From the NCBI GenBank assembly GCA_024641285.1, contig JAHEDH010000001.1, positions 4,135-68,134 of the forward strand: a stretch of DNA of 64,000 nucleotides, given 5' to 3'. The translations under genes were made by a program, and so were the position numbers. Of the stretch, positions 1 to 64,000 are shown piece by piece (within the stretch, counting starts at the first letter, position 1; each line of letters opens with the position of its first letter). This DNA comes from a bacterium (GTDB taxonomy: Bacteria; Actinomycetota; Acidimicrobiia; Spongiisociales; ZC4RG35). The notes beneath the pieces are model-generated. The model had not been told where the DNA came from. It made no database searches and was given only the letters and a program-made list of their open reading frames with translations.

Positions 1-417
1 GGATGGTCTCGATCACGCAGGCCACGTCGATCCACGCCCAGTTCATCGGATAGGTGATCTCGTCGAGGATGACGAGCTCGTACTCACCGCCCTCGATCAC
101 GCCGGCTGCGAAGCGCCAGGCCTCGTTGGCGATCGCCTCGGACTCGGACATGTCCACGCTGTCCCAGGTGAATCCGTCGCCGAGCGCCCACCAGTCGACG
201 CCCAGCTGACGACCGATCTTCTCCTCGCCCACCTTCCAATCGCCCGACTTCAAGAATTGGACGACCGACACCTTCCAGCCCCTGGCGATCGCTCGCAGCA
301 TCGTCCCGAAGGCGGCAGTGGACTTCCCTTTGCCGTCGCCGGTGTTGACGATCACCAGCGAAGGCTCCCGGACAGATCCGGGGTCGGGTGCGGTGGTCGG
401 GGGTTCGATTTCGGGCA
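1..417 (-). CDS. cobO: cob(I)yrinic acid a,c-diamide adenosyltransferase (CobO/BtuR); C-terminus cut by the window edge
   Basis: Minus-strand translation MPEIEPPTTAPDPGSVREPSLVIVNTGDGKGKSTAAFG...GGEYELVILDEITYPMNWAWIDVACVIETI; P-loop GDGKGKST and the ILDEITY motif are typical of CobO. The listed 359-aa Arg-rich ORF 84..1163 is the wrong frame. Confidence 0.8.
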
Positions 418-433
418 TCAGCGGTCCTCGGTC

Positions 434-1255
434 TCAGATTCGAGACGCCATCCTCCCAGACCCGCCGTCTTCTCGGGAATCGCCCGCTCGGATGGGGATG
501 ACGATGACACCATCGTCGTCGGAGATCACCCGCACCCTGGCCCCGTAGTGACGCCTGATCGTGTCCGGAGTCAGCACGCCCTCGGCAGAGCCCTCGGCGA
601 CGATCGACCCGCCGGCGAGCATGACGAGACGGTCGCAGAACTGGGCGGCGAGCGTGAGATCGTGGACCGCCGAGATGACGGTCAGGCCGCAGCTGCGGCG
701 GATCGCATCGATGTGATCGAGCACACCCATCCGAACGCCGACGTCGAGCGCACTCGTCGGCTCGTCGAGGAGAAGCACGGGACATGCCTGCGCCAGCGCC
801 CGGGCGATCACGACCCGCTGTCGCTCCCCACCGGACAGGTCTTCGACTCGTTTCGATGCGAACGGCCCCAGGTCGAGGTCGGCGATCGCGACGTTGGCGG
901 CCAGCACGTCGTCCGGCGACTCGACTCCGAACCGGCCCAGATAGGGATTCCTGCCGAGCATGACGTAGTCGATGACCGACATCCCGGGAGGGATGACAGG
1001 GCTCTGCGGGACCAGCGAGACGCGCTTCGCCCGTTCGATCGGGCTGAGGGACCGCATCGACTTCCCTCCGATCTCGACCGCTCCCGAGGAATCGAGCAGA
1101 CCAGCGGCGGCTTCGAGCACCGTCGACTTGCCGGCACCGTTTGGCCCGATGAGGCCCACCCACTCGCCGCGGTCGACGGCGAGGTCGAGGCCGTGCACCA
1201 CGGGCCGCCCCGATCGGCGAACGGTGAGCTCCCTGATCTCGACGGTGCCGATCAC
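434..1255 (-). CDS. ABC transporter ATP-binding protein, iron-siderophore/cobalamin type (BtuD/FepC-like)
   Basis: Walker A GPNGAGKST, signature LSGGERQRV, Walker B LLLDEPTSALD; GTG start overlaps the stop of the upstream permease as GTGA. Confidence 0.85.
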   Translation of the reverse strand: MIGTVEIRELTVRRSGRPVVHGLDLAVDRGEWVGLIGPNGAGKSTVLEAAAGLLDSSGAVEIGGKSMRSLSPIERAKRVSLVPQSPVIPPGMSVIDYVMLGRNPYLGRFGVESPDDVLAANVAIADLDLGPFASKRVEDLSGGERQRVVIARALAQACPVLLLDEPTSALDVGVRMGVLDHIDAIRRSCGLTVISAVHDLTLAAQFCDRLVMLAGGSIVAEGSAEGVLTPDTIRRHYGARVRVISDDDGVIVIPIRAGDSREDGGSGRMASRI

Positions 1256-2292
1256 AGTGATCGCCTCGACGTCCGCAGGACGAGGACGAAGAAGGGCGCC
1301 CCCAGGAACGACGTCACCACCCCGATCGGAAGCTCGGCCGGCGCCATGACGTTCCTGGCTGCCAGGTCTGCGGCGACGAGAAAGGCGGCGCCGGCGAAGA
1401 GCGAGAGCGGCAGCACGACCCGATAACTCGTGCCGGCGACGAGCCGGACGGCATGCGGCACGATGATGCCGACGAAGGCGATGAGGCCGCTGACGGCCAC
1501 CGCCGCAGCAGTTCCTGCGGTGGCCGCGATGACGACGATGGTTCGAACCCGGTTCACGTCGACGCCCAGCGACGCTGCCTCGTCGTCGCCGACCGTCAAC
1601 ATGTCGAGCACCCGGCGGTAGCTCAGCATCACTGCGATCGACACTGCGGCGTAGGGGGCGAGCAGCGCCACTTCGGTCCAGCCGGACGTCGAGAGGCGGC
1701 CAAGGATCCAGGCGAACACCTCCCGGAGCGTTTCGGAGTTCCGCTGCTGGACGAAGGTCGTCAAGGCCGTGAAGAAGGATGCCATCGCCACTCCCGCGAG
1801 GATCAAGGTCGTCGCCGATCGGTCACCCATCGTCCGGCCGAGCGTGAAGGTCGCTACGACGGCGCCGATGCCCCCGACGAACGCCGCCGGAACGACGAGC
1901 GCGGCCGGAAGTCCAGACACGATTGCCAGCGTGGCGCCGAGCGCCGCCCCGGCCGCGATCCCGAGAAGGTACGGATCGGCGAGCGGGTTGCGAAACACCC
2001 CCTGGTAAGAGGCGCCGGAGATGGCCAGCGTGCCGCCGACCATCATGCCCAGCACGACGCGGGGGAACCGCCACGACCACAGAATGTCCTGTTGGATCTC
2101 GGACAGGCCCGACTCGATCCCCACCCCAGGAATCCGCGACAGGATCTCGGTCAGCACCTGGCCCACGCCGATGTCGGCGGGACCGACCAGGGCGCCCACG
2201 ACGAGGGCCGCTGCAACGAGTGCGCCGACGACGGCCAGCGCCGGCCACGCGAGCCTGGTCGGCTTGACGAGCGGGGTCCGGACGGCCGTCAC
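1252..2292 (-). CDS. FecCD-family ABC permease (BtuC-like)
   Basis: Polytopic membrane protein with FecCD-type motifs (GAALGATLAIV, VAADLAARNV...PIGVVTSFLGAPFFVLVL). Start taken at GTG 2290-2292, overlapping the stop of the binding-protein gene (GTGA); the 403-aa ORF extension is out-of-frame overlap. Confidence 0.8.
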   Translation of the reverse strand: MTAVRTPLVKPTRLAWPALAVVGALVAAALVVGALVGPADIGVGQVLTEILSRIPGVGIESGLSEIQQDILWSWRFPRVVLGMMVGGTLAISGASYQGVFRNPLADPYLLGIAAGAALGATLAIVSGLPAALVVPAAFVGGIGAVVATFTLGRTMGDRSATTLILAGVAMASFFTALTTFVQQRNSETLREVFAWILGRLSTSGWTEVALLAPYAAVSIAVMLSYRRVLDMLTVGDDEAASLGVDVNRVRTIVVIAATAGTAAAVAVSGLIAFVGIIVPHAVRLVAGTSYRVVLPLSLFAGAAFLVAADLAARNVMAPAELPIGVVTSFLGAPFFVLVLRTSRRSL

Positions 2293-3278
2293 CCGTTCAG
2301 CCCCAGGATGACATCGGAGATCGCCCGGAAGAACTGGACGATCCGCGGTCCCCACCGCGACGAGACGTCGGAGTCGATCACGGTCACCGAGCCTCGCTCG
2401 ACAGCGGAGAGGTTGTCCCAGCCGGGCCGCTCCGCCACCGTCGCCACGGTGTCGCCGCAGCAATCGGTCACGAAGATGAGGTCCGGGTTCGCCTCGATCA
2501 CGTATTCGGGAGAGAGCTGGGGATATCCGAACCCGTCGGCGTCGGCGGGATCGGCGATGTTGACCAGCCCGAAGGCGTCGTAGACCCTGCCGATGAACGT
2601 ATCGGATGTGATCGAGTACAGCGTCGGGTCGAGCTCGTGATACACCGTCAATCCTTCGGCGAGCGTCCCGGCGTCGTCGATCGCCGCCTGGATCTCGGCT
2701 TCGAGCACGGCAGCGGCGTCGGCGGCGCCGTCGGAGTTCCCGGTCGCCTCGCCCAGTTGCCGCATCTGCTCGTACACGTCGGAGAACTCGAGCGCCGCGG
2801 GGAGCAGGAGAACCGGGACGTCGACGGCCTCGAGGGCGCCGACGATCCCGTCCAGATCGTTGGCGACCACCACGAGGTCGGGGGCGTATGCGCCGATCGA
2901 CTCGAGATTCGGGGTGAAGCCCGAGAGCTCGGTGACGGGAGCGTCTTCGGGGTAGTACGAGAACTCGTCGACCGCCACGACCTGGTCGCCGGCTCCGATC
3001 GCAAAGAGCATCTCGGTGGCGGTCGGCGAGAGGGAGACGATCGCCTCGGGACGGGATGGGATCTCGACGGTCCCGTTGGCCGCCTCGACCAGCGCGAACG
3101 GGCCATCGGGCTCGGAGACCGTCGTAGCTCTCTGTGCGGCGGTCGTCTGCACCGTCGTGACCGGCGCAGCCTCGGCCGAAGACGGGGTGCCGGCTGCGGA
3201 GGAGCCGCAGGCGGCAGCAACCATTGCGAGGGCGGCCAGCAGGGCGCTCGACCTGCCGATCCGATTCGAGTTTTCCAA
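2289..3278 (-). CDS. Periplasmic-binding-protein-type ABC substrate-binding lipoprotein (BtuF/FecB-like)
   Basis: Lipoprotein signal SALLAALAMVAAACGSS; class III SBP features. Start proposed at TTG 3276-3278, seven nt after a GGAGGA Shine-Dalgarno; the longer listed ORF would run through the riboswitch. Confidence 0.75.
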   Translation of the reverse strand: MENSNRIGRSSALLAALAMVAAACGSSAAGTPSSAEAAPVTTVQTTAAQRATTVSEPDGPFALVEAANGTVEIPSRPEAIVSLSPTATEMLFAIGAGDQVVAVDEFSYYPEDAPVTELSGFTPNLESIGAYAPDLVVVANDLDGIVGALEAVDVPVLLLPAALEFSDVYEQMRQLGEATGNSDGAADAAAVLEAEIQAAIDDAGTLAEGLTVYHELDPTLYSITSDTFIGRVYDAFGLVNIADPADADGFGYPQLSPEYVIEANPDLIFVTDCCGDTVATVAERPGWDNLSAVERGSVTVIDSDVSSRWGPRIVQFFRAISDVILGLNG

Positions 3279-3283
3279 AGCTG

Positions 3284-3306
3284 CATCCTCCGGTGATCGG
3301 AGGATG
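3284..3306 (-). promoter_or_regulatory. Perfect hairpin (9-bp stem, 5-nt loop) sequestering the GGAGGA ribosome-binding site of the binding-protein gene; probable riboswitch expression platform
   Basis: catcctccg-gtgat-cggaggatg is a perfect inverted repeat; on the minus strand it contains the GGAGGAUG immediately upstream of the TTG start. Confidence 0.5.
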
Positions 3307-3334
3307 AAGGGGTGAAACGCCTGACCTTCTGGGC

Positions 3335-3495
3335 CGGGAACGAGACAGACCTTCATCCGAGGTTGTGATTCGTCACGGACGGCGAGGCGACCTGGCTCGG
3401 CCCCGAAGGGCTCCACAGTTGCGGGACAGCGCCGGGTTCGCACCGGACTTCGCTCTCCGACCGTGTCCGGCGGTTGTGCCGGATACCGGCACGCT
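3335..3495 (-). ncRNA. Cobalamin (B12) riboswitch
   Basis: Minus-strand reading contains GGAGAGCGAAGUCCGGUGCGAACCCGGCGCUGUCCCGCAACUGUGG...GAGCCAGGUCGCCUCGCC, matching the conserved cobalamin-riboswitch core (GGUG.GAA.CCGG.GC.GUCCCGC.ACUGU) and the GCCAGG..CCUGCC B12-box region. It sits 5' of a B12/iron-type ABC uptake operon plus cobO. Boundaries are approximate. Confidence 0.7.
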
Positions 3496-3545
3496 AGCGA
3501 TCCGCCGAGGCCCCTGCACGGTGCAGCGCACTACCGTCGGATGGA

Positions 3546-5177
3546 ATGTCGGAAATCAGCACTCTCGCCAACGAATACTTCGACTATCGGCAGTCGACCG
3601 ACCATCAGCGTCTGCTCTGGAGGGGTGACCTCGATCACATCGAGCAGTGGGAGGACGTCTCTCCCGATGGCCTGACAGCCCGGATTCGTCGGCTTCGACA
3701 TGCGGCCGATCGTGCGGAAACGGTCACGCCGGCCGACGCCGCCGAACAGGCACTGGCCGACACCATCGCGTTCACCGGCCGCTCGGAGGCCAACCAGCTG
3801 GTGTGGCGCACCGAGCGGGAGTTCCCGAACCCGGCCATCGGGCTGGTCTCGACCGTCCTGACCTTTCTGCCGAAGTACTCACTGGTCACCGCGGACCATG
3901 GCGCCGGATATCACGAGAAGCTGCGGCGGCTGCCGTCGTTCCTCGACACCGCAGGCCGGGTGCTGCGCGATGCCGCCGGCGGTGGTCGGCTCCCGCTCGC
4001 TCGACACCTGACCAGCACCATCGCCGCCATCGATGCCCACCTCATAAAGCCCGACGCCGCCAACCCGCTGCTCGCCCAGGCGCCGCCGACCGGGCTCTCC
4101 GCCACGGCGCAACAGGATTGGGCGGAGGTGACCGAAGGGCTCGTGCGCAGCGCCGTCCATCCTGCACTCGCCCGATACCGCGATGCCATGACGGCCGTCG
4201 CCGACCAGGCGCCCGACGACGCTCGACCCGGACTGTGCCACCTCGACGGCGGGGCCGACCTGTACCGAGATCTCGTGTGGTCCCACACGTCGCTCCCGCT
4301 GACCGGCGAGCGGGTCCACGAGATCGGGCTCGAACAGATCGCGCGGCTGGAGGACGAGTACCGGGAGATGGCAGGACCGATCTTCGGGACGAGCGACATC
4401 ACCGAGATCTACTCGCGGCTCCGCGACGACCCCGATCTGGCGTACGAGAGCGGAGCGCAACTGGTCAGAGACGCCACCAGAGCGCTCGAGCGGGCTAACG
4501 CGGTCGCCCCCGACTGGTTCGAGACGCTTCCCGTGTCCCCGTGCATCGCTGCCGAGATCGAACAGGGCGCCCTCGCCTTCTATTCGAGGCCGATCCCGGC
4601 TGTCGGCAAGCCGGGTAGCTTCTTCTTCAACACGTCGGACCCGTCCGCGTGGAAGACGTTCCAGCTCGAGGCCGTGACATTCCACGAGTCGATCCCCGGG
4701 CACCACCTGCAGCTGGCGCTGGGCGTCGAATCGGAGACGCTGCACGGCGTTCACACCGAGCTGCCGGTCACGGTCTACTCGGAAGGTTGGGGTCTCTACA
4801 CCGAACGCCTCGCCGACGAGATGGGGCTCTACTCGTCGGACCTCGATCGGCTCGGCATGCTGGCGGCGGACTCCATGCGCGCCTGCCGCCTCGTCACCGA
4901 CACCGGCATGCACGCACTCGGATGGTCACGTGATCAGGCCGTCGACTACGTCCTGGCGCATTCGCCGCTGAGCCGCGGGATCGCCGAGGGCGAGATCGAC
5001 CGGTACATCGGCATCCCCGGCCAGGCGCTGTCGTACATGATCGGGCGTCTCGAGATCGACCGGATCCGCGCCGCGGCCGAGCAGCGACCGGGCTTCGAGA
5101 TCAAGGCGTTCCACGACTCGGTTCTCCGCCACGGCTCGGTTCCGCTCGGAACCTTGAAGAGCCTCATCCTGGACTGA
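3546..5177 (+). CDS. DUF885-family protein (putative Zn-metallopeptidase-like)
   Basis: 543 aa; HESIPGHH motif and overall pattern typical of DUF885. Confidence 0.75.
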   Translation: MSEISTLANEYFDYRQSTDHQRLLWRGDLDHIEQWEDVSPDGLTARIRRLRHAADRAETVTPADAAEQALADTIAFTGRSEANQLVWRTEREFPNPAIGLVSTVLTFLPKYSLVTADHGAGYHEKLRRLPSFLDTAGRVLRDAAGGGRLPLARHLTSTIAAIDAHLIKPDAANPLLAQAPPTGLSATAQQDWAEVTEGLVRSAVHPALARYRDAMTAVADQAPDDARPGLCHLDGGADLYRDLVWSHTSLPLTGERVHEIGLEQIARLEDEYREMAGPIFGTSDITEIYSRLRDDPDLAYESGAQLVRDATRALERANAVAPDWFETLPVSPCIAAEIEQGALAFYSRPIPAVGKPGSFFFNTSDPSAWKTFQLEAVTFHESIPGHHLQLALGVESETLHGVHTELPVTVYSEGWGLYTERLADEMGLYSSDLDRLGMLAADSMRACRLVTDTGMHALGWSRDQAVDYVLAHSPLSRGIAEGEIDRYIGIPGQALSYMIGRLEIDRIRAAAEQRPGFEIKAFHDSVLRHGSVPLGTLKSLILD

Positions 5178-5284
5178 AACGCGCCATTGGCTGTTGGCCA
5201 TCGGCTCTCGGCAACGAAGCCCCATCCTGCGGTTTGGAGGAGGGGGTTTCGCACACGGCACGCCTCACGGTCTGCGGTGTGCGC

Positions 5285-6412
5285 CTACTCCTGGCCGGAG
5301 CGGGCCCCGAGCTCGATCTCGAGCGTCTGGACGACCCCATTGCGATCGATCATCAATTCGATCGTGTCACCTGCCGCGAAGGCTCTGACCTGAGCTGCGA
5401 GATCGGACGGTTCGGCGACCAGCACGTCGTTGACCGCAAGGACGGTGTCGCCCACCCGGACGCCCGCCTGCTCGGCCGCCGTGTCAGGGGTCACCTCTGC
5501 GACCACTGCACCGGCGGACAGATCGGTCGTGTTGTCGAGCCTGACGCCGAGGAAACCGGGCACGAACTCGCCTCCGGCTACGAGCGCTTCGGCGACCCGG
5601 AACGCCCGATCGATCGGAACCGCAAAACCCACGCCGTCGTTGGCTCCGGAGCTCGAGTAGATCGAGACGTTGATGCCGATCACCCGGCCTTCGCGATCGA
5701 CGAGTGGGCCACCCGAGTTGCCCGGATTGATGGACGCGTCCGTCTGAAGCATGGATCGGGCGATCCCCTGTCCGCTGACGATGGTGCGGTCGACGGCCGA
5801 GACGATGCCGGCCGTCACTGTGGAATCGAGGCCCCAAGGTGATCCGAGGGCGATGGCAAGCGAGCCAGCCCTGGGCTTGGCGTCGAGGGCCAGCGGAGCT
5901 GCGGTGTACGGACCACCGTCGATGGAGATGACTGCGATGTCGTTGTTCATGTCTGCGCCAACGACGGTGCCGACGACCTTGTTGCCGTCGGAAAGGCGGA
6001 CTCGCACTTCGGAGAGGCCCTGGACCACGTGCTCGGCGGTCATGATGAGACCCGAGGCGTCGTAGATCACGCCGGTTCCAACGCCTTGTTCGATGCCGTT
6101 GGCGATCACCTCGATCTGGACGACGGACGGGAGAAGCGCTGCGGCAACATCTGCGATCGGCTCGGAGCCGGGAGCAGCGACCAGGGGATCGGTGCGAACC
6201 TCGGCAGGGTCGAGAGGAACGTTGGTGGTCGTGGTCGACTCGACGAACGAGGCAGGCACCTCTTGAGCCACGGCCGTTTCTGTCGGTGTCGGCTCGGTGA
6301 AGAGCCAGCCGATCCCGAGGCCGGAGACGAAGAGGGCGAGCGCCGTGATCAGGGTCGCGAACCGCCCGACTCGGCGGGCGGGCTCGGAGTTCGTGGTTTG
6401 GTCCATGGTCAT
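5285..6412 (-). CDS. HtrA/DegP-family trypsin-like serine protease with C-terminal PDZ domain
   Basis: N-terminal TM anchor; catalytic motifs TAEHVV...DIAVI...GNSGGPLV; PDZ-like C-terminus (GVRVGDTVLAVN). Confidence 0.85.
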   Translation of the reverse strand: MTMDQTTNSEPARRVGRFATLITALALFVSGLGIGWLFTEPTPTETAVAQEVPASFVESTTTTNVPLDPAEVRTDPLVAAPGSEPIADVAAALLPSVVQIEVIANGIEQGVGTGVIYDASGLIMTAEHVVQGLSEVRVRLSDGNKVVGTVVGADMNNDIAVISIDGGPYTAAPLALDAKPRAGSLAIALGSPWGLDSTVTAGIVSAVDRTIVSGQGIARSMLQTDASINPGNSGGPLVDREGRVIGINVSIYSSSGANDGVGFAVPIDRAFRVAEALVAGGEFVPGFLGVRLDNTTDLSAGAVVAEVTPDTAAEQAGVRVGDTVLAVNDVLVAEPSDLAAQVRAFAAGDTIELMIDRNGVVQTLEIELGARSGQE

Positions 6413-6418
6413 CTTTCA

Positions 6419-7639
6419 TTACCTCGCAGGGGGCTCATACAAACCTGGTACATCAATATCCGATGACCCGTAAAACTCGGGTAAACGGTCGTCGCTCATC
6501 GGAGGGGTGGAAGGGTCGGGCCCCTCGGGAAGGGCGATGGACAGGATCGACCCTCCTCCGGGCCGGATCGATGCAGAGAACCTCCCGGCGTGCATCGCAA
6601 CGATCTGTCTCACGATTCCCAGGCCCATCCCTCCGTTGCCGTGGTCGCCGTTGAGTGCGAACTCGACGTCGATGCCGGGTCCCTCGTCGAGCACGCCGAG
6701 ATAGGTCCATTCGCCCTGGCGTCTCACGACGACCCTGACGGCTGCTCCATCAGGGCTCTCGCGTACCGCATTGTCGACGAGATTCCCGATCGCCCGCCGC
6801 AACAGATTGGCGTCTGCGGCAACGGTGAGCGGCGCCGACGGGAGATCCCCCACCACCGAGACCCCACCCGCGCGAGCGGTCGGGCCGAAGTCTGCGACGA
6901 GCTCTGCGACGACTGCGCCGGGATCGATCGGGGTCAACGTGGAACCGGCGAGTTCCCGGCGTGCGACCGCCAACAGGTCGTCGACCATCACCGAGATCCG
7001 ATCCGCGGCTCGCTCGACGATCTCGCCGGTCTGTCGCCAGTCTTCGATCGTTGCGTCCGGATCGTGTGCGATGATCTCGAGGTTCGATCGGATCACGGCG
7101 AGCGGGGTGCGGAGGTCGTGCGACGTGTGCGCAAGGAACCGCTGTTGCGACCGGAACGAACCGGACAACCGGTCGAGCATCGCATCGAACGTGTTCGCCA
7201 TGCGGGTCAGCTCGTCATCGGGACCGTCGAGCGCGATGCGCCGATCCAGGTCGGTCGCCTCGATCTCGCGGGCAACGGACGTGATCTCATCGATCGGACG
7301 GAGCGACCGGCTCGCAACGATCCAGCCGACGATCAGCGAGAGAGCGAACAACGCCAGCATGATCGCGATGGTCCAGATCGCGAGCTGATTGAGGACGGCC
7401 TCCTTGAAGAAGCTCTCGATCGTTCGCATCTCCACCTGGGTCAGCCGGATGGCGACCCGCTCCCCGTCGACGAGGACCGGCTCGAGAGCCCGTTCGGTCA
7501 CGGTGAGCGACTGCACGGCGCGCAGAGTGACGAAGTAGATGCCGGCGAGCGCCAGGCCGGCAACGCTGAAGACGAGGGCCGATGTGAGGCCCGACAGCCG
7601 GAACCGGAGCGAACGTGTCACGGGTGGCAGTTGCATCAA
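6419..7639 (-). CDS. Sensor histidine kinase (MprB/CseC-like)
   Basis: Two TM segments and a HAMP-like region; H-box SHDLRTPL; N/G boxes (GNLVDNAVR, GGMGLGIVRQIV). Confidence 0.85.
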   Translation of the reverse strand: MMQLPPVTRSLRFRLSGLTSALVFSVAGLALAGIYFVTLRAVQSLTVTERALEPVLVDGERVAIRLTQVEMRTIESFFKEAVLNQLAIWTIAIMLALFALSLIVGWIVASRSLRPIDEITSVAREIEATDLDRRIALDGPDDELTRMANTFDAMLDRLSGSFRSQQRFLAHTSHDLRTPLAVIRSNLEIIAHDPDATIEDWRQTGEIVERAADRISVMVDDLLAVARRELAGSTLTPIDPGAVVAELVADFGPTARAGGVSVVGDLPSAPLTVAADANLLRRAIGNLVDNAVRESPDGAAVRVVVRRQGEWTYLGVLDEGPGIDVEFALNGDHGNGGMGLGIVRQIVAMHAGRFSASIRPGGGSILSIALPEGPDPSTPPMSDDRLPEFYGSSDIDVPGLYEPPAR

Positions 7640-7678
7640 GTCTCGAAACTATCCGCCCGTCGATAACGCACGCGTAAA

Positions 7679-8356
7679 TCAGCGGAGCACATACCCGCGC
7701 CCGGGCACCGTCTCGATGACTTGAGGCTCACCCAGCTTCTTGCGGAGGTTCGAAACGGTGACCCTGACGGTGTTCGTGAACGGGTCGGCCATCTCGTCCC
7801 ACACGTGCTCGAGGAGTCGCTCTTGGCTGAGCACTTCGCCCCGATGCCTCATGAAGTACTCGAGAAGGGCGAACTCCTTGACCGTCAGGGAGAGCGGTAC
7901 CTGGGCACGGGTCGCGACGAATGCCGCCGGGTCGAGAGCGAGGTCGCCGGCGAACAGCACCGGGGTGCCCCCGGACTCCCGTCGTAACAGCGCTCGAACT
8001 CTCGCCTCCAGTTCGGCGAACGCGAATGGCTTGACGAGGTAGTCGTCGGCACCGGCATCCAGCCCTGCGACTCGGTCCTCGATGGAGTCGCGTGCAGTGA
8101 GCATCAGCACCTTCGGCTCGAGCGATCCGAAGGTCTCCACATCGCCCGACCGCATCCGAGCGCACAGGTCGATCCCTCTGCCATCCGGGAGGTTCCAATC
8201 GAGGACCACCAAGTCGTACTCGACCGTCGAGACTGCGATCTCGGCTTCGAGAACGGACGCGACCGAATCGACCGCATGGCCACTGCGGCCGAGGCCACGT
8301 ACGATCGCCGAGGCGAGGTCTGGTTCGTCTTCCACCACCAAGAGGCGCATCGCCAC
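7679..8356 (-). CDS. OmpR-family response regulator
   Basis: REC domain (LLVVEDEPDL...DLVVLDWNLPDG) plus a winged-helix output (LTVKEFALLEYF...GRGYVLR). Confidence 0.9.
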   Translation of the reverse strand: MAMRLLVVEDEPDLASAIVRGLGRSGHAVDSVASVLEAEIAVSTVEYDLVVLDWNLPDGRGIDLCARMRSGDVETFGSLEPKVLMLTARDSIEDRVAGLDAGADDYLVKPFAFAELEARVRALLRRESGGTPVLFAGDLALDPAAFVATRAQVPLSLTVKEFALLEYFMRHRGEVLSQERLLEHVWDEMADPFTNTVRVTVSNLRKKLGEPQVIETVPGRGYVLR

Positions 8357-8449
8357 CGAACTGTATCGACGCCGCCGGCGGGCCGGGACCGACGACGCCG
8401 CTCGACCTGATCGATGGGTCGGTGCCGTGGCTCACTACATTCGTCGACG

Positions 8450-10777
8450 ATGAAGAAGCGGACACCGGTGCAACTGCCCGAGGAGATCTATCCCGACGAT
8501 CCGTGGGTTCTTCTCGAGGACCAATTCGCTCCCGACTTCCTGTACCTGACCGAGACGATCTTCGCGCTCACGAACGGCAGGATCGGTGTCCGCGGGTCGC
8601 TCGACGAGGGCGACCCGCACCACATCATCGGCACCTACATCAACGGCTTCCACGAGACCTGGCCGATCACGCACGCCGAGAGCGCATACGGGTTGGCCGA
8701 GGTGGGTCAGACGATGGTCACGATCCCCGACGGCACCCTCATCGAGGTGACGGTCGACGGCGAGCCGTTCCATCTGCCTTCGGTCGAGATCATCCGGTGC
8801 CGGCGGTGGCTCGACATCCAGCGGGGCATCCTGGAGCGGGACATCGCATGGAAATCACAGTCCGGCGTGACCGTCGAGATGCGTTTCCTCCGTTTCGTGT
8901 CGCTCGGCAGACCGGATCTCATCGTGTCCAGACTGGAGCTGTCCGTTGACATGCCGGCCGAGGTCACCGTCGTATCCAGGCTCCGCAACCGACTGGACGA
9001 GGTGGCCGATGCCGGCGACGAATCCGATCCCCGATTGGCGAAGCAGTTCTCCCAGCGGGTCCTGGAGCCGCGGGCCGCAACGCTCGAGGACTTCCGTTTC
9101 GTCCAGGCATGGGTGACATCGAGGTCCGGCATGGGACTGTTGTCGGGAATGGACCACGGTTTGTCGGGGCCGACACCCAGGGTGACACTCGACCGATCGG
9201 CGATGAACTTCGGCTTCGAGTTCTCGTGGAGCCTGACACCGGACGCAGGGGTGACGATCGACAAGTACGTCGTCGCCTCGGACAACGGCGATTCACCCGG
9301 GCTGGCGGAGCGACAAGCGATCGGGGCGACGCTCGACGAGGCCAAGGAACGGGGAGTCGCCGGCCTCGCCGCCGATCAGGCGCGTCATCTGGCCAGATTC
9401 TGGGCGGACAACGACATCGTCATCGAGGGCGCGGACGTCGAGACGCAGCGGGCGGTGCGGTGGACGCTGCTCCAGTTGCACTCGAACTCCGCTTGCCTCC
9501 GACACGCGAGCATCCCGGCCAAGGGACTCACCGGGCACGCCTACGACGGCCACTACTTCTGGGACACCGAGATCTACATCGTCCCGTTCCTGATCTACAC
9601 CAACCCGGCTGCGGCTCGAACCGTGCTCACACATCGATACGAGATGCTCGAACACGCCAGGGAGCGCGCCCGTGTCCTCTCACACGACGGGATCCTCTTT
9701 CCGTGGCGCACCATCAACGGGGAAGAGGCGTCCGCCTACTTCCTGGCAGGCACCGCCCAGTACCACATCAACGCGGACATCGTCTACGCGATCAGGAAGT
9801 ACGTCGAGGTCACAGGAGACCAGGAGTTCCTCTGGGAAATGGGCGCGGAGATCGTCCTGGAGACCGCCAAGTTCTGGCTCGACCTGGGCTTCTACCGGTC
9901 CGACCACTTCCACATCCATGGGGTGACGGGCCCGGACGAGTACACCGCACTGGTCGACGACAACGCCTACACAAATGCAATGGCGCGGATGAACCTCCGA
10001 TACGCCTTCGAGGTGGTCTCTCATCTGTCGAATGAGGACCCGGATCGATGGGACGACCTTCGAGCCAAGGTGGGGATCGCCGATGGGCAGGCGATCGAGT
10101 GGAGACTCGCCGCGGATGCCATGTACATCCCCCACGATCGCGATCTCGGGATCACACCCCAGGACGACGACTTCCTCGAGAAGGAGGCCTGGGACTTCGA
10201 GAACACGCCGGAATCGAAGTACCCGTTGCTGCTGCACTTCCACCCGCTCACCATCTACCGGTTCCAGGTGCTCAAACAGGCGGATGTCGTGCTCGCCGAC
10301 TTCCTGCTCGGCGAGGAGTTCAACCCCGAGCTGAAGCGGGCCAACTTCGACTTCTACGACCCGCTGACGACCGGGGACTCATCACTCAGCGCGTGCATCC
10401 AGGCGATCATGTCGGCGGAACTGGGGTACGAGTCGGCCGCGATGCGGCACTTCCAACACGCGCTGTACATGGACCTCGGCGACATCGCCGGCAACACGAC
10501 CGACGGCGTGCACATGGCGTCGGCCGGCGGGGTCTGGATGGCTTTGATCTACGGTTTCGCCGGCATGCGCGACGTGCGCGGGACGATCTCGTTCGACCCC
10601 AGGATGCCGAAGCAGTGGACATCGATGACCTTCCGTCTGGGCGTCCGAGGCGGCGCGCTCTCGGTCACGTTGAGCCACGAATCGATCACGCTTGTTTCGG
10701 GGCAGCCGATCGAGGTGATCGTCCGAGGCGACAGCCACACCGTCGAGCCGGGGGGCGGGACGGTCGTCCACCTCTGA
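8450..10777 (+). CDS. Glycoside hydrolase family 65 phosphorylase (kojibiose/trehalose/maltose-phosphorylase-like)
   Basis: About 775 aa; GH65 central catalytic region including GHYFWDTEIYIVPF. Start ambiguous (ATG 8414 or 8450). Confidence 0.8.
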   Translation: MKKRTPVQLPEEIYPDDPWVLLEDQFAPDFLYLTETIFALTNGRIGVRGSLDEGDPHHIIGTYINGFHETWPITHAESAYGLAEVGQTMVTIPDGTLIEVTVDGEPFHLPSVEIIRCRRWLDIQRGILERDIAWKSQSGVTVEMRFLRFVSLGRPDLIVSRLELSVDMPAEVTVVSRLRNRLDEVADAGDESDPRLAKQFSQRVLEPRAATLEDFRFVQAWVTSRSGMGLLSGMDHGLSGPTPRVTLDRSAMNFGFEFSWSLTPDAGVTIDKYVVASDNGDSPGLAERQAIGATLDEAKERGVAGLAADQARHLARFWADNDIVIEGADVETQRAVRWTLLQLHSNSACLRHASIPAKGLTGHAYDGHYFWDTEIYIVPFLIYTNPAAARTVLTHRYEMLEHARERARVLSHDGILFPWRTINGEEASAYFLAGTAQYHINADIVYAIRKYVEVTGDQEFLWEMGAEIVLETAKFWLDLGFYRSDHFHIHGVTGPDEYTALVDDNAYTNAMARMNLRYAFEVVSHLSNEDPDRWDDLRAKVGIADGQAIEWRLAADAMYIPHDRDLGITPQDDDFLEKEAWDFENTPESKYPLLLHFHPLTIYRFQVLKQADVVLADFLLGEEFNPELKRANFDFYDPLTTGDSSLSACIQAIMSAELGYESAAMRHFQHALYMDLGDIAGNTTDGVHMASAGGVWMALIYGFAGMRDVRGTISFDPRMPKQWTSMTFRLGVRGGALSVTLSHESITLVSGQPIEVIVRGDSHTVEPGGGTVVHL

Positions 10778-10795
10778 CTCGGTCGGGCCTGCCGC

Positions 10796-12151
10796 TCAGC
10801 CCTGAGGGGACACCGAGAGACGGAGCATCACCGCTTCGGAGTCGTACACCAGTCGGTAGTCGATCCCGTTGCGGCTGGTCGCCCCGTTGAGGCCTTGAAG
10901 TTGCGGGTCACGGACGTTCAGTCCCATCTCCGCCAGGATCAGGCCCCGCTCGTTCGGTTCCAGGGTCGGGTCGGCCACTGCGATCGCCAGACCGAGCGCC
11001 TGGATCCCCAACTGGTCCGAAGAAGAAGGCCCGGTCGGGTCGACCTCGATGGTGAAGGCGGTGAGTCCGCCTCCTGCCGAGCCCGGGAGGGAGCTGCCGA
11101 TCATCGCGATGTACTGGGTGAAGCCGACCTCGAAATCGCCTGCGGGAAGCGACGAGCGGAACCTCAGGTTCGGCGAGACCGTGGCGGCGGCGTCGTTCCA
11201 CCGTTGTACGAAGTCGTTCGAGGAGAGATCGAACACCGTCGGGTCGCCTGCCACCGTCGGCTCGACGACGGTCGTCGGCGTCGTGTCTACCGTCGTCGAA
11301 GGCGGGGTTGTGTCGGGAATCGTCGTCTGAGCGACCGTGTCCGGCGCAGGCTGGTCGTCACCGGTGAAGAAGTCGAGGACGACCGGGACGGCGAACACGA
11401 GTCCCGCAAGGACCGCGAGCGCGACCACCCCGAGGCCGATCTTCTTGAGGAGAGCAGGGTTGAAACCCATGGAACGTGCGCTCCGAAGCGTCCGCTGGCT
11501 CTCGAGTACCTCGTCGGCAACCGTGGACTCGCCGATCTCCTCGTCGAATTCGATCGGGGCATGCTCGTCGGTCGGGAACGAATAGCCGGCATCGCCGGGG
11601 ATCACGAAGCCGGAGGAGGCGCGCCGCTCTTCGGACTGGGGGTCGGCGCCGGACTCTTCGGCGTCAGGGTCCTCGTCGGCTTCCTGTCGCTCGCGAAACG
11701 AGCTCATCGCCGCGGCGAGCCGCTCACGCGACGACGGCCCGAATCTCGATACCGGCTCCTCGGCAGCAGTGGCCGGCTCTGAGCCGAACTCGGTGTCGTG
11801 GCCGTCCTGCAGAGTCGCGGAGGCGTCCTCGAGATCGGGCTCAGGCGGTAGCCCGGGGACCAGGGAGACGCGGTTCGGCTCCGGTGCCACCGGCCCGGAA
11901 TCGTCGTCTGCGTCACCGACCGCGTCGGCGAACGACGAGAAATCGGCGGGATAGAACGTCACCACATCGTCGGCGACCGACAACTCGTAGCCGCCGGAGT
12001 TGTTTCTTTCGAAGTGGATGGTGCCGCGATCCCAGAGGCCGATCTCCGCGAACGGAGTGGCCAATCTGATCTTCTCGTCCGTTATCTGCAGGTCGACATC
12101 GACCTCGTCGCCTTCGACGAGCACGATCCGACCGGGAAAGGTCCCGCTCAT
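10796..12151 (-). CDS. Hypothetical single-pass membrane protein, paralog A (cytoplasmic N-domain, acidic/Pro-Thr-rich linker, TM helix, conserved extracytoplasmic C-domain)
   Basis: TM LGVVALAVLAGLVFAVPVVL; C-terminal block ...ADPTLEPNERGLILAEMGLNVRDPQLQGLNGATSRNGIDYRLVY shared with the ORF at 13026..13982. Start chosen at M10 by alignment to the paralog. Confidence 0.6.
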   Translation of the reverse strand: MSGTFPGRIVLVEGDEVDVDLQITDEKIRLATPFAEIGLWDRGTIHFERNNSGGYELSVADDVVTFYPADFSSFADAVGDADDDSGPVAPEPNRVSLVPGLPPEPDLEDASATLQDGHDTEFGSEPATAAEEPVSRFGPSSRERLAAAMSSFRERQEADEDPDAEESGADPQSEERRASSGFVIPGDAGYSFPTDEHAPIEFDEEIGESTVADEVLESQRTLRSARSMGFNPALLKKIGLGVVALAVLAGLVFAVPVVLDFFTGDDQPAPDTVAQTTIPDTTPPSTTVDTTPTTVVEPTVAGDPTVFDLSSNDFVQRWNDAAATVSPNLRFRSSLPAGDFEVGFTQYIAMIGSSLPGSAGGGLTAFTIEVDPTGPSSSDQLGIQALGLAIAVADPTLEPNERGLILAEMGLNVRDPQLQGLNGATSRNGIDYRLVYDSEAVMLRLSVSPQG

Positions 12152-12247
12152 CTCTCGTCGCTTCTCAAGTGGATGCATAGCACTCTATGTCGGCGAACCG
12201 GCCGCTCTTCTTGAATCTCGTCGATCAAATGGGCCGATCGAACCGAA

Positions 12248-12907
12248 TCAGCCCCAGCAATGGCGGCTCGGGTTCCAGTGCGACCAGCCGCCCCCTTGAT
12301 ACACCAGCCAGGCCGCGACCGCGACGTTCGCCTCAGGATCGAAGATGTCTGCGCCCGCCAGCCCCGCCTTGACGCTCCGTTCGGGCCAGAACCGCCCGAG
12401 GTGTTGGAAGAGCCCGCTGGCCGACGACCGAGGATTCTTGGCGTCGGGGTCCCCGGATGACTCGCAGCCGATCACCCGGAGCGCCCGCGCGACATCCGTC
12501 GGGGCGAAATGTGCCTCGACCAAAGGGCGCCAGGTCTCCACATTGCGGGGGGCCAACGCCTTCCGCACGACGGCGGCCGGCTGGGCCTGGACGGCCCGCT
12601 TGGCCGGCGTCGCGCTCTCCGGCTCGGAGGTCGCGGGCAAGGGGAACTGCAGCCCGCCGCCCACCACCGTGGGGGCACAGGTCGCTCCTTCTCGCGGGAT
12701 TGCACACCCTGGGGGGAGGACGGCAGTCGTCGTGGTGGTCGAATCGACCACGGCCGAGAACTCCACCACCAGTGAGAACGATGCATGGGCCGGGCTCACG
12801 TCGACCGATGTGAGATGACCGGCGCCCGTCGACGTCCAGGCGCCACCGACGAACATCAGCGATGCGAGAACACCGAGACCGGTGAGATATGACGCAGCAG
12901 CACGCAC
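12248..12907 (-). CDS. Secreted SLT-domain (lytic transglycosylase-like) protein
   Basis: Signal peptide; motif CESSGDPDAKNPRSSASGLFQHLGRFW fits the SLT pattern E-S-x(n)-S-x-A-x-G-L-x-Q. Confidence 0.55.
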   Translation of the reverse strand: MRAAASYLTGLGVLASLMFVGGAWTSTGAGHLTSVDVSPAHASFSLVVEFSAVVDSTTTTTAVLPPGCAIPREGATCAPTVVGGGLQFPLPATSEPESATPAKRAVQAQPAAVVRKALAPRNVETWRPLVEAHFAPTDVARALRVIGCESSGDPDAKNPRSSASGLFQHLGRFWPERSVKAGLAGADIFDPEANVAVAAWLVYQGGGWSHWNPSRHCWG

Positions 12908-13025
12908 GGAAGTGACCTCCGCAAGATTGGGAACGCGGCATCGGCCGCAGGGAGCCCGACTGGTGGGCTTCGGTGACGAGAAGGCTATGCGGGGATCAAC
13001 GCCAATGCAAACGGGCGCGGCCGGC

Positions 13026-13982
13026 TCAGGCCTCGGGAGCGATGGTCAGCAGGACCGAGGAGAAGGACTGGAAGTACTTCATCGTGTATCGGATGCCGTT
13101 ACGCGAGGTCTCGCCGTCGAGGCCGCCGAGCTCGGGGAATCTGACGTCGAGTCCCATCTCTGCGAGGATCTCCCGCCGATCGAGCTCGCTCAGCGACGGA
13201 TCGGCGACCGTCATGGCGATGCCCCAGGAGACGATCGTCAGCTGGTCGCTGTCGGTGTCCCCGGACGGGTCGGCCACGACGACGAGCGAGCGGACGTCAC
13301 CCTCATCGTCCGTTGTGCCCTGAAGTGAGATGAGCGGCGCCAACTGGGTGTCGAACGATCCGCGAGGCAGGGCGTCCCTGATGAGCAGATTCGCCCCGAA
13401 CCTGGTCGCGACCCGGTTCCATTCGACCACGAGGAGCGAGGGCTCGAGGTCGAATGCGCTGACATCCGGGATCTCGGCACTGGTCGAGGGGCCGTCGAGT
13501 GTCACGGGCGGGGCGGTCACCGGTTCGTCTGCGAACACCGCTCGCACGAGCCACGTGCCGGCGAACACGATGACGATGACGACTGCCAGCACACCGAGCA
13601 GCGGCGACTTGAGCAGCGAAAGGTCGATGGGTGGGGTCCTCTGCCGCGGGGAATCGACGGCAGGCTCGAGGTCCTCGACCTTGTCCACCGACCGCACCAC
13701 GTTGATCCGGTCGGCCAGACTCGACGCCTTGAATCGCTGGGCTGCAACGATGGCGAACTGCCTGGCGTCGTCGGGTTCGAATGAGACGATCTCACCGTCG
13801 ACGCTGATCCGATAGGTGGACGCGTCCAGCTTGGAGACGCGGCAGTATTTGATCGGCCACGTCCCGATCAGCACGCTGTCTGCGCGCAGCGTGAGCGCGT
13901 CGGGCGATATCTCGAGGTCCACCGCCACGACATCCTGTTCAGGAAGTGTCAGCTTCCCGGAAAAGCGGTCGGCCACGGACAT
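13026..13982 (-). CDS. Hypothetical single-pass membrane protein, paralog B
   Basis: Same architecture as 10796..12151. N-domain (VAVDLEISPDALTLRADSVLIGTWPIKYCRVSKLDASTYRISVDGEIVSFEPDD) parallels paralog A; C-terminal ...ADPSLSELDRREILAEMGLDVRFPELGGLDGETSRNGIRYTMKY. ATG 13982 preceded by GGTGAGG. Confidence 0.6.
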   Translation of the reverse strand: MSVADRFSGKLTLPEQDVVAVDLEISPDALTLRADSVLIGTWPIKYCRVSKLDASTYRISVDGEIVSFEPDDARQFAIVAAQRFKASSLADRINVVRSVDKVEDLEPAVDSPRQRTPPIDLSLLKSPLLGVLAVVIVIVFAGTWLVRAVFADEPVTAPPVTLDGPSTSAEIPDVSAFDLEPSLLVVEWNRVATRFGANLLIRDALPRGSFDTQLAPLISLQGTTDDEGDVRSLVVVADPSGDTDSDQLTIVSWGIAMTVADPSLSELDRREILAEMGLDVRFPELGGLDGETSRNGIRYTMKYFQSFSSVLLTIAPEA

Positions 13983-14097
13983 CACGGTACCTCACCCGGA
14001 GTGGCATGTTCCAGCTTTCGACCCCGGCCCCGAGACTCATTCTCGACCGGGGAGAACGGGATTTCCGGCCGCAGAGGCGATCGGCGACAATGCGGCC

Positions 14098-15546
14098 ATG
14101 CGCTCGATGCTCGCCGGCGCGCTCGTCTTCTTCACGTCTGCGACCGTTCTGATCCTCGAGATCCTGGCGGGACGTCTCCTCGCGCCGTACGCCGGAGTGA
14201 CGCTCGAGACCTTCACGGCGATCATCGGCGTGGTGCTCGGCGGCATCGCCACAGGCACATGGCTGGGCGGTCGCCTGGCCGATCGGGCCGATGCGCCGGA
14301 GACCTTGATTGGGCCCGTGATGATCCTGAGCGGGGCACTGGCGGCCTCCACGGTGCCGCTCGCCCGCCTGCTCGGGCCGTCGATGGGCACCGACGGCATC
14401 GCCGGCCTGATCCTGCTCACCGTGATCGCCATCCTGCCGGCCACGGCCGTGCTCTCGGCGATTCCTCCGATCATCGTCAAGATCGTGCTCGACGACCTCG
14501 GACGCACGGGAGCGACCGTCGGCAGGATCTCGGCACTCGGGACCGCCGGCGCGCTCTTCGGAACATTCACGAGCGGCTTCCTCCTGGTCGCAACCCTCCC
14601 GACATCAGTGATCGTGCTGGCGGTTGCACTGCTCACGGCGGCCGCCGGGATCGTGCTCTGGTTTCGCTTCCGGCCCTCGAACCAGGCGCTCGCGACGATT
14701 GCACTGATCGGACTCGCAGCTGGGTCGGTGCTCACGGCGGCGGTACAGAGCCCATGCGACGTCGAAACGGCATACTTCTGCGCCTCGGAGGTCGCCGATC
14801 CGGACGATCCCGGTTCCTCGTTCCTCGTCCTGGACACAGTGACCCATGCCTATGTCGACATGGACGACCCGACGAGACTGCGGTTCACGTCGATTCGGAT
14901 GTTCGCCTCAGCCATCGATGCGATGACGGCTGGTCCCGTGTCCGCCGTGCACATCGGCGGCGGCGGGTATTCGATGCCGAGTTGGCTCACCGCGACCCGG
15001 CCTGGATCGAAGAACGTCGTCCTCGAACTCGATGGATCACTGGTCGAGTTCGTCGAAGATCGGTTCCATCCTGCACCGGTGGACCGGACCATCGTGGGAG
15101 ACGCCCGCGTGTCACTCGACGAGGCGGGCGACGGGTTCGATGTCGCCATCGGCGACGCCTTCGGCGGCCTCGCCGTTCCCTGGCATCTGACCACCCGGGA
15201 GTTCCTCGAAGAGATCTCCGATTCGCTCACCGAAGACGGGTTCTACGTGATGAACCTGATCGATCACGGTGATCTCGATTTCCTGAGAGCCGAACTGTCG
15301 ACCGCGCAGGCGGTGTTTCCCCACGTCGCGGTTGTCACGGTGCCTGAGCGCTTCGAAATCGGCGGGAACTTCATGCTGGTCGCCTCGAAACGCCCGATCC
15401 CCGAGGACGCGATCATCGCCGAGGCAGAGAAGCTCGAGTTGGTGGTCACAGCCGTCGGCGGCGACGGGCTCGACGTGTTCATCGATGGTGCGCCGGTGCT
15501 CATCGACGACTTCGCCCCGGTGGATCAGCTGCTCGCCACGTCCTGA
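14098..15546 (+). CDS. Spermidine-synthase-like (aminopropyltransferase fold) protein fused to an N-terminal polytopic membrane domain
   Basis: About seven hydrophobic helices followed by a spermidine-synthase-like domain (HIGGGGYSMPSW...DVAIGDAFGG...REFLEEISDSLTEDGFYVMNL). Start at ATG 14098; the listed ORF's upstream part overlaps the preceding minus-strand gene. Confidence 0.7.
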   Translation: MRSMLAGALVFFTSATVLILEILAGRLLAPYAGVTLETFTAIIGVVLGGIATGTWLGGRLADRADAPETLIGPVMILSGALAASTVPLARLLGPSMGTDGIAGLILLTVIAILPATAVLSAIPPIIVKIVLDDLGRTGATVGRISALGTAGALFGTFTSGFLLVATLPTSVIVLAVALLTAAAGIVLWFRFRPSNQALATIALIGLAAGSVLTAAVQSPCDVETAYFCASEVADPDDPGSSFLVLDTVTHAYVDMDDPTRLRFTSIRMFASAIDAMTAGPVSAVHIGGGGYSMPSWLTATRPGSKNVVLELDGSLVEFVEDRFHPAPVDRTIVGDARVSLDEAGDGFDVAIGDAFGGLAVPWHLTTREFLEEISDSLTEDGFYVMNLIDHGDLDFLRAELSTAQAVFPHVAVVTVPERFEIGGNFMLVASKRPIPEDAIIAEAEKLELVVTAVGGDGLDVFIDGAPVLIDDFAPVDQLLATS

Positions 15547-15552
15547 TCAGAC

Positions 15553-16572
15553 TCAGCCGACCAGTTCCGCCATCGTCTCCAGCAGAGTCGGGGGACCCGA
15601 CACGGCGATCGTGGTGACGACCGTCTCCTCCCACCTGGCCAGATCGTCCCGGATTCGCTCCCGTGACCCGATCAAGGCGACATCTGAGACCATGTCGACG
15701 GGGATCGCGGCCTCTGCCCCGCCCTTGTCGCCACCGAGGTACAAGTCCTGGACGCGCTCGCACACCGACTCCCAGCCCACTCTCGCCAAGACCTCGAAGT
15801 GGAAGTTCGCCCCCTTTGCACCCATGCCGCCGACGTAGAGCGCCAGCATCGGCCGGATGCGGTCGGCAGCTCGTTCGAGATCGTCGTCGATGACCACCGG
15901 AACCGGGCACATCACCTCGAAGCCTGCACCGTCCTTGCCGGCCTTCTCGAACCCGGCGGCCAGCGCCTGGCGGTAGAAGTCGTCCGATTTGGGCGAGAAC
16001 CAGAACGGCAGCCATCCGTCGCACAACTCGGCCGCCAGAGCCACGTTCTTCGGGCCCTCGGCCGCGAGATAGATCGGAAGGTCGGTCCGCAACGGATGGA
16101 TCGTCGACTTGAGCGGCTTGCCCAAACCGGTCCCGTCCGACAATGGGAGCTGGAAGTGGGCTCCGTCATGGGTGACGGGAGCCTCCCGACTGATCACCTG
16201 TCGAACGATCTCGATGTACTCACGGCTGAAAGCCAGTGGCTTGGCGTACGGCCGGCCGTACCACCCTTCGACGACCTGGGGGCCCGAGACCCCGAGTCCC
16301 ATGACGAACCTGCCTCCGCTGAGATGATCCATCGTCATGGCTGCCATCGCAGCTGCGGTCGGGGTCCGTGCGGCCATCTGCATGATGCCCGTCCCGAGCT
16401 TGATCCGCTCGGTCCCACTCCCCCACCATGCCAGCGGGGTCAGCGCATCGGACCCGTACGCCTCGGCGGTCCAGACAGAATCGAACCCGAGCCGTTCGGC
16501 GAGCTTCACGAGCTCGGCGGCGCCTTCGGGAGGACCCGCTCCCCAGTATCCGATGCTCAACGCCAGCTTCAC
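15553..16572 (-). CDS. LLM-class (luciferase-like) F420-dependent oxidoreductase
   Basis: LLM TIM-barrel pattern (LALSIGYWGAG...DSVWTAEAYGSD...GTGIMQMAARTP). GTG start 16570-16572 after GGTGGCGAGAGGA; upstream ORF extension not supported. Confidence 0.75.
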   Translation of the reverse strand: MKLALSIGYWGAGPPEGAAELVKLAERLGFDSVWTAEAYGSDALTPLAWWGSGTERIKLGTGIMQMAARTPTAAAMAAMTMDHLSGGRFVMGLGVSGPQVVEGWYGRPYAKPLAFSREYIEIVRQVISREAPVTHDGAHFQLPLSDGTGLGKPLKSTIHPLRTDLPIYLAAEGPKNVALAAELCDGWLPFWFSPKSDDFYRQALAAGFEKAGKDGAGFEVMCPVPVVIDDDLERAADRIRPMLALYVGGMGAKGANFHFEVLARVGWESVCERVQDLYLGGDKGGAEAAIPVDMVSDVALIGSRERIRDDLARWEETVVTTIAVSGPPTLLETMAELVG

Positions 16573-16669
16573 TCGAATCCTCTCGCCACCGGTCGCGGAC
16601 TCTATCCCACCCGAGGCGACCGAGCAGTGTGCCGGGCCATAAGATCGAGATCCCCGACCGGAGTACGCC

Positions 16670-18220
16670 TTGATCCACACCAGCACGTTGCCCGAAGTCG
16701 AGATCCCGGACATCGCGATCACGCCGTTCGTCCTGCGGATGGTGCCGCAGCTGGCCGACCATCCTGCGATGATCGACGGCCCGACGGGGCGGACCTACAC
16801 CTACGCGCAACTGGCGGACGCCACCGCTCGCGTCGCAGGCGGGCTGACGGCGAGCGGCTTCGGACGCGGATCGACGCTTGCCGTGCTCCTCCCGAACATG
16901 CCCGAGTACTTCCTGGCATTCCACGGTGCTGCGATGGCGGGCGGGACGGTCACGACCATCAACCCCACGTACGGCCCGTCGGAGGTCAACCACCAGTTGA
17001 TCGATTCGGGTGCGGGCTCGCTGGTGACCATCCCGATGTTCGTCGAGACGGCGAGAGCAGCGGTCGAAGGGACGAACGTGGAGACGATCTACGTCATCGG
17101 GGATGCGCCCGAGGGGACGACGCCGTTCGCCACCCTGATGCAGGCCGAGCCGCTCGCCGACCAGGCCGAGGTGGACGTCCACGAGGACGTGATGGTGCTG
17201 CCATATTCGTCCGGCACGACCGGTCTTCCCAAGGGCGTCATGCTGACGCACAACAACCTCGTCGCCAACATCGTCCAGACGGAGCCGATCCTCGAAGTCA
17301 AGGCGGGTGAGGAGCGGGTGATCGCCGTGCTCCCGTTCTTCCACATCTACGGCATGGAAGTGTTGATGAACGCCGTGATCGCCAGGGGCGGCACCGTCGT
17401 GACGATGCCGCGTTTCGATCTCGAAGAGTTCCTCACCCTCATTCAAGATTCGGGCATCACGATCGCCTACGTCGTGCCCCCGATCATCCTCGCACTGGCG
17501 AAACACCCGATGGTCGATCAGTTCGATCTCTCCTCACTGCGATTGGTGTTCTCTGGCGCCGCCCCCCTCGGCGCAGAGGTCGCCCTCGAGGCAGCAGCGC
17601 GGATCGGTTGCGACGTCGTCCAGGGCTACGGAATGACCGAGCTCTCTCCGGTGACCCACTCCACGCCGATGGGCGGGTTCAAACCGGGTTCGATCGGACT
17701 CACCATCTCGAACACCGAGGTTCGGATCGTCGACCCCGAGACCGGTCAGGACCTTGGAATGGACGAGGACGGCGAGTTGTGGATCCGCGGCCCTCAGAGG
17801 ATGAAGGGCTACTTGAACAATCCGGAGGCAACTGCGATCACCATCGATGAGGACGGCTGGCTCCACACGGGCGACATCGGCCACGTCGATTCCGACGGCC
17901 ACTTCTACATCGTCGACCGGCTCAAGGAGCTCATCAAGTACAAGGGGTTCCAGGTCCCGCCCGCCGAGCTCGAGGCGCTCCTGCTGACCCATCCCGCGGT
18001 GGCCGACGCAGCGGTCATCGGCGTCCCCGACGAGGAGGCCGGCGAGCTCCCGAAGGGGTTCGTCGTCCTGAAGCCCGGCGCCGAGGCGAGCGAGGGCGAC
18101 ATCAAGGAGTTCGTGGCCCAGGCGGTTGCTGGGTACAAGCAGCTCCGAATCGTCGAGTTCATCGACGTGATCCCGAAGTCGGCCAGCGGGAAGATCCTCC
18201 GCCGCGAACTTCGGAGCTGA
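16670..18220 (+). CDS. AMP-dependent acyl-CoA ligase (FadD / 4-coumarate-CoA ligase family)
   Basis: AMP-binding motifs YSSGTTGLPKGV, GYGMTE, TGDIGHVDSDGHFYIVDRLKELIKYKG. Confidence 0.85.
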   Translation: MIHTSTLPEVEIPDIAITPFVLRMVPQLADHPAMIDGPTGRTYTYAQLADATARVAGGLTASGFGRGSTLAVLLPNMPEYFLAFHGAAMAGGTVTTINPTYGPSEVNHQLIDSGAGSLVTIPMFVETARAAVEGTNVETIYVIGDAPEGTTPFATLMQAEPLADQAEVDVHEDVMVLPYSSGTTGLPKGVMLTHNNLVANIVQTEPILEVKAGEERVIAVLPFFHIYGMEVLMNAVIARGGTVVTMPRFDLEEFLTLIQDSGITIAYVVPPIILALAKHPMVDQFDLSSLRLVFSGAAPLGAEVALEAAARIGCDVVQGYGMTELSPVTHSTPMGGFKPGSIGLTISNTEVRIVDPETGQDLGMDEDGELWIRGPQRMKGYLNNPEATAITIDEDGWLHTGDIGHVDSDGHFYIVDRLKELIKYKGFQVPPAELEALLLTHPAVADAAVIGVPDEEAGELPKGFVVLKPGAEASEGDIKEFVAQAVAGYKQLRIVEFIDVIPKSASGKILRRELRS

Positions 18221-18222
18221 GG

Positions 18223-18639
18223 TCAGCCGGTCGGCTCGACACCCAACTCGGACAGGAGGCCCCGAACTCGGCGCTCGATCTCGTCGCGGACCGGCCGGAC
18301 CTCGGCGACGCCCTTGCCTGCCGGATCTTCGAGCTCCCAGTCGAGGTAGCGCTTGCCGGGATGGACCGGGCAGGTGTCGCCACATCCCATCGTGATGACC
18401 ACGTCGGCCTGCTCGAGGTCTGAGTCGGTCCATCTGTGGGGTTGTCGGGCGGAGATGTCGATCCCGACCTCGGCCATCGCCTCCACCGCCGACGGGTTGA
18501 CGGACTCCGCGGGTTCCGAGCCCCCCGAGAGAACGGTCACCGCGTCGCCACCCAGCGCGGTCGCCCAGCCGGCGGCCATCTGCGAGCGGCCGGCGTTGTG
18601 CACGCACAGGAACAGGATCGATGCTCGGTCTCTAGACAT
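18223..18639 (-). CDS. arsC: Arsenate reductase, LMW-PTPase/ArsC (thioredoxin- or mycothiol-coupled type)
   Basis: CVHNAGRSQMA active-site P-loop near the N-terminus, 138 aa; overlaps the upstream aquaporin gene by 8 nt. Confidence 0.85.
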   Translation of the reverse strand: MSRDRASILFLCVHNAGRSQMAAGWATALGGDAVTVLSGGSEPAESVNPSAVEAMAEVGIDISARQPHRWTDSDLEQADVVITMGCGDTCPVHPGKRYLDWELEDPAGKGVAEVRPVRDEIERRVRGLLSELGVEPTG

Positions 18640-19303
18640 GGGATCTCTCCTTCTCGTCGATGAGCACGCGGACCGCGCCGACTGCGAGCATCGCCCCCAG
18701 GAGTTGCGCGATGACGAACGCCGGTGCTGAACCGGGTTCGATGCCGGTGTAGCTGTCGGTGAACATACGGGCGATCGTCACAACGGGGTTGGCGAACCCG
18801 GTCGAGACCGTCGCCACGATGATGGTCGTGACCCAGGCACCGACGGCTGCGGGAATCGCCGATTCGCGCCCCGTGTCTACGAGAAGAAGGATCACCAACA
18901 CCAGCCCGAAGGTGGCGAACACCTCTCCGCCGAATCTCCCCGCTCCATCACGAACGTTGGTGGACACCGAGGCGATCTGGGCAGCGAAGGTGAGGTTGGC
19001 AAGGATGACCCCGGCGAGTCCGCCCACCAGTTGGGCTCCGGCGATCTGTGCAGCGGAACCGACGCTGAGCCGTCCGCGGACCGCAAGCGCCAGCGTCACT
19101 GCGGGATTGAACTGTGCACCACTGAACGGGATCAACGTGGCGATCACGACCGCCAGCCCCACTCCCACGACCACGGCGTGGATGAACAGCTGGGTTGCTT
19201 CGGGTGCGCCCATTTGCTCGACCGCCCAGCCGCTCCCGACGATGACTGCGAGCAGGGCACCGGTACCGAGCGCCTCGGCGAACAGGATTGAGCGGTCGAT
19301 CAC
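18632..19303 (-). CDS. MIP-family channel (aquaglyceroporin; AqpS-like candidate arsenite channel)
   Basis: Two NPA-type motifs (FNPAVT, ANPVVT), six TM helices. Confidence 0.8.
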   Translation of the reverse strand: MIDRSILFAEALGTGALLAVIVGSGWAVEQMGAPEATQLFIHAVVVGVGLAVVIATLIPFSGAQFNPAVTLALAVRGRLSVGSAAQIAGAQLVGGLAGVILANLTFAAQIASVSTNVRDGAGRFGGEVFATFGLVLVILLLVDTGRESAIPAAVGAWVTTIIVATVSTGFANPVVTIARMFTDSYTGIEPGSAPAFVIAQLLGAMLAVGAVRVLIDEKERSHV

Positions 19304-19347
19304 GACCGGAAGCGTACGGCACCCGGGTGAACGGAAGGTGACCGGCT

Positions 19348-20022
19348 TCAGTCCTCGCAGGTCACTTCCACAAGCACCTGATGGAGCGGCTTCCGGCTGA
19401 TGTCCGGCACCTGACAGTCGTCCGTCGGATACCCGATCGGGATCAGCGCGAATGGTCGCTCGTTCTCGGGCCTACCGAGGAGATCGGCGAGGAACCTCAT
19501 GGGCGATGGGGTGTGGGTGAGGCAGGCGAGCCCCATCCGGTGCAACGCCGAAAGCAACATCCCGGTGGCGATCCCGACGCTCTCCTTGACGTAGTAGTTG
19601 TGGATTCGCTCCCCATCGTCGCCGATCCCGTAGCGCTGCTCGAAGACCACGACGATCCACGGGACGATCTCGAGGAACGGCTTGTGCCAGTCCGTGCCGA
19701 GGGGGCGAAGTGCATCCTGCCATTCCTCGTTCATCCGGCCGCCGAGATAGTTCTCGCGCTCCTCGACTTCGACAGCTTCCCTGATGCGCCGTTTGAGCTC
19801 GGGATCGCCGACGAGCACGAACGTCCACGGTTGTCTGTGCGCGCCGGATGGAGCGGTGGAGGCGGCGGCGACTGCGAGCTCGACGAGTCGACGCGGGACG
19901 GGGCGATCCGAGAACTCACGGACACTCCGCCGAGCATCGTGTTCGGCCAGGATCGATTCCCCGACGGCCGCGGGATCGTCGACCTGGAGGGACGCGTACG
20001 GAATGCGGCTGGATCCGGACAT
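19348..20022 (-). CDS. Nitroreductase-family flavoprotein (iodotyrosine-deiodinase-like subgroup)
   Basis: 224 aa; nitroreductase fold signatures (RRSVREFSDRPVP...HRQPWTFVLV...NYYVKESVGIATG...PSPM). Confidence 0.7.
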   Translation of the reverse strand: MSGSSRIPYASLQVDDPAAVGESILAEHDARRSVREFSDRPVPRRLVELAVAAASTAPSGAHRQPWTFVLVGDPELKRRIREAVEVEERENYLGGRMNEEWQDALRPLGTDWHKPFLEIVPWIVVVFEQRYGIGDDGERIHNYYVKESVGIATGMLLSALHRMGLACLTHTPSPMRFLADLLGRPENERPFALIPIGYPTDDCQVPDISRKPLHQVLVEVTCED

Positions 20023-20031
20023 GACGCGAAT

Positions 20032-21180
20032 CTACCCGTCGGTCGACACAGCAACGATCGAGCCGTCGTTGCTGCCGAGCACGACGATCGAACCGAGCAC
20101 CGTCGGCGTGGACGCCATGTAGTTGCCGGGGACACCGACGTCGATCGCCCACCGCTCATCGCCCGAGTCGGCGTCGAAGGCGAACAGCACCCCGTTCTCG
20201 GCGGTGACGAGGACCACGTCGCCTACGAGGATCGGGGAGGCGTAGGAGGCATCCCCCAGCTGCGCAGTCCACCTCCGTTGCCCGGTCGCCAGATCGAACG
20301 CGATCAGGTCGCCGGATGCGGTCGGGACGTAGCCGAGCTCGCCCCCCAGGGCGACGGCGCCATAGATGGGAGAGCCCAGGTCGATCTCCCAGCGGGTCGA
20401 GCCGTCGACCGTCGTCGAGACCAGCGAGCCTCCGGTCGAGCCGACGAAGACGGCCGAGGCCGAGAAGGCGGGAGTGGCGGCGACGCCTCGGGCGTAGGTG
20501 GTGAGACTCTCGTCGATCGAGGCCAATTCGACGTAGCTCACCTCCAACGAGTCGAGGTCGACATACGCCAGACGATTCGAGCCGGTGCCGATGACGAGGA
20601 CGCCCGAAGAGACCGCCGGCGATGAATCGGTCGGTCCGTCGAGCTCGACGGACCGACGCTGTGCGCCGGTCGATGGATCGAGAAAGGCGATCGAGCTGCC
20701 GACCACGGCGATGAGGTCGCCACCGAAGAGGATCGGGCTCGATCGCGCAAAGCCATCGAGCCGGCTCTCCCAGGCGATCGCCCCCGAATCGATCTCGTGA
20801 CGACGCACGGTTCCATCGGATGCCACGGAGAACACGGAGTCGGCGCTCGCCACGACCGAGGCTTCGGCGTCGCCGATGTCCGACCTCCAGCGAACCTCAC
20901 CGGAGAGGACATCGAAGGCGACGAGATCGCCACTGTCATCGGCGACGAAGGCCATACTCCCGACAACGACGGGGGACGCGATCACCGGCTCGGTCCCGGT
21001 GATCCGATATGCGATCGCCGGAGTGTCACCGACGTCGCCGAACACCACGCCTGACCTTCCCGGATCGCCCCGATAGGCAGCGACGACCGCGGTGTCGGCC
21101 GGTGCCACCACCACGGGCTGCTCTTCGGGCGCGCACGCCGAGACAGTGGCAACCAAGGCCGCAGCCACGAGCGCCCGCAT
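20032..21180 (-). CDS. PQQ-repeat beta-propeller lipoprotein (BamB-like fold)
   Basis: Lipobox MRALVAAALVATVSAC; repeated DG..WR. propeller blades. Start at ATG 21180; the longer ORF start is an Arg-rich extension. Confidence 0.7.
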   Translation of the reverse strand: MRALVAAALVATVSACAPEEQPVVVAPADTAVVAAYRGDPGRSGVVFGDVGDTPAIAYRITGTEPVIASPVVVGSMAFVADDSGDLVAFDVLSGEVRWRSDIGDAEASVVASADSVFSVASDGTVRRHEIDSGAIAWESRLDGFARSSPILFGGDLIAVVGSSIAFLDPSTGAQRRSVELDGPTDSSPAVSSGVLVIGTGSNRLAYVDLDSLEVSYVELASIDESLTTYARGVAATPAFSASAVFVGSTGGSLVSTTVDGSTRWEIDLGSPIYGAVALGGELGYVPTASGDLIAFDLATGQRRWTAQLGDASYASPILVGDVVLVTAENGVLFAFDADSGDERWAIDVGVPGNYMASTPTVLGSIVVLGSNDGSIVAVSTDG

Positions 21181-21197
21181 GGGGCGGCGGGTGACGC

Positions 21198-22574
21198 TCA
21201 CAGAAGCTTGGCGATCAGGGGGGTCCACACTTCGGAATGGGTGGGAAACGGCGCAATGGCGTGACGCAGTTGCTCGACCGTGAGCTGCCCGACGATGGCG
21301 ATCGTGGCGGCGTGGATCATCTCTCCGGCGTCGGCGGACACGAAGGTCGCACCGATGAGCCGCCTGGTCGAGGCGTCGCAGACGAGCTTCGCCCATCCGG
21401 GATGCGCGTGACCGTGGCTGTATGGGGCGGCTACGTCGGCGAGGTCCCATTCTGCAGTGACGACATCGATGCCGGCGTCCCTGGCAGCATGCTCGGTCAT
21501 GCCGACCGCTGCGAGATTCGGGACGGTGAACACCACCCTCGGGCTGGCCGATCTGTCACCGGACGCACCGCCGGAACGGTGGTTGCCCAGGAGGTGCTCG
21601 GCGAGGATCGCCCCCTGATAGTTGGCTCCGTGCGTGTAGGGAGACCGCCCGTTGACGTCGCCGATCGCGTACAGCCAGCCGCTCTCAGCGCGGACGCGCA
21701 GCCACTCGTCCGTCTCGAGATCGTCGGGTTCGAGCCCGACGTTCGACAGCCCGATGGCGGACACCCGCGGTCTCCTCCCGATCGCCACGAGCACGTGATC
21801 GGCGAGCAGTGCGTCACCGGCGTCGGTGTTCACGACGACGCAGTCACCCCGATCGTCGAACGACGTCGCCGACGTGGAGAAGCGGAACTCGACACCGAGC
21901 CGCTCGAGCGCCGCTCGGATGCGGATCGCAGCTTCGGGCTCCTCCTGCGGCATCGGTCGCTCAGCCAGGTCGAGCACCGTGACACGGGAACCGAGGACGG
22001 CGAACGCCTGGGCCAACTCGCAGCCGATGACCCCTGCCCCGACGACGACGAGCCGCTCGGGGATCGCGCCGATCGTGGTGAGCGTCGCAGCCGGACCGAC
22101 CCGGGGGCCGTCGATGCCGGCGATGTCCGGCAGAATCGGGCCGGCCCCGGTGGCGATGACGACTCCACGGAGCGCTTCGACCCGGCGGCCCAGTTCTACC
22201 AATTCGACAATCCGCTCGCCAACGATCCTCCCGTGGCACCGGGCCAGGTGCACGCCGGCGGCTTCGAGCGATGCGGCATGCTCTGCGTCCGACCCACCGA
22301 GCGTGACCCGATCGCGGAGCGCGAGCACGGCATCCGCATCGATCTTCGGGCGGGACACGCCGGGGCTCTCCAACGCCAGGTGAACGGCCTGGGCCGGCGT
22401 CAGCAGCGCCTTCGAGGGGATGCATGCGGTGAACGGGCATTCCCCACCCACGTCTTCGGCCTCGATGACGAGCACTTCGAGCCCGGCTTCGGCCAGCTTC
22501 GGCGCAGAGGCCTCGGTGGCCGAGCCGGCGCCGATGAAGATCACGTCGTAGCGGTCTCGTAGACGGTCGGTCAT
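21198..22574 (-). CDS. Class I FAD-dependent pyridine nucleotide-disulfide oxidoreductase (Lpd / mercuric-reductase / glutathione-reductase family)
   Basis: FAD fold DVIFIGAGSA; redox-active GGECPFTACIPSKALL (CxxxxC); NAD site VVVGAGVIGCE; C-terminal dimerisation domain with HAHP. Confidence 0.8.
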   Translation of the reverse strand: MTDRLRDRYDVIFIGAGSATEASAPKLAEAGLEVLVIEAEDVGGECPFTACIPSKALLTPAQAVHLALESPGVSRPKIDADAVLALRDRVTLGGSDAEHAASLEAAGVHLARCHGRIVGERIVELVELGRRVEALRGVVIATGAGPILPDIAGIDGPRVGPAATLTTIGAIPERLVVVGAGVIGCELAQAFAVLGSRVTVLDLAERPMPQEEPEAAIRIRAALERLGVEFRFSTSATSFDDRGDCVVVNTDAGDALLADHVLVAIGRRPRVSAIGLSNVGLEPDDLETDEWLRVRAESGWLYAIGDVNGRSPYTHGANYQGAILAEHLLGNHRSGGASGDRSASPRVVFTVPNLAAVGMTEHAARDAGIDVVTAEWDLADVAAPYSHGHAHPGWAKLVCDASTRRLIGATFVSADAGEMIHAATIAIVGQLTVEQLRHAIAPFPTHSEVWTPLIAKLL

Positions 22575-22614
22575 TGGGGGAACATACCCGTTTCGACCCG
22601 TTGGAAACGGAGGT

Positions 22615-24681
22615 TCAGTGGGAGAGTGCCACGACCTCGGGCTCGCGCAGTGCAGGCATGAGGTGGCCCCGTCGACGGGCCTTGCGGAGCGTCAGGATGA
22701 ATGCGTTCGTGCTCGCTGTCCGTTCGAGTGAAAGAGAGCCGTCCTGCAGCTCTGCGAGGACCCGGCTGATCGCCAGCCCGAGTCCGATCGATGACGGCAT
22801 CGTCCTTTGCGATTCGAGGCGCTGGTACGGCAGGAAGATCGAGCCGGCCTTCTCGGGAGGGATCTCCGGGCCCGAGTCGTGGACCTCGATTCGGACGTCG
22901 TCTTGAGTGTCCCGAACTGCGACGAACACATCCTGGCCACCATACCGCACTGCGTTCGTGATGAGGTTGCGCAGGATCTGGCGCACTCGAACCGGGTCGG
23001 CCATCACGTCGATGTTGGGGAGCGCCTCGGCCAAGCGAGCAGGGTTCCCCGGAAGCGAGCGCAGCGTTCGCTCGACCAACCGGCCGATGTCGAATGGCTC
23101 GAAGTTGATCGTCACTTCGCCGATGTCCGACCTCGACCAAACCAGCAGATCTTCGATGATGTGACTCATCTCTACGGCATGGTGTTCGACCAGCTCTCGG
23201 AACTCCTCGAGCTCGGGCTCGTCGTACATCATCGAATCATTGCGGAGTTCGTGGCTGAACCCGAGGACGGCGGTCAGCGGCGTCCTCAGCTCATGCGAAA
23301 TCGAGGCGATGAAGCCGTTCTGCGACTCGAGCGTCGCTTCCAGCCGTTGACGAGCGACGGTCAGCTCCGTCACGTCCTGAAGTGCGACATAGACGTTCGC
23401 ATAGTCCGGGGCACCATCGACCCCGGCCGCGTGCCATCTGACGACGAGCTCGACCGGGTCGCCGTTCTCGTCGAGATCCGACGCCGTGTGCTGAGAGATC
23501 AGCCTTCCGTCAGCAACGGCCATGACACTCGAGAGCAACGACTCGACCGATCGCTCGTTCAGTCGGTCCTCGAGCGTCCTCGAATGATCCGGGAGACCGA
23601 GCCTGCGAGACAGATCCTGGGCAGCCGGGTTGATGTCGCGGATCACGATCTCCGAGAGAATCGCCGCCAACTCGTCCGGATGCTGCAAGAGATACTCGCG
23701 AACATCGACGACACCGCCGGCGCGGAGCTCCGCGATCCGGGCTTCGACCCTCGAGTGGTCCTCGCGCTGGATCGCAACCGGTGTGGCCTCGAACAGGGTC
23801 CTGTGGCTGCGCTCGATCGAGCTCAGCTCCTCGATCGCCCGGAGGCGCTCGGCCTGCAGTTCCTCGGGACGGGCGAGGAGGCTGCGAACGTACAACGCTG
23901 CCAGGATGGCAAGGGCAGCGCCGAACAACCAGATCAGGGGGCCCACATCGGAGTCCTTCGGCCATCCGGCAACCGGTGCCACTTCGACGACCCATGGCGT
24001 CGGGAGCCAGGTGAGCTTGACCGATCGGCGAACCGTGCGACCCACAGGCTGCTCTCCGATGATCACGGACTGATCGGTTCCCCGAACGACGAACTGGAAG
24101 TCGCCAAGGGAGTCGTCCATGCCGCTGTCCCGCACCATCTCGTCCCAGTCGACGATCACCGCCGCGAAGCCCCACAGGTCTCCGCCTTCGGAGAAGACGG
24201 GCCTGCGGATCGCGAGCCCACGGCCGCCCTGCACGAGGTCGAACGGCCCTTCCAGGGTCGTGGCGCCCGAAGCGACCGAGCCCTGCAGCAGTTGCCTCCG
24301 CCGGTCGTCGTCGAACAGGTTCAGGCCGACGGCCTTCTCATTGCCTTCGATCGGGTAGACGAGCTCGATTCGGCTCCGGTCGACGATCTGAACCGATTTG
24401 ACTGCACCCGTCGAGTCGGCGATGGAGGACGAGAACTCGTCGAACGAGCCTTCGATCGCTGCCCAGTCCCGGTCGTGGGAACGGATGTAGGCCGTGAGCC
24501 CGTCCACGGCCGCACCGTGGAGCAATACGGTCTGCTCGAGCTCGCGAGCTTTCGCCTCCGCCACCTCCGACGCTTGGGATTCCGATCGAAGCAACGCCGA
24601 GGCGGTGGCGAGGCCGTCCACGAGCGCGGTCGCAGCCAGCAGCACCGCCGCCACCACGATCGGTATCAGTGTTCGTCTCAT
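22615..24681 (-). CDS. Sensor histidine kinase with extracytoplasmic sensor domain and PAS-like region; no adjacent response regulator
   Basis: Signal/TM, periplasmic domain, second TM, H-box ISHELRTPL, HATPase (LRNLITNAVRYGG, GLGLAISR). Start ATG 24679-24681 preceded by GAGGA. Confidence 0.8.
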   Translation of the reverse strand: MRRTLIPIVVAAVLLAATALVDGLATASALLRSESQASEVAEAKARELEQTVLLHGAAVDGLTAYIRSHDRDWAAIEGSFDEFSSSIADSTGAVKSVQIVDRSRIELVYPIEGNEKAVGLNLFDDDRRRQLLQGSVASGATTLEGPFDLVQGGRGLAIRRPVFSEGGDLWGFAAVIVDWDEMVRDSGMDDSLGDFQFVVRGTDQSVIIGEQPVGRTVRRSVKLTWLPTPWVVEVAPVAGWPKDSDVGPLIWLFGAALAILAALYVRSLLARPEELQAERLRAIEELSSIERSHRTLFEATPVAIQREDHSRVEARIAELRAGGVVDVREYLLQHPDELAAILSEIVIRDINPAAQDLSRRLGLPDHSRTLEDRLNERSVESLLSSVMAVADGRLISQHTASDLDENGDPVELVVRWHAAGVDGAPDYANVYVALQDVTELTVARQRLEATLESQNGFIASISHELRTPLTAVLGFSHELRNDSMMYDEPELEEFRELVEHHAVEMSHIIEDLLVWSRSDIGEVTINFEPFDIGRLVERTLRSLPGNPARLAEALPNIDVMADPVRVRQILRNLITNAVRYGGQDVFVAVRDTQDDVRIEVHDSGPEIPPEKAGSIFLPYQRLESQRTMPSSIGLGLAISRVLAELQDGSLSLERTASTNAFILTLRKARRRGHLMPALREPEVVALSH

Positions 24682-24776
24682 CGCAGAGGAATCCTCATTC
24701 GAGGGTTCCAGTCGGCTCGAACCACAATCGGATAAGCGACGAGCACCCGCGACGAGTGTTGGGTAGGGTGCCGGCG

Positions 24777-25985
<1,209 letters not shown>

Positions 25986-26128
25986 GCGGTTCCGACCAAC
26001 CCAACCCCACCTGCATCCGGGAAGTGAGGCGGTCGATCACCGCCCTCGCACAAGAGAGACCGACTCCCGCCGGAGAAGCAAGTGGGGCCCAGCGCTTCGT
26101 CGGCGGGCGACCGCGCCGCCCGAAGAGG

Positions 26129-26279
26129 TCAAGCCGGCTTGGCCATCGCAAGCGCCTGCTCGCGCGTCACTTCCATGCCGTGCACCGCTCCGGCGTGCTC
26201 CTTCACCTTGTCGAAGATCTCGTCGTCGTTTTCCCCAACCAGACTGACTCCGCATTCACAGTCGACCTTCTTGACCATC
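26129..26279 (-). CDS. DUF1059-family small protein (49 aa)
   Basis: MVKKVDCECGVSLVGENDDEIFDKVKEHAGAVHGM... with AGGAGGTG Shine-Dalgarno 6 nt upstream of the ATG. Confidence 0.55.
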
Positions 26280-26349
26280 GGGCACCTCCTATTGTCTGTC
26301 CCGTGCGGTCACGATACGTGGCCGGCTTTGGCGTCGGCTTGGGAAGCGT

Positions 26350-27096
26350 TTGGAGATGATCCGCATCTACCTCACAGGTGAGCCATTGGTCGAGACCGAC
26401 GAATCGGTCGTCAGACCAATCGATCTGTCTGGCCGCCAGGGCCGTCTCGTATTGACGGCGCTTGCCTGGAATCACGACGACGCGGTGCCAAGGGGCGACG
26501 TCGCCGAGATCTTGTGGCCGGCGGACCGGCCGCCCTCCTGGGAAGCGACCCTTGCAGCAGTCATCAGCAATGTGCGGAGGGGTCTTCCTCCTCCACTCGA
26601 GATCGAGCACGCGACCGGTTGCTATCGGCTACGTGTGCCGACCGACGCTTGGGTGGACGTCGAGGCAGCGTATGGAGCCGCTCACGCAGCCGAAGGCGCT
26701 ATTCGCCTCGACGACATGGCAGACGTCTACGCCTGGACCGGCGTGGCGACCGCAATCACCAAGCGCCCGTTCCTCGTCGGCGAGGACGGCCCGTGGGTTG
26801 AGGCGAGACGAAGAGAGCTCACGGCCTTGCGAATACGTGCTCTCGATGCGGCGATCGAGTTCTGCACTTGGAACGACGAGTGGGGGCCGGCGTTGCGATA
26901 CATAGAGTCTTTGATCGACCTGGACCCGCTCAGGGAATCGTCGTATCGGCGATTGATGACCGTTTCGGCAGCGTCCGGCGATCGGGCGGGGGCAGCCAGA
27001 GCGTACGAACGCTGTCGAGCGGCACTCGCCGAAGAGCTCGGCGTGTCGCCGCACGCCGAAACCGAGGCGCTGTACGACCACATCCTCGAGGCGTGA
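26350..27096 (+). CDS. SARP-family (AfsR/DnrI-like) transcriptional regulator: OmpR-type winged-helix plus BTAD
   Basis: 248 aa; LW, CYRL, and BTAD helices (RESSYRRLMTVSAASGDRAGAARAYERCRAALAEELGVSP). Confidence 0.75.
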   Translation: MEMIRIYLTGEPLVETDESVVRPIDLSGRQGRLVLTALAWNHDDAVPRGDVAEILWPADRPPSWEATLAAVISNVRRGLPPPLEIEHATGCYRLRVPTDAWVDVEAAYGAAHAAEGAIRLDDMADVYAWTGVATAITKRPFLVGEDGPWVEARRRELTALRIRALDAAIEFCTWNDEWGPALRYIESLIDLDPLRESSYRRLMTVSAASGDRAGAARAYERCRAALAEELGVSPHAETEALYDHILEA

Positions 27097-27106
27097 CCGA
27101 CTGACC

Positions 27107-28408
27107 CTATGTCGTCCGGTCAGGTTCGAAGTGGCGCTCCAGGGAGTGCCAGACGGACGGGTAGTCGTCCTGGAGGGCGGGGATCGATCCGGCGTAGGCG
27201 GTCGGGATCAGGGGGTATCGCGTCTCGAACATGAATGACATCGTGTCGGACAGTCGATGCGGTTCGAGGTCCGATGTCGTCGCCTTGATCCAGGCGTCGT
27301 GATCGGGTCCGTGAGGGAAGTACATGTTGTGGAGGCTCATTCCCCCAGGGGCGAATCCCTCCTCCTTGGCGTCGTACACGCCGTAGAGGATGCCCATGAA
27401 TTCCGACATGATGTTCTTGTGGTAGTACGGCGGCCGGAACGTGTGCTCACCGACCAGCCAGCGGTCGGCGAAGACCACGAAATCGACGTTTGCGACGCCC
27501 GGGTCGGGGCTGGGGGACGTCAGCACGGTGAAGATCGACGGGTCGGGATGGTCGTAGCTGATCGAACCGATGACATTGAAGAGCCTCAAGTCGTATTTGT
27601 AGGGCACGTGATTCCCGTGCCATCCGACGACGTCGAGGGGCGAGTAGTCGAGCTCCACAGAGAACAACCGGCCGTCGAATTTGACGAACATCTCGCCAGG
27701 CCGCTCGCTGTCCTCGTAGGCCGCCACGGGGCTGAGGAAGTCCCTCGGATTCGCCAGACCGTTCGCTCCGATCGGGCCTCGCTCCGGCAGTTCGAGATAG
27801 GTGCCGTAGTTCTCGCAAACGTAGCCGCGGGCTGTGGCACCGAGCAGGTCGACCCGGAACACCATGCCACGGGGCACGACTCCGATCTCGCCCGGCCCGA
27901 CTTCGAGTATCCCGCACTCGGTTGCCAGCCTGAGACGCCCCTCCTGCGGGACGATCAGCAGCTCTCCGTCGGCGTCGTAGAAGTAACTGTCCTCCATCGA
28001 CCGTGTGGCCATGTAGACGTGCGCCGCCATCCCGGTCTGGGTGTGTGCGTCGCCGTTCGTGGCGATGGTCCGCAGCCCGGTCAGAAAGGTCGTCTCACCG
28101 TCGGGGAACGGCGGCGGGTCCCAGCGGAGCTGCCCGATCGGCGGATTCGCTTCGCGATTCGGAGCACTGCGGATGAAGTGACGGTCGACCTCGGTGAAGC
28201 GCCAGGCATGCCGCACGGACGGCCGTATCCGATAGAACCACGTCCTGCGGTTCCGCGCGTTCGGAACGGTGAACGCCGTACCGGAGAGCTGTTCGGTGTA
28301 CAGGCCGAGCGGGGGTTTCTGCGGATTGTTCTGCCCGACCGGCAGCGCGCCGGACTCCGCCTCGGAGGCGAACTCGTTTCCGAAGCCCGACAGGTACTCG
28401 ACGGCCAT
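27107..28408 (-). CDS. hmgA: Homogentisate 1,2-dioxygenase
   Basis: 433 aa; N-terminus [17 protein letters not shown]..., full-length cupin dioxygenase. Confidence 0.9.
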
Positions 28409-28478
28409 GGGGTCCTCTTTCGGTCGTTGCCCGGACCCTACAGTTTGTCCCCCTGGAGGACAGGCTGCCCGTGCCCCG

Positions 28479-28871
28479 TCAGTCGGCTTTCAGGCTCTCG
28501 AGAGCGGCGCGGAGCAGCGATTCCGCCTCTTCTGCGATCGGGACGATCGCCTCTTCACCCGTCACCTGCGACATCATCGCCGGGTCCATCGCCTCCACGA
28601 CCACGCCGTCTTCGACCTGGCGGACGACCACGTTGCACGGCAGGAGTGCACCGATCTGTCGCTGCACGTCGAGCGCCCTGCCGGCGAGATTGGGGTTGCA
28701 CGCCCCGATGATCACGTAGGGCTCGATCTCCTTGCCGATCTTCGCCTGCAGTGTCGCCCGCACGTCGATTTCGGTCAGGGTTCCGAAGCCGCGCTCCGCG
28801 AGCGCAGCCTTCACCTTGGGCAACGCTTCGTCGAGGCTCATGTCGAGGACCACGGCTGGTTCCAGAATCAT
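28479..28871 (-). CDS. DUF302-domain protein
   Basis: 130 aa; DUF302 pattern ([21 protein letters not shown]...[10 protein letters not shown]). Strong RBS GAGAAGGAGAACAG-ATG. Confidence 0.7.
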
Positions 28872-28969
28872 CTGTTCTCCTTCTCTCGGCCCTGACGCTA
28901 CTCATGGCCGGCGAGCGGAGCTCGATGCGTTCGTCAGTCGCCGCTGTTGTAGTGATCGGCCAGCCGATC
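28849..28969. repeat. 121-bp perfect direct repeat, copy 1 (5' end and promoter/RBS of the DUF302 gene plus the 3' end of a PRC-barrel reading frame)
   Basis: Identical to 30152..30272 by direct base-by-base comparison. Confidence 0.85.
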
Positions 28970-29127
28970 CTCCCTTCCCCAGTTCGGTCGATCCGATAGA
29001 TCGCATCGCGGAGCCATTGCACGGTGGACACCAGCGATGAAGACCAATCGCACCTTGGCACGGCCACACTGAGAATGATCTGGAGGAGTCGATCCATTTT
29101 GAGATCAATAATGCATGACACGTGGTG

Positions 29128-30147
29128 TCAGACCGGTGGCAGACCCCTCATCCACATTGCGATCAGGTTACCCACGCCGTCGGGAGCATCCTCAGGCAAC
29201 AGGTGTCTTCCGATCACTTCCACGACCGTTTGGTTTGGGAGCCGTTCTGCTGCGGAGCGCATCCGTCCCGCGAGCATGAATCCTGGCTGTCCGAGAATGA
29301 GCAATTTCGGCACAGGAGAGCGCTCCAGCCACTCCGCGTATTCACCCACGACGAGCCGGGCGGCCTCCGGTTGGCCGGCTACTGGAATCTGCTGGTACGA
29401 CGCGAGATAGGAGCGCCGCGCGTCGGCTCCGCGCTGGAAGTTCTCAGCATATGCTTCCAGGGTTTGACTGTCTGGCGGATAGACCGTCTCACGCCTGAGC
29501 GCATCTTCGAGGTAGGTCTCTGAGTTCACGACGTTCTTCTCGATATCACCAAAGCGCAGTCTCTTGAAGATGGTTCTGAACGGGTCATCGAAGTCCGGCC
29601 ATATTGTTGGTCGCGTGATCGACTCCATGTGCGCGATCGCCCGAACGGACGCTGGGTGCCGAGCAGCCCAATCGAAGCCCACCATTGATGCGGGACCGTG
29701 AAGAACCAAGGTGACGTTGTGATCGATCCCCAGAAGCAACAGCAGTGTCTCGAGCGACGAGCGTTGGAATTCGATCGTGTAGGTGGTTGGCGTGCTACCA
29801 ACGACCCGCTGGGAGGCCCCGGTTCCTGGTAGATCGACCGCAATCACCTTGCCTAGATCCGCAAGATACGGAATCACGCGCCGCCAGGTGTAGGTGGAGC
29901 CGAGCCCCCACTGCAGCAGCACGATCGGTGGTCCTGATCCCACTGTGCGATATGCAAGGTTGAGCCCGGACACATTCAGTCGTTGCGGGGGCCGCAGGCC
30001 CCCTGGGCGCCGAGCGATGATTCGTCGTCTAAACGGAGGCACGTCGGTCGAGGATACGCAACCAACTCGTTCCTTGCCACTGACGGTGACAGCCTTCGGC
30101 CGGGGCCGTCGCGAAGCAGACGCTCGTCCGGTTGATTCAGGCACCAC
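29128..30147 (-). CDS. Alpha/beta-fold hydrolase, haloalkane-dehalogenase-like; nucleophile motif apparently degenerate
   Basis: HLD-like N-terminus (PPIVLLQWGLGSTYTWRRVIPYLADLGKVIAVDLPGTGAS); the HDWGS nucleophile elbow reads HGPAS. True start uncertain; the first about 55 codons are an Arg/Pro-rich extension. Confidence 0.7.
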   Translation of the reverse strand: MVPESTGRASASRRPRPKAVTVSGKERVGCVSSTDVPPFRRRIIARRPGGLRPPQRLNVSGLNLAYRTVGSGPPIVLLQWGLGSTYTWRRVIPYLADLGKVIAVDLPGTGASQRVVGSTPTTYTIEFQRSSLETLLLLLGIDHNVTLVLHGPASMVGFDWAARHPASVRAIAHMESITRPTIWPDFDDPFRTIFKRLRFGDIEKNVVNSETYLEDALRRETVYPPDSQTLEAYAENFQRGADARRSYLASYQQIPVAGQPEAARLVVGEYAEWLERSPVPKLLILGQPGFMLAGRMRSAAERLPNQTVVEVIGRHLLPEDAPDGVGNLIAMWMRGLPPV

Positions 30148-30151
30148 CTGA

Positions 30152-30272
30152 CACGGCTGGTTCCAGAATCATCTGTTCTCCTTCTCTCGGCCCTGACGCT
30201 ACTCATGGCCGGCGAGCGGAGCTCGATGCGTTCGTCAGTCGCCGCTGTTGTAGTGATCGGCCAGCCGATCCT
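30152..30272. repeat. 121-bp perfect direct repeat, copy 2 (gives the hydrolase gene a DUF302-derived promoter/RBS and a MILEPAVSGGA mini-ORF)
   Basis: Identical to 28849..28969; bracketed segment is 1182 bp. Confidence 0.85.
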
Positions 30273-30546
30273 GAAGCTCCCGGGTCACGATGTGCTCCTT
30301 CGGCGCCTTGGGCGCCGTGCGCACGCGCTCCGCCTCGAAGGGCAGCACGATCCTCCCGTCTCCGGTTCGGCCGAACCGGTCGATCGGGACGTAGCGGCTC
30401 GCCCGGAACGGTCCCGGATCCACCACGGCGAAGCGCGCGGCCGGGCCTGCGTCCTCGAAGATGACATCGACGACCTTCCCGATCGGCTCGTGGCGAAGGT
30501 CGATCACGATGCGGCCGACCAGGCCGCTGTCTGAGCTGGCTGTCAC
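30235..30546 (-). CDS. PRC-barrel-domain protein
   Basis: 103 aa; IGKVVDVIFED...VPIDRFGRTGDGRIVLPF pattern. Last 13 codons lie inside repeat copy 2. Confidence 0.5.
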   Translation of the reverse strand: MTASSDSGLVGRIVIDLRHEPIGKVVDVIFEDAGPAARFAVVDPGPFRASRYVPIDRFGRTGDGRIVLPFEAERVRTAPKAPKEHIVTRELQDRLADHYNSGD

Positions 30547-30648
30547 AGCTCCCCCTTTCTTCGCCCCCTGGCCCGACCTCTGTCAAACATAGGGCTCGAA
30601 CGGGCCGCATGTCCAGCAATTCCCTAGGGCCCGCTCCGGGGCGCGGAC

Positions 30649-31905
30649 TCACACCAGCCACAACTTCGTTTGGCGACCATCGAGGAAGCGGCAGGCCGAG
30701 CCGTCGAAGAATGCCTCTTCCTCCAGCATGAACTGGACGATCTGACCGTCCCATTCCGGCACACCGACGCGAGCCTGCAGCTCGATCGAGTAGGCCGTGT
30801 TCGGCCACAGCGGATGGTCGCCTTGCCCGGGCACGCCCTCCTGGTTGTCCCACAACCCGATGGTTGGCCCGGCCCCATGGCCGTGGAAGCCGATCGGATG
30901 GCTGTAGACGAGCCCATCGATTCCAGCATCACGAGCCGAAGACACCGCAGCACCAAGGATCTGGTTCCCGGTCCGGCCCGCAACGAAGCCGGCCATCACG
31001 ATGTCCTGCAGGGCGTTGGCGGCCGAGAGCCCGGCGACCAGGCCATCAGGCGCCGAGGTCTCGCCGGGTTCGAGCACATAGGCGTGTTGCTGCTGATCGG
31101 TGCAGTAACCCTGGTAGGTGATGCCGAAGTCGATGTGGACGAGGTCACCGGACCGGATGACCGTCTCCCCGGGCTTGTCGGCGAAGGACTCCCTGACCAG
31201 ATCACCGGCACGCTGGATACTGGCAGTGGGATGGAACCAGGCTCCGTGGCCGGCATCGTGGACCGCCTGGCGCAGCCACCACTCCACGTCGCCCGTCGTC
31301 GAGCGGCCGGCTTCGATCACCTCCCCTGAGAGCGCCCGCCGAAGGAAGCCGTGCGCGACCGAGCAGGCTTCCGAAAGGATGTCCACCTCCTCGTCGAGTC
31401 GGGTCTCCAGCCAACCGATCGCAGCAGCCTCTGCCCCCACGATGCGCTCCCTGAGTCGGTTCGGCAGTGCTTCCGATAGCTGTTCCGACTCTGACGCAGA
31501 CAGGCCGTCGGCGAGCGGGAAGGTCGAGGATCGGTCGACGCCGATGCGCACGGGGTCGACTTCCTCGAGGATCTCGGCGACCCGCCCCCACTGGTCCGGC
31601 TGAAGGGAGGGATCCCAGGCAGACTCGAAAGCGCTTCCCACCGCGTAGCGGGCGACCGCCATCCTCTCGACCCGATCGCCACGGTCCACGAAGACCAGGA
31701 TCGTCCTCCGCCGGGCCGTTTGGAGCCAGGTCGCAGGCAGCATCGTCTCGAGGACCGGATCCTCGTTGTACTCACGAGCGGCGATCACCCAGGCATCGAT
31801 GCGGCTGCGGCGCATGAGTTTCGGGACCAGTTCGTCGAGGCGGCGGATGAGGAGCCGGTCGGAGTGTTCCGCAGAGCGTCTGAGGTCGGTCGTCATCGGT
31901 CGCAT
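30649..31905 (-). CDS. M24-family metallopeptidase (Xaa-Pro aminopeptidase / creatinase-like)
   Basis: Pita-bread fold motifs (GDLVHIDFGITYQGYCTD, HPIGFHGHGAGP, SIELQ). Start ATG 31903-31905 with GGAGAGG 10 nt upstream. Confidence 0.8.
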   Translation of the reverse strand: MRPMTTDLRRSAEHSDRLLIRRLDELVPKLMRRSRIDAWVIAAREYNEDPVLETMLPATWLQTARRRTILVFVDRGDRVERMAVARYAVGSAFESAWDPSLQPDQWGRVAEILEEVDPVRIGVDRSSTFPLADGLSASESEQLSEALPNRLRERIVGAEAAAIGWLETRLDEEVDILSEACSVAHGFLRRALSGEVIEAGRSTTGDVEWWLRQAVHDAGHGAWFHPTASIQRAGDLVRESFADKPGETVIRSGDLVHIDFGITYQGYCTDQQQHAYVLEPGETSAPDGLVAGLSAANALQDIVMAGFVAGRTGNQILGAAVSSARDAGIDGLVYSHPIGFHGHGAGPTIGLWDNQEGVPGQGDHPLWPNTAYSIELQARVGVPEWDGQIVQFMLEEEAFFDGSACRFLDGRQTKLWLV

Positions 31906-31942
31906 GATCGCGTGACCTCTCCGCAGGTCGCCTGCACCGATG

Positions 31943-32884
31943 TCACCGGGCCACCTCGACGAGCGCCGAGTCGATTCGGTCCAGCAGCGTGTCGCCACCG
32001 TGACCGGCGTCCGACATCACCTCGAGCCGGCTCGTCTTCCACGACCTCGCGAGCCTCCACGGCACCTCGAGCGGGCTGCTGACGTCGTAGCGACCGTGGA
32101 TGAGCACACCCGGAATGCCGTCGAGCTCGTGCGCCCGCTCGAGGATCGGAGCATCGTCCAGGAAGGCAGAGTTGCGCCAATAGTGGGTGACCAACCTGGC
32201 GAAGCGAAGGCGGAAGACCGGGTCGTCGTAGTGTGGAGACGGACGATGACCGGGAGCCAGCGAGACGTGGGCGTCCTCCCAGCGGCACCATTCATACGCT
32301 GCGGTCTCCTGCATGACGGGATCGAACAGCATCTCTGCGTAGGCGTCGACGAGCCTGAGGTTGCGCAGCTCGTCGGGAACGAGCGATCGGAATCGGTGCC
32401 ACTCTTCGGGAAAGATGCGACCGACCCCTTCGGTGATCCAGTCGACCTCATCACGCGATGTGGTGGTCACGAGCGCAAGGACGAGCCCACCGATCCGCTC
32501 GGGATGTGCGAGTGCGTATGCCAGCCCAAGCGTCGTTCCCCACGACATGCCGAGTACCACGGCCCACCGTTCGATGCCGAGCATCTCTCGCAGGGCCTCG
32601 ATGTCGGAGATCAGGTGTGGCGTCGTGTTCAGTCCCAGGTCGGGAGCAGTTGCCAGATCCAGCGGTGTGCTCTTCCCCGAGCCTCGCTGGTCGAACAGGA
32701 CCGCACGATGGACCGCAGGATCGATCAAGCGCCGCTGGCCGGGCGAGCACCCCGACCCGGGGCCACCGTGGAGGAACAGCGCGGGGCGACCCGAGCGAAC
32801 GCCGACTTCCTCCCAGTAGACGTGATGCCCGTCGCCCCTGTCGAGGGTGCCCGAAGCATTCGGCTCGATGTGATTGCTGGTCAA
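31943..32884 (-). CDS. pip: Proline iminopeptidase (S33 alpha/beta hydrolase)
   Basis: 313 aa; HGGPGSG, FDQRGSGKS, nucleophile GMSWGTTL; classic Pip layout. Confidence 0.85.
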   Translation of the reverse strand: MTSNHIEPNASGTLDRGDGHHVYWEEVGVRSGRPALFLHGGPGSGCSPGQRRLIDPAVHRAVLFDQRGSGKSTPLDLATAPDLGLNTTPHLISDIEALREMLGIERWAVVLGMSWGTTLGLAYALAHPERIGGLVLALVTTTSRDEVDWITEGVGRIFPEEWHRFRSLVPDELRNLRLVDAYAEMLFDPVMQETAAYEWCRWEDAHVSLAPGHRPSPHYDDPVFRLRFARLVTHYWRNSAFLDDAPILERAHELDGIPGVLIHGRYDVSSPLEVPWRLARSWKTSRLEVMSDAGHGGDTLLDRIDSALVEVAR

Positions 32885-32996
32885 TGTGTTGATACCCGGG
32901 CTCGACGCCCCGAGGCTAACCAGATCGGGAACAGGTTCTCGGTGCGCCCGCCGCGGCGACCTCGCCCGGGACCGACATCGGGCGCTCGGCCTGCCG

Positions 32997-34496
32997 TCAG
33001 ATTCGGCCGTCGCTCAGACCCCGCTTGACGAAAGCGGCTCGATCACGGACCTCTTCGAGATCGGAGAGCCGGTCGAGGTTCGCCAGCGGCCTCGCCATGC
33101 GGTGGTTCGACCCGAGTCGCTCGCGGTGGCGATCGAGAAAGTCCCAGTAGAGCGTCGTGAATGGGCAGGCATCCTCGCCGACCCGGTTGCGAGGGTTGAA
33201 GGCGCACGTCGAGCAGTAGTCGCTCATCCGGTTGATGTAGGCACCACCTGATATGTAGGGCTTGGTAGCCATGCGTCCGCCGTCCGCCCACAGTCCCATC
33301 CCCATCACGTTCGGCACCATCACCCATTCCGCGCCGTCGATGTACTGACCCAGCATCCAGTCCATCAGTCGTCGTGGCTCGACGCCGTAGAGGTTGGCGA
33401 GGTTGGAGAGAATCATCAGCCGGGGGATGTGGTGCACCCAGGCGCGCGCACGCAGGCCGTCGAGCGTGTCGGCGAGGCACGCCATGTCGGTTCGCGCGTC
33501 GCCGGTGAACGCCGGCGGGATGTGGCGCCGGTGATCCAGCACATTGGACTCGATGTGATCGGGCCAGAGCCAATAGAGGCCCCAGACGTACTCCCTCCAT
33601 CCGATGACCTGGCGGATGAATCCTTCGGCGGAGCTGATGGGAACGTCACCGTTGCGATATGCGGCTTCGACCCGATCGCAGACCTCGTCCGGCATCAACA
33701 GGCCGAGATTGAGGTATGGGCTCAGCACGGAGTGGGCCAGGCTCCAGGACTGCGATGTCATGGCGTCCTCGAATGGGCCGAACCGCGCCAACTCGTTGTC
33801 GACGAAGTGATCGAGTCGGGCGAGCGCAGCCCGGCGGCTTGTCGCCCAGATGCCGATCGGCTCGTCCCCGTGCGTCTGGGGCAACGAGGAGAGCACCTCT
33901 GCGTCGAGGTCATCGAGTCGGGATAGGGGCGGATGGGAGAAGATCGAGACATCGTCGGGTGGCGGCTCGCGGTTGTCCTCGTCGAAGTTCCACCGGCCCT
34001 CGACGGGCGCGCCTTCGCCTTCCATGAGGTAGCCGAGGCGGTTTCTGGTCCATCGATAGAACGTCTCCATCCTCAGCGATTTCTGGCCCTCCGCCCAGTT
34101 CTCGAACTCGGCGTGGTGGCAGAGGAACTGGTTCGATCGGACCTGTTGGATTCCCATGTCGTCGCACAGGTCTCGAGCGCGACGCGAGTTCGGCTCGGTT
34201 GCGGTCACTGCGTCCGGGTGGTGATCGTCGATGTGGGATCGGATTCCATCGCGCAAGGTGGCGGCTCGGCGCAGGTCGACCTCGTAGCCGGCGCCCTCGA
34301 GCTCGGTTGCGAAGCGCCTCATGGCCGCGATCACCAGATGGTTGCGCTGCACATGCCTGCCCAGTCCGAGCAGCTGTTCGCTCTCGACGAGCAGGACTCG
34401 CACCGAGCCGGGGTCGGCGGCGGCGAGTGCTCCGATCCTCCGGTTGAGTTGGTCGCCAAACACCAGGACGGTCCGCACGGGTGCAGTCTGCCCCAT
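32997..34496 (-). CDS. Cryptochrome/photolyase-family protein of the FeS-BCP/CryPro type ((6-4) photolyase PhrB-like, 4Fe-4S cluster)
   Basis: About 499 aa from ATG 34496; FAD-binding photolyase C-domain; four-Cys cluster pattern ...DYCSTCAFNP...ACPF.... The longer listed ORF overlaps the divergent TetR gene. Confidence 0.7.
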   Translation of the reverse strand: MGQTAPVRTVLVFGDQLNRRIGALAAADPGSVRVLLVESEQLLGLGRHVQRNHLVIAAMRRFATELEGAGYEVDLRRAATLRDGIRSHIDDHHPDAVTATEPNSRRARDLCDDMGIQQVRSNQFLCHHAEFENWAEGQKSLRMETFYRWTRNRLGYLMEGEGAPVEGRWNFDEDNREPPPDDVSIFSHPPLSRLDDLDAEVLSSLPQTHGDEPIGIWATSRRAALARLDHFVDNELARFGPFEDAMTSQSWSLAHSVLSPYLNLGLLMPDEVCDRVEAAYRNGDVPISSAEGFIRQVIGWREYVWGLYWLWPDHIESNVLDHRRHIPPAFTGDARTDMACLADTLDGLRARAWVHHIPRLMILSNLANLYGVEPRRLMDWMLGQYIDGAEWVMVPNVMGMGLWADGGRMATKPYISGGAYINRMSDYCSTCAFNPRNRVGEDACPFTTLYWDFLDRHRERLGSNHRMARPLANLDRLSDLEEVRDRAAFVKRGLSDGRI

Positions 34497-34567
34497 TCCG
34501 TGTGGTTCCAAACGATCGAAGTGACCCAAGAGCCTCTTGCGTGTTGCGACCGTTGGTCGTAGGGTCA

Positions 34568-34593
34568 TTAACCAGATGGTTAAGGCATCTGGT
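34568..34593. promoter_or_regulatory. Nested inverted repeats TTAACC-agat-GGTTAA and CCAGATG-N8-CATCTGG between the photolyase and TetR genes; candidate TetR operator
   Basis: Read directly from the sequence; lies in the 103-bp divergent intergenic region. Confidence 0.4.
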
Positions 34594-34599
34594 GAGGAC

Positions 34600-35157
34600 A
34601 TGCGAACGGTGATCGTCCGATCCACCGTCGAGCTCATCGGCGAGATCGGTTGGAGCGAGATCACGACCCGCAAGGTCGCCCAGCGGTCGGGTGTCAACAA
34701 CGCCCTCATCCACTACTACTTCGGCTCCAAGGAGGCGCTGCTCCGAGAGGCCGTGCTCACCCTGTTCGGCGAGGAGTTCGAGCGGCCGCTGTCTGCGATC
34801 CTCGCAGCAGACGACATCTTCACCGGCCTCGACGAGCTGTTCGAGGCCATCGGCGAGCTGGACATGACCCAAGTCCGGCTCGTCGCGCTCAGCGAAGCGA
34901 TGCTCCAGGGCGTACGTGACGACGTGATTCGCGGCTGGATCCAGCAGGTCCTCGATGAGACGGTGGACCGCCTGGCCGCCCTCATCTCCGCCGGCCAGAA
35001 CGCACATCGCGTCAGAGCCGATCTCGATGCCGCAGGCGCCGCGCTGGTGATCGTCGGCCTGATCGACGCCCTCGTCCTCTACAGGTTCAACCATCCCACG
35101 CTCGACCTCGAACCATCGAGGCGGGCCGTCCACACGATGCTCGCGCCACAGGAGTAG
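34600..35157 (+). CDS. TetR/AcrR-family transcriptional regulator
   Basis: HTH TRKVAQRSGVNNALIHYYFGSKEALL. Start ambiguous (ATG 34537, 34576 or 34600); 34600 leaves the palindrome intergenic. Confidence 0.7.
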   Translation: MRTVIVRSTVELIGEIGWSEITTRKVAQRSGVNNALIHYYFGSKEALLREAVLTLFGEEFERPLSAILAADDIFTGLDELFEAIGELDMTQVRLVALSEAMLQGVRDDVIRGWIQQVLDETVDRLAALISAGQNAHRVRADLDAAGAALVIVGLIDALVLYRFNHPTLDLEPSRRAVHTMLAPQE

Positions 35158-35161
35158 ATCG

Positions 35162-35890
35162 ATGACCACGAAAGCGACGACCACCACCGAGATCCACCTC
35201 TCCGACGTCTCGAAGACATACCGGGTCGGGGCGAGCGACGTGCACGCGCTGCGGTCGGTCGATCTGTCGATCGAACCTGGCCAGTTCGTCGTGATCCTGG
35301 GACCGAGCGGCTCCGGCAAGACCACGCTGCTGAATCTGATCGGAGCGATCGACACGCCGACGACTGGCTCCGTCGATGTCGGGGGCACCGATCTGGGCAG
35401 CCTGGACGAGACGGCCCGGGCGGCCTATCGAAGGTCATCGGTCGGGTTTGTGTTCCAGTTCTTCAACCTGATCCCGACGCTGACGGCCGCCGAGAACGTC
35501 GAGTTGATCGCAGAGCTCACCGATGGTGACAGTGGCGAGCGGGCGGAGGAGACGCTCGGGTGGGTCGGGCTGGCAGATCGGGTCGATCACTTTCCCTCTC
35601 AGCTGTCGGGCGGTGAACAACAGCGGGTGGCGATCGCACGGGCGCTGGCCAAACGCCCTCCGCTGTTGCTCTGTGACGAGCCGACCGGCGAACTGGACTT
35701 CGAAACCGGACGGTCGATCCTCGGTCTGCTCCGACGCCTCAATCGCCAGCACGGACAGACCGTGCTCGTCGTCACCCACAATGCCGCGATCGGGCAGATG
35801 GCCGATCGGGTCATCAGGCTGCATGCCGGCGAGATCTTCGACGACCGGCACGTGGACACTCCGATCTCGGCGGAGGAGCTGACCTGGTGA
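35162..35890 (+). CDS. ABC transporter ATP-binding protein (MacB/LolD/FtsE-like)
   Basis: GPSGSGKTT, LSGGEQQRVAIARAL, LLLCDEPTGELD; 4-nt overlap with the downstream permease. Confidence 0.85.
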   Translation: MTTKATTTTEIHLSDVSKTYRVGASDVHALRSVDLSIEPGQFVVILGPSGSGKTTLLNLIGAIDTPTTGSVDVGGTDLGSLDETARAAYRRSSVGFVFQFFNLIPTLTAAENVELIAELTDGDSGERAEETLGWVGLADRVDHFPSQLSGGEQQRVAIARALAKRPPLLLCDEPTGELDFETGRSILGLLRRLNRQHGQTVLVVTHNAAIGQMADRVIRLHAGEIFDDRHVDTPISAEELTW

Positions 35891-38223
35891 ACGTGCTTTC
35901 TCGCAAACTCCTCCGCGACATCGGCCTGCAGAAGACCCAGTTCGTCGCCGTCGCCGTCACGGTCTTCCTCGGTATCACGATGTTCGGAGCGTCTTACGAC
36001 TCGTTCCAGAACCTACAGGCCTCCTACGACGCAACCGCCACCCAGACTCGCTTCGCCAATCTGACCGTCGCAGGAGGGGACATCCCGGACTTCGTCTCGT
36101 TCGCCGAGTCGCAGCCGGGGGTGGAGAGCGTCGACACCAGGACGGTGGTCGACCTTCCATTCGATCTGCCCGACACGAAGCTCCTCGGACGGGTCGTTGG
36201 GATCCCCGATTCCGCGGCAGTCAATCTGCTGAGCATGCAATCCGGTTCGGTGCCGGCGCCGGGCGAGATCGCGCTGGAGGCTCACCTCGCCGACCACTTC
36301 CAGCTCGGAACCGGTTCTACGGTCTCGCTGCTCGGTCCGAACGGATGGGTCGATGCCCAGGTCTCGGGCGTCGCAGCCTCACCTGAGTACATCTGGCCGG
36401 CCAAGAGCCGCCAGGAGGTACTGACGACCCCAGACAACTTCGGTGTCGTGTTCGCGCCGGAAGCGGATGCTCGGAAGCTGGCCGGACTCGAGCAGCCGAA
36501 TCAGGCTGTCGTCTACTACCGCGACGGCCGGCCCGACGACGCTCTGACCGCGGCGCTCACCTCGGCGGCCGCAGGCGCGGTCGACGTGTACACGCGGGAA
36601 GAGCAGCCATCGAACTCTGCCTTGAAGGAGGACCTGGCCGGCTTCGAAGAGCTCTCCGTGTTCTTCCCGATCCTCTTCCTCACGGCCTCGGGCATGGCCG
36701 GATATGTGATGATCACACGCCTCGTGCAGGCGCAGCGGCCGCAGATCGGCATCATGCTCGCCAACGGCTTCACTCGGAGAACGCTGCTTCGCCACTACCT
36801 CGGATACGGCCTCGCGCCCGGCGTCGCCGGTGCGATCCCGGGAGCGATCGCCGGCAGCCTGCTCGCCAGAGTGATCACCGGTTACTACACCGACATCATC
36901 TCGGTGCCCGTGACGGTGGTGGAAACGCACCCGGTGGCAGCAGTCGTCGCCGTCGTTCTCGGGATCGGCGCCTCGCTCCTCGCAGCACTCGGCCCCGCAC
37001 TGATGGCATCGAGGGTCACGCCGGCAGAGTCGATGCGCGGATTTGCCCCGATTGGCGGCGGACGACCGAGCATCATCGAACGTCTCGTCCCTGCGGCAAG
37101 TCGGATGCCGATTCGTTGGCGGATGGGCCTGCGCGGTATCGAGCGAAACCCCCGCCGAACGATATCCACGATCCTCGGCGTGGTGCTGTCGCTGATCCTC
37201 GTCCTCGTTTCCTGGGGGATGATCGACACGATCCAGCAACTCATGAACTTCCAGTTCGACCAGATCGAGGTCCAGGACGCCCGCGTCTACTTCGATGGAC
37301 CTGTCGACGAGTCCGCCATCAGCGCACTGACCACGGTCGACGGTGTGGCGAGCGCCGAACGGTCGGCGCAGATCCCTGCGTCTGTCACGTCCGGATCCAA
37401 CGTGCTCTCGACCGCCGTGATCGTCCTCCCTGCCGATACGAGGATGCACGGGTTCTTCGACGCCCACCACGATCCGATCACGTTCGACCAGAACGGCGCT
37501 CTGGTATCGCAGGGAGTCCTCGACTCGACCGGAGCAGTTGTGGGCGGTGACCTGGAGGTCACGGTTGCCGGCGTGGGCAGCATCACGGTTCCGGTAGCAG
37601 GAGCGGTCGACGAGCCACTCGGATCGTTCGTGTACATCACGTTCGACGAAGCTCAGCAGCTCGCCGGGATGCCGGTGCCTGCGACCGCCGCCCTCATCTC
37701 CTACGACGGTTCGGTGGACGCCTCGACGATCCGCCAGGCGATCCTCGATGACCCAGGGGTTGCCGCATTCGAAGACACCGAAGCACTTGCCGGAATGATG
37801 AGAGGATTCATGGGGCTGTTCTACGCGTTCGTCGGAGTGATGCTGGCCTTCGGCGCAGCGATGGCGTTCGCGCTCATCTTCAACTCGATGAGCGTGAACA
37901 TCGCCGAGCGCACACGTGAAGTCGGCACGTTGATGGCGGTTGGCGTGGATCGGTCGACGGTCTCCCGATTGGTCACCGTGGAGAACCTCGCCGTCGTCCT
38001 GATCGGCGTGCCGATCGGACTGATCGGCGGTTACTGGGTGTCGGCGGCTGCACTCGCCTCGTTCCAGTCGGACATGTTCCGCCTGACGTTGGACATGCGT
38101 CCGTCCACACTCATCCTGTCGGCACTCGCCATGGTGATCGTGGCCTTGCTGTCCCAACGCCCAGGGTTGACGGCCATTCGGCGAATGGATCTCACCCGCA
38201 TCATCAAGGACCGCAGCTCGTGA
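35887..38223 (+). CDS. FtsX-family ABC permease with two FtsX/MacB-type domains
   Basis: 778 aa; duplicated large-extracytoplasmic-loop plus four-TM FtsX modules. Confidence 0.85.
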   Translation: MNVLSRKLLRDIGLQKTQFVAVAVTVFLGITMFGASYDSFQNLQASYDATATQTRFANLTVAGGDIPDFVSFAESQPGVESVDTRTVVDLPFDLPDTKLLGRVVGIPDSAAVNLLSMQSGSVPAPGEIALEAHLADHFQLGTGSTVSLLGPNGWVDAQVSGVAASPEYIWPAKSRQEVLTTPDNFGVVFAPEADARKLAGLEQPNQAVVYYRDGRPDDALTAALTSAAAGAVDVYTREEQPSNSALKEDLAGFEELSVFFPILFLTASGMAGYVMITRLVQAQRPQIGIMLANGFTRRTLLRHYLGYGLAPGVAGAIPGAIAGSLLARVITGYYTDIISVPVTVVETHPVAAVVAVVLGIGASLLAALGPALMASRVTPAESMRGFAPIGGGRPSIIERLVPAASRMPIRWRMGLRGIERNPRRTISTILGVVLSLILVLVSWGMIDTIQQLMNFQFDQIEVQDARVYFDGPVDESAISALTTVDGVASAERSAQIPASVTSGSNVLSTAVIVLPADTRMHGFFDAHHDPITFDQNGALVSQGVLDSTGAVVGGDLEVTVAGVGSITVPVAGAVDEPLGSFVYITFDEAQQLAGMPVPATAALISYDGSVDASTIRQAILDDPGVAAFEDTEALAGMMRGFMGLFYAFVGVMLAFGAAMAFALIFNSMSVNIAERTREVGTLMAVGVDRSTVSRLVTVENLAVVLIGVPIGLIGGYWVSAAALASFQSDMFRLTLDMRPSTLILSALAMVIVALLSQRPGLTAIRRMDLTRIIKDRSS

Positions 38224-38316
38224 ACGACCCGACCTTCGGCACTTGCCCAGACGGGACAACCGTCGCACATTGAGAGGAGACGCTCCGGAGACATCCGGCT
38301 GCGAGAAGGAGAACAC

Positions 38317-38461
38317 CATGGTGACACGAACTCAGAGACCGCTCCACTGGTTGGGCTTCCTCGGATTCCTCGGATTCCTCGGGTTCGAGTTCCCGCCCTT
38401 CTTCGCCTTCATGCCGTTCTTCCTGTTCTTCCTCTACCTGCGCCAACCGCATCGGCTCTGA
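38317..38461 (+). CDS. Candidate 47-aa Phe-rich hydrophobic mini-protein or leader peptide (MVTRTQRPLHWLGFLGFLGFLGFEFPPFFAFMPFFLFFLYLRQPHRL)
   Basis: ATG preceded 6 nt by AAGGAG (GAGAAGGAGAACACC-ATG); 16 of 47 residues are Phe; contains a 9-bp tandem repeat. Coding status unproven. Confidence 0.35.
38354..38389. repeat. 9-bp tandem repeat, about 4 units (GGCTTCCTC GGATTCCTC GGATTCCTC GGGTTCGAG) encoding GFL repeats
   Basis: Seen directly in the sequence. Confidence 0.6.
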
Positions 38462-38681
38462 GGGTCGGACCCTCGTCGAGGCGAGGCACCTGGGCAGGAG
38501 CGACCAGCCCGACTGACAACCGACTCTGTCGAAGCAGGCGAGGATGAGGTGAACTGCGTAGCGGTGGCCACCCCTGCTTAACTCAATCGCCTGATCTCCG
38601 AGGACCCCATGCAACCAGCGACGAACGCAGACCCGAGCACGGTACGCCGGCAACGGCTCTCGTCGGCGACCGACTGAAGCC

Positions 38682-40754
38682 GTGGCCAAGAGTCTCTACA
38701 TCGCATCCCTCGAGCCCAGAGCCGGCAAGTCGGTGGTCGCTCTCGGGTTGATGGAACTGCTGAGCGCCCGGGTGGAGCGCCTCGCCTACTTCCGGCCCGT
38801 GGTCCCGGAGACGGCCGATGTCCGCAGCGCCCTCATCCAGGCCCGATTCCCTGCCGCCGCCGTCGCCCATGCCTTCACCTCCGAGCAGGTCGAAGACCTG
38901 CTGGCCGACGGGCGCAACGACGACGTGTATCGCGGGATCCTCGAGCAGTACCGCAGTCTCACCCACGACGCCGACTTCGTGTTGTGCGACGGCACCGACT
39001 ACACGGGCGTCTCCGCCACCTACGAATTCGCCTTCAACGCCGAGGTGGCAAATCACCTGGGGGCTCCTGTCGTCGTCCTCATCAATGGCAATGGCCGAGA
39101 CGCCGAGGACGTCGTGGAGAGCGTCATGGTCGCCCGCGAGTCGCTGATTCGCGAGGGGTGCACACTGGCCGCGACCATCGTCAATCGAGTGGCGACCGAA
39201 GACCTCGAGGCGATCTCGACCGCCCTCGGAACCGTTCGGGGCCACGAACCGGAGTTCACGATCCCCGAAACACCGCTGCTTGGCATGCCGACCTTCGCAG
39301 AGGTGGTCGAGTCGATCGGCGCGATTCCCGTGATTCCGTCCGGCGAGGTGGAGGAGAACCGGGAGATCACCGGATACAAGATCGCCGCAATGTCGCTCCC
39401 GAACTTCCTCGATCACGTTGGCGAGGGATACCTCGTGATGGTCCCGGGAGATCGATCCGATCTCATCGCCGGGGCGGTGGCGAGTCGGGTCTCGACCACC
39501 TATCCCAACATCGCCGGGCTGATCCTCACGGGCGGGCTCGAGCCCGCCCATCAGGTGCTCGACCTCATCGAAGGCATCGAGGATGCCCGTATGCCGATCT
39601 ATGCGGTCGACACCGACACCTTCCAGACCGCCCGAGATGTCGCCGCCGTCACCGCAGTGATGCGCCCGTCGAGCGAGCGCAAGATCTCAACAGCCCTGGG
39701 CCTCTTCGAGCGCCACGTCGACGTCGAACTGCTCGCGGATCGCATCGATGTCACCAGGTCGGACCGGGTGACCCCGCTCATGTTCGAGTACGACCTGATC
39801 GAGCGGGCCCGCGCAGCCAACAAGCACATCGTGCTGCCGGAAGGCACCGACGACCGAATCCTCGATGCCGCCGAGATCCTCACCAGGCGCGCTGTCGTCA
39901 AGCTCACCCTGCTGGGAGAGGTCGAACGGATCGCCAAGCGCATCGCCGAACGGGGGCTCCCGCCCGGATCGGTGAAGATCATCGACCCGGCGACGTCACC
40001 GCTCCGCGAGCAACTGGCACGCCGGTATCAGGAGCTGCGGTCCCACCGGGGCGTCGCCATGGAGAACGCCCTCGACGTCATGCTCGACGTCAACCAGTTC
40101 GGGACGATGATGGTCGAGACCGGGCTAGTCGACGGGATGGTCTCCGGCGCCGCCCACACCACCCAGGCCACCGTGCGGCCGGCGCTGCAGGTGATCAAGA
40201 CCCGGCCCGGCGTGAGCATCGTGTCGTCCGTTTTCCTGATGCTGCTTGCAGACCGCGTGCTCGTCTACGGCGACTGTGCGGTGAACCCCAATCCGACCGC
40301 AGAGCAGCTCGCCGACATCGCCATCAGCTCCGCCGAGACCGCCGAGCGCTTCGGGATCGAGCCGGTGGTCGCCATGCTCTCGTATTCAACGGGCGCATCG
40401 GGCCAGGGTGAGGACGTGGAGCGGGTGCGGGAGGCGACCAAACTCGCGAGGGAGCGCCGCCCCGACCTGCGTATCGACGGGCCGATCCAGTACGACGCAG
40501 CCATCGATGCCTCGGTCGGCAGCAAGAAGCTGCCCGAGTCGAGCGTCGCCGGTCAGGCGACGGTGTTCATCTTCCCCGATCTCAACACAGGCAACAACAC
40601 CTACAAGGCGGTGCAGCGGTCCGCAGGAGCCATCGCGGTGGGACCGGTGCTGCAGGGACTGAACAAGCCCGTCAACGACCTGTCCCGCGGGTGTGAAGTT
40701 GCCGACATCGTCAACACCGTCGCCATCACCGCCATCCAGGCCGAGAACAGCTGA
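38682..40754 (+). CDS. pta: Phosphate acetyltransferase, long form with N-terminal DRTGG/P-loop-like domain
   Basis: 690 aa; C-terminal PTA catalytic domain (SRGCEVADIVNTVAIT). GTG start; stop overlaps ackA ATG. Confidence 0.85.
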   Translation: MAKSLYIASLEPRAGKSVVALGLMELLSARVERLAYFRPVVPETADVRSALIQARFPAAAVAHAFTSEQVEDLLADGRNDDVYRGILEQYRSLTHDADFVLCDGTDYTGVSATYEFAFNAEVANHLGAPVVVLINGNGRDAEDVVESVMVARESLIREGCTLAATIVNRVATEDLEAISTALGTVRGHEPEFTIPETPLLGMPTFAEVVESIGAIPVIPSGEVEENREITGYKIAAMSLPNFLDHVGEGYLVMVPGDRSDLIAGAVASRVSTTYPNIAGLILTGGLEPAHQVLDLIEGIEDARMPIYAVDTDTFQTARDVAAVTAVMRPSSERKISTALGLFERHVDVELLADRIDVTRSDRVTPLMFEYDLIERARAANKHIVLPEGTDDRILDAAEILTRRAVVKLTLLGEVERIAKRIAERGLPPGSVKIIDPATSPLREQLARRYQELRSHRGVAMENALDVMLDVNQFGTMMVETGLVDGMVSGAAHTTQATVRPALQVIKTRPGVSIVSSVFLMLLADRVLVYGDCAVNPNPTAEQLADIAISSAETAERFGIEPVVAMLSYSTGASGQGEDVERVREATKLARERRPDLRIDGPIQYDAAIDASVGSKKLPESSVAGQATVFIFPDLNTGNNTYKAVQRSAGAIAVGPVLQGLNKPVNDLSRGCEVADIVNTVAITAIQAENS

Positions 40755-41890
40755 TGCGCGTCCTGGTGCTCAATTGCGGCAGCTCGTCGATCAAGTACCG
40801 GCTGTTCGACGGCGAAGCGCCCGTGGCGAAGGGCATCGTCGAGCGAATCGGCCAGCACGACAGCGACGTGCCCGACCACCGGACGGGGCTCCGGCGGGTC
40901 CTCGAGGCACTCGCCCCTCACATCGCCGACAACGGCCTCGACGCCATCGGCCATCGGGTCGTGCACGGTGGCGAGGAGTTCGTGCAACCGACCTTGATCG
41001 ACGACGACGTGATCGAGCGCATTCGCGCCCAGATCCCGCTCGCCCCGCTCCACAACCCGGCGAACCTCCTCGGAATCGAAGTGGCCGTGGCGCTCGAACC
41101 GCAACTCCCGCAGGTCGCGATCTTCGACACGGCGTTCCACCGGACGCTCCCCCCGCGTGCCTTCCGATATGCCCTGCCGGAATCGACGTACCGGGATCAC
41201 GGCGTCCGGCGCTACGGCTTCCACGGCACTTCCCACGCCCATGTCGCCCAGCTCGCAGCAGAGCATCTCGGTCGCCATCTCGCAGATCTGAACCTCATCA
41301 CGTTGCACCTCGGCAACGGCGCCAGCGCTACCGCCATCGAGAAGGGGAAGAGTGTGGACACCTCGATGGGGATGTCTCCGCTGGAGGGGCTGGTGATGGG
41401 GAGCCGTTCGGGAGACATCGACCCGGCGATCGTCTTCCACCTGGAGCGTTCCGCCGGCATGACCAACGATGAGGTCGAGTCGATGCTGAACCGCCAGAGC
41501 GGGCTGCTCGGCTTGTGCGGCGACATGGATCTCCGCGAGGTGGATCGGAGAGCCGCCGGAGGCGACGCCGATGCCGCGCTCGCACTCGATGTGTACGGAT
41601 ATCGGGTCAAGAAGTACGTGGGCGCCTACCTCGCCGTGCTCGGCTCGGTCGACGCCGTCGTCTTCACCGGCGGCGTCGGTGAGAACCAGCCAGATATCAG
41701 GTGGCGCGCACTCGCCGGGATGGCCGGGCTCGGTGTCGAGCTGGACGCCGAGCTGAACCGCTCCGTCGACCTCTCTGCCGGGCCTGCGGCGATCCATGCC
41801 GCGGCGAGTCGCACTGCCGTGCTGGTGATCGCCACCAACGAGGAGCTGGAGATCGCCCGCCAGGTCCGCCAGGTCGTGCTCGCCGGCTGA
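40754..41890 (+). CDS. ackA: Acetate kinase
   Basis: MRVLVLNCGSSSIKYRLFD N-terminus; VHGG, HLGNGAS motifs. Confidence 0.9.
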   Translation: MRVLVLNCGSSSIKYRLFDGEAPVAKGIVERIGQHDSDVPDHRTGLRRVLEALAPHIADNGLDAIGHRVVHGGEEFVQPTLIDDDVIERIRAQIPLAPLHNPANLLGIEVAVALEPQLPQVAIFDTAFHRTLPPRAFRYALPESTYRDHGVRRYGFHGTSHAHVAQLAAEHLGRHLADLNLITLHLGNGASATAIEKGKSVDTSMGMSPLEGLVMGSRSGDIDPAIVFHLERSAGMTNDEVESMLNRQSGLLGLCGDMDLREVDRRAAGGDADAALALDVYGYRVKKYVGAYLAVLGSVDAVVFTGGVGENQPDIRWRALAGMAGLGVELDAELNRSVDLSAGPAAIHAAASRTAVLVIATNEELEIARQVRQVVLAG

Positions 41891-42056
41891 GCCATCTGGC
41901 GAGAAGAGGGTCGCGTACGGAGCGGACCGAGCTGTCGCCCGGTGTGGACGAACCCCACGGCGCGAATTGCCTGGCTCGCGGCGGGCCGCCCGCAAAAGTG
42001 ACGATTGGCTCTGGGTTCGACGAACGACGGATTGCAAGCTCGATGCGAGGTGCCCG

Positions 42057-43013
42057 ATGACCGCCACTGAACGAACCGGCAAGCAGACCGCTGCCCGGCA
42101 CGGCGCCGCGGCCATCGAGGTCTCGGGCCTGCGCAAGTGCTACGGAGACGTGATCGCGGTCGACGACATCAGCTTCACCGTGCAGCGGGGTGAGATCTTC
42201 GGCCTCCTCGGGCCGAACGGCGCCGGCAAGACGACCACGCTCGAGTGTCTCGAGGGATTGCGTCGGTCCGACGAGGGCCGACTGGACGTCCTGGGCGTGG
42301 ATCCCGACCGCGAAGCGCACCGACTCACCGACTTGATCGGCGTGCAGCTCCAGGCATCCGGGTTCCCGCCCACGATGACCTGTGACGATGCCATGCGGTT
42401 CTTCTGTTCCTATCACCACGCTGCGCCAAGAGGCGATCTGCTCGATCGTCTCGGATTGAGCCACAAGCGCGCCACCCGGTACGACGAGTTGTCGACCGGC
42501 CTGCAGCGCCGGCTGGCCCTGGCTCTCGCGATTGGGCACGAACCTCAGGTGGTCATCCTCGACGAGCCAACCGCCGGCCTCGACGTGGCATCGAGGGTGG
42601 AGCTGCACCGCATGATTCGCGAACTGAGTGAAGCCGGAACCACGATTCTGTTGGCAACCCATGACATGGCCGAGGCCGAGCAGATGGCCGATCGTGTCGC
42701 GATCCTGCTTCGGGGCCGCATCGTGGCGACCGGGAGCCCTCGAGACCTCACCGCCACCGGGAATGGCCTCACCAAGATCTCCGTCCGTAGCGAACGGGGC
42801 ACGATCGGAGCAGGAACCGATATCGAGACCGTGACCCAGACGGCCGCTTCCGACGAGTACTCGATCATGTTCACGAGGGACATCGGGACAACCGTCTCCG
42901 CCATCCTCGAACGGCTCGAGACGGCTGACGATCCGCTGATCGACCTGCGCGTGGAGCGCCCGTCGCTCGAGGAGCGCTTCCTCGAGCTCACGTCCGAGGC
43001 GGTCACCTCGTGA
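42057..43013 (+). CDS. ABC-2-type transporter ATP-binding protein (DrrA-like)
   Basis: GPNGAGKTT, LSTGLQRRLALALAI, ILDEPTAGLD. Start ATG 42057 after GAGG. Confidence 0.85.
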   Translation: MTATERTGKQTAARHGAAAIEVSGLRKCYGDVIAVDDISFTVQRGEIFGLLGPNGAGKTTTLECLEGLRRSDEGRLDVLGVDPDREAHRLTDLIGVQLQASGFPPTMTCDDAMRFFCSYHHAAPRGDLLDRLGLSHKRATRYDELSTGLQRRLALALAIGHEPQVVILDEPTAGLDVASRVELHRMIRELSEAGTTILLATHDMAEAEQMADRVAILLRGRIVATGSPRDLTATGNGLTKISVRSERGTIGAGTDIETVTQTAASDEYSIMFTRDIGTTVSAILERLETADDPLIDLRVERPSLEERFLELTSEAVTS

Positions 43014-43819
43014 CGGCCTTCGTCCATCACCTCGGGTTCGAGTTCCGCAGCGGGCTCCGAAACTCGACCTCGATGCTCATGTACTACTTGTTCCCCCTCG
43101 GGTTCTACGCGCTGATGGGCGTGGTCATGGTCCAGATCAATCCCGACTTCGGCGAGCTGTTGATCCCGTCGATGGTGCTCGTCACGCTGATGGCGGGGAC
43201 CCTGTTGGGACTTCCCGGCGAGTTGGTCGAGGAGAGGGAGGCGGGCATCTTCCGGAGCTTCAAGGTGAATGGGGTCCCGGCGATCTCGATCCTCGTCGTC
43301 CCACTGCTTGCCAGCGCCTTCCACGGGACGATCGGGTCGGCCGTCATCGCCCTCACGGCCGGACCGCTGTTCGGCGTGACGGTCCCGACCAACTGGGTGG
43401 CGTTCATCCTGATCACGCTGTTGAGCGCGTTCACGCTCGGGTCCCTGGCGGTGCTGATCGGCGTCGTCTCGACGAGCAGCCGGGCGACCGTCCTCTGGTC
43501 ACAACTCGTGTTCCTGCCGTCGATGCTCATCGGCGGGCTGATGGTCGATCTCGAGCTGATCCCGTCGACCGTGCGGGGATTCTCCGGGCTGCTCCCCTCC
43601 ACCTACGCCATGCAGGCGTACCGCGGCTTGGCATACGGCGCAGAGACCGTCTTCGACCCGACCCTGTCGGTGCTGGTGCTCGCTGTCGGCGGCGTCGTGG
43701 CCTTCACCCTGGCCGTCTCCCTGTTCAGCTGGGATCGAAAGAACTCCACCCGTCGACTCCACCCTGCGCTGGCGCTCCTGGCGATCGTCCCGTACGCGGT
43801 GGGCACGCTGCTCGCCTGA
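43010..43819 (+). CDS. ABC-2-family transporter permease
   Basis: 269 aa, six hydrophobic helices; 4-nt overlap with the upstream ATPase. Confidence 0.75.
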   Translation: MTAFVHHLGFEFRSGLRNSTSMLMYYLFPLGFYALMGVVMVQINPDFGELLIPSMVLVTLMAGTLLGLPGELVEEREAGIFRSFKVNGVPAISILVVPLLASAFHGTIGSAVIALTAGPLFGVTVPTNWVAFILITLLSAFTLGSLAVLIGVVSTSSRATVLWSQLVFLPSMLIGGLMVDLELIPSTVRGFSGLLPSTYAMQAYRGLAYGAETVFDPTLSVLVLAVGGVVAFTLAVSLFSWDRKNSTRRLHPALALLAIVPYAVGTLLA

Positions 43820-43824
43820 GCGCC

Positions 43825-44712
43825 TCAGCGGTCGGCAGGTGCGCCCGCCTCGGCGATGATCTCCGCCATGACGGTCATCCCGGCCTCGATTCCCGCTCTC
43901 GCTACCGGGTAGGCAGGCACCATGAGTCGATCCACTCCGATATCGGCCATCAACTGGACCGCGCCGCCGGGGTCGTCGAGGAACCGCCCGGGGTAGGCGG
44001 CCGAGATCTCGATCTCTTCGAAGTCGCGCCCCGCGGCGATGCACTGCTCGCGCAGCGCCGCCACGATCCGCTTCAGCTCATCGATCGAGTCGGGCCCGGG
44101 ATAGAAGCCGTCGCCGCGAGCAACCGTCCGCCTGATGGCGGCGTTCGACTGGCCCCCGACAACGATCGGGATCGCTCTGTCGGCCGGCTTCGGGTTCAGC
44201 GAGACATCGTCGAACGCGAACACTTCTCCCGTGAACGACGCGGAGCGGTCGGACCACAACAGGCGCATGGCGTCGATCATCTCGTCGACCCGTTTCCCCC
44301 GTCCACCGAATGGCACTCCGACCGCTTCGAACTCCTCTTCGAGCCATCCGGCACCGATACCGAGTTCCACCCGTCCGCTGGTCAGATGGTCGAGCGTTGC
44401 GAGCTCCTTCGCCAAGACGAGCGGATTGCGCAGCGGGAGGATCATCACACCGGTGCCGAGACGGATTCGGGACGTGGCGGCGCCGACCCATGTCAGCCAG
44501 ATCAGCGGATCCGGAATCGGAACGTCGGGCGTCCCCGGCATCTTCCCGGTCGGGTGATACGGGTACACCGAGTCGTACTGGTGCGGCCAGATGACGTGCT
44601 CAACAGTCCAGACGGATTCGAACCCGGCCTCCTCCGCCGCCACGACCAGGTCCTTCGCCGGGCCGGGATCGGTGAACGGGATCGTGTTGGCGTATGCCAG
44701 CCCGAACTTCAC
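43825..44712 (-). CDS. LLM-class F420-dependent oxidoreductase
   Basis: LLM motifs (KFGLAYANTIP, ESVWTVEH, GTGVMILPLRNP). GTG start 44710-44712 forms a GTGA overlap with the stop of the carotenoid-oxygenase gene. Confidence 0.7.
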   Translation of the reverse strand: MKFGLAYANTIPFTDPGPAKDLVVAAEEAGFESVWTVEHVIWPHQYDSVYPYHPTGKMPGTPDVPIPDPLIWLTWVGAATSRIRLGTGVMILPLRNPLVLAKELATLDHLTSGRVELGIGAGWLEEEFEAVGVPFGGRGKRVDEMIDAMRLLWSDRSASFTGEVFAFDDVSLNPKPADRAIPIVVGGQSNAAIRRTVARGDGFYPGPDSIDELKRIVAALREQCIAAGRDFEEIEISAAYPGRFLDDPGGAVQLMADIGVDRLMVPAYPVARAGIEAGMTVMAEIIAEAGAPADR

Positions 44713-46172
44713 GCCTCGGTGCCCCGTGCCCGGTCCAGGTCCTCGGCCGGGACCCAGCACGAGTGGAAGCCATTCGGCACCCGCACCGGCAGCTTGACCC
44801 TGCCGAGTGGACCGGAACCGAGGTCGGCGGCGTCCAGGATCACGAGCTCCGAACGATCCTCGGCAGCGTCGTACACGAACGACAAGAGGTACCCGTCGTC
44901 CTCGGCCGTCCCGTCGACACGCGGCGCGAACGGGGCCTCCGAACCGTAACGTCCAGGCCCGAACTGGTATCGCTCGTCGGTTCGCCGGTCGAGGTCGAAC
45001 TTGACGATCCCGTCGAAGTACATGGTGGTGTCGCTGTTGATCGAGACGTTGTATGCATAGCGATTGCGGACACCGACCAGAGAGGAGTCGATCATCGGGA
45101 ATTCGGTGTTCCGATCGTCGAGCGGCTCCTCGGTGGTTCGACCGGTCTTGAGATCGAAGCGATACCGGTGGACGTAGGCGTCGAGCCGCAGGTAGTTGAG
45201 GATGCTGGCGAGCGGACCTCTGAACTCGACAGCGGGCGGGCCGGGGACCCGGAAGCGGCAGACGTCGAGGACGATCTCGTCACCCTGCTCCCAGGCATTG
45301 ATGGAGTGGTAGATGTAGCAGGGCTCGGCTTCGAACCATTGGACCGCAGTTCCGTGTCGGGGAATCACGCCGAAGCGCGCCGGGGTGTTTCCGAGGAACT
45401 CGAGCCGGTGACGGCCCGCTCTGGCCGAGGCCTCGTCCACGACGAGCGGGAGATCCATGACGATCGAGTAGTTCTCGGTGATCGCCATGTCGTGCGGCAT
45501 CCGTGCGCCCGGGATGTCGATCTCGGTGTGGTGGGTGACCCGACCGTCTGCCGAAACCACGCCGTACGACATGTACGGCGGCGTCGGCCCGTAGTCGAAG
45601 TACACGAACTCACCGCTCCTCGGATCCACCTTGGCGTGCGCCGAGACACACGATTGCCTGGTCCCGCCCCAGTCCTCCCGCCCCACGGTCTCGAGGCTGA
45701 ATGGATCGATTCGGTACGGGGCTCCCGCCAGATACCACAGAGCGACCAGGTTGCCGTTGTGGAACAGGACGTCGGTGTTGGCGGTGTCTTTGAGCCGGAG
45801 CCGTGAGCCGTCGTCGGGGTTGGCGGTGCGGGGCTCGGCGACGCCGCCCCACAAGGCGCGGCCGGCTTCCCGGTCGGCGGCGAGGCCCTCGGTGGCCACC
45901 GATCGGTTGCGATACGTCGCCTTGCCATCCTCGAGGTGGATGCCGTGCAGCATTCCGTCCCCGTCGAACCAGTGATACCGGCCTTCTGTGCGGTAGCGCG
46001 GATTCGGCCCGTTCCGGACATACATCCCGGCGAGGTCCGCCGGGATCTCGCCGATCACTTCGAGGTCGCTCGCCTCGATCTCCTCGTCGACCGGCGCATA
46101 CGGGCCGACGAGATACGGGTTCTCCCCGGCGTCCAACGCCACGGAGAGGGCGTCGTTGCGGACAGTGGTCAT
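44709..46172 (-). CDS. Carotenoid-cleavage-oxygenase-family (RPE65/CCD) dioxygenase
   Basis: 488 aa from ATG 46172 (GAGGAG 5 nt upstream); CCD-family His-containing blades. The longer ORF start is upstream junk. Confidence 0.8.
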   Translation of the reverse strand: MTTVRNDALSVALDAGENPYLVGPYAPVDEEIEASDLEVIGEIPADLAGMYVRNGPNPRYRTEGRYHWFDGDGMLHGIHLEDGKATYRNRSVATEGLAADREAGRALWGGVAEPRTANPDDGSRLRLKDTANTDVLFHNGNLVALWYLAGAPYRIDPFSLETVGREDWGGTRQSCVSAHAKVDPRSGEFVYFDYGPTPPYMSYGVVSADGRVTHHTEIDIPGARMPHDMAITENYSIVMDLPLVVDEASARAGRHRLEFLGNTPARFGVIPRHGTAVQWFEAEPCYIYHSINAWEQGDEIVLDVCRFRVPGPPAVEFRGPLASILNYLRLDAYVHRYRFDLKTGRTTEEPLDDRNTEFPMIDSSLVGVRNRYAYNVSINSDTTMYFDGIVKFDLDRRTDERYQFGPGRYGSEAPFAPRVDGTAEDDGYLLSFVYDAAEDRSELVILDAADLGSGPLGRVKLPVRVPNGFHSCWVPAEDLDRARGTEA

Positions 46173-46187
46173 GGGCGCTCCTCGCAG

Positions 46188-46209
46188 ATTTCTAACGGCC
46201 GTTAGAAAT
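46188..46209. promoter_or_regulatory. Perfect 22-bp palindrome ATTTCTAACGGCCGTTAGAAAT, 16 bp upstream of the carotenoid-oxygenase start codon; candidate operator for the adjacent TetR
   Basis: Reverse complement is identical; it is the only AT-rich element in a GC-rich spacer. Confidence 0.55.
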
Positions 46210-46416
46210 CTACCACTTGTCGCCCCCAGGCGCAGCCAGAGGGGATCTGGATGCAACGCGCATCCGCCCCCATGGCTCGCCGACGAAAATCGTGTCCCCC
46301 GAGAGGGGGGATCAGAACCTCAATGCGCAACCGCCCCCATGGCTTGCTGGCGCAAGCCTGTTTCCCTGCGGGAACACACAGGCCGCCCTGTGCCCCGCAC
46401 CGAGGAACACACGGAG

Positions 46417-47010
46417 TTACCGGGGGTCGGCGGCGATCCCGGTGAGGATCATGTCGGCGAACACCTCGGCGACTTCGGACGAGGAGTGGCGCCCGGACGG
46501 CTCGAACCAGAACAGGGTCGAGTTGCACATCCCGACGATCGCCTTCATGAGCAGCCACGAATCGGCGTCCGATCTGAGCAAACCCTCGGACTGGGCTCGC
46601 TCGATCAGCTCGACCCACAGGTACTCGTAGCGCCGGCCCAACTCGTCGACGCGGTCGGCGAGCTCCTCTGAGATCGCGTCCAGGCGCTCCGACTGGAAGA
46701 TTCGATAGAGGTCGGCATGACGATCGAAGACATCGAGGTGCCCGGCGACAGCAGCCCGAATCTGGTCGACGGAGCTTCCGTCGTCCTCGGTGATCGATTC
46801 GAGCATCGACACCGCCAACCCGACCCGCCCTCCGACGGTCGCAGCCAGGACCGCCTCCTTTGATTCGAAGTAGTAGTAGAGCGACCCGGCTTTCATCCCG
46901 AGACCGTCGGCGATGTCCTGCATGCGCGTGGCGGCGTATCCGCGTTCGGAGAACAGACCGGCCGCAACGTCGAGGATCCTGCTGCGTTTGTCCACCCGCT
47001 TCGTCGTCAT
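46417..47010 (-). CDS. TetR/AcrR-family transcriptional regulator
   Basis: 197 aa from ATG 47010; HTH RILDVAAGLFSERGYAATRMQDIADGLGMKAGSLYYYFESKEAVL. The upstream 200 codons of the listed ORF are an Arg-rich artefact. Confidence 0.8.
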   Translation of the reverse strand: MTTKRVDKRSRILDVAAGLFSERGYAATRMQDIADGLGMKAGSLYYYFESKEAVLAATVGGRVGLAVSMLESITEDDGSSVDQIRAAVAGHLDVFDRHADLYRIFQSERLDAISEELADRVDELGRRYEYLWVELIERAQSEGLLRSDADSWLLMKAIVGMCNSTLFWFEPSGRHSSSEVAEVFADMILTGIAADPR

Positions 47011-47090
47011 CACCGCCAGCCTATGCCCGCGGTGACGGCACCCACGTAGTCGCTCACGATCGGCCCCGGCCGAGGGAGTAGCGTGAAACG

Positions 47091-48737
47091 ATGCCCTCCA
47101 CAGACCGGCCCGATCGGTTACGGCTTCTCGAAGACGCCCGGGCGGCCTACGAGGACCGGGCCTGGGCGCGATCCCATGCGGCGTTCGCCGAAGCGGATGC
47201 CGGCGGACCGATCGGGCCATCCGAGCTGGCGCTGATGGCGACCAGCGCCTACATGCTCGGACATGTCGCCGAGATGCTCGGACTCTTGGAGCGAGCGCAC
47301 CATGCCTACCTCGATGCCGGAGACCTGCTGGCATCGGCGCGAACCGGGTTGTGGCTGGCAACCAACCTGATGAGCCGCGGCAAGATCCCCCAGGCCAGCG
47401 GATGGGTCGAACGCTGCGAACGGCTCCTCGCCGACGCCCCGGAGGAATGCGTCGAACGCGGCTATCTGCTGATGCCGCAGATGCTGAGGGAGGTCTTCGC
47501 CGAGCAATTCGGTGAAGTCGTGAGGGTTGCCGCGGAGGCGGCCCAGGTCGGACGGCGGTTCGACGATCCGGACCTGACCGCCCTCGCTGCCCAGACCCAG
47601 GGCAGGGCACTACTCAAGCTCGGACGGACCGACGAAGGGCTCCGCGTCCTCGACGAGGTGATGGTCACGGCTGCGAGCTCGAGGTTGTCGCCGATGGTGA
47701 CGGGCCTCGTGTACTGCAGCGTCCTCGAAGGCTGCTTCGAGTCCCACGCCATCACACGGGCGGCGACGTGGACCCGCGAGCTGACCGACTGGTGCGGCTC
47801 ACAGCCGGACCTCGTCGCGTTCAATGACCGATGCCTCGCCCACCGCTCGGAGACCCTCCGCCTCCAGGGCGCCTGGGAGGAGGCCGTGCAAGAGGCAGAA
47901 CGCGCCCGCGCTCTCGGAGCGCGCCATCAGATCGCCGCCCAAGCTTCGTACCAGCTCGCCGAGATCCATCGCATGCGGGGCGAATTCGAACAGGCAGCAG
48001 AGTCGTATCGGGAAGTGATCCGCGACGGCGGCGACCCCATGCCCGGGCTGGCGCTACTCAGGGTCGCCCAGGGAGACGCAGAGGCGGCTCTTGTGTCACT
48101 CGGAGACGCAATCGCCGACACCGAAGACCCGTACCACCAGGTTGCACTCCTCCCGGCCTATGTCGAAATCGCAATTGCAGCCAAGCATTCCACCGAAGCC
48201 CATGACGCCGCCGAGTCCCTCGCCCAAATCGCCACCGCGACGGGAGCCGACGTTCACGCTGCGTGGGCCATGCGTGCTCGGGGCCAGGTCGCCCTGGCTG
48301 ATCGTCGAATCTCCCAGGCGGTTCGAAACCTCCGAGACGCCGCGTCACTATGGCGCGACCTCTCGGTCCCCTATGAGCTCGCACGGACCAGAGTCGATCT
48401 CGGACTGGCATTGGAGGCTCGGGGCGATTCCGAAGCGGCGGGTGCCGAACTCGAAGCTGCCCGGAGCGTGTTCGATCGGCTCGGTGCGGCCCCCGACATC
48501 CGTGCTGTCGACGATCACGTCCACCCGCCGAAGACAGACTGGCCGGGTGGTCTCACAGACCGTGAGGTCGAGGTGCTCCGAATGCTGACGTCCGGCGCAA
48601 CGAATCGCGCAATCGCGGCGGATCTCATCGTGAGCGAGCGCACCATCGACCGGCACGTGTCGAACATCTTCACGAAGCTGGGCGTGTCCTCGCGTTCGGC
48701 TGCGACCGCCTTCGCAATCCGAAACGGGCTCGCCTGA
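47091..48737 (+). CDS. LuxR-family transcriptional regulator with a large helical (TPR-like) N-terminal domain
   Basis: C-terminal LuxR HTH (LTDREVEVLRMLTSGATNRAIAADLIVSERTIDRHVSNIFTKLGVSSR). Confidence 0.8.
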   Translation: MPSTDRPDRLRLLEDARAAYEDRAWARSHAAFAEADAGGPIGPSELALMATSAYMLGHVAEMLGLLERAHHAYLDAGDLLASARTGLWLATNLMSRGKIPQASGWVERCERLLADAPEECVERGYLLMPQMLREVFAEQFGEVVRVAAEAAQVGRRFDDPDLTALAAQTQGRALLKLGRTDEGLRVLDEVMVTAASSRLSPMVTGLVYCSVLEGCFESHAITRAATWTRELTDWCGSQPDLVAFNDRCLAHRSETLRLQGAWEEAVQEAERARALGARHQIAAQASYQLAEIHRMRGEFEQAAESYREVIRDGGDPMPGLALLRVAQGDAEAALVSLGDAIADTEDPYHQVALLPAYVEIAIAAKHSTEAHDAAESLAQIATATGADVHAAWAMRARGQVALADRRISQAVRNLRDAASLWRDLSVPYELARTRVDLGLALEARGDSEAAGAELEAARSVFDRLGAAPDIRAVDDHVHPPKTDWPGGLTDREVEVLRMLTSGATNRAIAADLIVSERTIDRHVSNIFTKLGVSSRSAATAFAIRNGLA

Positions 48738-48846
48738 CCTGGGTGGAACTACCCACCCGAGCAGACCACCAGATTGGGTAGTGCCCCCGATGCGGCACTT
48801 CCCGAGCCGCCATACGGTGACCGCACACTCACTTCGGGAGCAGAAC

Positions 48847-49953
48847 ATGGTCGGCCAGCCGGCAGACACGAGGTACATCGACACGGTGGTGATCGGGGGC
48901 GGACAGACAGGTCTGACCATCGGTCACGAACTGAGGCAACGCGGTTGCGACTTCGTCATCCTCGACGCCAACGAGCGGATCGGCGACGCATGGCGCAATC
49001 GATGGGACTCCCTCCTCCTCTTCACGCCGGCCCGATACAACGGTCTCCCGGGCCTGGCGTTTCCCGGCAAGCCCGACGAGTTCATCGGCAAGGACGATCT
49101 GGCCGCCTATCTCGAGCTTTACGCCGAGGCGCACGACCTCCCTGTCATGTCCGGCACACGGGTCACACGCGTCTCCCACGATGGCGCCGAATACCTGGTC
49201 GAGGCAGACGGACTGCAGCTGCGATCGGCGAACGTGATCGTGGCCATGGCCAACTACCAGGCCCCCAAGGTCCCCGACTTCGCACCCGATATCGACCCCC
49301 GCATCTTCCAGATGCATTCGAATTCGTACCGTCGCCCTTCCCAGCTCAACGACGGCCCGGCCCTCGTGGTCGGCCTCGGCAATTCGGGAGCCGACATCGG
49401 GCTCGAGCTCGCATCGACCCGGACGACGTACGTCTCGGGTCGACCGAATGCAGTGATCCCGTTCCGGATCGAACCGTGGCTCGGCCGCAACGTCGGGGTC
49501 CGGCTCGTCCGCTGGTTGGCGGTGAGACTGCTGAGCACCGCCACCCCGATCGGCAGGAAGGCGAGACCGAAGATCATGTCGCAGAGCGGCGCTCCGCTGG
49601 TCAGGGTGAAACCGCGCGACCTCGTCGCTGCCGGCGCCCGACGGGTCGAGCGGGTGACCGGCGTGTTCGACGGGAAGCCGCAGCTCGCCGACGGGACCGT
49701 TCTCGACGTGGCGAACATCATCTGGTGCACCGGATTCAAGCCCGGCTTCGACTGGATCGATCTGCCCGTCTTCGACGACGAGGGCCGGCCCACCCATGAG
49801 CGGGGGATCGTCGCAGGCCAGCCGGGCTTCTACTTCTGTGGCCTCTTCTTTCAACACTCGCTCTGGTCGGAGACGCTGTCCGGCATGCCGATCGACGCCG
49901 TTCACGTCGTCGATCACCTCGTCATCGAGCGTCCCGCGCTCGCCACGACCTGA
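48847..49953 (+). CDS. Flavin-containing-monooxygenase-like NAD(P)/FAD-dependent oxidoreductase
   Basis: VVIGGGQTG and second dinucleotide motif VVGLGNSGADIG. Start ATG 48847 (GGAG 8 nt upstream). Confidence 0.75.
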   Translation: MVGQPADTRYIDTVVIGGGQTGLTIGHELRQRGCDFVILDANERIGDAWRNRWDSLLLFTPARYNGLPGLAFPGKPDEFIGKDDLAAYLELYAEAHDLPVMSGTRVTRVSHDGAEYLVEADGLQLRSANVIVAMANYQAPKVPDFAPDIDPRIFQMHSNSYRRPSQLNDGPALVVGLGNSGADIGLELASTRTTYVSGRPNAVIPFRIEPWLGRNVGVRLVRWLAVRLLSTATPIGRKARPKIMSQSGAPLVRVKPRDLVAAGARRVERVTGVFDGKPQLADGTVLDVANIIWCTGFKPGFDWIDLPVFDDEGRPTHERGIVAGQPGFYFCGLFFQHSLWSETLSGMPIDAVHVVDHLVIERPALATT

Positions 49954-50093
49954 CGCGGGACAGACTCGAGTGTTCGAAGACTCGACGAATCGATCTGTCC
50001 GTCACAGGGCCACCGGGCTGCGTGGCCGGTTCCTGGCGCGGTCACGGTCGTGTTCACACGGGCCGACACAGACATGCCCGGTACCCTCGCTGC

Positions 50094-50564
50094 ATGGAGA
50101 TCAACCCCCAACTCGAGCGGATCTCGTTTCTGATCGGCACCTGGCGCGGCCATGGCCGTGGCGTGTATCCGACCATCGAGGCGTTCGAGTACGACGAAGA
50201 GATCGACCTCGCCCCGCTCGGACCCAAGCCGATGCTCAGATACTCGCAGTCCACCTGGATGCCGGGCACCCGGGACCCACTGCACAGCGAGATCGGATAT
50301 GTGCGTCCCGTCGGCACGGACGCGGCCGAACTCATCATTGCCCAGCCGACGGGGATCACCGAGATCCACACCGGGACGATCATCGAGCGTCGCATCGAGT
50401 TTCGAACCGTTTCCGTCGAGCGAGCGCCAAGTGCCAAAGAAGTCCTGTCGGTCGAACGTCGGATCGAGGTGCACGAAGGTCGGCTCACGTACGAGCTGTT
50501 CATGGGGGCAGTCGGACAGCCGCACCAGCTCCACCTGGAAGCCACCCTGGAGAAGTCGAAATGA
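50094..50564 (+). CDS. Nitrobindin / THAP4-C-like heme-binding beta-barrel (DUF1794) protein
   Basis: MEINPQLERISFLIGTWRGHGRGVYPTIEAFEYDEEI...; 156 aa from ATG 50094. Confidence 0.65.
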   Translation: MEINPQLERISFLIGTWRGHGRGVYPTIEAFEYDEEIDLAPLGPKPMLRYSQSTWMPGTRDPLHSEIGYVRPVGTDAAELIIAQPTGITEIHTGTIIERRIEFRTVSVERAPSAKEVLSVERRIEVHEGRLTYELFMGAVGQPHQLHLEATLEKSK

Positions 50565-51112
50565 TCAGCTCGGGTCGGTGACCTGACCAAAGAACAGCAT
50601 CTCGCCCGTCGTGGTGTGCTCGATCCAGAAGCGGAACGGGTGGTCGGCAGAGAACGTCGCCGGCTCGGGCGCCGGCGCCGACCGGTGGTTCGAATGCGGC
50701 GCGCATCCCGAGCGTCTGGAGCGCCGACTTCAGCGAGATCTGCGCCTCGAACTCGAAGGACGGCAGCGTGATTTCCACACCGCGATCCTCTCAGGCGATC
50801 TGCAGGTCGGCCGGCTGCAACGATGCCGCCGGCTCGGCCGGTGTTCCCTCATCGGGCAGGAGGATGACCGTTGCTGCGTCGCCGGCGTACGGCAATCGCA
50901 CGGCCCGACAGCCGTCTGCCTCGGCATATGCCGTTCGTAGGTCCGTGTGCATCAAAGGAGTCTGGACCTCGGCCCTGTCGGTTCTGTGCCTGTGCGCGTA
51001 CCTGTACGGCGGTCACGCCGGCCGTGCCGACGGTCTTGATGTCGCTCGGAGCTGCGGCCATCACGGCCGGCAGAACGAGCAGCGCGAGGATCAACAGTGT
51101 CTTGCGCCTCAT
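50565..51112 (-). pseudogene. Decayed serpin gene: signal peptide plus fragments of s3A, s3C and the C-terminal s4B/s5B motifs in three frames, with a premature in-frame TGA and large internal deletions
   Basis: Frame 1: MRRKTLLILALLVLPAVMAAAPS... after an AAGGAGG RBS. Frame 2: ...VQTPLMHTDLRTAYAEADGCRAVRLPYAGDAATVILLPDEG...LQPADLQIA*EDRGVEITLPSFEFEAQISLKSALQTLGMRAAF. Frame 3: ...FSADHPFRFWIEHTTTGEMLFFGQVTDPS*. Total about 180 codons against about 400 in an intact serpin. Confidence 0.55.
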
Positions 51113-51207
51113 CTCTGGGCCTCCTTTCGGCCCAAGTACACCCCCATGTGACCTCTGCGACGTGAAGACGCCGACATCGCGATCGTGAAGCCCGGGCTCG
51201 GCTGCGA

Positions 51208-51429
51208 TCAGGACCGGAACAGCTCGAGCAGGAGCAAGCCCACACCCATGAGCGCCACCATCAGCCCGATGAACCGCACGAGGAACTCGTAGGAGGCCAT
51301 CGCCTCTCCCCCGCGCCGGTCGAGGGCATTCGGCCACACGCGCACGGCCCGTTTGACGACGTGCAGTGAGTTTGCGGCGGCCAGCCCGCCCAACACCAGC
51401 AGCAACGCACCGACAAGTGCCAGATACAT
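51208..51429 (-). CDS. Small (73-aa) two-helix membrane protein of unknown function
   Basis: MYLALVGALLLVLGGLAANSLHVV...FLVRFIGLMVALMGVGLLLLELFRS; GGGAGGT RBS 5 nt upstream of the ATG. Confidence 0.45.
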   Translation of the reverse strand: MYLALVGALLLVLGGLAAANSLHVVKRAVRVWPNALDRRGGEAMASYEFLVRFIGLMVALMGVGLLLLELFRS

Positions 51430-51508
51430 CGGTACCTCCCGGTTCCATCGTGGTGCCCCGACCAGGCCGAAGACAGAGGAATAGGACCCCCGCCGGCGCA
51501 CGACGCGC

Positions 51509-53281
51509 TCAGCCGCGGCTGGGCTCCGACGAGACGACGCGCCCGGGAGGTGTGGCCTCGAACTCCGATCTGGCAGCCGGGACGGTGAGCCAGAAGCAGG
51601 CGCCGCCGAGACGCTCCGAGACCTTGTGGCCGGTGTGACCATCGTGCGCAACAACCAGTTGACGGGCGATGGACAGTCCGAGCCCGGAACCCTGAACGGC
51701 ACTGAGATACGTGTGAGGTCCTCGTTCGAAGCGGTCCCAGATCGTCACCTCGTACTTCTTCGGAATCCCAGGACCGTTGTCGTGCACCTCGATCGTCGTC
51801 TCACCGCCGGCGCGGTAGGCGCGCACTTCGACGACACCATTTCCATAGCGGCCGGCGTTGGTGAGGTAGTTCACGAGCACCTGCCGGAGCCGGTCGACGT
51901 CACCGAGCACTGTCAGACCAGGCTCGACGTGTGCGGAGATCTGCGCCATGGAAGCGCCGTTGGTGAGCATCCCGACTGCCGAATCGATCAGCTCCGACGC
52001 GGGGATGGTCGAGTAGGTGAGCTTGGTCGTTCCGAGCTTGTCCCTGGCTACCTCCACGAGGTCTCCGACGATTCGGGAGAGGTGCTTCGTCTGGGCGTTG
52101 ACGATGGAGATCATCTCCACTCGATCGTCTCGGGGGAGATCTGGATCGAAATCGAGGATGTCGGTGAAGCCCGACATGGCAGTCAGCGGAGTGCGCAGCT
52201 CGTGAGATATGGAAGCGACGAGATCGTTGCGCTGTTTCTCGACCACGTCCCGAGTCTCCTTGATCGCCACACCCTGGCGAGCGATCACTATGAGCCCGAC
52301 GACGGCGGTGGCGACCTGCAGGATCGTCGCCTGCTCGCCGAGCTCGCCCATCGTCAGAGCGAACAGCACGGCGATCGCCGAGTAAGGCGCAACCATCGGC
52401 CAGATCCGTCCTGGCCGATCCGCCTGCTCTCGGAGGACGGTTGGACCTGCGACCATGAGAGCCGCAATCGCAAACAAGCCATAGCCGAGCAGCCATGCTG
52501 CATCCAGTCGCCCACCCTCGAAATACGTATCCGCCTCGACCTGGAACACATACGCCATGTCTGCGAGCGCAGTCACGAGCATTCCGGCCGAGACGAGGAG
52601 CAGGCGACCATCGAACTGGAGCTGCGAGCGACGAGTCGCCAGAATCATCAGAGCGACCAAGAGGATCAGGTCGCCGACGGGATACGCGAGGTTGATCACG
52701 TTCTCCAGGATGCCCGCCTCGGAGTCCAGGTAGATGGCGTCCTTGAGATAGAACGTCCAGACGATCGCGGACAATGCCATCGTCCCCGCCAGGGCGTCGA
52801 GTGTGAGGCGGGCCCGTTCCCACTTCCGGACTTGCATGTGGGGAAGCATCAGAATGCCGATGAAGATGACGGGATAGGCGGCAACGTAGAACACATCCGC
52901 AAGGCCAGGATACGGCACGTCCACATCGAGGAACCAGGAGTAGTAGATCCAGATCAGCTCGCCGACTCCCCAGGCGGCCACGCCGACGCCGATCAGCGTC
53001 CAGGCGGCGGTGCCCGTTTCTTTCCGCCGAAGCGCCGCCGCAACGAGGAGCAAACCGGCGCCAATGGGGCCGATCGCGAATGTCCAGTTGGTCACACCGA
53101 AGATGAAGTCCTCGCTGCCGACCTGGAACCCCATGACGAGGGCTCCGATCAGGCACGCTCCCACCACGAGCAGCCAGAAGGCGCGGAGTGCGTACGAGAG
53201 CTGGGCCCAAGCGGCCCGCCATATGGGGAAGAGTTGTTTCGACGACCAGGGGATCGCCTTTGCGTATGTGAGTCCAGCCAT
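51509..53281 (-). CDS. Sensor histidine kinase with an N-terminal polytopic (about 8-10 TM) membrane sensor domain; no adjacent response regulator
   Basis: H-box ISHELRTPL; HATPase (NYLTNAGRYG, GSGLGLSIARQLV). Start taken at ATG 53281 so as not to overlap the divergent oxidoreductase gene; the GTG 53446 alternative is unlikely. Confidence 0.7.
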   Translation of the reverse strand: MAGLTYAKAIPWSSKQLFPIWRAAWAQLSYALRAFWLLVVGACLIGALVMGFQVGSEDFIFGVTNWTFAIGPIGAGLLLVAAALRRKETGTAAWTLIGVGVAAWGVGELIWIYYSWFLDVDVPYPGLADVFYVAAYPVIFIGILMLPHMQVRKWERARLTLDALAGTMALSAIVWTFYLKDAIYLDSEAGILENVINLAYPVGDLILLVALMILATRRSQLQFDGRLLLVSAGMLVTALADMAYVFQVEADTYFEGGRLDAAWLLGYGLFAIAALMVAGPTVLREQADRPGRIWPMVAPYSAIAVLFALTMGELGEQATILQVATAVVGLIVIARQGVAIKETRDVVEKQRNDLVASISHELRTPLTAMSGFTDILDFDPDLPRDDRVEMISIVNAQTKHLSRIVGDLVEVARDKLGTTKLTYSTIPASELIDSAVGMLTNGASMAQISAHVEPGLTVLGDVDRLRQVLVNYLTNAGRYGNGVVEVRAYRAGGETTIEVHDNGPGIPKKYEVTIWDRFERGPHTYLSAVQGSGLGLSIARQLVVAHDGHTGHKVSERLGGACFWLTVPAARSEFEATPPGRVVSSEPSRG

Positions 53282-53436
53282 TCGGTCCAGGTCGGCGGAT
53301 GTTTCGAAGACATAAGGATTCGCAATAGGTCGACATTTGCGGCTGTGCAAAACCGTGATGTAGCACGTCGCACCACCGCTGTTGCACGCGATCGCGATAC
53401 CGTGATCGGGAGAACGCCCCCAGAAGTAGTAGCCAG

Positions 53437-55041
53437 ATGCCGACACCGATGAGCAGCCGAGATCGACCCTGGAGCCACGAAGTCCCCGATGGGCCGTGGG
53501 ACGCCATCGTGATCGGATCCGGAATGGGAGGGATGGCGAGCGCGGCCGTGCTCGCCAGGCTCGGACAGCGCGTGCTCGTACTGGAACAGCACGTCATCCC
53601 GGGTGGCTTCACCCAGACCTTCAAGCGGCCTGGACATCACTGGGATGTCGGCGTCCACATCGTCGGCGAGATGACCGAGCGGACGTTCGCCGGGCGTCTC
53701 CTGGCCGACCTCACAGACAGACGGCTCGAGTGGCAGTCGGTCGGACCGATCTACGACGAATTCAACTTCCCCGATGGTTTCACCATCCAGTTCCCCGACT
53801 CACCCGAAGCCTTCCGAGCGACGCTCGTCGACTACTTCCCAGACGAGCGCAAGGGGATCGACGACTATCTGGCGCTCGTGCGCCGGGTCTCCCGCGCAGC
53901 CGGGCGGAACCTCCAGATGCGGGCATTGCCTTGGTACCTGGCGCCCGGCGGGCGCAGGAAGGCCGCCGAGACCGCCCATGAGCACATCGCAGCCACCACC
54001 CAGAGCGTGCTGGACTCGCTCATCGCCGACCCGCACCTGCGCTCGGTGCTCGCCGCCCAGTGGGGCTACTACGGCGTCCCGCCGTCGCGTTCGTCGTTCG
54101 CCATGCATGCCCTCATGGTCCAGCACTTCCTCTACGGCGCCTCCTACCCGGTCGGGAGCGCCGCGAGCATCGCACCCGCCCTCCTCCAGACGGTTGCTGA
54201 CGCCGGCGGCTGGACAGCCGTCCGGCGAACCGTCGACCGGATCATCGTCCGCCGCGGCCGGGCCGCCGGTGTGCGGCTCGACGACGGCACCGAGATCGAG
54301 TCCGATCGGGTGGTCAGCGCTGCCGGGGCGATACCAACTGCCGCCATGCTCTCCGGTGAGACGCCCGACGGTTGGGACGAGGGGTACCGCCGCCCCGGGC
54401 CGGCCCATCTCAGCCTGTACCTCGGGTTCGCAGGCACCGACATCTCCGAGCACGGCGCCGAGCGCTACTGCCAGTGGTACTACGACTCGTGGGACACCGA
54501 GACGATCGGCTGGGACATCGACCGAGAGCGGGACCTCGGCACAGCCCCCGTGCTGTTCTGCAGTTTCCCGTCGGTCAAAGACCCGCTGCACGACCCGGGC
54601 CCCGAACAGCGCCACACGGGTGAGGCCATCACCTTCGTGCCGTGGGAGCCCTTCTCGACGTGGAAGGAAGCTCGCTGGAAGCGACGTGGGCCGGAGTACG
54701 ACGAATTCAAGGACCGCCTCACCGATGCCCTCCTCACTCAGTATCGCGAGGTGTATCCCGGGCTGGCGCAGTACGTCGAGCACGCCGAGCTGTCGACGCC
54801 GGTGTCGACTCACCATTTCACCTCTGCCCCGGAGGGATCGATCTATGGCCTCGCAACCGAGCCGGGACGCTTCGAGGACGAAACGCTGGTTCCCCGAAGC
54901 GCCATCTCGGGTCTGTTCCTGTCCGGAGCCGACGTCAGCACGCCAGGAGTGGCCGGGGCGCTGATGGGCGGGCTGCTGGCCGCGGTCGCGGCTTCGCCGA
55001 TCTCGGGCGGGCGCTACGTGCGGCGGCTCATGGCGCCCTGA
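53437..55041 (+). CDS. NAD(P)/FAD-dependent oxidoreductase of the phytoene-desaturase (CrtI) / retinol-saturase family
   Basis: AIVIGSGMGGMASAAVLARLGQRVLVLEQHVIPGG dinucleotide fold; 534 aa, amine-oxidase-like C-terminus. Confidence 0.7.
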   Translation: MPTPMSSRDRPWSHEVPDGPWDAIVIGSGMGGMASAAVLARLGQRVLVLEQHVIPGGFTQTFKRPGHHWDVGVHIVGEMTERTFAGRLLADLTDRRLEWQSVGPIYDEFNFPDGFTIQFPDSPEAFRATLVDYFPDERKGIDDYLALVRRVSRAAGRNLQMRALPWYLAPGGRRKAAETAHEHIAATTQSVLDSLIADPHLRSVLAAQWGYYGVPPSRSSFAMHALMVQHFLYGASYPVGSAASIAPALLQTVADAGGWTAVRRTVDRIIVRRGRAAGVRLDDGTEIESDRVVSAAGAIPTAAMLSGETPDGWDEGYRRPGPAHLSLYLGFAGTDISEHGAERYCQWYYDSWDTETIGWDIDRERDLGTAPVLFCSFPSVKDPLHDPGPEQRHTGEAITFVPWEPFSTWKEARWKRRGPEYDEFKDRLTDALLTQYREVYPGLAQYVEHAELSTPVSTHHFTSAPEGSIYGLATEPGRFEDETLVPRSAISGLFLSGADVSTPGVAGALMGGLLAAVAASPISGGRYVRRLMAP

Positions 55042-55142
55042 GCTTCGGATCCTGCCACTCCGGATAGCTTCGGCCGGCGGCGATTCCCCCTATCGCAGCA
55101 ACGTCACATGGAATAGGCTGGAGTTTCGCGAGAAAGTGCCTG

Positions 55143-56105
55143 ATGCCGATCTTCCCCCAAAACGTCATCGCCGTGATCTGGGACTTCGACAAGACCCTGA
55201 TCCCCGGTTACATGCAGAAGCCGCTGTTCGAGCGGTTCGGCATCGACCCGGTCCAGTTCTGGTCGGAATCCGACGGGCTCGCCCGCTTCTACGAGGGCCG
55301 GGGCGCACGCAGGACCAATGGCGACACCCTCTACCTCAACCACATCTTGACCTACGTCAGGGCCGGCCGGATGCCGGGCCTCCACAACGACCTGTTGCGC
55401 GAACTCGGCGGGGAGTTGACGTTCTACGACGGCATGCCCGAGTTCCTCGGGCACCTCAGCAAACACGTGGAGGGTTACCCCGGCTACGCCGACCACGGAA
55501 TCACCGTCGAGCATCATGTGATCTCCTCGGGCCTGCGTCAGATGATCCTCGGCAGCTCGGTCGCCCCGTTCCTCGACGGGGTCTGGGCTTGTGAGTTCGC
55601 CGAGGAGGTCGCTCAGCCGGACTACCTCGATTCCGGGCAGATGTTCGGCGGCGACGAGCGACTCATCCGTGAGATCGTCTACACGATCGACAACACCACG
55701 AAGACGCGCGCCGTCTTCGAGATCAACAAGGGATCCAACCGCAACCCCGACATCGACGTGAACGCCAAGATCGCCCACGAGGACCGCCGGATCCCGTTCC
55801 GGAACATGATCTACGTGGCCGACGGCCCCAGTGACGTTCCGGTGTTCTCGGTCATCGACCAGAACGGCGGCAAGACCTTTGCCGTCTATCGGCCCGGTTC
55901 CGCCACCGAGTTCGAACAGGTCAACCGCCTTCTCGAACAGGACCGAATCGACGCCTACGGCCCCGCCGACTACACCGACGGGAGCCAGACGGCGATGTGG
56001 CTGACCCACGCCGTGGAACGGATCGCCGATCAGATCGTCCGGGACCGTTCGAAGGCCCTTGCCGACCGACTGGGCGCACCGCCCGGGCACCTCGCCGACG
56101 ACTGA
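55143..56105 (+). CDS. HAD-superfamily hydrolase-like protein
   Basis: N-terminal DxDxT motif (VIWDFDKTLIP) and a later YVADGPSDVP motif. Confidence 0.5.
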   Translation: MPIFPQNVIAVIWDFDKTLIPGYMQKPLFERFGIDPVQFWSESDGLARFYEGRGARRTNGDTLYLNHILTYVRAGRMPGLHNDLLRELGGELTFYDGMPEFLGHLSKHVEGYPGYADHGITVEHHVISSGLRQMILGSSVAPFLDGVWACEFAEEVAQPDYLDSGQMFGGDERLIREIVYTIDNTTKTRAVFEINKGSNRNPDIDVNAKIAHEDRRIPFRNMIYVADGPSDVPVFSVIDQNGGKTFAVYRPGSATEFEQVNRLLEQDRIDAYGPADYTDGSQTAMWLTHAVERIADQIVRDRSKALADRLGAPPGHLADD

Positions 56106-56113
56106 GCCTGCAC

Positions 56114-57157
56114 TCAGGCGGTGGCCACGGCCAGACTCAGTTCCAAGTTGGTTTCGGCACGGGCCGCATCGCGACGTCCGAGCCCGCAGGCCGCCCCGAC
56201 GTCGACCGTCCTGCCGACGAGACGTTCGATTCGGTCTCTGAGGACCTTCATCTCCTCGACGGACAGCGACTCGTGGACGAGCCCGGCAGCGAACCTGACG
56301 TCGGTGGGCAGATCGAGGTCCGCAAGCGGGGCGTAGAAGTCGGGATCGAGTGAAGGGGGCTCACTCCCGCGCGCGAACGGCGCATGCACGAACTCGAGCG
56401 TCTGGGCAGCCGGCCACACCGCAATGAGGGCATTCGCCAGACGAACCAGCGCACCGGAGTCCGCCGGATCACCCATCGCCTCGTTGTTCATGTCCCCGTA
56501 GCACAGGTGGATGCCGAATCGGGCTCCGCCGGGCGAGCGTTGGATCACCTTGATGAGCTCCGCCGCCAGCCGATACGCCACCAGCGGCTGGACGGCTGCA
56601 GGCATCTTCGACAGCAGGATGAGCGGGATCGGGATCTCCAGTTGGAAGACGACGTCGTCGCCGGCGATGGCGTGGATCTTCGTGATCTCCCGCACGGTGG
56701 CGTCGCGGAACGGGGCCAGGTTGCGGAGCCCGCGGTCGGGTTTGAATCCGAAGGCGACCAAGGCCAGGTCGAAGTGCCCGGGGATCCCGACCTGAAGAAC
56801 GTGACCCTGACCGGAATCCGCCTTGAACTCCTGCCATGCGGGCCACGACTCCTCGAAATACGCGGTGTAGTCCAACTCGAGGCTGGTCAGCCGATGGCCC
56901 TTCTTGACATCCAGCCGAGGCGACTTCTCGTATCCGCTCCAATCACCATCCTTGGCGACGTACAGGTCGGGATGGTCACGAAGCCCCTCGATGATCCGCT
57001 CGATCCAATCGAGCCGATCACCCGTCTCGCCGTCGGGAATCGAAGCAGGCAGATGGCCGTTCAGCTTCTCGGAGAAGAGACGGAACGCGTCTGCCGCGTC
57101 GTCGGCCGGCATGGTTCCGACCAAGTGCACGTTGCGTCGGGTGAAGTCGTTGGTCAT
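56114..57157 (-). CDS. Short cobalamin-independent methionine-synthase (MetE C-terminal domain, Meth_synt_2)-like protein
   Basis: Candidate Zn-ligand motifs IHLCYGD (compare MetE HMCYS) and AACGLG (compare DCGLK); 347 aa. Confidence 0.45.
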   Translation of the reverse strand: MTNDFTRRNVHLVGTMPADDAADAFRLFSEKLNGHLPASIPDGETGDRLDWIERIIEGLRDHPDLYVAKDGDWSGYEKSPRLDVKKGHRLTSLELDYTAYFEESWPAWQEFKADSGQGHVLQVGIPGHFDLALVAFGFKPDRGLRNLAPFRDATVREITKIHAIAGDDVVFQLEIPIPLILLSKMPAAVQPLVAYRLAAELIKVIQRSPGGARFGIHLCYGDMNNEAMGDPADSGALVRLANALIAVWPAAQTLEFVHAPFARGSEPPSLDPDFYAPLADLDLPTDVRFAAGLVHESLSVEEMKVLRDRIERLVGRTVDVGAACGLGRRDAARAETNLELSLAVATA

Positions 57158-57424
57158 GATCGTTCCTCTCAGATCGTCGGTCTCGACGCGCTCTGAGTGC
57201 CCGCAGGCAGCTCATCGATCAGGCATTGGCACCGTCGTCGACGGTTGCCGCGGCTTCACAGGGCCTGTCCCTCCACCGCTCTTGATGAGCGCGTTCGACG
57301 CAGTATCGCCGAGAGCGCTCCGGCGAGCAAGCAACCGCGCCCGATATCCCGACGAGACTCCTCCGCGCACGATACGGTCGGGTGTCTCACACGCTCGAGG
57401 ACCGCCGAAAGGACTGATTGAGCC

Positions 57425-58213
57425 ATGGAGACGGTCGACATCGATGGCATCGACATCGCATACGAGAGGTTCGGGTCCGGGCCGCCGATGCTGCTGCTCA
57501 CCGGTCTCGGTGGGGTCGGTCGGGCCTGGGGCGGGCTGATCGAGCGCTTCGCGTTGGATCACACAACGGTCGTCCCAGACCATCGCGGCACGGGCTCGTC
57601 GGCCAAACCCCGGTCGGGCTACACCATCGAGGCGCTCGCCAACGACATGTCAGGGCTGGTCCGGCAATTGGGGATCGGCCCTGCTCACGTGGTCGGTTCG
57701 TCGACCGGCGGCGCGATCGCCCAGGTGATGGCGATCGACCATCCCGACACGGTTGCGTCCGTGTCGCTGGTGTCCTCCTGGGCAGGCCCCGACCCCTACT
57801 TCCTCAACCAGTTCGAGGTGCGCAAGTCGATCCTCCTCTCACAAGGGGTGCCCGCATACACCCGGGCCTCCTCCCTGTTCCTGTTCGCACCGAGCTTCGC
57901 CACGAAGCATCCCGAGGTGGTCGAGTCGTGGCTCGCCAAGGCGATGTCGGGCTCGAGCGACCCCGAGATCATGGCTCGGCGGATCGACATGATCATGGCC
58001 CACGATCAGCGGGACCGACTGTCTCGAATCGCGGTGCCGACCATCGTGATCGTCGGCGACGAGGACATCTGCACACCGCCGTTCGCTTCGCGGGAGCTGG
58101 CCGCATCGATCTCGGGGGCACGTCTCGAAGTGCTCCGGGGAGGGCATCTGATCTACCTCGAACAACCGGACCAGTTCTTCGACGAAGTGGCACGGTTCAT
58201 CGGCGAGATCTGA
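57425..58213 (+). CDS. Alpha/beta-fold hydrolase (3-oxoadipate enol-lactonase-like)
   Basis: PMLLLTGLGG; nucleophile elbow GSSTGG; C-terminal His region. Confidence 0.8.
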   Translation: METVDIDGIDIAYERFGSGPPMLLLTGLGGVGRAWGGLIERFALDHTTVVPDHRGTGSSAKPRSGYTIEALANDMSGLVRQLGIGPAHVVGSSTGGAIAQVMAIDHPDTVASVSLVSSWAGPDPYFLNQFEVRKSILLSQGVPAYTRASSLFLFAPSFATKHPEVVESWLAKAMSGSSDPEIMARRIDMIMAHDQRDRLSRIAVPTIVIVGDEDICTPPFASRELAASISGARLEVLRGGHLIYLEQPDQFFDEVARFIGEI

Positions 58214-58235
58214 CCGACAGGCCGTGTTCGGGCGA

Positions 58236-60239
58236 CTAGCCGGGCGGAGCCGGTGGACGCAGCGCCCCAGCTGCGACAGTTGCGGGAACCGAAACCGGAG
58301 CCGGGCCCTTGAACTGAGCGTTGTACAGATCGAAATAGGCACCGGCTGCAGCGATCAACTCGTCGTGGGTTCCCTGCTCGACGATGCGGCCCTCCTCCAT
58401 GACCAGGATGAGGTCGGCGTCGCGGATCGTCGACAACCGGTGGGCGATCACGAAACTCGTTCGATCGCTCCGCAACGCCGCCATGGCGTGCTGGAGCAGC
58501 AGTTCGGTGCGGGTGTCCACCGAACTCGTCGCCTCGTCGAGGATGAGCAGCGACGGATCGCCGAGGAACGCTCTGGCGATCGTGATCAGCTGTTTCTCGC
58601 CGGCACTGATGTTCGAGCCTTCGTCGTCGACGATGGTGTCGTACCCATCTGGAAGGCTGTGGACGAATCGATCGACGAAGGTGGCCGTCGCAGCCTCGAC
58701 GATCTCCTCGTCCGTGGCATCGAGGCGCCCGTACGCAATGTTGTCTCGGATCGTTCCCTTGAACAACCACGTGTCCTGGAGCACCATCCCGATCTCGGAG
58801 CGCAGATCCTCGCGATGCATCTGGGAGATGTCCGCGCCGTCCAGCGTGATCCGGCCGCCGTCGAGTTCATAGAAGCGCATGACCAGGTTGACGAGGGTGG
58901 TCTTCCCGGCGCCCGTGGGTCCGACGATTGCGACCGTCTGACCGGGCTCGACATGGAGCGAGAGGTCGTCGATGAGCGGCACATCCTCCTCGTATCGGAA
59001 CGAGACGTGCTCGAAGCTGACCCTCCCATGACGTTCGTCGACCATCCTCACATGGTCATCGTCGGATGGCTCCTCTTCGGCGTCCAGCAACTCGAACACG
59101 CGCTCTGCGGACGCGACTCCGGACTGCAGAAGGTTGATCATCGAGGCGACTTGGGTCACCGGTTGGGTGAACTGCCGGGAGTATTGGATGAATGCCTGGA
59201 CGTCGCCCAGGCTCATGGTCCCGCTCGCCACCCGCAACCCGCCGAGAACGGCGATCACGACGTAGTTGAGGTTGCCGACGAACATCATGATCGGCATGAT
59301 CAGCCCCGACAGGAACTGGGCGCCGAAGCTGGCCTGGAACAGCGCCTCGTTCTCCACCTCGAAGTCGGTCTGAATCTCTTCCTGGCGACCGAACACCTTG
59401 ATGAGCGCGTGCCCTGTGAATGCCTCCTCGACCTGGGCGTTGAGATTGCCGGTTCTCCGCCACTGATCGACGAACTTCGTGCGGGACCTCTTCATGACGA
59501 ATCCGGCGATCGCCATGCTGATGGGGATGGTCACAAGCGCAATGAGCGCGAGTGTCGGTGAGATCCAGATCATCATCCCGATCACGAATGTGATGGTCAG
59601 CAGCGAAGTCAGGACCTGGCTCATCGTCTGCTGGAGGCTCTGCGACACGTTGTCCATGTCGTTCGTCACGCGGCTGAGGAGCTCCCCCCGGGGCTGCCTG
59701 TCGAAAAAGCGGAGCGGCAACCGGTTCAACTTGTCTTCGACTTCCGAGCGCATGCGGGCGACCGTGTGCTGCACCACGTCGTTCAGCAGGTAGCCCTGGA
59801 GAAAGCTCAGCAGGGAGGACCCCGCGTAGAGGGCGATGACGATCAAGAGGACGGTTCCGACTGCTCCGAAGTCGATGCCCTGGCCAGGCACGACGTCGAC
59901 GCCGGACAGCATGTCGGCGATCTGCGACTGTCCGGCGGCACGGGCGGCCTCGATCGCCTGGGCTTTGGTCATGCCGGCGGGTAGCCGCTTCCCGATCGCA
60001 CCGGCGAAGATCAGATCGGTTGCCCTTCCGAGCACTCTCGGCCCGGTGGCCGACATCGCGACACTGATCACCGCTGCGAAGAGGATGGCGAGGATCTTGG
60101 GCCGCTCGGGGCCGAGGCGGCCGATCAACCGCTTGGCCGACGGACCGAACTCCATGGCCTTCTGTCCGACCATGCCCCCACCCATCGGGCCGCGTCCGTG
60201 CCCCATCGGCGCGCCTTGGATCCGCTCAGTCGACTTCAT
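58236..60239 (-). CDS. ABC exporter, fused TMD-NBD half-transporter (MdlB/MsbA-like), downstream partner
   Basis: Six-TM domain plus NBD (GPTGAGKTT, ISAGEKQLITIARAF, LILDEATSSVD). The listed 1263-aa ORF is read-through; the real start is ATG 60237-60239 after the stop of the upstream partner. Confidence 0.85.
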   Translation of the reverse strand: MKSTERIQGAPMGHGRGPMGGGMVGQKAMEFGPSAKRLIGRLGPERPKILAILFAAVISVAMSATGPRVLGRATDLIFAGAIGKRLPAGMTKAQAIEAARAAGQSQIADMLSGVDVVPGQGIDFGAVGTVLLIVIALYAGSSLLSFLQGYLLNDVVQHTVARMRSEVEDKLNRLPLRFFDRQPRGELLSRVTNDMDNVSQSLQQTMSQVLTSLLTITFVIGMMIWISPTLALIALVTIPISMAIAGFVMKRSRTKFVDQWRRTGNLNAQVEEAFTGHALIKVFGRQEEIQTDFEVENEALFQASFGAQFLSGLIMPIMMFVGNLNYVVIAVLGGLRVASGTMSLGDVQAFIQYSRQFTQPVTQVASMINLLQSGVASAERVFELLDAEEEPSDDDHVRMVDERHGRVSFEHVSFRYEEDVPLIDDLSLHVEPGQTVAIVGPTGAGKTTLVNLVMRFYELDGGRITLDGADISQMHREDLRSEIGMVLQDTWLFKGTIRDNIAYGRLDATDEEIVEAATATFVDRFVHSLPDGYDTIVDDEGSNISAGEKQLITIARAFLGDPSLLILDEATSSVDTRTELLLQHAMAALRSDRTSFVIAHRLSTIRDADLILVMEEGRIVEQGTHDELIAAAGAYFDLYNAQFKGPAPVSVPATVAAGALRPPAPPG

Positions 60240-60253
60240 GGTCTTGGGGGCAG

Positions 60254-61987
60254 TCACGACGCTTCTGCCTTCATCTGCGACTCGACGATCTCTGTGTACG
60301 TCGGGCACGACTCGAGCAGTTCGTCGTGGGTGCCGAGTCCGACGACGTGCCCGTCGTCGAGCACCACGATCTGATCGGCATCGGTGATCGTGAACACCCG
60401 TTGCGCCACGATCAACACGGTGGCTTCGGCGGTGACGGGTGCGAGCGCCATGCGCAGTCGGGCATCGGTGGCGACATCGAGAGCCGAGAACGAGTCGTCG
60501 AACAGATAGATCTCGGGACGCCGGATCAACGCCCGAGCGATGGCAAGACGCTGCCTCTGGCCGCCCGAGAGATTCGTCCCGCCTTGGGCGACGGGCGACT
60601 CGAGGCCTTCCGGCATGTCTTCGACGAAGTCTCTCGCCTGGGCGATCTCGAGCGCTTCCCACATCTCCGCATCGGTCGCGTCGGGTTTGCCGAGCCGCAG
60701 GTTCGAGGCGACCGTTCCACTGAACAGATACGCCTTCTGGGGAACCAGGCCGATTCGCTTCCAGAGGGCCTCCGGGTCCAGTTCTCGGACATCGACTCCG
60801 TCGACGGCGACGACTCCGTCGGTCGCATCGAAGAGTCTTGGGATGAGGTTGAGCAGAGTGGTCTTCCCGGCGCCGGTCGAACCGACGATCGCAGTGGTTT
60901 GGCCGGCCGTGGCGGAGAAGTCGATGTCCCGCAGGACCGGATGCGTCGCCCCGGCGTATTGGAACCCGACACCTCTGAACTCGAGCTCTCCGGTGCGCTG
61001 GACGGCGGTGACACCCCTCTCGGGGGGGACCACGGAGGACTCGGTGTCGAGCACCTCCCCGATCCGGTCGGCCGAAACGGCTGCCCGCGGCACCATCACG
61101 AGCATGATGGTGGACATCATGACGGCCATGAGGATCTGGATGAGGTAGGCGAGAAAGGCGGTCAATGCGCCGATCTGCATGAGACCGGCATCGATGCGGA
61201 TCCCGCCGAACCAGAGAACGGCGACGCTCGAAACGTTGAGCACGAGCATCACGGTCGGGAAGATCGCCGACATCCAGCGGCCGACTGTTATCGAGACGTC
61301 GGTGAGGTCGGTGTTGGCCTTCCCGAATCTCTCCGTCTCGTATGGCTCCCGGACGAAGGCGCGGATCACCCTGATCCCGGTCGTTTGCTCCCGCAGCACC
61401 TGGTTGACGGTGTCGAGCCGGCGCTGCATGAGCCGAAACCCGGGAATCATTCGAGTCAGGATCAGGCCGACCGATCCGGCCAGGATCGGGATCGCCACCG
61501 CTACCAGCCACGACAGCCCCACGTCCTCGCGCAGGGCCATGATCACACCGCCGACCAGCATGATCGGGGCGGCGATCATCATCGTGAATCCCATCATGGC
61601 CAGCATCTGGATCTGCTGGACGTCGTTCGTGTTCCGGGTGATGAGCGTCGGGGCGCCGAATCGCCCGACCTCTCGGCTCGAGAAGGAGCCGACCTGCCGA
61701 AAGATCTGCGACCGGAGGTCGCGCCCGAACGCCATCGCAGTCTGGGCACCGAAATAGACGGCGGTGATCGTGCATGCGATCTGGATGAGCGACACGGCGA
61801 GCATCCATCCGCCAATCCGCACGATGTAACCGGTGTCTCCGGTGACGACGCCGTTGTCGATGATGTCCGCGTTGAGGCTCGGCAGGTAGAGCGACGCGAT
61901 CGTGCCGGCCAGCTGCAGAACCACGATGAACGAGATCCAGCGGCGATACGGAGCGAGATACTCCTTGAGCAGGCGCCAGAGCATCAT
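60254..61987 (-). CDS. ABC exporter, fused TMD-NBD half-transporter, upstream partner
   Basis: NBD motifs GSTGAGKTT, LSGGQRQRLAIARAL, YLFDDSFSALD. ATG start overlaps the TetR stop as ATGA. Confidence 0.85.
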   Translation of the reverse strand: MMLWRLLKEYLAPYRRWISFIVVLQLAGTIASLYLPSLNADIIDNGVVTGDTGYIVRIGGWMLAVSLIQIACTITAVYFGAQTAMAFGRDLRSQIFRQVGSFSSREVGRFGAPTLITRNTNDVQQIQMLAMMGFTMMIAAPIMLVGGVIMALREDVGLSWLVAVAIPILAGSVGLILTRMIPGFRLMQRRLDTVNQVLREQTTGIRVIRAFVREPYETERFGKANTDLTDVSITVGRWMSAIFPTVMLVLNVSSVAVLWFGGIRIDAGLMQIGALTAFLAYLIQILMAVMMSTIMLVMVPRAAVSADRIGEVLDTESSVVPPERGVTAVQRTGELEFRGVGFQYAGATHPVLRDIDFSATAGQTTAIVGSTGAGKTTLLNLIPRLFDATDGVVAVDGVDVRELDPEALWKRIGLVPQKAYLFSGTVASNLRLGKPDATDAEMWEALEIAQARDFVEDMPEGLESPVAQGGTNLSGGQRQRLAIARALIRRPEIYLFDDSFSALDVATDARLRMALAPVTAEATVLIVAQRVFTITDADQIVVLDDGHVVGLGTHDELLESCPTYTEIVESQMKAEAS

Positions 61988-62598
61988 GTGAGGTCGCTCC
62001 CCGGTCGCCACGGCACGCCGTCGGCAAGCACCTGGAATGCTCGGTGGAGCGCCACCCTCAGCGGAACCGGACGACCGTTCTCGAGCCACCATTCGAGCGT
62101 CGAGCGCAACGTGGCGACCGCCCACGCAACGACGAGCCCGGGATACGGGTCGACATCGGGATCGACTCCCAGCCGCGCTCCGACCGCTGAAGTCAAGGCC
62201 CGTTCGAACTGGATGAGGCCGGCCATCTGTCGGGGGATCAACTCCGGGTACCGGCCGGCCAGTTCGGCGCGGACCGTCCACCGCCGGGCGATCTCGGAGT
62301 CCTCATCGGCTGCGAGTACGGCGAGCAAGGCCGTGAACGGGTCCTCGCCGTCGGGCCGACGGCGAACGTCTTCCGCCATGGCTTGGGTCATCCAGGGTTC
62401 GACTCCGACGATCGCCTCCTCCTTGCATGAGAAGTAGTTGAAAAAGGTCCGCGGGGACACGCCGGCGGCGTCGGCGATCTCGTCGACTGTGACGGCATCG
62501 AGCCCGCGCTCGAGCGTGAGCTCGCGGGCGGCGTTTGCAAGCGCCCGATGGGTGGCGAGCTTCTTCAGTTCCCTGCGGTCGAGTGGTGTCTCGAGCAT
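61984..62598 (-). CDS. TetR/AcrR-family transcriptional regulator
   Basis: HTH (LTLERGLDAVTVDEIADAAGVSPRTFFNYFSCKEEAI); start probably ATG 62598. Confidence 0.75.
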   Translation of the reverse strand: MLETPLDRRELKKLATHRALANAARELTLERGLDAVTVDEIADAAGVSPRTFFNYFSCKEEAIVGVEPWMTQAMAEDVRRRPDGEDPFTALLAVLAADEDSEIARRWTVRAELAGRYPELIPRQMAGLIQFERALTSAVGARLGVDPDVDPYPGLVVAWAVATLRSTLEWWLENGRPVPLRVALHRAFQVLADGVPWRPGSDLT

Positions 62599-62688
62599 CC
62601 CGGCAGCATACGGGTCATCTTGCAGTATGCGCAAGTTTGCACAATCCGCAACTTCGCCAGAACCCTCCGGCTCGTCGCCTCGGCCCGC

Positions 62689-63102
62689 TCAGCCGACCGG
62701 GACGGGCGTCCTGTGCCGCCTCTCGGTGGCGGCCACGGCGCGGAGCACCGGGATCATCGAATCGGGGTTGAGCGACATGGAGTCGATCCCCTGCTCGACG
62801 AGGAACTCGACGATGTCGGGGTAGTCGCTCGGAGGCTGGCCACAGATCCCGACCTTGGCCCCCACATCGTGGGCGGTCGAGATGAGCGAACGGATCATCT
62901 CCTTCACTGCCGGGTTCCGCTCGTCGAAGAGCCGAGCCAGCTCGGCCGAGTCCCGATCGACGCCGAGAACGAGTTGGGTCATTTGTACGCCGGCGCCGCC
63001 GAGCGTGCGAACCATCTCCCCGAGCGAGGCCTTCTTGCCGCCGACCTCCGCAACGTCATCCACCGACAGCTCTTCGAACCTGCGCACCCCGACCTTGTCC
63101 AT
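62689..63102 (-). pseudogene. Phosphoenolpyruvate synthase (ppsA-like) remnant: N-terminal about 35 aa fused in frame to the C-terminal about 95 aa (PEP-utilising TIM-barrel end); about 650 codons missing
   Basis: MDKVGVRRFEELSVDDVAEVGGKKASLGEMVRTLGGAGVQ matches the PpsA N-terminus (VGGKNASLGEM); ...MTQLVLGVDRDS...FDERNPAVKEMI...KVGICGQPPSDYPDIVEFLVEQGIDSMSLNPDS matches the PpsA C-terminus. GGAGGAG RBS retained. Confidence 0.5.
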
Positions 63103-63213
63103 GCGTCTCCTCCGACCATCCCACGGTCGGTCTCCGCACGCGCACTGCCAATGGGCCTTGGTCACTGTCTGTGATTGCGACCCACCACCGACGGCGAGTC
63201 GGCGCCGCAGACG

Positions 63214-63972
63214 TCAGGCGGCCGACCACCCCCCGTCGGATGTGACCACGGCGCCATTGACGTTGGAAGCCTCGTCGCTGGCCAACCACGAGATGACAGT
63301 GGCGATCTGATCGGGGTCCGCCACCGGCCCCATCGTTGCCATCTTCTTCTGTGCGAGTTCCATCGCCCAGTCGGTGCGCGGTGCGGCCGTCGCGCCGATT
63401 CCGGTGTCGACGGCCCCGGGGAGCACTGCGTTGGACCTGATCCCCGACGGCCCGTAGAAGAAGGCAACGTGACGGACCAGTCCGACGACACCGTGTTTCG
63501 AGGTCGTGTAGGCCACGCCGGCGGCGCCGGCGCCGAGCGAGGCTTCGGAGGCGACGGTGACGATCGAGCCGCCTCCCGCGGCCTGCATCACCGGAAGGGC
63601 GGCACGCGTGAGGCGCATCACCCCCGTGATGTTCACGGCGAGGACGCGGTCCCATGTCTCGTCATCGACTTCTCCGAGCGGGAGGAAGTGATCCATGATC
63701 CCGGCGACGTTGGCAAGGATGTCGATCGACCCGTTTGCGGCGGTGATCAGACGCTCGACGTCGGCTTGGGATGTGACATCTGCTCGGATCGTCTCGATCG
63801 CCCCTCCCGATGTCATGACCTGATCCCTGGTCGCGGCGAGGCCGTCCGCGGAGACGTCGCAGGCGATCACGTTCGCTCCCTCCGCCGCGAGGCGGATGGC
63901 CGTCGCTCGCCCGATTCCAGATCCTGCCCCGGTGACGATTGCGGTCTTCCCAGCGTGCCTCGACGTGTCCAT
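63214..63972 (-). CDS. SDR-family oxidoreductase (short-chain dehydrogenase)
   Basis: TGAGSGIGRA cofactor motif; NVAGI; catalytic YTTSKHGVVGL. Confidence 0.85.
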   Translation of the reverse strand: MDTSRHAGKTAIVTGAGSGIGRATAIRLAAEGANVIACDVSADGLAATRDQVMTSGGAIETIRADVTSQADVERLITAANGSIDILANVAGIMDHFLPLGEVDDETWDRVLAVNITGVMRLTRAALPVMQAAGGGSIVTVASEASLGAGAAGVAYTTSKHGVVGLVRHVAFFYGPSGIRSNAVLPGAVDTGIGATAAPRTDWAMELAQKKMATMGPVADPDQIATVISWLASDEASNVNGAVVTSDGGWSAA

Positions 63973-64000
63973 TCTGACCTCCGTTCACCGGGAGCCCCGG

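Follow-up and report, generated by a model that had tools for sequence, protein, structure and literature searches.

Two paralogous single-pass membrane proteins flank a lytic transglycosylase-like gene in a conserved, uncharacterised locus of Acidimicrobiia

What do two related membrane proteins do on either side of a predicted wall-cleaving enzyme, and do the three genes form one unit? Soils, freshwater and oceans all harbour abundant Acidimicrobiia, whose cell-envelope biology is, to our knowledge, almost unknown. The locus that raises the question lies in a window of 64,000 nt, the whole stretch of DNA that was analysed. It consists of three consecutive ORFs on the minus strand, which encode paralog A (13026..13985), an SLT/goose-lysozyme-fold lytic transglycosylase-like protein (SLT; 12248..12907, 219 aa) and paralog B (10796..12178). 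The three genes lie where the original prediction had placed them, and all peptides quoted in it were found in the translations. A has 319 aa, or 318 aa from the ATG at 13982. B has 460 aa, or 451 aa from the ATG at 12151, and its start is probably M10 (451 aa), which matches the NCBI call. The GC3 values of A (0.85) and B (0.82) are of the coding type, and the two proteins had 48 and 36 homolog clusters, respectively. The cluster is genuine and uncharacterised, and a role in wall remodelling may be proposed for it.

BLASTP of B against A showed 36% identity over 219 aa in the TM helix and C-domain (E=2e-30) and 32% identity over 71 aa in the N-domain (E=2e-8). This similarity in sequence is far beyond chance, and the suspected relatedness of A and B is thus borne out. 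A-type and B-type orthologs were separable in every locus, which indicates that the duplication is older than the divergence of these lineages. No further A/B paralogs were found in the 64-kb window.

The topology of paralog A is predicted to be single-pass and N-in/C-out, with a positive flank on the N-side and an acidic flank on the C-side. The single TM helix (residues 128-150, 13536..13604, minus strand) was located by a hydropathy peak of 2.81, the flanking charges and the AF2 helix 128-150; the full-length AF2 model has a pLDDT of 80. Between this helix and the cytoplasmic domain there is a short linker. The cytoplasmic domain (residues 5-98, 13692..13973, minus strand) was delimited by AF2 secondary structure, Foldseek and invariant columns. 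It comprises seven strands and a C-terminal helix, followed by a helix at residues 90-97 (AF2, pLDDT about 90). The PH-like superfold (eukaryotic PH/PTB/FERM-F3 and bacterial bPH) is a beta-sandwich of seven strands capped by a C-terminal helix, and the model of the A N-domain has this architecture. Of the best 50 Foldseek matches listed for the A model in the PDB, nearly all were PH, PTB or FERM-F3 domains (prob 0.99-1.0), and the full-length model gave PH-like matches only. The PH matches had TMt values of 0.5-0.63 and identities of 8-20%. The A N-domain differs from the PH/bPH families in sequence: neither it nor the N-domain of B had a profile match to Pfam PH or bPH_1-6 at E<=1 (Pfam, NCBIfam), and none of 68 diverse A/B members had a PH-family Pfam match. 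A PH-like fold, here read from a model, by itself points to no specific ligand. The residues W43, P44, K46, C48, R49, D63, G64, E65, R84, F85, D92, R93 and R98 are invariant. Conservation within A is highest in the cytoplasmic domain, where the mean pairwise identity is 61.5% against 48.4% and 23.3% elsewhere, as expected of a specific partner-binding module.

The extracytoplasmic domain of A (residues 176-319, 13029..13460, minus strand; AF2) has an alpha-beta3-alpha2-beta3 order that is common to B, and was modelled with a pLDDT of 95.2 and a pTM of 0.90. It had no Pfam, NCBIfam or PDB match. An A/B profile found nothing among PDB sequences, Foldseek with the C-domain-only model gave no significant match, and a comparison with BFVD gave one borderline, uninformative match. 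An internal alpha-beta3 duplication was rejected at the sequence level (hhalign of the halves, probability 0.3%). The original prediction could name no family for A and B, and this holds, as Pfam and NCBIfam found no match in either protein and Pfam none among the 68 members. Sequence and structure searches led from the N-domain to a generic superfold only and from the C-domain to nothing, so the two domains did not map to a well-characterised family. PADLOC and PHROGs, like Pfam and NCBIfam, returned nothing meaningful for A and B, giving no support for a defence-system or phage origin.

Paralog B is likewise predicted to be N-in/C-out, with one strong hydrophobic segment, a positive N-side and an acidic C-side. 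Its cytoplasmic domain (residues 12-88, 11915..12145, minus strand) is homologous to the PH-like domain of A, as the N-domain BLASTP alignment and a profile match showed; the K/C/R motif and the second helix of A are missing from it. Next comes a polyanionic disordered linker in the cytoplasm (residues 89-240, 11459..11914, minus strand; net charge about -25 to -28), which in 33 B homologs is 145-415 aa long with a net charge of -20 to -78. Hydropathy and charges placed the single TM helix at residues 243-268 (11375..11452, minus strand) and, directly after it, a Pro/Thr-rich extracytoplasmic linker (11249-11374, minus strand). The C-terminal extracytoplasmic domain (residues 311-460, 10799..11248, minus strand) is paralogous to that of A by the C-domain alignment and has a mean identity of 65.6% within the B family. 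The cytoplasmic domain, one TM helix and extracytoplasmic domain proposed earlier for both proteins are thus supported, whereas the acidic and Pro/Thr-rich linker is not one region: in B, the acidic part is cytoplasmic and the Pro/Thr-rich part is on the opposite side of the membrane. The description of A and B as sensor-like found no specific support.

The A/B family has at least 624 representatives at 50% clustering. Family members with an organism name were all from Acidimicrobiia MAGs, and the annotations were nothing other than hypothetical. A superfamily-profile search added no taxonomic breadth among the matches listed.

The middle gene had been assigned to the SLT group, and the assignment stands. 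The protein scored 23.1 bits against Pfam SLT (PF01464), a narrow pass over the gathering cutoff of 21.3. At E<=0.1, its orthologs matched SLT (13/13), SLT_3 (11/13) and the Rpf-type family (5/13), with a best value of 7e-7. The Rpf threshold (Transglycosylas, PF06737) was not reached, the best E among the five orthologs being 8.4e-4, and the window protein had no Rpf match. The catalytic domain (residues about 124-219, 12251..12538, minus strand) was defined by invariant columns and is 64-88% identical across loci, with the consensus WRPLV...CES.G..A.NP.S.A.GLFQH...AWLVY..GGW.HW...CW. C148-E149-S150 and G165-L166-F167-Q168 are invariant in the 13 orthologs and align with ES...GLMQ of EmtA and ES...GWFQ of phiKZ gp144. 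By its sequence, the middle gene is a predicted lytic transglycosylase with an intact catalytic motif.

Rpf, SLT_3 and family-1 lytic transglycosylases (PF06737, PF18896, PF01464) share with the middle gene a goose-lysozyme-like domain of about 100 aa and a catalytic Glu-Ser followed by a GLFQ-type motif. Four cysteines are invariant in SLT, namely C148/C217 and the extra pair C68 and C77. Rpf also has cysteines close to both domain ends, and these form a disulfide. The middle gene stands apart from these families in that its scores are marginal and no solved structure is a close relative (best E=0.044). Only this clade has the pair C68, C77 and the conserved N-terminal segment, a presumed anchor. 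The N-terminal hydrophobic segment (MRAxxS...GGAW) is conserved, which suggests an anchor retained in the same membrane as A and B. The segment may be either a cleaved signal or a membrane anchor.

The gene neighbourhood was compared in 17 distinct loci. A and B were neighbours in 16/17, and SLT lay exactly between them in 12/17, down to about 30% A identity and including the deep branch L023. The A-SLT-B order is thus kept in related genomes. In four lineages, A and B were adjacent without SLT; an SLT pseudogene was sought there, and no remnant was found (all E>0.1). Such a clean absence means that A-B must act in some SLT-independent role. One reading, which we consider rather unlikely while giving it real weight, is that A-B is an autonomous envelope module with a structural or signalling role, such as a membrane-to-wall tether or a scaffold for division or elongation, and SLT a frequent facultative passenger with its own promoter. 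The four SLT-less lineages are consistent with it, as is the size of the superfamily, singletons included. The polyanionic disordered linker of B, very variable in length, may also resemble a spacer or scaffold and not an enzyme regulator. Against this reading, SLT occupies the identical position between the paralogs in 12 deeply diverged loci, which would be hard to keep without selection.

The spacers between the genes bear on the same question. The A-SLT spacer (12935..13010, minus strand) contains a putative promoter-like element, TTGCAT (13010-13005), 17 nt and TAGCCT (12987-12982), followed by two hairpins (12969-12953 and 12948-12935). The SLT RBS, GGAGG (12920-12916), was read from the sequence. 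TAnnnT was invariant in 13/13 A-SLT spacers with a hairpin-containing leader downstream; TTGnnn stood 17 nt upstream of it in the leaders inspected by eye, and hairpins occurred in every leader. The function of this element would be promoter-like, judging from its conserved blocks, and the conserved TTGnnn-N17-TAnnnT with its structured leader fits a passenger SLT. A conserved TAnnnT also lies upstream of B, which probably has a promoter-like element of its own; in the window this stretch reads TAGAGT, at 12187-12182. A consensus sigma-70 and terminator scan of the locus gave nothing above background, and no riboswitch or other known RNA was matched in Rfam at E<=1. Since SLT has its own conserved promoter-like element, a single operon with strict co-transcription, as first proposed, remains putative.

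The conserved block extends beyond the three genes. Convergent with B is a GH65 glycoside hydrolase/phosphorylase (8414..10777, plus strand), syntenic in 16/17 loci, which is probably context only. Next to it, Pfam identified an OmpR-family response regulator (RR, 7679-8356), a HAMP histidine kinase (HK, 6419-7639) and an HtrA/PDZ protease (5285-6412), all on the minus strand. This RR-HK-HtrA group (5285..8356) is a conserved neighbour whose gene layout is of the envelope-stress type. No conservation was seen in the upstream flank, which puts the start of the block exactly at A. Because the block is larger than three genes, gene order speaks less strongly for three genes forming a dedicated unit; the A-B pairs without SLT weaken this part of the original prediction further.

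Accessory proteins of two-component systems are known, such as LpqB for MtrAB and CseA for CseBC. A-B, with or without SLT, might accordingly serve the OmpR-type system and HtrA as an accessory, on the input or the output side, within an envelope-stress island, a reading that we regard as highly improbable. The response regulator is syntenic in 16/17 loci, the complete RR-HK-HtrA group is present in the window and in L023, and the sharp edge of the block at A agrees with an island. However, a cytoplasmic GH65 gene always lies in between, in some cases together with a HAD gene, the orientations differ, and A and B resemble no known two-component accessory protein in Pfam or NCBIfam. The identity of the two-component system is also generic, as it fell below every NCBIfam equivalog cutoff: the best values for the response regulator were RppA (203.8 bits against 250) and CseB (142 against 350), and the kinase reached none. 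The likeness to MprAB-PepD or CseBC-type modules is therefore confined to the RR-HK-HtrA layout.

It is very unlikely, in our view, that the adjacency is mere synteny inherited in a slowly rearranging region by three functionally unrelated proteins. Such inheritance would account for the conservation of a whole block of 7-8 genes that includes the evidently unrelated GH65, and for the separate promoter-like elements. Yet A and B are paralogs of the same topology whose adjacency is older than the split of the lineages, and A-(SLT)-B stayed intact while the upstream flank was reshuffled several times.

The reading that we favour, tentatively and short of calling it probable, is that A/B form a heteromeric adaptor across the membrane, by which a membrane-anchored lytic transglycosylase would be positioned or controlled, with a logic like that of SteAB-RipC. 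Both C-domains and the SLT domain are predicted to lie outside the membrane. Also in favour of this reading are the paralogy in both domains, the adjacency of A and B with SLT in between in most loci, the edge of the block at A and the invariant catalytic Glu-Ser and cysteines of SLT. As an ancient N-in/C-out pair, A and B would interact and work jointly. Their ectodomains would engage the wall-proximal membrane face and contact the tethered SLT-fold enzyme where it is encoded. The PH-like cytoplasmic domains could then couple enzyme activity to a conserved partner in the cytoplasm or a site at the membrane, with a possible link to growth or division; A would contribute the highly conserved K/C/R/DGE surface and B the long polyanionic tail. 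As counterpoints to the adaptor, the ectodomain offers no functional clue, the conserved gene order takes in more than the three genes, and SLT and probably B have promoter-like elements of their own. A bolder form of the adaptor, which is quite unlikely, makes the A-B heterodimer a trans-membrane switch dedicated to licensing a tethered Rpf-like lytic transglycosylase, and A/B an undescribed Acidimicrobiia-wide bitopic class that joins a PH-like module to an ectodomain without a solved relative. If this is true, wall cleavage in a major but uncultured actinobacterial class would follow a new regulatory principle.

SteAB-RipC is the actinobacterial system to which A/B can be likened, in logic and layout and not by sequence. 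SteA and SteB each cross the membrane once, and their neighbouring genes appear to form an operon. One of them has a large cytoplasmic domain and the other an envelope-exposed domain, whereas A and B each have both; unlike A and B, the two Ste proteins do not form a paralogous pair. RipC is an endopeptidase encoded away from SteAB that also needs FtsEX, whereas SLT is encoded between A and B. ActH and SpdC are polytopic proteins. As outlined in the two reports, the staphylococcal pairs ActH-LytH and SpdC-SagB share the general logic proposed here, in which a membrane-bound wall-cleaving enzyme requires a membrane protein partner (PMC9245657; bioRxiv 10.1101/2021.03.06.434200). They differ from A/B-SLT in their enzymes, an amidase and a glucosaminidase, and in having neither a PH-like domain nor a paralog pair. 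A/B would thus be a new protein family in an already known kind of arrangement, and would extend the growing theme of wall hydrolases governed by dedicated membrane partners.

A class-wide unannotated family genetically tied to a lytic transglycosylase would be a useful entry to wall-cleavage control. Its practical value is limited, since MAGs or metagenomes are the source of all traced members, and a link in function between A/B and SLT is drawn from gene order and topology only. With no cultured host among the 28 clusters checked, A/B-SLT is hard to test. Two singleton family members, L018 and L022, occur in unrelated contexts, which with the SLT-less lineages is a further counterpoint to the adaptor. 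An ECF anti-sigma role was rejected, as no anti-sigma Pfam match was found and the A-SLT-B loci contain no sigma gene. In L022, another gene stands between the family member and an ECF sigma gene.

The window carried three minus-strand ORFs with the layout described in the original prediction: the single-pass membrane protein B (10796-12178, 460 aa), an SLT-domain protein (SLT; 12248-12907, 219 aa), and the second membrane protein A (13026-13985, 319 aa). The GC3 of A (0.85) and B (0.82) was of the coding type. BLASTP aligned B with A over the TM helix and C-terminal domain (219 aa at 36% identity, E = 2e-30) and over the N-terminal domain (71 aa at 32% identity, E = 2e-8), so the A/B paralogy is real and spans both globular domains. 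Each paralog has a single strong hydrophobic segment, at about 128-150 in A and about 243-268 in B. Basic residues flank it on the N-side and acidic residues on the C-side, as fits an N-in/C-out topology. The net charge of B's cytoplasmic linker (residues 89-240) is about -25 to -28, and a Pro/Thr-rich stretch lies on the outer side, directly after the TM helix. In 33 B-family homologs the linker was 145 to 415 aa long and invariably polyanionic (net -20 to -78); this region (window 11459-11914; homologs P0050-P0084) conserves a physical property without sequence conservation.

The NCBI annotation of B is 451 aa, from ATG 12151, and a conserved TAGAGT (TAnnnT) lies just 3 nt ahead of the other, upstream ATG at 12178 (window 12151-12190); M10 is therefore more likely the true start of B. 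The start codon of A is ambiguous too. TACCGT immediately precedes ATG 13982 (window 13976-13990), and the alternative start GTG 13976 would give a leaderless MADRFSGKL, which agrees with the N-termini of some orthologs.

Word-indexed searches returned 48 clusters of A type and 36 of B type, each either unnamed or labelled "hypothetical". An exhaustive profile search returned 624 representatives (50% clustering, E ≤ 1e-3), 260 of them at E ≤ 1e-10; the majority matched via both domains, and lengths ranged from about 140 to 754 aa. No Pfam domain covered either region in 68 diverse members; the absence of any named family agrees with the original prediction. All members bearing an organism name were from Acidimicrobiia MAGs, and the members traced included no cultured host. 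A and B are a real, unannotated family confined to one bacterial class.

The AF2 model of A, built from an alignment of 31 sequences, was confident for both globular parts. The N-domain was modelled as seven strands and a C-terminal helix. Nearly all of the best 50 Foldseek PDB matches listed were PH, PTB or FERM-F3 domains (prob 0.99-1.0, TMt 0.5-0.63, identity 8-20%), so the N-domain is predicted to be PH-like in fold without belonging to any Pfam or NCBIfam sequence family. It is the most conserved part within the A family, with a mean pairwise identity of 61.5% (C-domain 48.4%, linker plus TM 23.3%) and the invariant residues W43, P44, K46, C48, R49, D63, G64, E65, R84, F85, D92, R93, and R98. 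The C-domain was modelled alone from A- plus B-family sequences (pLDDT 95.2, pTM 0.90), and its predicted order is alpha-beta3-alpha2-beta3. It had no significant match among PDB structures (best E = 0.036, TM ≤ 0.37), no sequence-profile match among PDB sequences, and only one borderline match in BFVD (TMq 0.55).

Window proteins were mapped to 23 loci, corresponding to 17 distinct places in genomes. A-SLT-B was found in 12 places (L001/19, L002/12, L008-L011, L013-L017, and the deep-branching L023), A-B without SLT in four (L004/5, L006/7, L020, and L021), and a singleton family member in one (L018). The A-B gap in the four SLT-less places was 280-510 bp (L004 6984-7263; L006 6951-7363; equivalents in L020 and L021), and no SLT remnant was detected in it (all E > 0.1). 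The original observation was confirmed as a whole. Its interpretation was supported in part: the unannotated family and the conserved gene order held, and SLT is not obligatory beside A-B. A-type and B-type orthologs could be told apart at every locus, and the duplication is therefore ancient. B proteins of the SLT-less lineages were among the longest (664-738 aa). At L022 (4804-6999), separate from the 17 places, a 332-aa singleton is near an ECF sigma factor gene without adjoining it: the singleton is the second gene downstream, after an MGMT-like gene; the family is thus also used outside the A-SLT-B context.

The SLT protein of the window passed the Pfam SLT threshold narrowly (23.1 vs 21.3 bits). 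Among 13 orthologs, SLT was matched in 13, SLT_3 in 11, and the Rpf-type family in five. All 13 shared four cysteines and the pattern WRPLV...C-E-S-x-G...A-x-N-P-x-S-x-A-x-G-L-F-Q-H...AWLVY..GGW.HW...CW, whose Glu-Ser matches, in alignment, the catalytic residues of EmtA and phiKZ gp144. For the SLT assignment, the ortholog evidence is stronger than the score of the window protein itself. The catalytic part was 64-88% identical across loci, much above the remainder of the protein. The N-terminal hydrophobic segment is also conserved (MRAxxS...GGAW), which suggests a retained membrane anchor, not a disposable signal peptide. The A-SLT gap of L017 (7912-8512) has about 550 bp of extra sequence. 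The SLT frame of this locus is already open at 8284 and may thus encode a 271-aa form with a longer N-terminus.

The best-supported model, which we hold tentatively, is that A and B form a heteromeric trans-membrane adaptor, a function that we infer. On the wall side, the ectodomains of the pair would work with the anchored lytic transglycosylase; inside the cell, the PH-like domains would engage a conserved cytoplasmic partner. In its logic, SteA-SteB of Corynebacterium comes nearest: these two single-pass membrane proteins have neighbouring genes, and their complex interacts with the hydrolase RipC (PMC6705760). ActH-LytH and SpdC-SagB are broader precedents. On this model A-SLT-B would be of a known kind, in which a wall hydrolase has a membrane-protein partner; the A/B family itself is unannotated.

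Consensus sigma-70 and terminator scans and an Rfam scan of the locus returned nothing. The A-SLT spacer contains on the minus strand a promoter-like TTGCAT (13010-13005), a 17-nt spacer, TAGCCT (12987-12982), two hairpins (12969-12953 and 12948-12935), and the GGAGG ribosome-binding site of SLT (12920-12916). A C-rich tract was also named in this leader element (window 12935-13010), between the hairpins and GGAGG. The layout is kept in close relatives, and the T-A-n-n-n-T hexamer was invariant when 13 diverged SLT leaders were aligned with MAFFT. By eye and in MFE folds, each leader appears to have a short hairpin of lineage-specific sequence, its structure being kept and not its sequence. 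The element lies at the same position in L001, L002, L008-L011, L013-L017, and L023. A conserved TAnnnT also precedes B. From these promoter-like elements, SLT, and probably B, could be transcribed separately, so the proposed single operon is not established. The main rival to the adaptor model is an envelope role of A-B independent of SLT, with SLT as a facultative neighbour. The promoter-like element of SLT's own and the four lineages without SLT favour this reading, which we regard as somewhat less likely than the adaptor model.

B was always followed downstream by a convergent cytoplasmic GH65 (glycoside hydrolase/phosphorylase) gene, accompanied at some loci by a HAD gene; an OmpR-family response regulator (RR) came next. 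The HAD gene resembles beta-PGM. A HAMP histidine kinase (HK) and an HtrA/PDZ protease follow the RR in the window and L023. None of these RR/HK/HtrA-side neighbours reached an NCBIfam equivalog cutoff, so the likeness to MprAB/PepD is limited to gene layout. That A-B is an accessory of this two-component/HtrA system is improbable, and mere synteny is a similarly poor candidate. The larger block (window 5285-10777; L001, L002, L004, L006, L008-L017, L019-L021, and L023) locks the cytoplasmic GH65 between envelope genes. The upstream flank varies with lineage (fused MFS/spermidine synthase, HrpB helicase, EAL protein, or D-serine dehydratase), so the conserved A-(SLT)-B, GH65, and RR-kinase-HtrA block has a sharp boundary exactly at A. 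The fused MFS/spermidine synthase (13816-15546, plus strand; NF037959, 322 bits) is divergent from A and conserved in close relatives only (L008-L010). Its profile match begins at residue 108, which places the true start near 14100; the overlap of the listed ORF with the 5′-end of A is probably spurious. At window 434-5177, minus-strand genes for a FecCD permease, a Peripla_BP_2 binding protein, and an ABC ATPase (siderophore/cobalamin-type importer) are followed by a plus-strand DUF885 protein gene, all unrelated to A-SLT-B.

Follow-up and report, generated by a model that had tools for sequence, protein, structure and literature searches.

A 121-bp direct repeat around a LinB-like hydrolase gene in an Acidimicrobiia chromosome, possibly the scar of a local duplicative rearrangement

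The 64,000-nt stretch of DNA analyzed here (the window) contains a LinB-like alpha/beta-hydrolase gene that lies between two identical copies of a 121-bp segment. Our reading of the sequence, to which we assign a probability of roughly 0.5, is that a head-to-tail duplicative rearrangement at the PRC-barrel/DUF302 junction may have doubled this segment of the chromosome, and that the repeat is not a target-site duplication. Both ends of the inserted DNA are derived from host genes, which argues for a duplicative or template-switch rearrangement rather than an insertion with a 121-bp target-site duplication. The locus resembles what a local duplication or template switch would leave after capturing a foreign gene, and not the product of a straightforward insertion through which that gene acquired a promoter.

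The repeat and its single-copy counterpart in relatives

A repeat search and direct reading placed the two copies at 28851-28971 (copy 1) and 30152-30272 (copy 2), with 121 of 121 positions identical and a spacing of 1301. A match of this quality rules out chance. The first-pass annotation had recognized the identity of the copies but had placed copy 1 2 nt off, at 28849-28969, and had given 1182 bp for the inserted piece, which measures 1180 bp (28972-30151). Its account of the repeat content was correct. On the minus strand the repeat comprises the last 11 codons and the stop codon of the PRC-barrel gene (DRLADHYNSGD*), a 61-nt spacer, GAGAAGGAGAACAG, an ATG, and the codons MILEPAV. Copy 2 (minus strand) holds the true 3' end of the intact 103-aa PRC-barrel gene, which it closes (30235-30546, minus strand; Pfam PF05239), followed by the 61-nt spacer and a duplicate of the DUF302 ribosome-binding site (RBS), ATG, and seven codons. 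Copy 1 (minus strand) holds a duplicate of the PRC-barrel 3' end, then the native spacer, RBS, and DUF302 start, and runs on into the 130-aa DUF302 gene (28479-28871, minus strand; Pfam PF03625), after which comes hmgA (27107-28408; Pfam HgmA). Perfect identity stops at structural discontinuities on both sides of the 121-bp block, as would be expected if gene conversion were confined to the homologous block. No intrinsic terminator was found in the repeat.

The first-pass annotation had proposed PRC-barrel / DUF302 / hmgA as the ancestral order and related genomes as the place to look for the uninterrupted arrangement, which was indeed found there. In 17 fetched loci of related Acidimicrobiia, several of which are overlapping assemblies of the same sequences, the PRC-barrel gene is directly followed by DUF302, and the segment is present once, without the hydrolase. 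The PRC-barrel homologues adjoining DUF302 in relatives are 75 to 83% identical, and the DUF302 relatives have 80 to 89% identity. The full three-gene order occurs without the hydrolase in L084-L086, L167, L168, and L170-L175. The 121-bp segment occurs once in both L167 and L170, where it is collinear with the two window flanks: copy 2 is collinear with L167 2055-2513 and L170 1-389, and copy 1 with L167 2395-2953 and L170 265-2100. The hydrolase was absent from the PRC/DUF302 position in every relative compared. No relative closer than 84.5% nucleotide identity (K4 = 0.67) was found, nor was an intermediate with a full 3.1-kb duplication found among the relatives. A contig scan with hmgA recovered Acidimicrobiia relatives (71 to 87% amino acid identity) that have no DUF302, PRC-barrel, or hydrolase gene near hmgA and do not address the junction, and exact-protein look-ups for three window genes gave no match.

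An assembly artefact had been named as what would undo these observations. The Logan contig L176 (k=31, run SRR12825431, 1240 bp) corresponds to window positions 30181->28942 with 1 SNP and covers the 1180-bp insert together with exactly 30 repeat nucleotides on either side. Both junctions recur in this independent assembly and therefore exist outside the assembly studied here, but the contig spans just 30 nt into each copy. It is very improbable, in our estimation, that the chromosome has an empty site and that the 1301-bp unit reflects either wrong threading of a repeat node during assembly or a circular by-product in a mixed population. Such an explanation could draw on the origin of the window in an NCBI metagenome-derived contig, on the fact that short-read graphs alone cannot order paths through a 121-bp repeat at k <=121, and on the ends of the Logan contig within the repeat. 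However, with both junction sequences present in an independent assembly, it has to contend with the fact that a path can exist only if each junction is real DNA. Moreover, a 1.3-kb circle without a replication function is implausible, and assemblers with k >121 resolve such a repeat directly.

Direct repeats of a target around extra DNA are also a feature of transposons and insertion sequences, whose target-site duplications are usually 2 to 14 bp. Pfam annotation of the genes within 10 kb in both directions revealed no transposase or integrase, and a repeat search found no terminal inverted repeats at the insert ends, which are fragments of host genes. A transposable element was rejected on these grounds and on the 121-bp length of the duplication. 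A single gene with flanking direct repeats at the 3' end of a gene likewise recalls integrative islands with att repeats and integron cassettes, and the hydrolase is the sole gene in the insert. An integrase-mediated island was rejected given the lack of an integrase in the neighboring genes and of any hit in tRNA scans. Rfam scans were also negative, and the tail of the insert folds no better than shuffled sequences (z = -1.35), so that no attC-like structure was detected in these scans and an integron cassette is considered unlikely. The plasmid and phage collections searched contained no match.

The insert as a mosaic

The first-pass annotation described the insert as the hydrolase gene plus a low-GC tail. 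The GC content of the insert is 0.60, compared with a window mean of 0.657, but both ends proved to be diverged copies of host sequence. At the upstream end, a patch at 30107-30151 (minus strand), which starts at the first base after copy 2, is identical at 38 of 45 positions to 33251->33207 of the window's own DPRP gene and at 28 of 31 over its first 31 nt (blastn E values of 7e-8 when the window was searched and 1e-7 when it was combined with all loci). The source (33207-33251, minus strand; coding ISGGAYINRMSDYCS) lies inside the DPRP/photolyase-related gene (32997-34709), 3.1 kb upstream and in the same strand and orientation as the patch. The patch is nearer to this gene than to its orthologues (29 to 32 of 45), and window-specific synonymous codons are common to its first 12 nt and the window's DPRP gene. 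At this novel joint DUF302 codon 7 (30152) is followed directly by DPRP-derived sequence, with no microhomology. The result is a mini-ORF, MILEPAVSGGA* (30137-30172, minus strand), in which the seven DUF302 codons are fused to the DPRP-derived scrap. Past copy 2 its frame overlaps the GTG at 30147 and reads SGGA*, with a TGA (30139-30137) that arose by TAC->TGA. These last residues of the mini-ORF are a degraded piece of the DPRP motif ISGGAY.

At the downstream end of the insert, a patch at 28972-29003 (minus strand) runs into the sequence AGGATCG (28965-28971), which it has in common with copy 1. Its length is 32 or 39 nt, depending on whether AGGATCG is excluded or included, and it is identical at 32 of 39 positions to 30386->30348 of the PRC-barrel gene (E value of 4e-4 against 1.5 Mb). 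The alignment score was reached by 1 of 300 shuffles when the comparison was with the PRC-barrel gene and by 9 of 60 shuffles when it was with the whole window. The patch is nearer to the window's own PRC-barrel gene (25/32) than to orthologues (19/32). On the copy-1 side, 82 nt of the PRC-barrel gene (30273-30354, minus strand) are absent, as reflected in repeat offsets of 1301 and 1383, and this gap is bounded by AGGATCG direct repeats at 30348-30354 and 30266-30272. The surviving pieces are in chromosomal order and orientation, from the DPRP patch through the PRC patch to the PRC-barrel 3' end, the spacer, and the DUF302 start.

Downstream of the hydrolase stop codon is a 124-nt tail (29004-29127, minus strand). 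It had no DNA or protein match in any search run, and a comparison of the tail peptide with 1.84 billion representative proteins gave just spurious summed matches to giant repetitive proteins. No similarity downstream of the stop codon was found among the hydrolase homologues. The tail contains one weak terminator-like site (29062-29049). A degenerate second PRC-barrel gene filling the entire tail was considered and rejected beyond the 32- to 39-nt patch. A PRC HMM run on the six-frame translation of the window matched just the RIDRTGEGRI stretch, at chance level (E values of 1.8 to 4.8).

The hydrolase gene, its start, and its upstream region

The hydrolase gene (29128-30042, minus strand; Pfam PF00561, Abhydrolase_1) encodes 304 amino acids from GTG 30042. 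The open reading frame continues up to GTG 30147, an extension that is probably non-coding. The starts of the homologues P0002 (304 aa), L081, and L083 align with GTG 30042, which by this comparison is most likely the start, rather than GTG 30147 or that of the 264-aa NCBI call. The native upstream region (30043-30106, minus strand) contains a -35-like GTGGCA (30080-30075) and a -10-like TATCCT (30056-30051), with an 18-nt spacer between them and 8 nt from the latter to GTG 30042. Alignment of this region with L083 and L081, which sit in unrelated contexts, revealed conserved islands: CACCGTCAGTG, GCGTATYCTC, and ACGTG. The homology to these loci begins at ~30100, where the DPRP patch ends (joint sequence GCCTGAATCAACCGGACGAGCGTCTGC). 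The hydrolase probably uses its own promoter, the motifs being promoter-like by sequence; a further contribution to its expression may come by read-through from the PRC-barrel gene or from the copied sequence upstream of DUF302.

These results bear on the model of the first-pass annotation, in which the insertion of a foreign 1.18-kb fragment duplicated the 121-bp junction and placed the hydrolase under the DUF302 promoter and RBS, its translation possibly being coupled to the mini-ORF via GTG 30147. The ancestral adjacency of the host genes, the contrast between filled and empty sites, the mini-ORF, and the overlap of its stop with GTG 30147 are all real. In addition, a motif, GAGTA(G/C)CGT, and a Shine-Dalgarno sequence in the copied spacer are conserved across relatives, including those without the PRC-barrel gene, so that the spacer could carry a promoter. 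However, no promoter of the sigma-70 type was recognized in the spacer by a consensus scan, both insert ends come from the host, and the conserved -35/-10-like motifs fall inside the supposed N-terminal extension. The alignment of homologue starts with GTG 30042, together with these motifs, indicates that the hydrolase is independent of the copied DUF302 signals, and a start at GTG 30042 makes the functional link to the mini-ORF improbable. Thus, we consider this model unlikely.

The hydrolase is related to LinB (PDB 4h7k; E value of 3e-59). Haloalkane dehalogenases of the LinB type (HLD-II) have a catalytic pentad of a nucleophile Asp, a base His, an acid Glu, and halide-binding Asn and Trp residues. 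This pentad is incomplete in the hydrolase, in which D108, W109, and N38 of LinB are replaced by G, P, and G, respectively, and the His and Glu are kept. Its HG[PTSW]AS motif recurs in the homologues P0002-P0009. The protein thus shares fold and homology with this group but is probably not a dehalogenase. The GC3 of the gene, 0.67 compared with 0.80 to 0.875 in six neighboring genes and 0.735 in the BTAD gene, suggests a fairly recent arrival. A recent arrival fits poorly with the decayed state of the patches.

Possible history of the locus

In the duplicative reading that we prefer, the locus would be the remnant of a tandem duplication of ~3100 bp (33251..30152) with a new joint between DUF302 codon 7 and DPRP position 33251. 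In gene direction, the intact PRC-barrel gene, the spacer, and DUF302 codons 1 to 7 give way to an abrupt jump back of 3.1 kb into the DPRP gene at 33251, which is followed for ~45 nt. A foreign cassette of ~1.1 kb, consisting of the LinB-like hydrolase gene with its promoter-like motifs and start and the 124-nt tail, comes next. It is succeeded by a return into the PRC-barrel gene at 30386, followed for ~32 nt, an 82-nt skip between the two AGGATCG repeats, and then the PRC-barrel 3' end, spacer, and DUF302 for a second time. The interior of the second copy (the DPRP 3' end, abh2, M24, and the 5' part of the PRC-barrel gene) would later have been swapped for the hydrolase cassette, and the second copy would have been trimmed by a microhomology deletion. 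We infer this order of events, and the same product could arise from one replication event with several template switches.

The duplicated pieces do not appear equally old, with 121/121 identities in the repeat compared with 38/45 and 25/32 in the patches. Given the 10 to 18% divergence of the patches, the probability of no mismatches in 121 positions is at most 3e-6, so that gene conversion or a two-step history is needed. The 121 bp may have been held identical by gene conversion between the copies, and the patches, at 32 to 45 nt too short to recombine, would have decayed to 82 to 90% identity. A single old event would require this conversion to be ongoing, a process that we likewise infer. 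Error-prone synthesis was rejected as a cause of the patch mismatches because 10 to 18% is far above any polymerase error rate.

A two-step alternative that we regard as possible, if rather doubtful, is the recent insertion of a pre-formed mosaic (DPRP scrap, hydrolase, PRC scrap) with duplication of 114 to 121 bp of its target. The mosaic would have formed long ago at another site, which could be a degenerate paralogue of the locus or lie in a related donor. It could have entered by end-joining at a staggered break, by a return template switch 121 nt behind the departure point via AGGATCG, or by a Campbell-type single crossover of a 1.3-kb circle. This would explain a perfect 121 bp beside patches of 82 to 90% identity without gene conversion. 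It could also account for the 7-nt microhomology at one junction and the still foreign-looking composition of the hydrolase, and the Logan contig is equally compatible with it. However, the source locus is unseen and must be assumed, the 64-kb window contains no second copy, and nothing on the circle would serve for replication or integration. It would also be left to coincidence that the scraps come from the two genes immediately upstream of the target, keep the order and orientation of the chromosome, and are closer to the alleles of this genome than to orthologues. A further conceivable source, which we consider highly unlikely, is an unrecognized class of enzyme-less, hitch-hiking gene cassettes that move by replication template switching or end-joining, generate target duplications of ~100 bp, and carry scraps of earlier sites (here DPRP and PRC) at their ends. 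If such cassettes existed, the portable unit would be the conserved promoter plus a leaderless start. The unrelated contexts of the hydrolase homologues in L081 and L083 fit this idea.

Each known process resembles the locus in part. The product of a Campbell-type single crossover has the form A-X-A, where A is a perfect direct repeat of the target, and the locus has this form. However, a circular donor already carrying the 121 bp would be needed, and X here encodes no integrase and has no vector or replication function. Experiments have shown that tandem duplications joined at microhomologies can move horizontally acquired genes to positions behind host promoters (PMC6614815). Tandem duplication with a novel join point and promoter capture (Li & Bock 2019, PMC6614815; PMC11111574) is similar in its head-to-tail joint, here the fusion of the DUF302 promoter, RBS, and first codons to upstream sequence, in a microhomology-type deletion nearby, and in the position of a foreign gene behind host expression signals. 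In contrast to such duplications, just scraps of the duplicated segment survive here (45, 32, and 121 nt), the foreign gene is inside the second copy and not in the duplicated unit, the joint has no microhomology, and the gene keeps its own promoter-like motifs. Replicative template switching (FoSTeS/MMBIR), known mostly from eukaryotes and from amplification in E. coli, gives rearrangements with short templated insertions from nearby sequence. The locus is similar in its breakpoints clustered within ~1.3 kb, its short copies in the same orientation from a few kilobases away, and its duplication flanking inserted material. However, a fresh event would not give patches just 82 to 90% identical to their templates.

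This kind of rearrangement is already known, and the locus is a moderately interesting natural example of it. In the preferred reading, it would exemplify how a horizontally acquired gene in an uncultured member of the Acidimicrobiia was fixed by duplicative illegitimate recombination in a chromosomal hot spot, not by a mobile element, with all four breakpoints of the rearrangement still legible. It would also illustrate that a long "target-site duplication" can be what homogenization has left of a larger duplication. If the 121 bp are maintained by conversion while scraps of 32 to 45 nt decay, the locus provides a natural bracket on the minimal recombination length in this group. The analysis further corrects the hydrolase gene model and flags an HLD-like family as having lost the nucleophile.

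The repeat and its genomic setting

All genes at the locus lie on the minus strand. In gene direction, the DPRP/photolyase-related gene (34709 to 32997) is followed by the alpha/beta hydrolase gene abh2 (32884 to 31943), an M24 peptidase gene (31998 to 30649), and a PRC-barrel gene (30546 to 30235). Next come repeat copy 2, a 1,180-bp piece (28972 to 30151) holding an Abhydrolase_1 open reading frame (30147 to 29128), copy 1, DUF302 (28871 to 28479), and hmgA (28408 to 27107). A repeat search and direct reading of the window confirmed the perfect 121-nt direct repeat reported in the first-pass annotation, at 28851 to 28971 and 30152 to 30272 (spacing, 1301), although copy 1 had been placed 2 nt away. 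Its content is as described there: the final 11 codons of PRC with the stop, 61 nt of spacer, GAGAAGGAGAACAG, the ATG, and the DUF302 codons MILEPAV. The inserted piece has a GC content of 0.60, below the window mean (0.657), and its hydrolase gene has a GC3 of 0.67, compared with 0.80 to 0.875 in six neighboring genes and 0.735 in BTAD. At 449 aa, the listed M24 reading frame shares 56 nt (31943 to 31998) with the end of abh2; its true start probably lies downstream, because relatives call a 415-aa protein with a 4-nt overlap.

The source of the window is a 75,690-bp NCBI contig. A second hydrolase sequence, 1 aa different, was found on a 1,240-bp Logan contig from run SRR12825431 (SRR12825431_1296101). 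This contig corresponds to window 30181 to 28942 with one SNP (29435, Q to P in the hydrolase) and spans the 1,180-bp piece plus exactly 30 nt (k-1) of repeat at each end, the break pattern that a repeat produces in a k=31 graph. Therefore, both insert junctions are present in an independent assembly, and what is probably the same structure is carried by a strain or dataset that differs slightly.

No DUF302, PRC-barrel, or hydrolase gene was found near hmgA in the species-representative Acidimicrobiia genomes reached through hmgA (71 to 87% aa identity). Closer relatives, recovered via DUF302 and PRC homologues, share the locus (hmgA, 91 to 93% aa and 79 to 85% nt). PRC is directly followed by DUF302 and hmgA in loci L084 to L086, L167, L168, and L170 to L175, and M24-DUF302-hmgA occurs without PRC in L164 to L166. 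The proposed ancestral, uninterrupted PRC/DUF302/hmgA arrangement is supported because a single stretch in L167 (2395 to 2513) and in L170 (265 to 389) aligns to both window copies, with flanks that continue collinearly. L167 additionally lacks M24 and most of abh2. The M24-DUF302 interval is a plasticity spot (window 30547 to 30648; L084 to L086, L164 to L167, and L172 to L175): PRC is present or absent, and relatives carry unrelated genes there, for a 388-aa membrane protein, a 317-aa product, or a 118-aa product, or none at all. DUF302 lies immediately upstream of hmgA in the window (27107 to 28871) and in all close relatives recovered (L084 to L086 and L164 to L175). The adjacency may reflect a clade-specific functional link and is lacking in the more distantly related Acidimicrobiia representatives reached via hmgA (L001 to L009).

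Composition of the insert

Self-comparison exposed the insert as a mosaic. Directly after copy 2, 45 nt (30151 to 30107) correspond to 33251 to 33207 of the DPRP gene in the same window, on the same strand, with 38/45 identities overall and 28/31 in the leading 31 nt (E = 7e-8 against the window; 1e-7 for the window plus all 176 loci). This patch is nearer the window's own gene than orthologues (29 to 32 of 45) and has in common with it the window-specific synonymous codons TCA GGT GGT GCC. The SGGA* ending of the mini-ORF (MILEPAVSGGA*) is thus a decayed DPRP scrap, since the patch reads SGGA*INRTSVCF where the source encodes the invariant motif ISGGAYINRMSDYCS.

At the other end, 28972 to 29003 together with the initial 7 nt of copy 1 match the PRC gene (30386 to 30348) at 32/39 positions (E = 4e-4 in 1.5 Mb). 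That score was reached by 1 of 300 shuffles against the PRC gene only but by 9 of 60 against the whole window. The patch is nearer the window's own PRC (25/32) than orthologues (19/32). Because AGGATCG occurs twice in the PRC gene (30348 to 30354 and 30266 to 30272), the copy 1 side can be read as a PRC fragment from which 82 bp between these 7-nt repeats were deleted. The space separating the two patches is taken up by the hydrolase cassette and 124 nt (29004 to 29127) with no detectable relative in any search made. Inside these 124 nt, downstream of the hydrolase and ahead of copy 1, a weak hairpin resembling a terminator carries a T-rich tail (29049 to 29062, minus strand).

The hydrolase and its start

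The hydrolase (29128 to 30042, minus strand) shows homology to haloalkane dehalogenases of the LinB type (4h7k, E 3e-59). Compared with LinB, the nucleophile Asp is Gly, the halide-binding Trp is Pro, and Asn is Gly, while His and Glu are kept; its motif is LVLHGPASMVGFDW rather than HDWGS. Its homologues also have the motif HG[PTSW]AS, and together with proteins P0002 to P0009 and those of L081 and L083 it belongs to a conserved LinB-like (HLD-II) subfamily with Gly for the nucleophile Asp, the halide-binding Trp and Asn likewise lost, and the catalytic His and Glu retained. JGI "haloalkane dehalogenase" names for such proteins are probably wrong. The closest homologues outside this strain (63 to 74% aa) are in unrelated genomic contexts.

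The mechanical reading frame starts at GTG 30147 (339 aa), and the NCBI model starts at 29922 (264 aa, MLLQWG...). Homologue starts (P0002, MARFLPF...; L081; L083) align with GTG 30042 (MPPFRRR...), giving 304 aa as in P0002, and the NCBI call thus appears too short. Three islands upstream of this start (30043 to 30106) are conserved with L081 (about 2050 to 2100) and L083 (1417 to 1540). The first, CACCGTCAGTG, holds a -35-like GTGGCA (30080 to 30075); after an 18-nt spacer, the second, GCGTATCCTC (GCGTATYCTC), holds a -10-like TATCCT (30056 to 30051); the third, ACGTG, follows after 8 nt. The islands are kept in three unrelated genomic contexts, and the upstream homology sets in near 30100, precisely at the end of the DPRP patch, which argues that the hydrolase brought its own promoter-like region. 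The motif-start spacing suggests that the start is probably leaderless or has a very short leader. Leaderless mRNAs are common in Actinobacteria. With homologue starts at GTG 30042 and these islands conserved, the earlier proposal of a GTG 30147 start translationally coupled to the mini-ORF is unlikely.

The copied DUF302 spacer holds a Shine-Dalgarno sequence and, some 25 nt before the DUF302 ATG, the motif GAGTA(G/C)CGT. Both are conserved even in relatives lacking PRC, and relatives' spacers are otherwise divergent (window 28872 to 28935 and 30173 to 30236). The motif may serve DUF302/hmgA as a -10-like or regulatory site. A consensus scan of the spacer found no sigma-70-type site. Extra hydrolase expression could come from read-through or from an additional promoter in this spacer.

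Origin of the rearrangement

The host-derived insert ends, the hydrolase's own promoter-like region, and the GTG 30042 start leave largely unsupported the model of a simple insertion with junction duplication donating promoter, ribosome-binding site, and coupling. Searches for a transposase, integrase, tRNA, terminal inverted repeats, attC-like fold, Rfam family, or plasmid/phage match found none. The joint between DUF302 codon 7 and DPRP position 33251 ties downstream sequence to sequence 3.1 kb upstream in direct orientation, and the surviving second-copy pieces (DPRP scrap, PRC scrap, PRC 3' end/spacer/DUF302) are in chromosomal order. Joint and order bear the apparent signature of a head-to-tail duplication of 33251 to 30152 (3,100 nt). 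Such a duplication would create the joint; the second-copy interior (2,820 nt) would have been replaced by a 1,103-nt foreign cassette, and the copy trimmed by microhomology deletion. One replication event with multiple template switches could yield the same product.

The patches differ from their sources by 10 to 18%, mostly through nonsynonymous or stop changes on the patch side, whereas the 121 bp are identical; at patch-level divergence, the probability of no mismatch in 121 positions is at most 3e-6. For scale, four-fold-site divergence from the nearest relative is K4 = 0.67. We give a probability of about 0.5 to homogenization of the 121-bp block by gene conversion, with heterology bounding both sides and scraps that lack the length needed for recombination; repeats in Actinobacteria have been documented to undergo such conversion (PMC12046097). 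Recent reinsertion of an old mosaic from another locus, with a 114- to 121-bp target duplication, would also account for the identity but requires an unseen source locus, and we consider it less likely. Gene conversion is favored because it needs no such source and covers the scraps' origin, order, and own-genome affinity.

In E. coli experiments, microhomology-joint tandem duplications and deletions put transferred genes behind host promoters (PMC6614815; PMC11111574). The locus exemplifies known rearrangement processes, and its breakpoints are unusually easy to read.

What the first reader, a model, noticed from the sequence alone, without database searches (positions are those of the whole stretch)
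38290..38470. Phe-rich mini-ORF (16 Phe in 47 codons) with a strong RBS and a GFL-encoding 9-bp tandem repeat, between the FtsX ABC permease and pta-ackA
GAGAAGGAGAACACC-ATG opens an ORF MVTRTQRPLHWLGFLGFLGFLGFEFPPFFAFMPFFLFFLYLRQPHRL. Such extreme Phe content, with runs of TTC codons, is reminiscent of Phe-sensing attenuator leader peptides (pheL type). It could equally be a tiny hydrophobic membrane peptide co-transcribed with the MacB/FtsX-type pump, which are sometimes partnered by small membrane proteins. The opposite strand gives an implausible Glu-rich run-on ORF. A GC hairpin (CCTCGtCGAGG) follows the stop.
Basis: seen in the sequence. Interest (0 to 1): 0.55.

Follow-up and report, generated by a model that had tools for sequence, protein, structure and literature searches.

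The report
Unannotated Phe-rich small membrane protein gene
The Phe-rich mini-ORF is a real, strongly conserved but unannotated gene for a 47-residue membrane peptide, a minimal relative of the uncharacterised DUF3796 family, that sits behind an ABC efflux pump; it is not a phenylalanine-sensing leader.

Summary
The ORF is real: window 38318-38461 (+), 47 codons, GAAGGAG Shine-Dalgarno 6 nt upstream, and a 9-bp TTCCTCGGA x3.3 repeat encoding (GFL)n. It has 12 Phe, not 16.

Four lineages of uncultured Acidimicrobiia carry it. Differences between them are almost all synonymous (dN/dS 0.02-0.14), so the peptide itself is under purifying selection.

It stays with the TetR-ABC-FtsX operon. In one relative about 7 kb of opposite-strand genes separate it from pta, and pta keeps its own conserved upstream block and uORF. 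No terminator or attenuator structure follows it. The pheL-type reading is therefore rejected.

A profile search finds 39 clusters of 38-88-aa hypothetical proteins sharing W-x-G-F-L-G-x-L-G-x-x-G-F-x-x-P-...-FFxFFLFF plus a basic tail. 32 of 38 match only Pfam DUF3796, over its N-terminal ~45 positions. The window protein itself is just below threshold (22.1 vs 24.8 bits).

AlphaFold gives a helix-kink-helix (pLDDT 75), with basic residues at both ends.

Pump orthologs at 59-67% identity lack the mini-gene, and distant family members sit in unrelated contexts. A VraH-like accessory role for the pump is plausible but unproven.

Verdict: an ordinary kind of thing (a missed small membrane protein gene) and a new member of an uncharacterised family.

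The parts
38305..38311 (+). Shine-Dalgarno sequence GAAGGAG, 6 nt upstream of the ATG
   Evidence: Read directly in the sequence. An AGGAG/GGAAGG core at the same distance from the start codon is kept in L014, L001 and L002/L008, while the rest of the spacer is only about 58% identical.
38318..38461 (+). Coding sequence of a 47-aa small membrane protein: MVTRTQRPLHWLGFLGFLGFLGFEFPPFFAFMPFFLFFLYLRQPHRL
   Evidence: GC3 is 0.81 in this frame. dN/dS is 0.02-0.14 against three other lineages, and differences concentrate at codon position 3. There are 39 homologous clusters of small proteins. The Pfam DUF3796 match is sub-threshold at 22.1 bits. AF2 gives helices 9-24, 26-30 and 32-41 with pLDDT 74.6.
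38357..38386 (+). 9-bp tandem repeat TTCCTCGGA x3.3, encoding the (GFL)n Gly-every-third-residue segment of helix 1
   Evidence: TRF result. The copy number varies in frame: four LGF units in the window, L014 and L001, and two in L002/L008. The Gly positions are the most conserved columns of the family.
38416..38433 (+). Second 9-bp repeat GTTCTTCCT x2, encoding the FFLFFL core of helix 2
   Evidence: TRF result. FFLFF is a near-invariant family motif.
34537..35157 (+). TetR-family regulator, first gene of the upstream co-oriented cluster (context)
   Evidence: Pfam TetR_N, E 1.5e-12. The same TetR-ABC-FtsX order is seen in L015 and L016.
35162..35890 (+). ABC transporter ATP-binding protein (context)
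   Evidence: Pfam ABC_tran, E 6.7e-36. It starts 4 nt after the TetR stop and overlaps the FtsX start by 4 nt.
35887..38223 (+). 778-aa FtsX-type (MacB-like, two FtsX domains) permease. The mini-ORF starts 94 nt downstream on the same strand; this is the candidate partner.
   Evidence: Pfam FtsX, two stretches, E 2.7e-30. Orthologs at 75-88% identity are followed by the mini-ORF. Those at 67% and 59% are not.
38471..38481 (+). Palindrome CCTCGtCGAGG after the stop codon. It is not a conserved element and is probably irrelevant.
   Evidence: Present in the sequence. The region 38462-38508 is the least conserved part of the spacer, at 16-21% identical columns with large indels. The fold z-score is -0.40, and the terminator scan found none.

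Best explanation
Window 38318-38461 is a genuine, unannotated protein-coding gene. Its product is a 47-residue integral-membrane peptide.

Anatomy of the peptide:
- a short basic N-terminus (R4, R7);
- a first hydrophobic helix with Gly at every third residue, W-(LGF)4;
- an E-F-P-P kink;
- a second, Phe-packed helix (FFAFMPFFLFFLYL);
- a basic tail (RQPHRL).

It is a one-module relative of the N-terminal ~45 residues of the uncharacterised Pfam family DUF3796. It belongs to a thinly spread set of 38-88-aa 'hypothetical' proteins with the same motif.

The high Phe count and the 9-bp DNA repeat are consequences of this protein motif, not a regulatory codon run.

Inferred: it is translated from its own Shine-Dalgarno site as the last cistron of the TetR-ABC-FtsX efflux-pump transcript.

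Inferred from what small membrane proteins generally do (AcrZ, KdpF, VraH): it acts inside the membrane by packing against a larger membrane protein. In this lineage the most likely partner is the co-encoded FtsX-type permease. I put that partner identity at only about 0.3.

Shown: coding status, purifying selection, family membership at motif/profile level, linkage to the pump rather than to pta, and absence of attenuator features.

Inferred: co-transcription, membrane topology (probably both termini cytoplasmic, hairpin or re-entrant), and the partner.
For: Coding and selected:
- GC3 is 0.81 in frame, like the neighbouring genes.
- Codon differences are 12 synonymous: 1 non-synonymous against L014, 19:6 against L001 and 9:2 against L002/L008.
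- Nei-Gojobori dN/dS is 0.02-0.14, with synonymous excess P from 2e-4 to 6e-9.
- The peptide is 98% and 95% identical where the neighbouring FtsX protein is 88% and 75% identical.
- The only indel is an in-frame loss of two 9-bp units.
- The SD and start codon are conserved, while the spacer around them is about 58% identical.
- The antisense frame stays open but accumulates amino-acid changes.

Family:
- phmmer over 1.8 billion representatives finds 57-129-aa proteins with the same motif.
- A profile search finds 39 clusters.
- In the alignment, G19, G22, F34 and F37 are invariant, and G13, G16, L18, P26, F31 and F38 are nearly invariant.
- 32 of 38 members hit Pfam DUF3796 and nothing else. 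P0003 and P0006 exceed its gathering score.

Membrane peptide:
- GRAVY is +0.63.
- The hydrophobic core spans residues 9-41 and is flanked by +2 charge on each side.
- AF2 gives helix 9-24, a break at F25/P26, and helices 26-30 and 32-41, with pLDDT 74.6.

Linkage to the pump:
- The gene lies 94-96 nt behind the FtsX stop on the same strand in the window, L014 and L001, and 25 nt behind the upstream FtsX-like gene in L002-L006 as called there.
- In L008 about 7 kb of opposite-strand ORFs (an opp/dpp-type ABC operon in the overlapping contig L002) lies between the mini-ORF and pta, not between FtsX and the mini-ORF.
- No terminator-like or promoter-like site was found in 37800-39000.

Precedent: VraH, a small membrane protein required for the full function of the FtsX-family VraDE transporter (PMC5786555).
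Against: - There is no direct evidence of translation or of a transcript.
- TetR-ABC-FtsX orthologs at 67% (L015) and 59% (L016/L017) identity have no mini-ORF behind them; the gaps are 83 and 37 nt. The pump therefore does not generally need it.
- Distant family members follow unrelated genes: a Bmp/BPD_transp_2 ABC importer, a 262-aa and a 210-aa unknown protein, and a LiaF-TM-like protein. Others sit beside an IclR regulator or precede an alpha/beta hydrolase. This argues against one specific partner.
- Only one of 185,579 species genomes carries a close homolog, and two metagenome scans found none.
- The window protein itself scores below the DUF3796 gathering threshold. The two-unit variant of L008 does not hit DUF3796 at all.
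- The two helices (about 13-16 residues each) are short for two full membrane spans. The L008 variant has an even shorter first helix, so the topology is uncertain.
Confidence: 0.7

Rival explanations
1. It is a dedicated third subunit of this FtsX/MacB-type ABC pump (VraH-like). The mini-protein binds the permease or ATPase and is needed for part of the pump's substrate range. This is the strong form of the partner idea, as opposed to a generic membrane peptide that merely shares the transcript.
For: - It has the same strand and a fixed short distance behind the permease in four lineages.
- It stays with the pump when the downstream neighbourhood is rearranged.
- It is more conserved than the pump itself.
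- A second family member sits 28 nt behind the last permease gene of another ABC transporter (L020).
- There is the VraDEH precedent (PMC5786555).
Against: - Pump orthologs at 59-67% identity lack it.
- Most other family members are not next to any transporter.
- The two ABC systems it follows belong to unrelated permease classes (FtsX and BPD_transp_2).
- It has no sequence resemblance to VraH; the conserved YYKRREEKGK tail quoted in PMC5786555 is absent.
Confidence: 0.25
2. It is a Phe-sensing leader peptide (pheL/pheM-type attenuator). Ribosome stalling at Phe codons would control transcription or translation of a downstream gene (pta-ackA).
For: - It has 12 TTC codons in 47, including four FF pairs.
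- It has a strong SD and is a short ORF upstream of an operon on the same strand.
Against: - pta-ackA is not a Phe pathway.
- In L008 the mini-ORF is followed by a convergent gene and pta is 7 kb away.
- pta keeps its own conserved upstream block and uORF there.
- There is no terminator-like site.
- The downstream flanks fold no better than shuffles in four lineages, with z from -0.40 to +0.43, and are not alignable.
- There is no Rfam match.
- The most conserved columns of the family are Gly, not Phe. Phe positions are exchanged for Leu, Tyr, Val or Ile in relatives.
- One relative fuses the module to a winged-helix domain, so it is a protein module.
Confidence: 0.02
3. It is a self-acting membrane-damaging peptide (type I toxin, holin-like or leaderless-bacteriocin-like), with the adjacent ABC pump providing export or immunity.
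For: - It is small and very hydrophobic with a basic C-terminal tail, a shape shared with holins and type I toxins.
- It lies next to an exporter under a TetR repressor.
Against: - There is no PHROG match for any of the 38 family members.
- There are no phage genes around it in the window.
- The strong SD and sense orientation in an operon, without a visible antisense promoter, are unlike type I toxin loci.
- It has only four terminal Arg and no Lys, and it is not amphipathic, unlike leaderless bacteriocins.
- Most family members have no transporter nearby.
Confidence: 0.05
4. It is not a gene: a chance ORF created by a TTC-rich simple repeat in an intergenic spacer, or the antisense of a real Glu-rich gene.
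For: - Its composition is low-complexity and it contains 9-bp repeats.
- The antisense frame is open in all four lineages.
- The exact sequence is absent from the 15-billion-protein collection.
Against: - dN/dS is 0.02-0.14, with third-position differences in the + frame.
- The antisense translation shows about 10 amino-acid differences between the window and L014 (my count from the two translations), where the + frame shows 1.
- The flanking spacers are far less conserved.
- Gene callers did call it in L001, L002-L007 and L014.
- There are 39 homologous clusters across distant lineages.
Confidence: 0.03

Closest known systems
Pfam PF12676 (DUF3796), uncharacterised ~120-aa bacterial membrane proteins
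   Same: It is the only Pfam family hit. The match covers residues 9-41 against profile positions 3-40. 32 of 38 family members match, and two exceed the gathering score. The shared motif is W/L-G-F-L-G-F-L-G-F ... P ... FFxFFLFF.
   Different: The window protein scores 22.1 bits, below the 24.8-bit cutoff, and covers only the first third of the 120-position profile. The proteins here are 38-88 aa with one module. The one DUF3796 gene described in the papers searched lies next to a helix-turn-helix gene (PMC11983580); here the neighbour is an ABC pump. The function of DUF3796 is itself unknown.
VraH of Staphylococcus aureus VraDEH (small membrane subunit of an FtsX-family BceAB-type ABC transporter)
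   Same: It is a small transmembrane protein with a positively charged C-terminus, working together with an FtsX-family ABC transporter (PMC5786555).
   Different: There is no sequence similarity, and VraH's YYKRREEKGK tail motif is absent. Interaction with the pump is untested here. Pump orthologs at 59-67% identity lack the mini-gene.
NCBIfam NF041742 / NF038039 (WGxxGxxG family, WGxxGxxG-CTERM)
   Same: Both have a hydrophobic segment beginning with Trp and carrying Gly at every third position. 11 of 38 family members give weak matches, best E 2e-05.
   Different: The window protein scores 11.9 bits against a cutoff of 35. The second Phe-rich helix and the x-x-P turn are not covered by the match, which spans only residues 10-23 of the window protein.
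pheL / pheM-type Phe attenuator leader peptides
   Same: It is a short ORF rich in Phe codons with a good ribosome-binding site.
   Different: The genomic target is wrong and there is no terminator or antiterminator. The peptide is conserved at non-Phe residues, and the ORF is retained where nothing lies downstream.

Membership tests
Phe attenuator leader peptide (pheL/pheM type) | Short ORF with a run of consecutive Phe codons near its end | tested here: inconclusive
   12 TTC codons in 47, as four FF pairs and four single Phe. They are spread over codons 14-38 rather than forming a terminal run.
Phe attenuator leader peptide (pheL/pheM type) | Lies immediately upstream, on the same strand, of a Phe biosynthesis or Phe-tRNA synthetase operon | tested here: not met
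   The downstream gene is pta-ackA. In L008 the next gene is convergent and pta is about 7 kb away.
Phe attenuator leader peptide (pheL/pheM type) | Followed by mutually exclusive hairpins ending in an intrinsic terminator | tested here: not met
   No terminator-like site was found. The downstream flanks have z-scores from -0.40 to +0.43 in four lineages. The flank is not alignable between relatives.
Phe attenuator leader peptide (pheL/pheM type) | Selection acts on the regulatory codons, not on the rest of the peptide | tested here: not met
   dN/dS is 0.02-0.14 over the whole peptide. The Gly, Trp and Pro columns are the most conserved, and Phe positions are substituted by Leu, Tyr, Val or Ile in relatives.
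Pfam DUF3796 (PF12676) | Score at or above the curated gathering threshold (24.8 bits) | tested here: not met
   The window protein scores 22.1 bits (E 2.2e-4), the L001 variant 21.3, and the L008 variant gives no hit. Relatives P0003 (29.8) and P0006 (34.2) pass. 32 of 38 match at E<=0.01.
Pfam DUF3796 (PF12676) | Full-length match to the 120-position profile | tested here: not met
   Only profile positions 2-46 are ever matched, and the proteins are 38-88 aa.
Pfam DUF3796 (PF12676) | Adjacent helix-turn-helix gene. This is not a curated criterion: the pairing is reported for one transposon variant in PMC11983580, and its generality rests on my own recollection. | tested here: not met
   There is no HTH gene next to the mini-ORF. 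The nearest is the TetR gene 3.2 kb upstream in the same cluster. One distant relative (P0004) fuses the module to a winged-helix domain.
Small accessory subunit of an FtsX-family ABC transporter (VraH-like) | Small membrane protein encoded next to the transporter genes on the same strand | tested here: met
   It lies 94 nt behind the FtsX stop in the window. The same arrangement is seen in L014, L001 and L002/L008.
Small accessory subunit of an FtsX-family ABC transporter (VraH-like) | Co-occurs with the transporter across its orthologs | tested here: not met
   It is present with orthologs of 75% identity or more. It is absent behind those at 67% (L015) and 59% (L016, L017).
Small accessory subunit of an FtsX-family ABC transporter (VraH-like) | Physical interaction with the transporter and a phenotype that depends on it | not testable with these tools
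   This needs pull-down or two-hybrid and deletion experiments.
NCBIfam WGxxGxxG family (NF041742) | Score at or above the curated cutoff (35 bits) | tested here: not met
   11.9 bits for the 47-aa protein and 13.3 bits for the 72-aa extension.

The most novel reading that the evidence does not exclude
The mini-protein would be the first recognised member of a class of Gly-every-third-residue / Phe-zipper peptides of 40-65 residues (single-module DUF3796-like). These would serve as dedicated intramembrane subunits or regulators of ABC transporters. The class is seen here behind an FtsX-type exporter, and in L020 behind a BPD_transp_2 importer. The in-frame 9-bp repeat slippage (two versus four GFL units) would tune the length of the interacting helix.
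Probability: 0.12. Interest if true: 0.55.

Novelty: new member of a known kind. Interest (0 to 1): 0.3.

Why it matters
Small membrane proteins are routinely missed by genome annotation. This one is absent from a 15-billion-protein collection that does contain its neighbour.

Here a 47-codon gene is under stronger constraint than the 778-aa pump beside it. It also links a set of unnamed mini-proteins to the uncharacterised DUF3796 family. That gives DUF3796 a minimal, experimentally tractable module: one helix-kink-helix.

If the peptide does modulate the TetR-controlled FtsX pump, it would add an actinobacterial example to the few known three-component FtsX-family systems (VraDEH).

For the scan itself the useful result is negative. 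Extreme Phe-codon content plus a strong RBS does not indicate an attenuator here.

Tried and rejected
- Rfam, with permissive E-values on 37500-39500 and gathering thresholds on the whole window: nothing at the locus.
- Sigma-70 promoter and intrinsic terminator scans of 37800-39000: none.
- Folding of the spacer after the stop codon in four lineages: no excess structure.
- Two metagenome-contig scans, one with peptide patterns and one with a 41-nt degenerate DNA pattern: no relatives.
- Genome-contig scan: only one MAG.
- tblastn of a family member against the plasmid collection: no match, probably because of low-complexity masking.
- PHROGs on the whole family: no match.
- Foldseek of the AF2 model against the PDB: no match.
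- Literature search for the motif GFLGFLGF and for small-protein partners of FtsX transporters: nothing relevant beyond VraH.
- The 72-aa TTG-start extension (38243) was considered and rejected. The region upstream of the ATG is only about 58% identical between lineages, has indels that are not multiples of three, and gives unrelated N-terminal extensions in the called genes of L001, L002 and L014.
- The antisense Glu-rich ORF was considered and rejected on the substitution pattern.

Full report
**1. The observation**

The region was read directly and re-translated. An ORF runs from ATG 38318 to TGA 38461 on the + strand.

- The Phe count is 12 of 47 (all TTC), not 16.
- GAAGGAG lies at 38305-38311, 6 nt before the ATG.
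- Tandem Repeats Finder reports TTCCTCGGA x3.3 at 38357-38386 and GTTCTTCCT x2 at 38416-38433.
- This is the only stop-free 47-codon stretch with 8 or more Phe in any of the six frames of the window.
- GC3 in this frame is 0.81, matching the flanking genes (0.81-0.86). The other two + frames give 0.57 and 0.38.

- TetR regulator, 34537-35157.
- ABC ATPase, 35162-35890.
- 778-aa FtsX permease, 35887-38223.
- A 94-nt gap, then the mini-ORF.
- A 220-nt gap, then pta (38682-40754) and ackA (40754-41890).

Names attached to FtsX homologs place the window in an uncultured Acidimicrobiia bacterium.

**2. Is it a gene?**

A search of 5.8 billion proteins found two close homolog clusters. Their contigs, plus a contig found through the FtsX ortholog, give four independent lineages:
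- the window;
- L014 (FtsX 88% identical);
- L001;
- L002-L008 (FtsX about 75% identical).

Codon-by-codon comparison gives these synonymous: non-synonymous codon differences:
- window vs L014: 12 : 1
- window vs L001: 19 : 6
- window vs L002/L008: 9 : 2

Nei-Gojobori dN/dS is 0.02-0.14 for all six pairs. The binomial P for synonymous excess runs from 2e-4 to 6e-9. Differences are concentrated at codon position 3, for example 1/1/11 for window vs L014.

Other points in favour of a coding gene:
- The peptide is more conserved than the adjacent pump: 98% vs 88%, and 95% vs 75%.
- The one indel, in L002/L008, removes exactly two 9-bp units (LGFLGF) and keeps the frame.
- An SD core and a start codon (ATG, or GTG in L002/L008) are kept at the same spacing, although the spacer around them is only about 58% identical.
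- The spacer just after the stop codon is essentially unalignable.
- The antisense Glu-rich frame stays open in all four lineages. This is expected opposite NNC-rich codons. I count about 10 amino-acid differences between the window and L014 in that frame (from the two translations), where the + frame shows one.

I conclude that the + frame is translated and the peptide sequence is what is selected.

The exact 47-aa and 72-aa sequences are absent from the 15-billion-protein collection, although the neighbouring FtsX protein of the same NCBI contig is present. The gene is therefore evidently unannotated in its source record.

**3. Is it a Phe attenuator?**

No. The evidence is as follows.
- pta-ackA is not a Phe-related target.
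- In the MAG contig L008 the mini-ORF (10001-10126) still follows FtsX (7570-9906). The next 7 kb hold only opposite-strand ORFs, and pta begins at 17441. The overlapping contig L002 shows that these ORFs begin with a DUF1028 gene and opp/dpp-type ABC genes.
- pta in L008 retains, directly upstream, the same conserved block (GCTGCTTAACTC ... CGAGGACCCGATGCA) and a 20-codon uORF. The window, L014 and L001 have these in front of pta too. So pta carries its own control region and the mini-ORF travels with the pump.
- No terminator-like site exists in 37800-39000.
- The sequence after the stop codon folds no better than shuffled controls in four lineages, with z from -0.40 to +0.43.
- Rfam finds nothing there.
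- In the wider family the invariant columns are Gly19, Gly22, Phe34 and Phe37. Gly13, Gly16, Leu18, Pro26, Phe31 and Phe38 are nearly invariant. Several Phe positions are freely exchanged for Leu, Tyr, Val or Ile.

**4. What is it?**

*Family-library and homology searches*
- Pfam gives a single sub-threshold hit, DUF3796: 22.1 bits against a cutoff of 24.8, residues 9-41 on profile positions 3-40 of 120.
- An exhaustive phmmer run over 1.84 billion representatives found four more distant proteins of 57-129 aa with the same motif.
- Two of them exceed the DUF3796 gathering score.
- One of them, P0004, joins the module to a C-terminal winged-helix domain.
- A profile built from these retrieved 39 clusters of 38-88-aa proteins. 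Where a source names them they are called only 'hypothetical protein', and none has a precomputed Pfam domain. The three with an organism label come from Acidimicrobiia or Actinomycetota MAGs; some of the others, with Lys-rich tails, look to me like low-GC lineages, which I did not check.

*The family motif*

The alignment shows this core: basic residue(s), W-x-G-[FL]-[LI]-G-[FL]-L-G-x-x-G-F, then x-[ND/F]-P, then x-x-[FY]-x-F-F-x-F-F-L-F-F, then a basic tail.

- 32 of the 38 members match DUF3796 at E<=0.01, and no other Pfam family is hit.
- 11 of 38 give weak hits to the NCBIfam WGxxGxxG family. This reflects the shared Gly-every-third-residue segment.
- PHROGs gives nothing.

*Predicted structure*
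- AlphaFold2 with this alignment predicts helix 9-24, a break at F25/P26, then helices 26-30 and 32-41. Mean pLDDT is 74.6.
- Foldseek finds no PDB match.
- The hydrophobic core (residues 9-41, GRAVY +0.63) is flanked by +2 charge on each side. By the positive-inside rule (established knowledge) this favours both termini in the cytoplasm, that is, a hairpin or re-entrant shape.
- The helices are short. The L008 variant shortens the first one further, so the topology remains open.

The product is therefore a one-module relative of the N-terminal part of DUF3796. The Phe richness and the 9-bp repeat are the DNA image of that protein motif.

**5. How it probably works**

Shown:
- it is a conserved coding gene;
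- the product looks like a membrane peptide;
- it is fixed to the 3' side of the TetR-ABC-FtsX cluster in four lineages.

Inferred:
- It is co-transcribed with the pump. No terminator- or promoter-like site lies in the 94-nt gap. That gap contains a small CCGG-loop-CCGG hairpin and folds somewhat better than shuffles, z -2.05.
- It is translated from its own SD.

By analogy with characterised small membrane proteins, I propose that it acts by packing against a larger membrane protein. One of these, VraH, works with an FtsX-family transporter (PMC5786555). The FtsX permease is the obvious candidate partner here.

The evidence limits this reading:
- Orthologous TetR-ABC-FtsX clusters at 67% and 59% identity are followed directly by other genes with no room for a mini-ORF. 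These are a Vgb-lyase-like gene after 83 nt and a beta-lactamase-fold gene after 37 nt.
- Distant family members follow or flank unrelated genes. One sits 28 nt behind a Bmp/BPD_transp_2 ABC importer (L020). Others are next to a 262-aa and a 210-aa protein of unknown family, a LiaF-TM-like protein, an IclR regulator, or an alpha/beta hydrolase.

My estimates:
- about 0.9 that this is a translated small membrane protein gene and not a cis-regulatory leader;
- about 0.3 that the FtsX pump is its functional partner.

**6. Comparison with what is known, and novelty**

- The closest family by sequence is DUF3796, itself uncharacterised. The window protein fails its score threshold and covers only a third of its profile, so I call it a relative, not a member.
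- The closest functional analogue is VraH. The genomic arrangement matches, but co-occurrence across orthologs fails and interaction is untestable here.
- The pheL-type attenuator fails three of its four defining features, and the fourth is inconclusive.
- No paper in the library mentions the motif.

The finding is a new, unannotated member of a known kind of thing: small hydrophobic membrane proteins of a DUF-level family. It is of modest interest.

**7. Verdict**

- Interest is 0.3.

Noticed in passing
window 38509-38677 (and L014:3924-4094, L001:926-1087, L008:17290-17442): pta has its own conserved upstream region. It consists of a conserved block (GACTGACAACCGACTCTGTCGA ... GGTGAACTGCGTAGCGG ... 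GCTGCTTAACTCAATC) followed by a GAGGA ribosome-binding site and a 20-23-codon uORF (window 38609-38677, MQPATNADPSTVRRQRLSSATD). The uORF start and length are conserved, but its peptide is not. Its stop lies 0-6 nt before the pta GTG start. This looks like a translationally coupled leader ORF for pta. No Rfam family matches.
   Followed up: partly
window 38231-38243 and 38281-38303: Two short conserved elements lie in the 94-nt FtsX/mini-ORF spacer. GACCTTCGGCACT follows the FtsX stop codon. A CCGG-loop-CCGG hairpin (ATCCGGCT conserved) lies just upstream of the SD. The spacer folds somewhat better than shuffles (z -2.05).
   Followed up: partly
L008:10149-17440 (and L002:2187-4936): In one relative about 7 kb on the opposite strand is inserted between the mini-ORF and pta. 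In L002 the genes are called as a DUF1028 gene followed by opp/dpp-type ABC transporter genes. This shows that the FtsX-miniORF / pta junction is a rearrangement point.
   Followed up: partly
L015:4412-5494; L016:6389-7483: More distant orthologs of the TetR-ABC-FtsX cluster are followed directly by a Vgb-lyase-like gene or a beta-lactamase-fold gene. This hints that the pump family sits in antibiotic-related contexts.
   Followed up: no
L012:6001-6390 (protein P0004): A 129-aa protein fuses the W-LGFIGFLGFLGF...FFLFFLFF module to a C-terminal winged-helix DNA-binding domain (HTH_24, E 1.7e-07). It lies in a neighbourhood with HNH, methyltransferase, RadC and HARE-HTH genes that looks like a mobile element. 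It is possibly a membrane-tethered regulator.
   Followed up: no
window 57209-57291 (-) and 3364-3501 (-): There is a SAM riboswitch (74.9 bits) and a cobalamin riboswitch (34.2 bits, just above its gathering score) elsewhere in the window. No tRNA genes occur in the 64 kb.
   Followed up: no
L016:1-2241 (-): A second, divergently oriented cluster (HTH_MmpR5-like regulator, ABC ATPase, FtsX permease) lies right next to the orthologous TetR-ABC-FtsX cluster in a related Acidimicrobiia MAG.
   Followed up: no

Follow-up and report, generated by a model that had tools for sequence, protein, structure and literature searches.

A serpin pseudogene and its probable deletion scar in a bacterial genome

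The minus strand of the window, as we call the whole 64 kb stretch of bacterial DNA analysed here, carries at 50565-51112 the remains of a serpin gene, which is very probably a pseudogene left as a deletion scar in the course of ordinary gene loss. Relative to the intact 446-codon orthologue of the related locus L003, 139 codons are kept and 307 (69%) are gone, and the view taken in an earlier note, that the locus holds a non-functional serpin remnant, is borne out. The ribosome-binding site and signal peptide in front of the remnant, which the same note had taken for the serpin's own, belong to a different gene. Judged from the relatives that were found, the host appears to be a member of the Actinomycetota, class Acidimicrobiia.

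The serpin remnant and its lesions

In the translation of 51142-50540, collinear pieces of a serpin are seen with three reading frames in play, and the peptides in which serpin landmarks had previously been recognised all lie on the minus strand (Table 1). When the three pieces were compared separately with the Pfam Serpin profile (PF00079), they matched it collinearly at positions 182-242 (E 2.4e-7), 260-290 (6e-5), and 333-370 (2e-8); stitched together into 139 aa, they scored 88.4 bits (E 7e-25). This match far exceeds chance, and the motif assignments made earlier from the sequence alone are supported by the profile search as serpin matches. Individual blocks are probably better named differently: on the topology of alpha1-antitrypsin, LPYAGD..LLPDEG would be s2B/s3B rather than s3A, and ITLPSFEF.. 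would be s2C/s6A rather than s3C. A complete serpin domain of ~370 positions in one open reading frame is absent from the window; the kept parts sit in two frames with an internal TGA, and tblastn with the L003 serpin found no second serpin in the 64 kb.

The same tblastn search, with an intact serpin as the query, mapped the lesions: residues 1-264 and 369-411 of the L003 protein are without a counterpart in the window. Missing from the remnant are helices A-F, the greater part of beta-sheet A, and the protease-trapping loop. Serpin inhibition requires insertion of the reactive-centre loop into a complete beta-sheet A. Because the loop, strand s5A, and the N-terminal 60% of the protein are gone, no serpin activity is possible.

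The internal TGA replaces the codon of an invariant tryptophan, as had been proposed, this residue being Trp in 10/10 homologous fragments and in the L003 orthologue (W327). TGA is one base away from TGG, the sole Trp codon, and the same TGA is read in an independent contig (L070). In L071, the nearest relative that covers the 3' side (its THAP4 protein is 79% identical), the Trp and the reactive-centre loop are both present.

The suggested loss of the reactive-centre loop proved to be a clean gap of 134 nt in the alignment of the window with L003, L004, and L071 (deletion 2), located by blastn at ~10394-10522 of L003. The residues lost, 369-411 of L003, contain strand s5A together with the hinge and the reactive-centre loop; hinge and loop are present in L003, L004, and L071 and absent in the window. 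Against the metagenomic serpin fragments retrieved with the stitched sequence, a gap of ~45 residues likewise spans ..DGADFTGITEVRELFVTDAFHKTFIALDEEGTEAAAATAIVVGLTS.. (s5A, hinge, reactive-centre loop). As 134 equals 3 x 44 + 2, the reading frame changes at this point. In the relatives, GGYGCC direct repeats stand at both end points of the deletion, while the window junction reads GGCGCCGGCGCC, and deletion 2 probably arose by slippage between these short repeats. Bacterial pseudogenes can arise by deletion between short direct repeats, and multi-gene deletions can leave fusion scars. The 134-nt deletion, flanked by GGYGCC in the relatives, resembles the former, and the junction described in the next section, at which the 5' end of one gene is joined to the 3' part of another, resembles the latter. 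Together, an out-of-frame junction at deletion 1 and the 134-nt deletion explain the three frames without small indels. The heavy decay described earlier therefore stands with respect to the 69% of codons that are gone, but not with respect to scattered frameshifts, since two deletions account for the frame changes.

Table 1. Features of the locus and its flanks, with positions in the window
Feature	Position	Strand	Basis or remarks
Ribosome-binding site AAGGAGG	51120..51126	minus	7 nt before the ATG at 51112; read from sequence
Frame A, ORF of 87 aa and stop	ATG at 51112, stop 50849-50851	minus	starts MRRKTLLILALLVLPAVMAAAPSD
Chimeric ORF, 87 aa and stop: sec 5' end, then out-of-frame serpin DNA	50849..51112	minus	no match in Pfam search, serpin included
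sec 5' end, first ~44-45 codons including Sec-type signal peptide	50981..51112	minus	tblastn, alignment, blastn to 50984
Deletion 1 junction, ~3.1 kb relative to L003 6947-10089	50975..50984		blastn, tblastn, DNA alignments
Frame B, ..DRAEVQTPLMHTDLRTAYAEADGCRAVRLPYAGDAATVILLPDEG..LQIA, TGA, then EDRGVEITLPSFEFEAQISLKSALQTLGMRAAFEPPVG	TGA 50793-50791	minus	translation
Serpin codons 265-368 (L003 numbering)	50668..50979	minus	second frame; 63% amino acid identity (tblastn, 50979-50668); Pfam positions 182-290 matched
Peptide LPYAGDAATVILLPDEG	50895-50845	minus	
TGA replacing invariant Trp codon (W327 of L003 serpin)	50791..50793	minus	alignment
Peptide ITLPSFEFEAQISLKSALQTLGM	50772-50704	minus	
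Deletion 2 junction, 134 nt (3 x 44 + 2)	50668..50680		in GGCGCCGGCGCC stretch; DNA alignment
Frame C, APAPEPATFSADHPFRFWIEHTTTGEMLFFGQVTDPS	stop 50565-50567	minus	translation
Serpin C-terminal 35-37 codons and stop	50565..50678	minus	third frame; 83% identity to L003 residues 412-446 (tblastn, 50672-50568)
Peptide FSADHPFRFWIEH...VTDPS and stop	50654-50565	minus	
THAP4-type haem-binding beta-barrel gene, synteny anchor	50097..50564	plus	Pfam PF08768, E 3e-40; abuts serpin stop
Small membrane-protein gene, 73 aa, second synteny anchor	51208..51429	minus	first gene of the cluster's upstream side in relatives
Flank	57859-55113		blastn, L003 1-2753
Flank	55033-53464		blastn, L003 4497-6066
Small membrane-protein gene and 5' end of next gene	51439-51007		blastn, L003 6512-6946
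Serpin	50971-50668		blastn, L003 10090-10393
Serpin 3' end and THAP4-type gene	50672-50160		blastn, L003 10523-11025
Flank	49938-47075		blastn, L003 11252-14119

The ancestral cluster and the origin of the 5' end

By blastn, the window matches L003 and L004 collinearly on both sides of the lesions, at 69-80% nucleotide identity, and the remnant occupies the same genomic position as a lipoprotein serpin of Acidimicrobiia, between the small-membrane-protein gene and the THAP4-type gene. In L003, the interval 6512-10630 encodes a membrane protein of 71-73 aa, a secreted protein of 175 aa that starts MRRRTLMILALSLLLVIPAVVAVAASD (here sec), an OmpR-type regulator (Pfam Response_reg and Trans_reg_C), a HAMP kinase (HAMP, HisKA, and HATPase_c), and the lipoprotein serpin, whose 446 aa cover profile positions 3-370 with 313 bits; genes for a THAP4-type haem-binding protein and for a flavin monooxygenase follow downstream in convergent orientation. 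A search of NCBIfam with sec, the small membrane protein, and the serpin gave no matches. As far as orthologous loci are concerned, which the earlier note had proposed to check for an intact gene, L003/L078, L004, and L077 all have the full series of sec, regulator, kinase, and serpin with the convergent THAP4 gene. In the closer relatives L073 and L075, the cluster is present as far as the contig end. L075 and L071 come from one sample, JGI 3300045684, whose small membrane protein matches that of the window at 84% identity over 79% of its length and whose THAP4 protein is 79% identical; the 5' part of the cluster and an intact serpin 3' end were both found in this sample. The THAP4-type neighbour occurs in L001, L003, L004, L005, and L071, and among more distant Acidimicrobiia the serpin is found in other gene contexts. 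Loss in the lineage of the window is the parsimonious reading.

The junction upstream of the serpin codons (deletion 1) joins sec codon ~45 to serpin codon 265 out of frame, and what is lost there, measured against L003, is the rest of sec, the OmpR-type response regulator, the HAMP histidine kinase, and serpin codons 1-264. DNA synteny places window 51439-51007 in line with the small-membrane-protein gene and the sec 5' end of L003, L004, L073, and L075, and in L003 and L004 the stretch AAGAAAGGAGG-N-ATGAGGCGCA is likewise kept in front of sec. At the protein level, L003 sec residues 2-48 align by tblastn with window 51112-50981 at 60% identity, and the first ~45 residues of the open reading frame align with the sec proteins of L075, L073, L074, L076, L003, and L004 (MRRKTLLILAL..PAVMA..QVR.QAQ), the agreement holding through ..AQVR.QAQ(D/N)R, after which the window departs. 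Because the DNA and the peptide of the window match sec of the relatives here, the ribosome-binding site and signal peptide are those of the sec 5' end and not the serpin's own. The secreted N-terminal serpin peptide of 88 aa that had been predicted is instead ~45 sec codons followed by out-of-frame serpin DNA. Read from the sequence, its sec part would have MRRK as the n-region, then a hydrophobic core and perhaps a cleavage site at VMA/AA; its tail is arginine-rich. This 87 aa chimera is plausibly the sole translatable product of the locus, with a tail that most likely has no function. An exact look-up in the assembly collection found no gene on record with exactly this product.

At the deletion junctions, neither a mobile element nor extra DNA was found, and the longest repeats near the deletion 1 junction are 10-21 nt and imperfect. 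A consensus scan for promoters and terminators at the locus returned nothing, such consensus sequences being uninformative for this phylum. At the other end of the locus, the stop codon of the convergent THAP4-type gene (TGA, 50562-50564) directly adjoins that of the minus-strand serpin remnant (50565-50567), with no base between them. The longest reading frame of the THAP4 gene in L003 reaches ~22 nt into the serpin 3' end. Used as a query, the THAP4 protein of the window gave only distant matches in the metagenome contig scan (52% and 34% identity), no relatives in the genome contig scan, and no record in an exact look-up of the assembly collection.

The sec family comprises proteins of 163-175 aa (loci L003 6829-7356, L075 507-998, and L073 8336-8827) that share a conserved cysteine pattern (DCGEC and NCDGD), DQV(R/Q) repeats rich in Q, D, and R, and the C-terminal motif GNGPLHEGPxDGTGNQFGR, and it has no match in Pfam or NCBIfam. 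In five of five loci (L003, L004, L073, L075, and L077), sec is followed downstream by the OmpR-type regulator and the HAMP kinase, and it may be an accessory protein of this adjoining two-component system.

Two further sets of signalling genes in the window deserve mention. On the minus strand at 51509-53446 lies an orphan membrane histidine kinase (HisKA and HATPase_c) with a weak MASE3-like N-terminus and no adjacent response regulator. Relatives differ in the slot that it fills, between the FAD/amine oxidoreductase and small-membrane-protein genes: L003, L073, and L074 have nothing there, L004 has a DAO/GCV_T dehydrogenase, and the closest relative, L076, has the kinase of the window (81% nucleotide identity). 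The idea that the kinase was inserted by the deletion event was ruled out, as L076 carries it too. A response-regulator/histidine-kinase pair at 6530-8416 (minus strand) is 36% and 27% identical to the deleted pair, and is a paralogue rather than the missing orthologue.

Orthologous serpins and the degree of decay

Scanning the GTDB species genomes with the serpin alignment gave 65 loci, of which the 31 closest are 59-89% identical to the query fragment and come almost entirely from metagenome-assembled genomes of Acidimicrobiia. The orthologous reading frames are ~440-460 aa long. A lipoprotein-type signal ending in ..AACG.. (MR..LVAAACG..) is found in 26 of the 28 full-length orthologues, whereas the open reading frame of the window has no lipobox signal, and most orthologues have the canonical inhibitory hinge DEEGTEAAAAT. 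This lipoprotein serpin (matches L003-L033) is widespread in metagenome-assembled genomes of the class; more distant relatives, from Latescibacterota, Chloroflexota, Planctomycetota, and Nakamurella, are 32-46% identical. Disruptions were also seen elsewhere. At L001 170-172, an in-frame TAG stands where L003 has GAG. At L077 10768-12109, gene calling splits the serpin into products of 297 and 146 aa, and comparison with L078 shows a net +1 indel; several other L077 genes nearby are likewise split, which suggests assembly errors there. These two cases could reflect repeated loss of this serpin or sequencing error.

Among solved structures of the serpin superfamily (PF00079), the L003 serpin is closest to 8gxv_A, 'Proteinase inhibitor I4 serpin' (E 8e-61), and the intact orthologue also matches leukocyte elastase inhibitor (4ga7), conserpin (5cdx), and miropin (5ncs). 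The window copy differs from the superfamily in being without 69% of the protein, the reactive-centre loop included, and in being split between two frames with an internal stop, and it can neither fold nor act as an inhibitor. Miropin of Tannerella forsythia is described as a broad-range bacterial serpin whose exposure on the cell surface is probable (PMC4604654). To judge from the lipobox in 26/28 orthologues, the ancestral gene here would similarly have encoded an exported, probably lipid-anchored serpin. In contrast to miropin, it belongs to another phylum, in the class Acidimicrobiia; in the nearest relatives, a two-component system precedes the orthologue, and the copy in the window is a remnant. 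A literature search for 'prokaryotic serpins' combined with lipoprotein found nothing.

In its substitutions, the remnant departs only mildly from the intact genes. It is off consensus at 3/29 invariant columns and at 8/59 columns conserved in at least 90% of sequences, the maxima among the 31 intact orthologues being 2 and 7, respectively. Pairwise dN is ~0.18 for the window versus 0.10-0.13 for intact genes (~1.5-2 times the intact level) and pairwise dN/dS is ~0.20-0.25 versus 0.11-0.19 in intact orthologues, values that must be read together with the THAP4 control, which also gives the window a longer branch. Set against the divergence from the nearest known relatives, the inactivation is not ancient. 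It had been called recent on the strength of an intact ribosome-binding site and signal peptide, but both belong to sec and, being supplied by a fused neighbour, they are uninformative on how recently the serpin gene died; the substitution excess itself is modest.

Alternative explanations and significance

Decay in place, with the serpin gene accumulating frameshifts and internal deletions while keeping its own ribosome-binding site and signal peptide, would account for the good ribosome-binding site and plausible signal peptide that are found upstream of the serpin pieces and on their strand. However, the DNA that carries them is collinear with a separate sec gene ~2.4 kb upstream of the serpin in L003 and L004, the peptide aligns with six sec proteins, and the lipobox MR..LVAAACG.. 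used by the orthologous serpins is absent from the window ORF, so that this course of events is extremely unlikely. Nor do we give any real credence to a functional short or recoded serpin-like protein, whether made by programmed frameshifting and read-through or as a 'half-serpin'. Several 'serpin B' proteins of 173-174 aa in the first homology search had pointed in that direction, but the short proteins in L001 and L002 are truncated calls, both from an internal Met. The L002 gene runs off the contig start and the in-frame TAG of L001 precedes the Met, and a 173 aa half-serpin family was accordingly rejected. Read-through in the window would still leave a protein without residues 1-264 and 369-411, and thus without sheet A strands and the reactive-centre loop.

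The remaining alternative concerns the assembly: deletion 1 could be an artefact, in which case the genome would still contain sec, the two-component system, and the 5' part of the serpin, and the serpin would be dead through the 134-nt deletion and the TGA alone. Two Logan contigs from SRR12825431, for which a literature search found nothing, bear on this point. L070 equals window 49870-50947 with one mismatch (50206, inside the THAP4 gene), and L072 equals window 53808-51084 exactly. L070 reproduces the TGA and the 134-nt deletion in an independent assembly, possibly made from the window's own reads. The two contigs stop on either side of the deletion 1 junction (~50980), which falls in the 136-nt stretch 51083-50948 between their ends and for which the window assembly is the sole source. 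The contig break at 50948-51083 could be due to low coverage or strain heterogeneity. On the other hand, the repeats near the junction are too short to mislead an assembler, identity between the flanks and the independent contigs is 99.9-100%, and a gene with two other lethal lesions is a plausible target of further deletion. An artefact at this junction is therefore very unlikely in our judgement.

Under the preferred explanation, loss of the serpin by deletion, the ancestor carried the genes of a small membrane protein, a sec of 163-175 aa, an OmpR-type regulator, and a HAMP histidine kinase, followed by that of a lipoprotein serpin of ~446 aa and a convergent THAP4-type gene. A deletion of ~3.1 kb fused sec codon ~45 to serpin codon 265, and the two-component system was lost along with 59% of the serpin. 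A 134-nt deletion, probably by GGYGCC slippage, took out s5A and the hinge as well as the reactive-centre loop and changed the frame a second time, and a change of TGG to TGA abolished the invariant Trp. The outcome is a locus that makes no inhibitor and retains an 87 aa chimera under the ribosome-binding site and signal peptide of sec. The data show the homology, the collinearity, how far the deletions extend, and, through a second assembly, the TGA and deletion 2. We infer that deletion 1 was a single event, that slippage was at work, in what order the lesions arose, and that the chimera has no function; with nearest relatives at ~70-80% DNA identity, the junctions are placed within a few bases, and the number and order of events are beyond proof.

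Annotation of the locus should read serpin pseudogene with a deletion scar, and the 87 aa ORF should be labelled neither a serpin nor a serpin signal peptide. An intact ribosome-binding site or signal peptide in front of pseudogene pieces can derive from a deletion-fused neighbour, which calls for caution. Beyond annotation, the import of the finding is small. We consider it unlikely that sec, regulator, kinase, and serpin form a dedicated envelope module that senses proteolytic stress and brings a serpin to the surface, of which the organism of the window would be a natural knock-out, or that a new secreted peptide of 87 aa, created by the deletion, is expressed; the cluster itself was found in the nearest Acidimicrobiia relatives only. 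For research on bacterial serpins, what the locus brings to attention is a widespread lipoprotein serpin of Acidimicrobiia, which one sub-lineage has behind a two-component system and sec.
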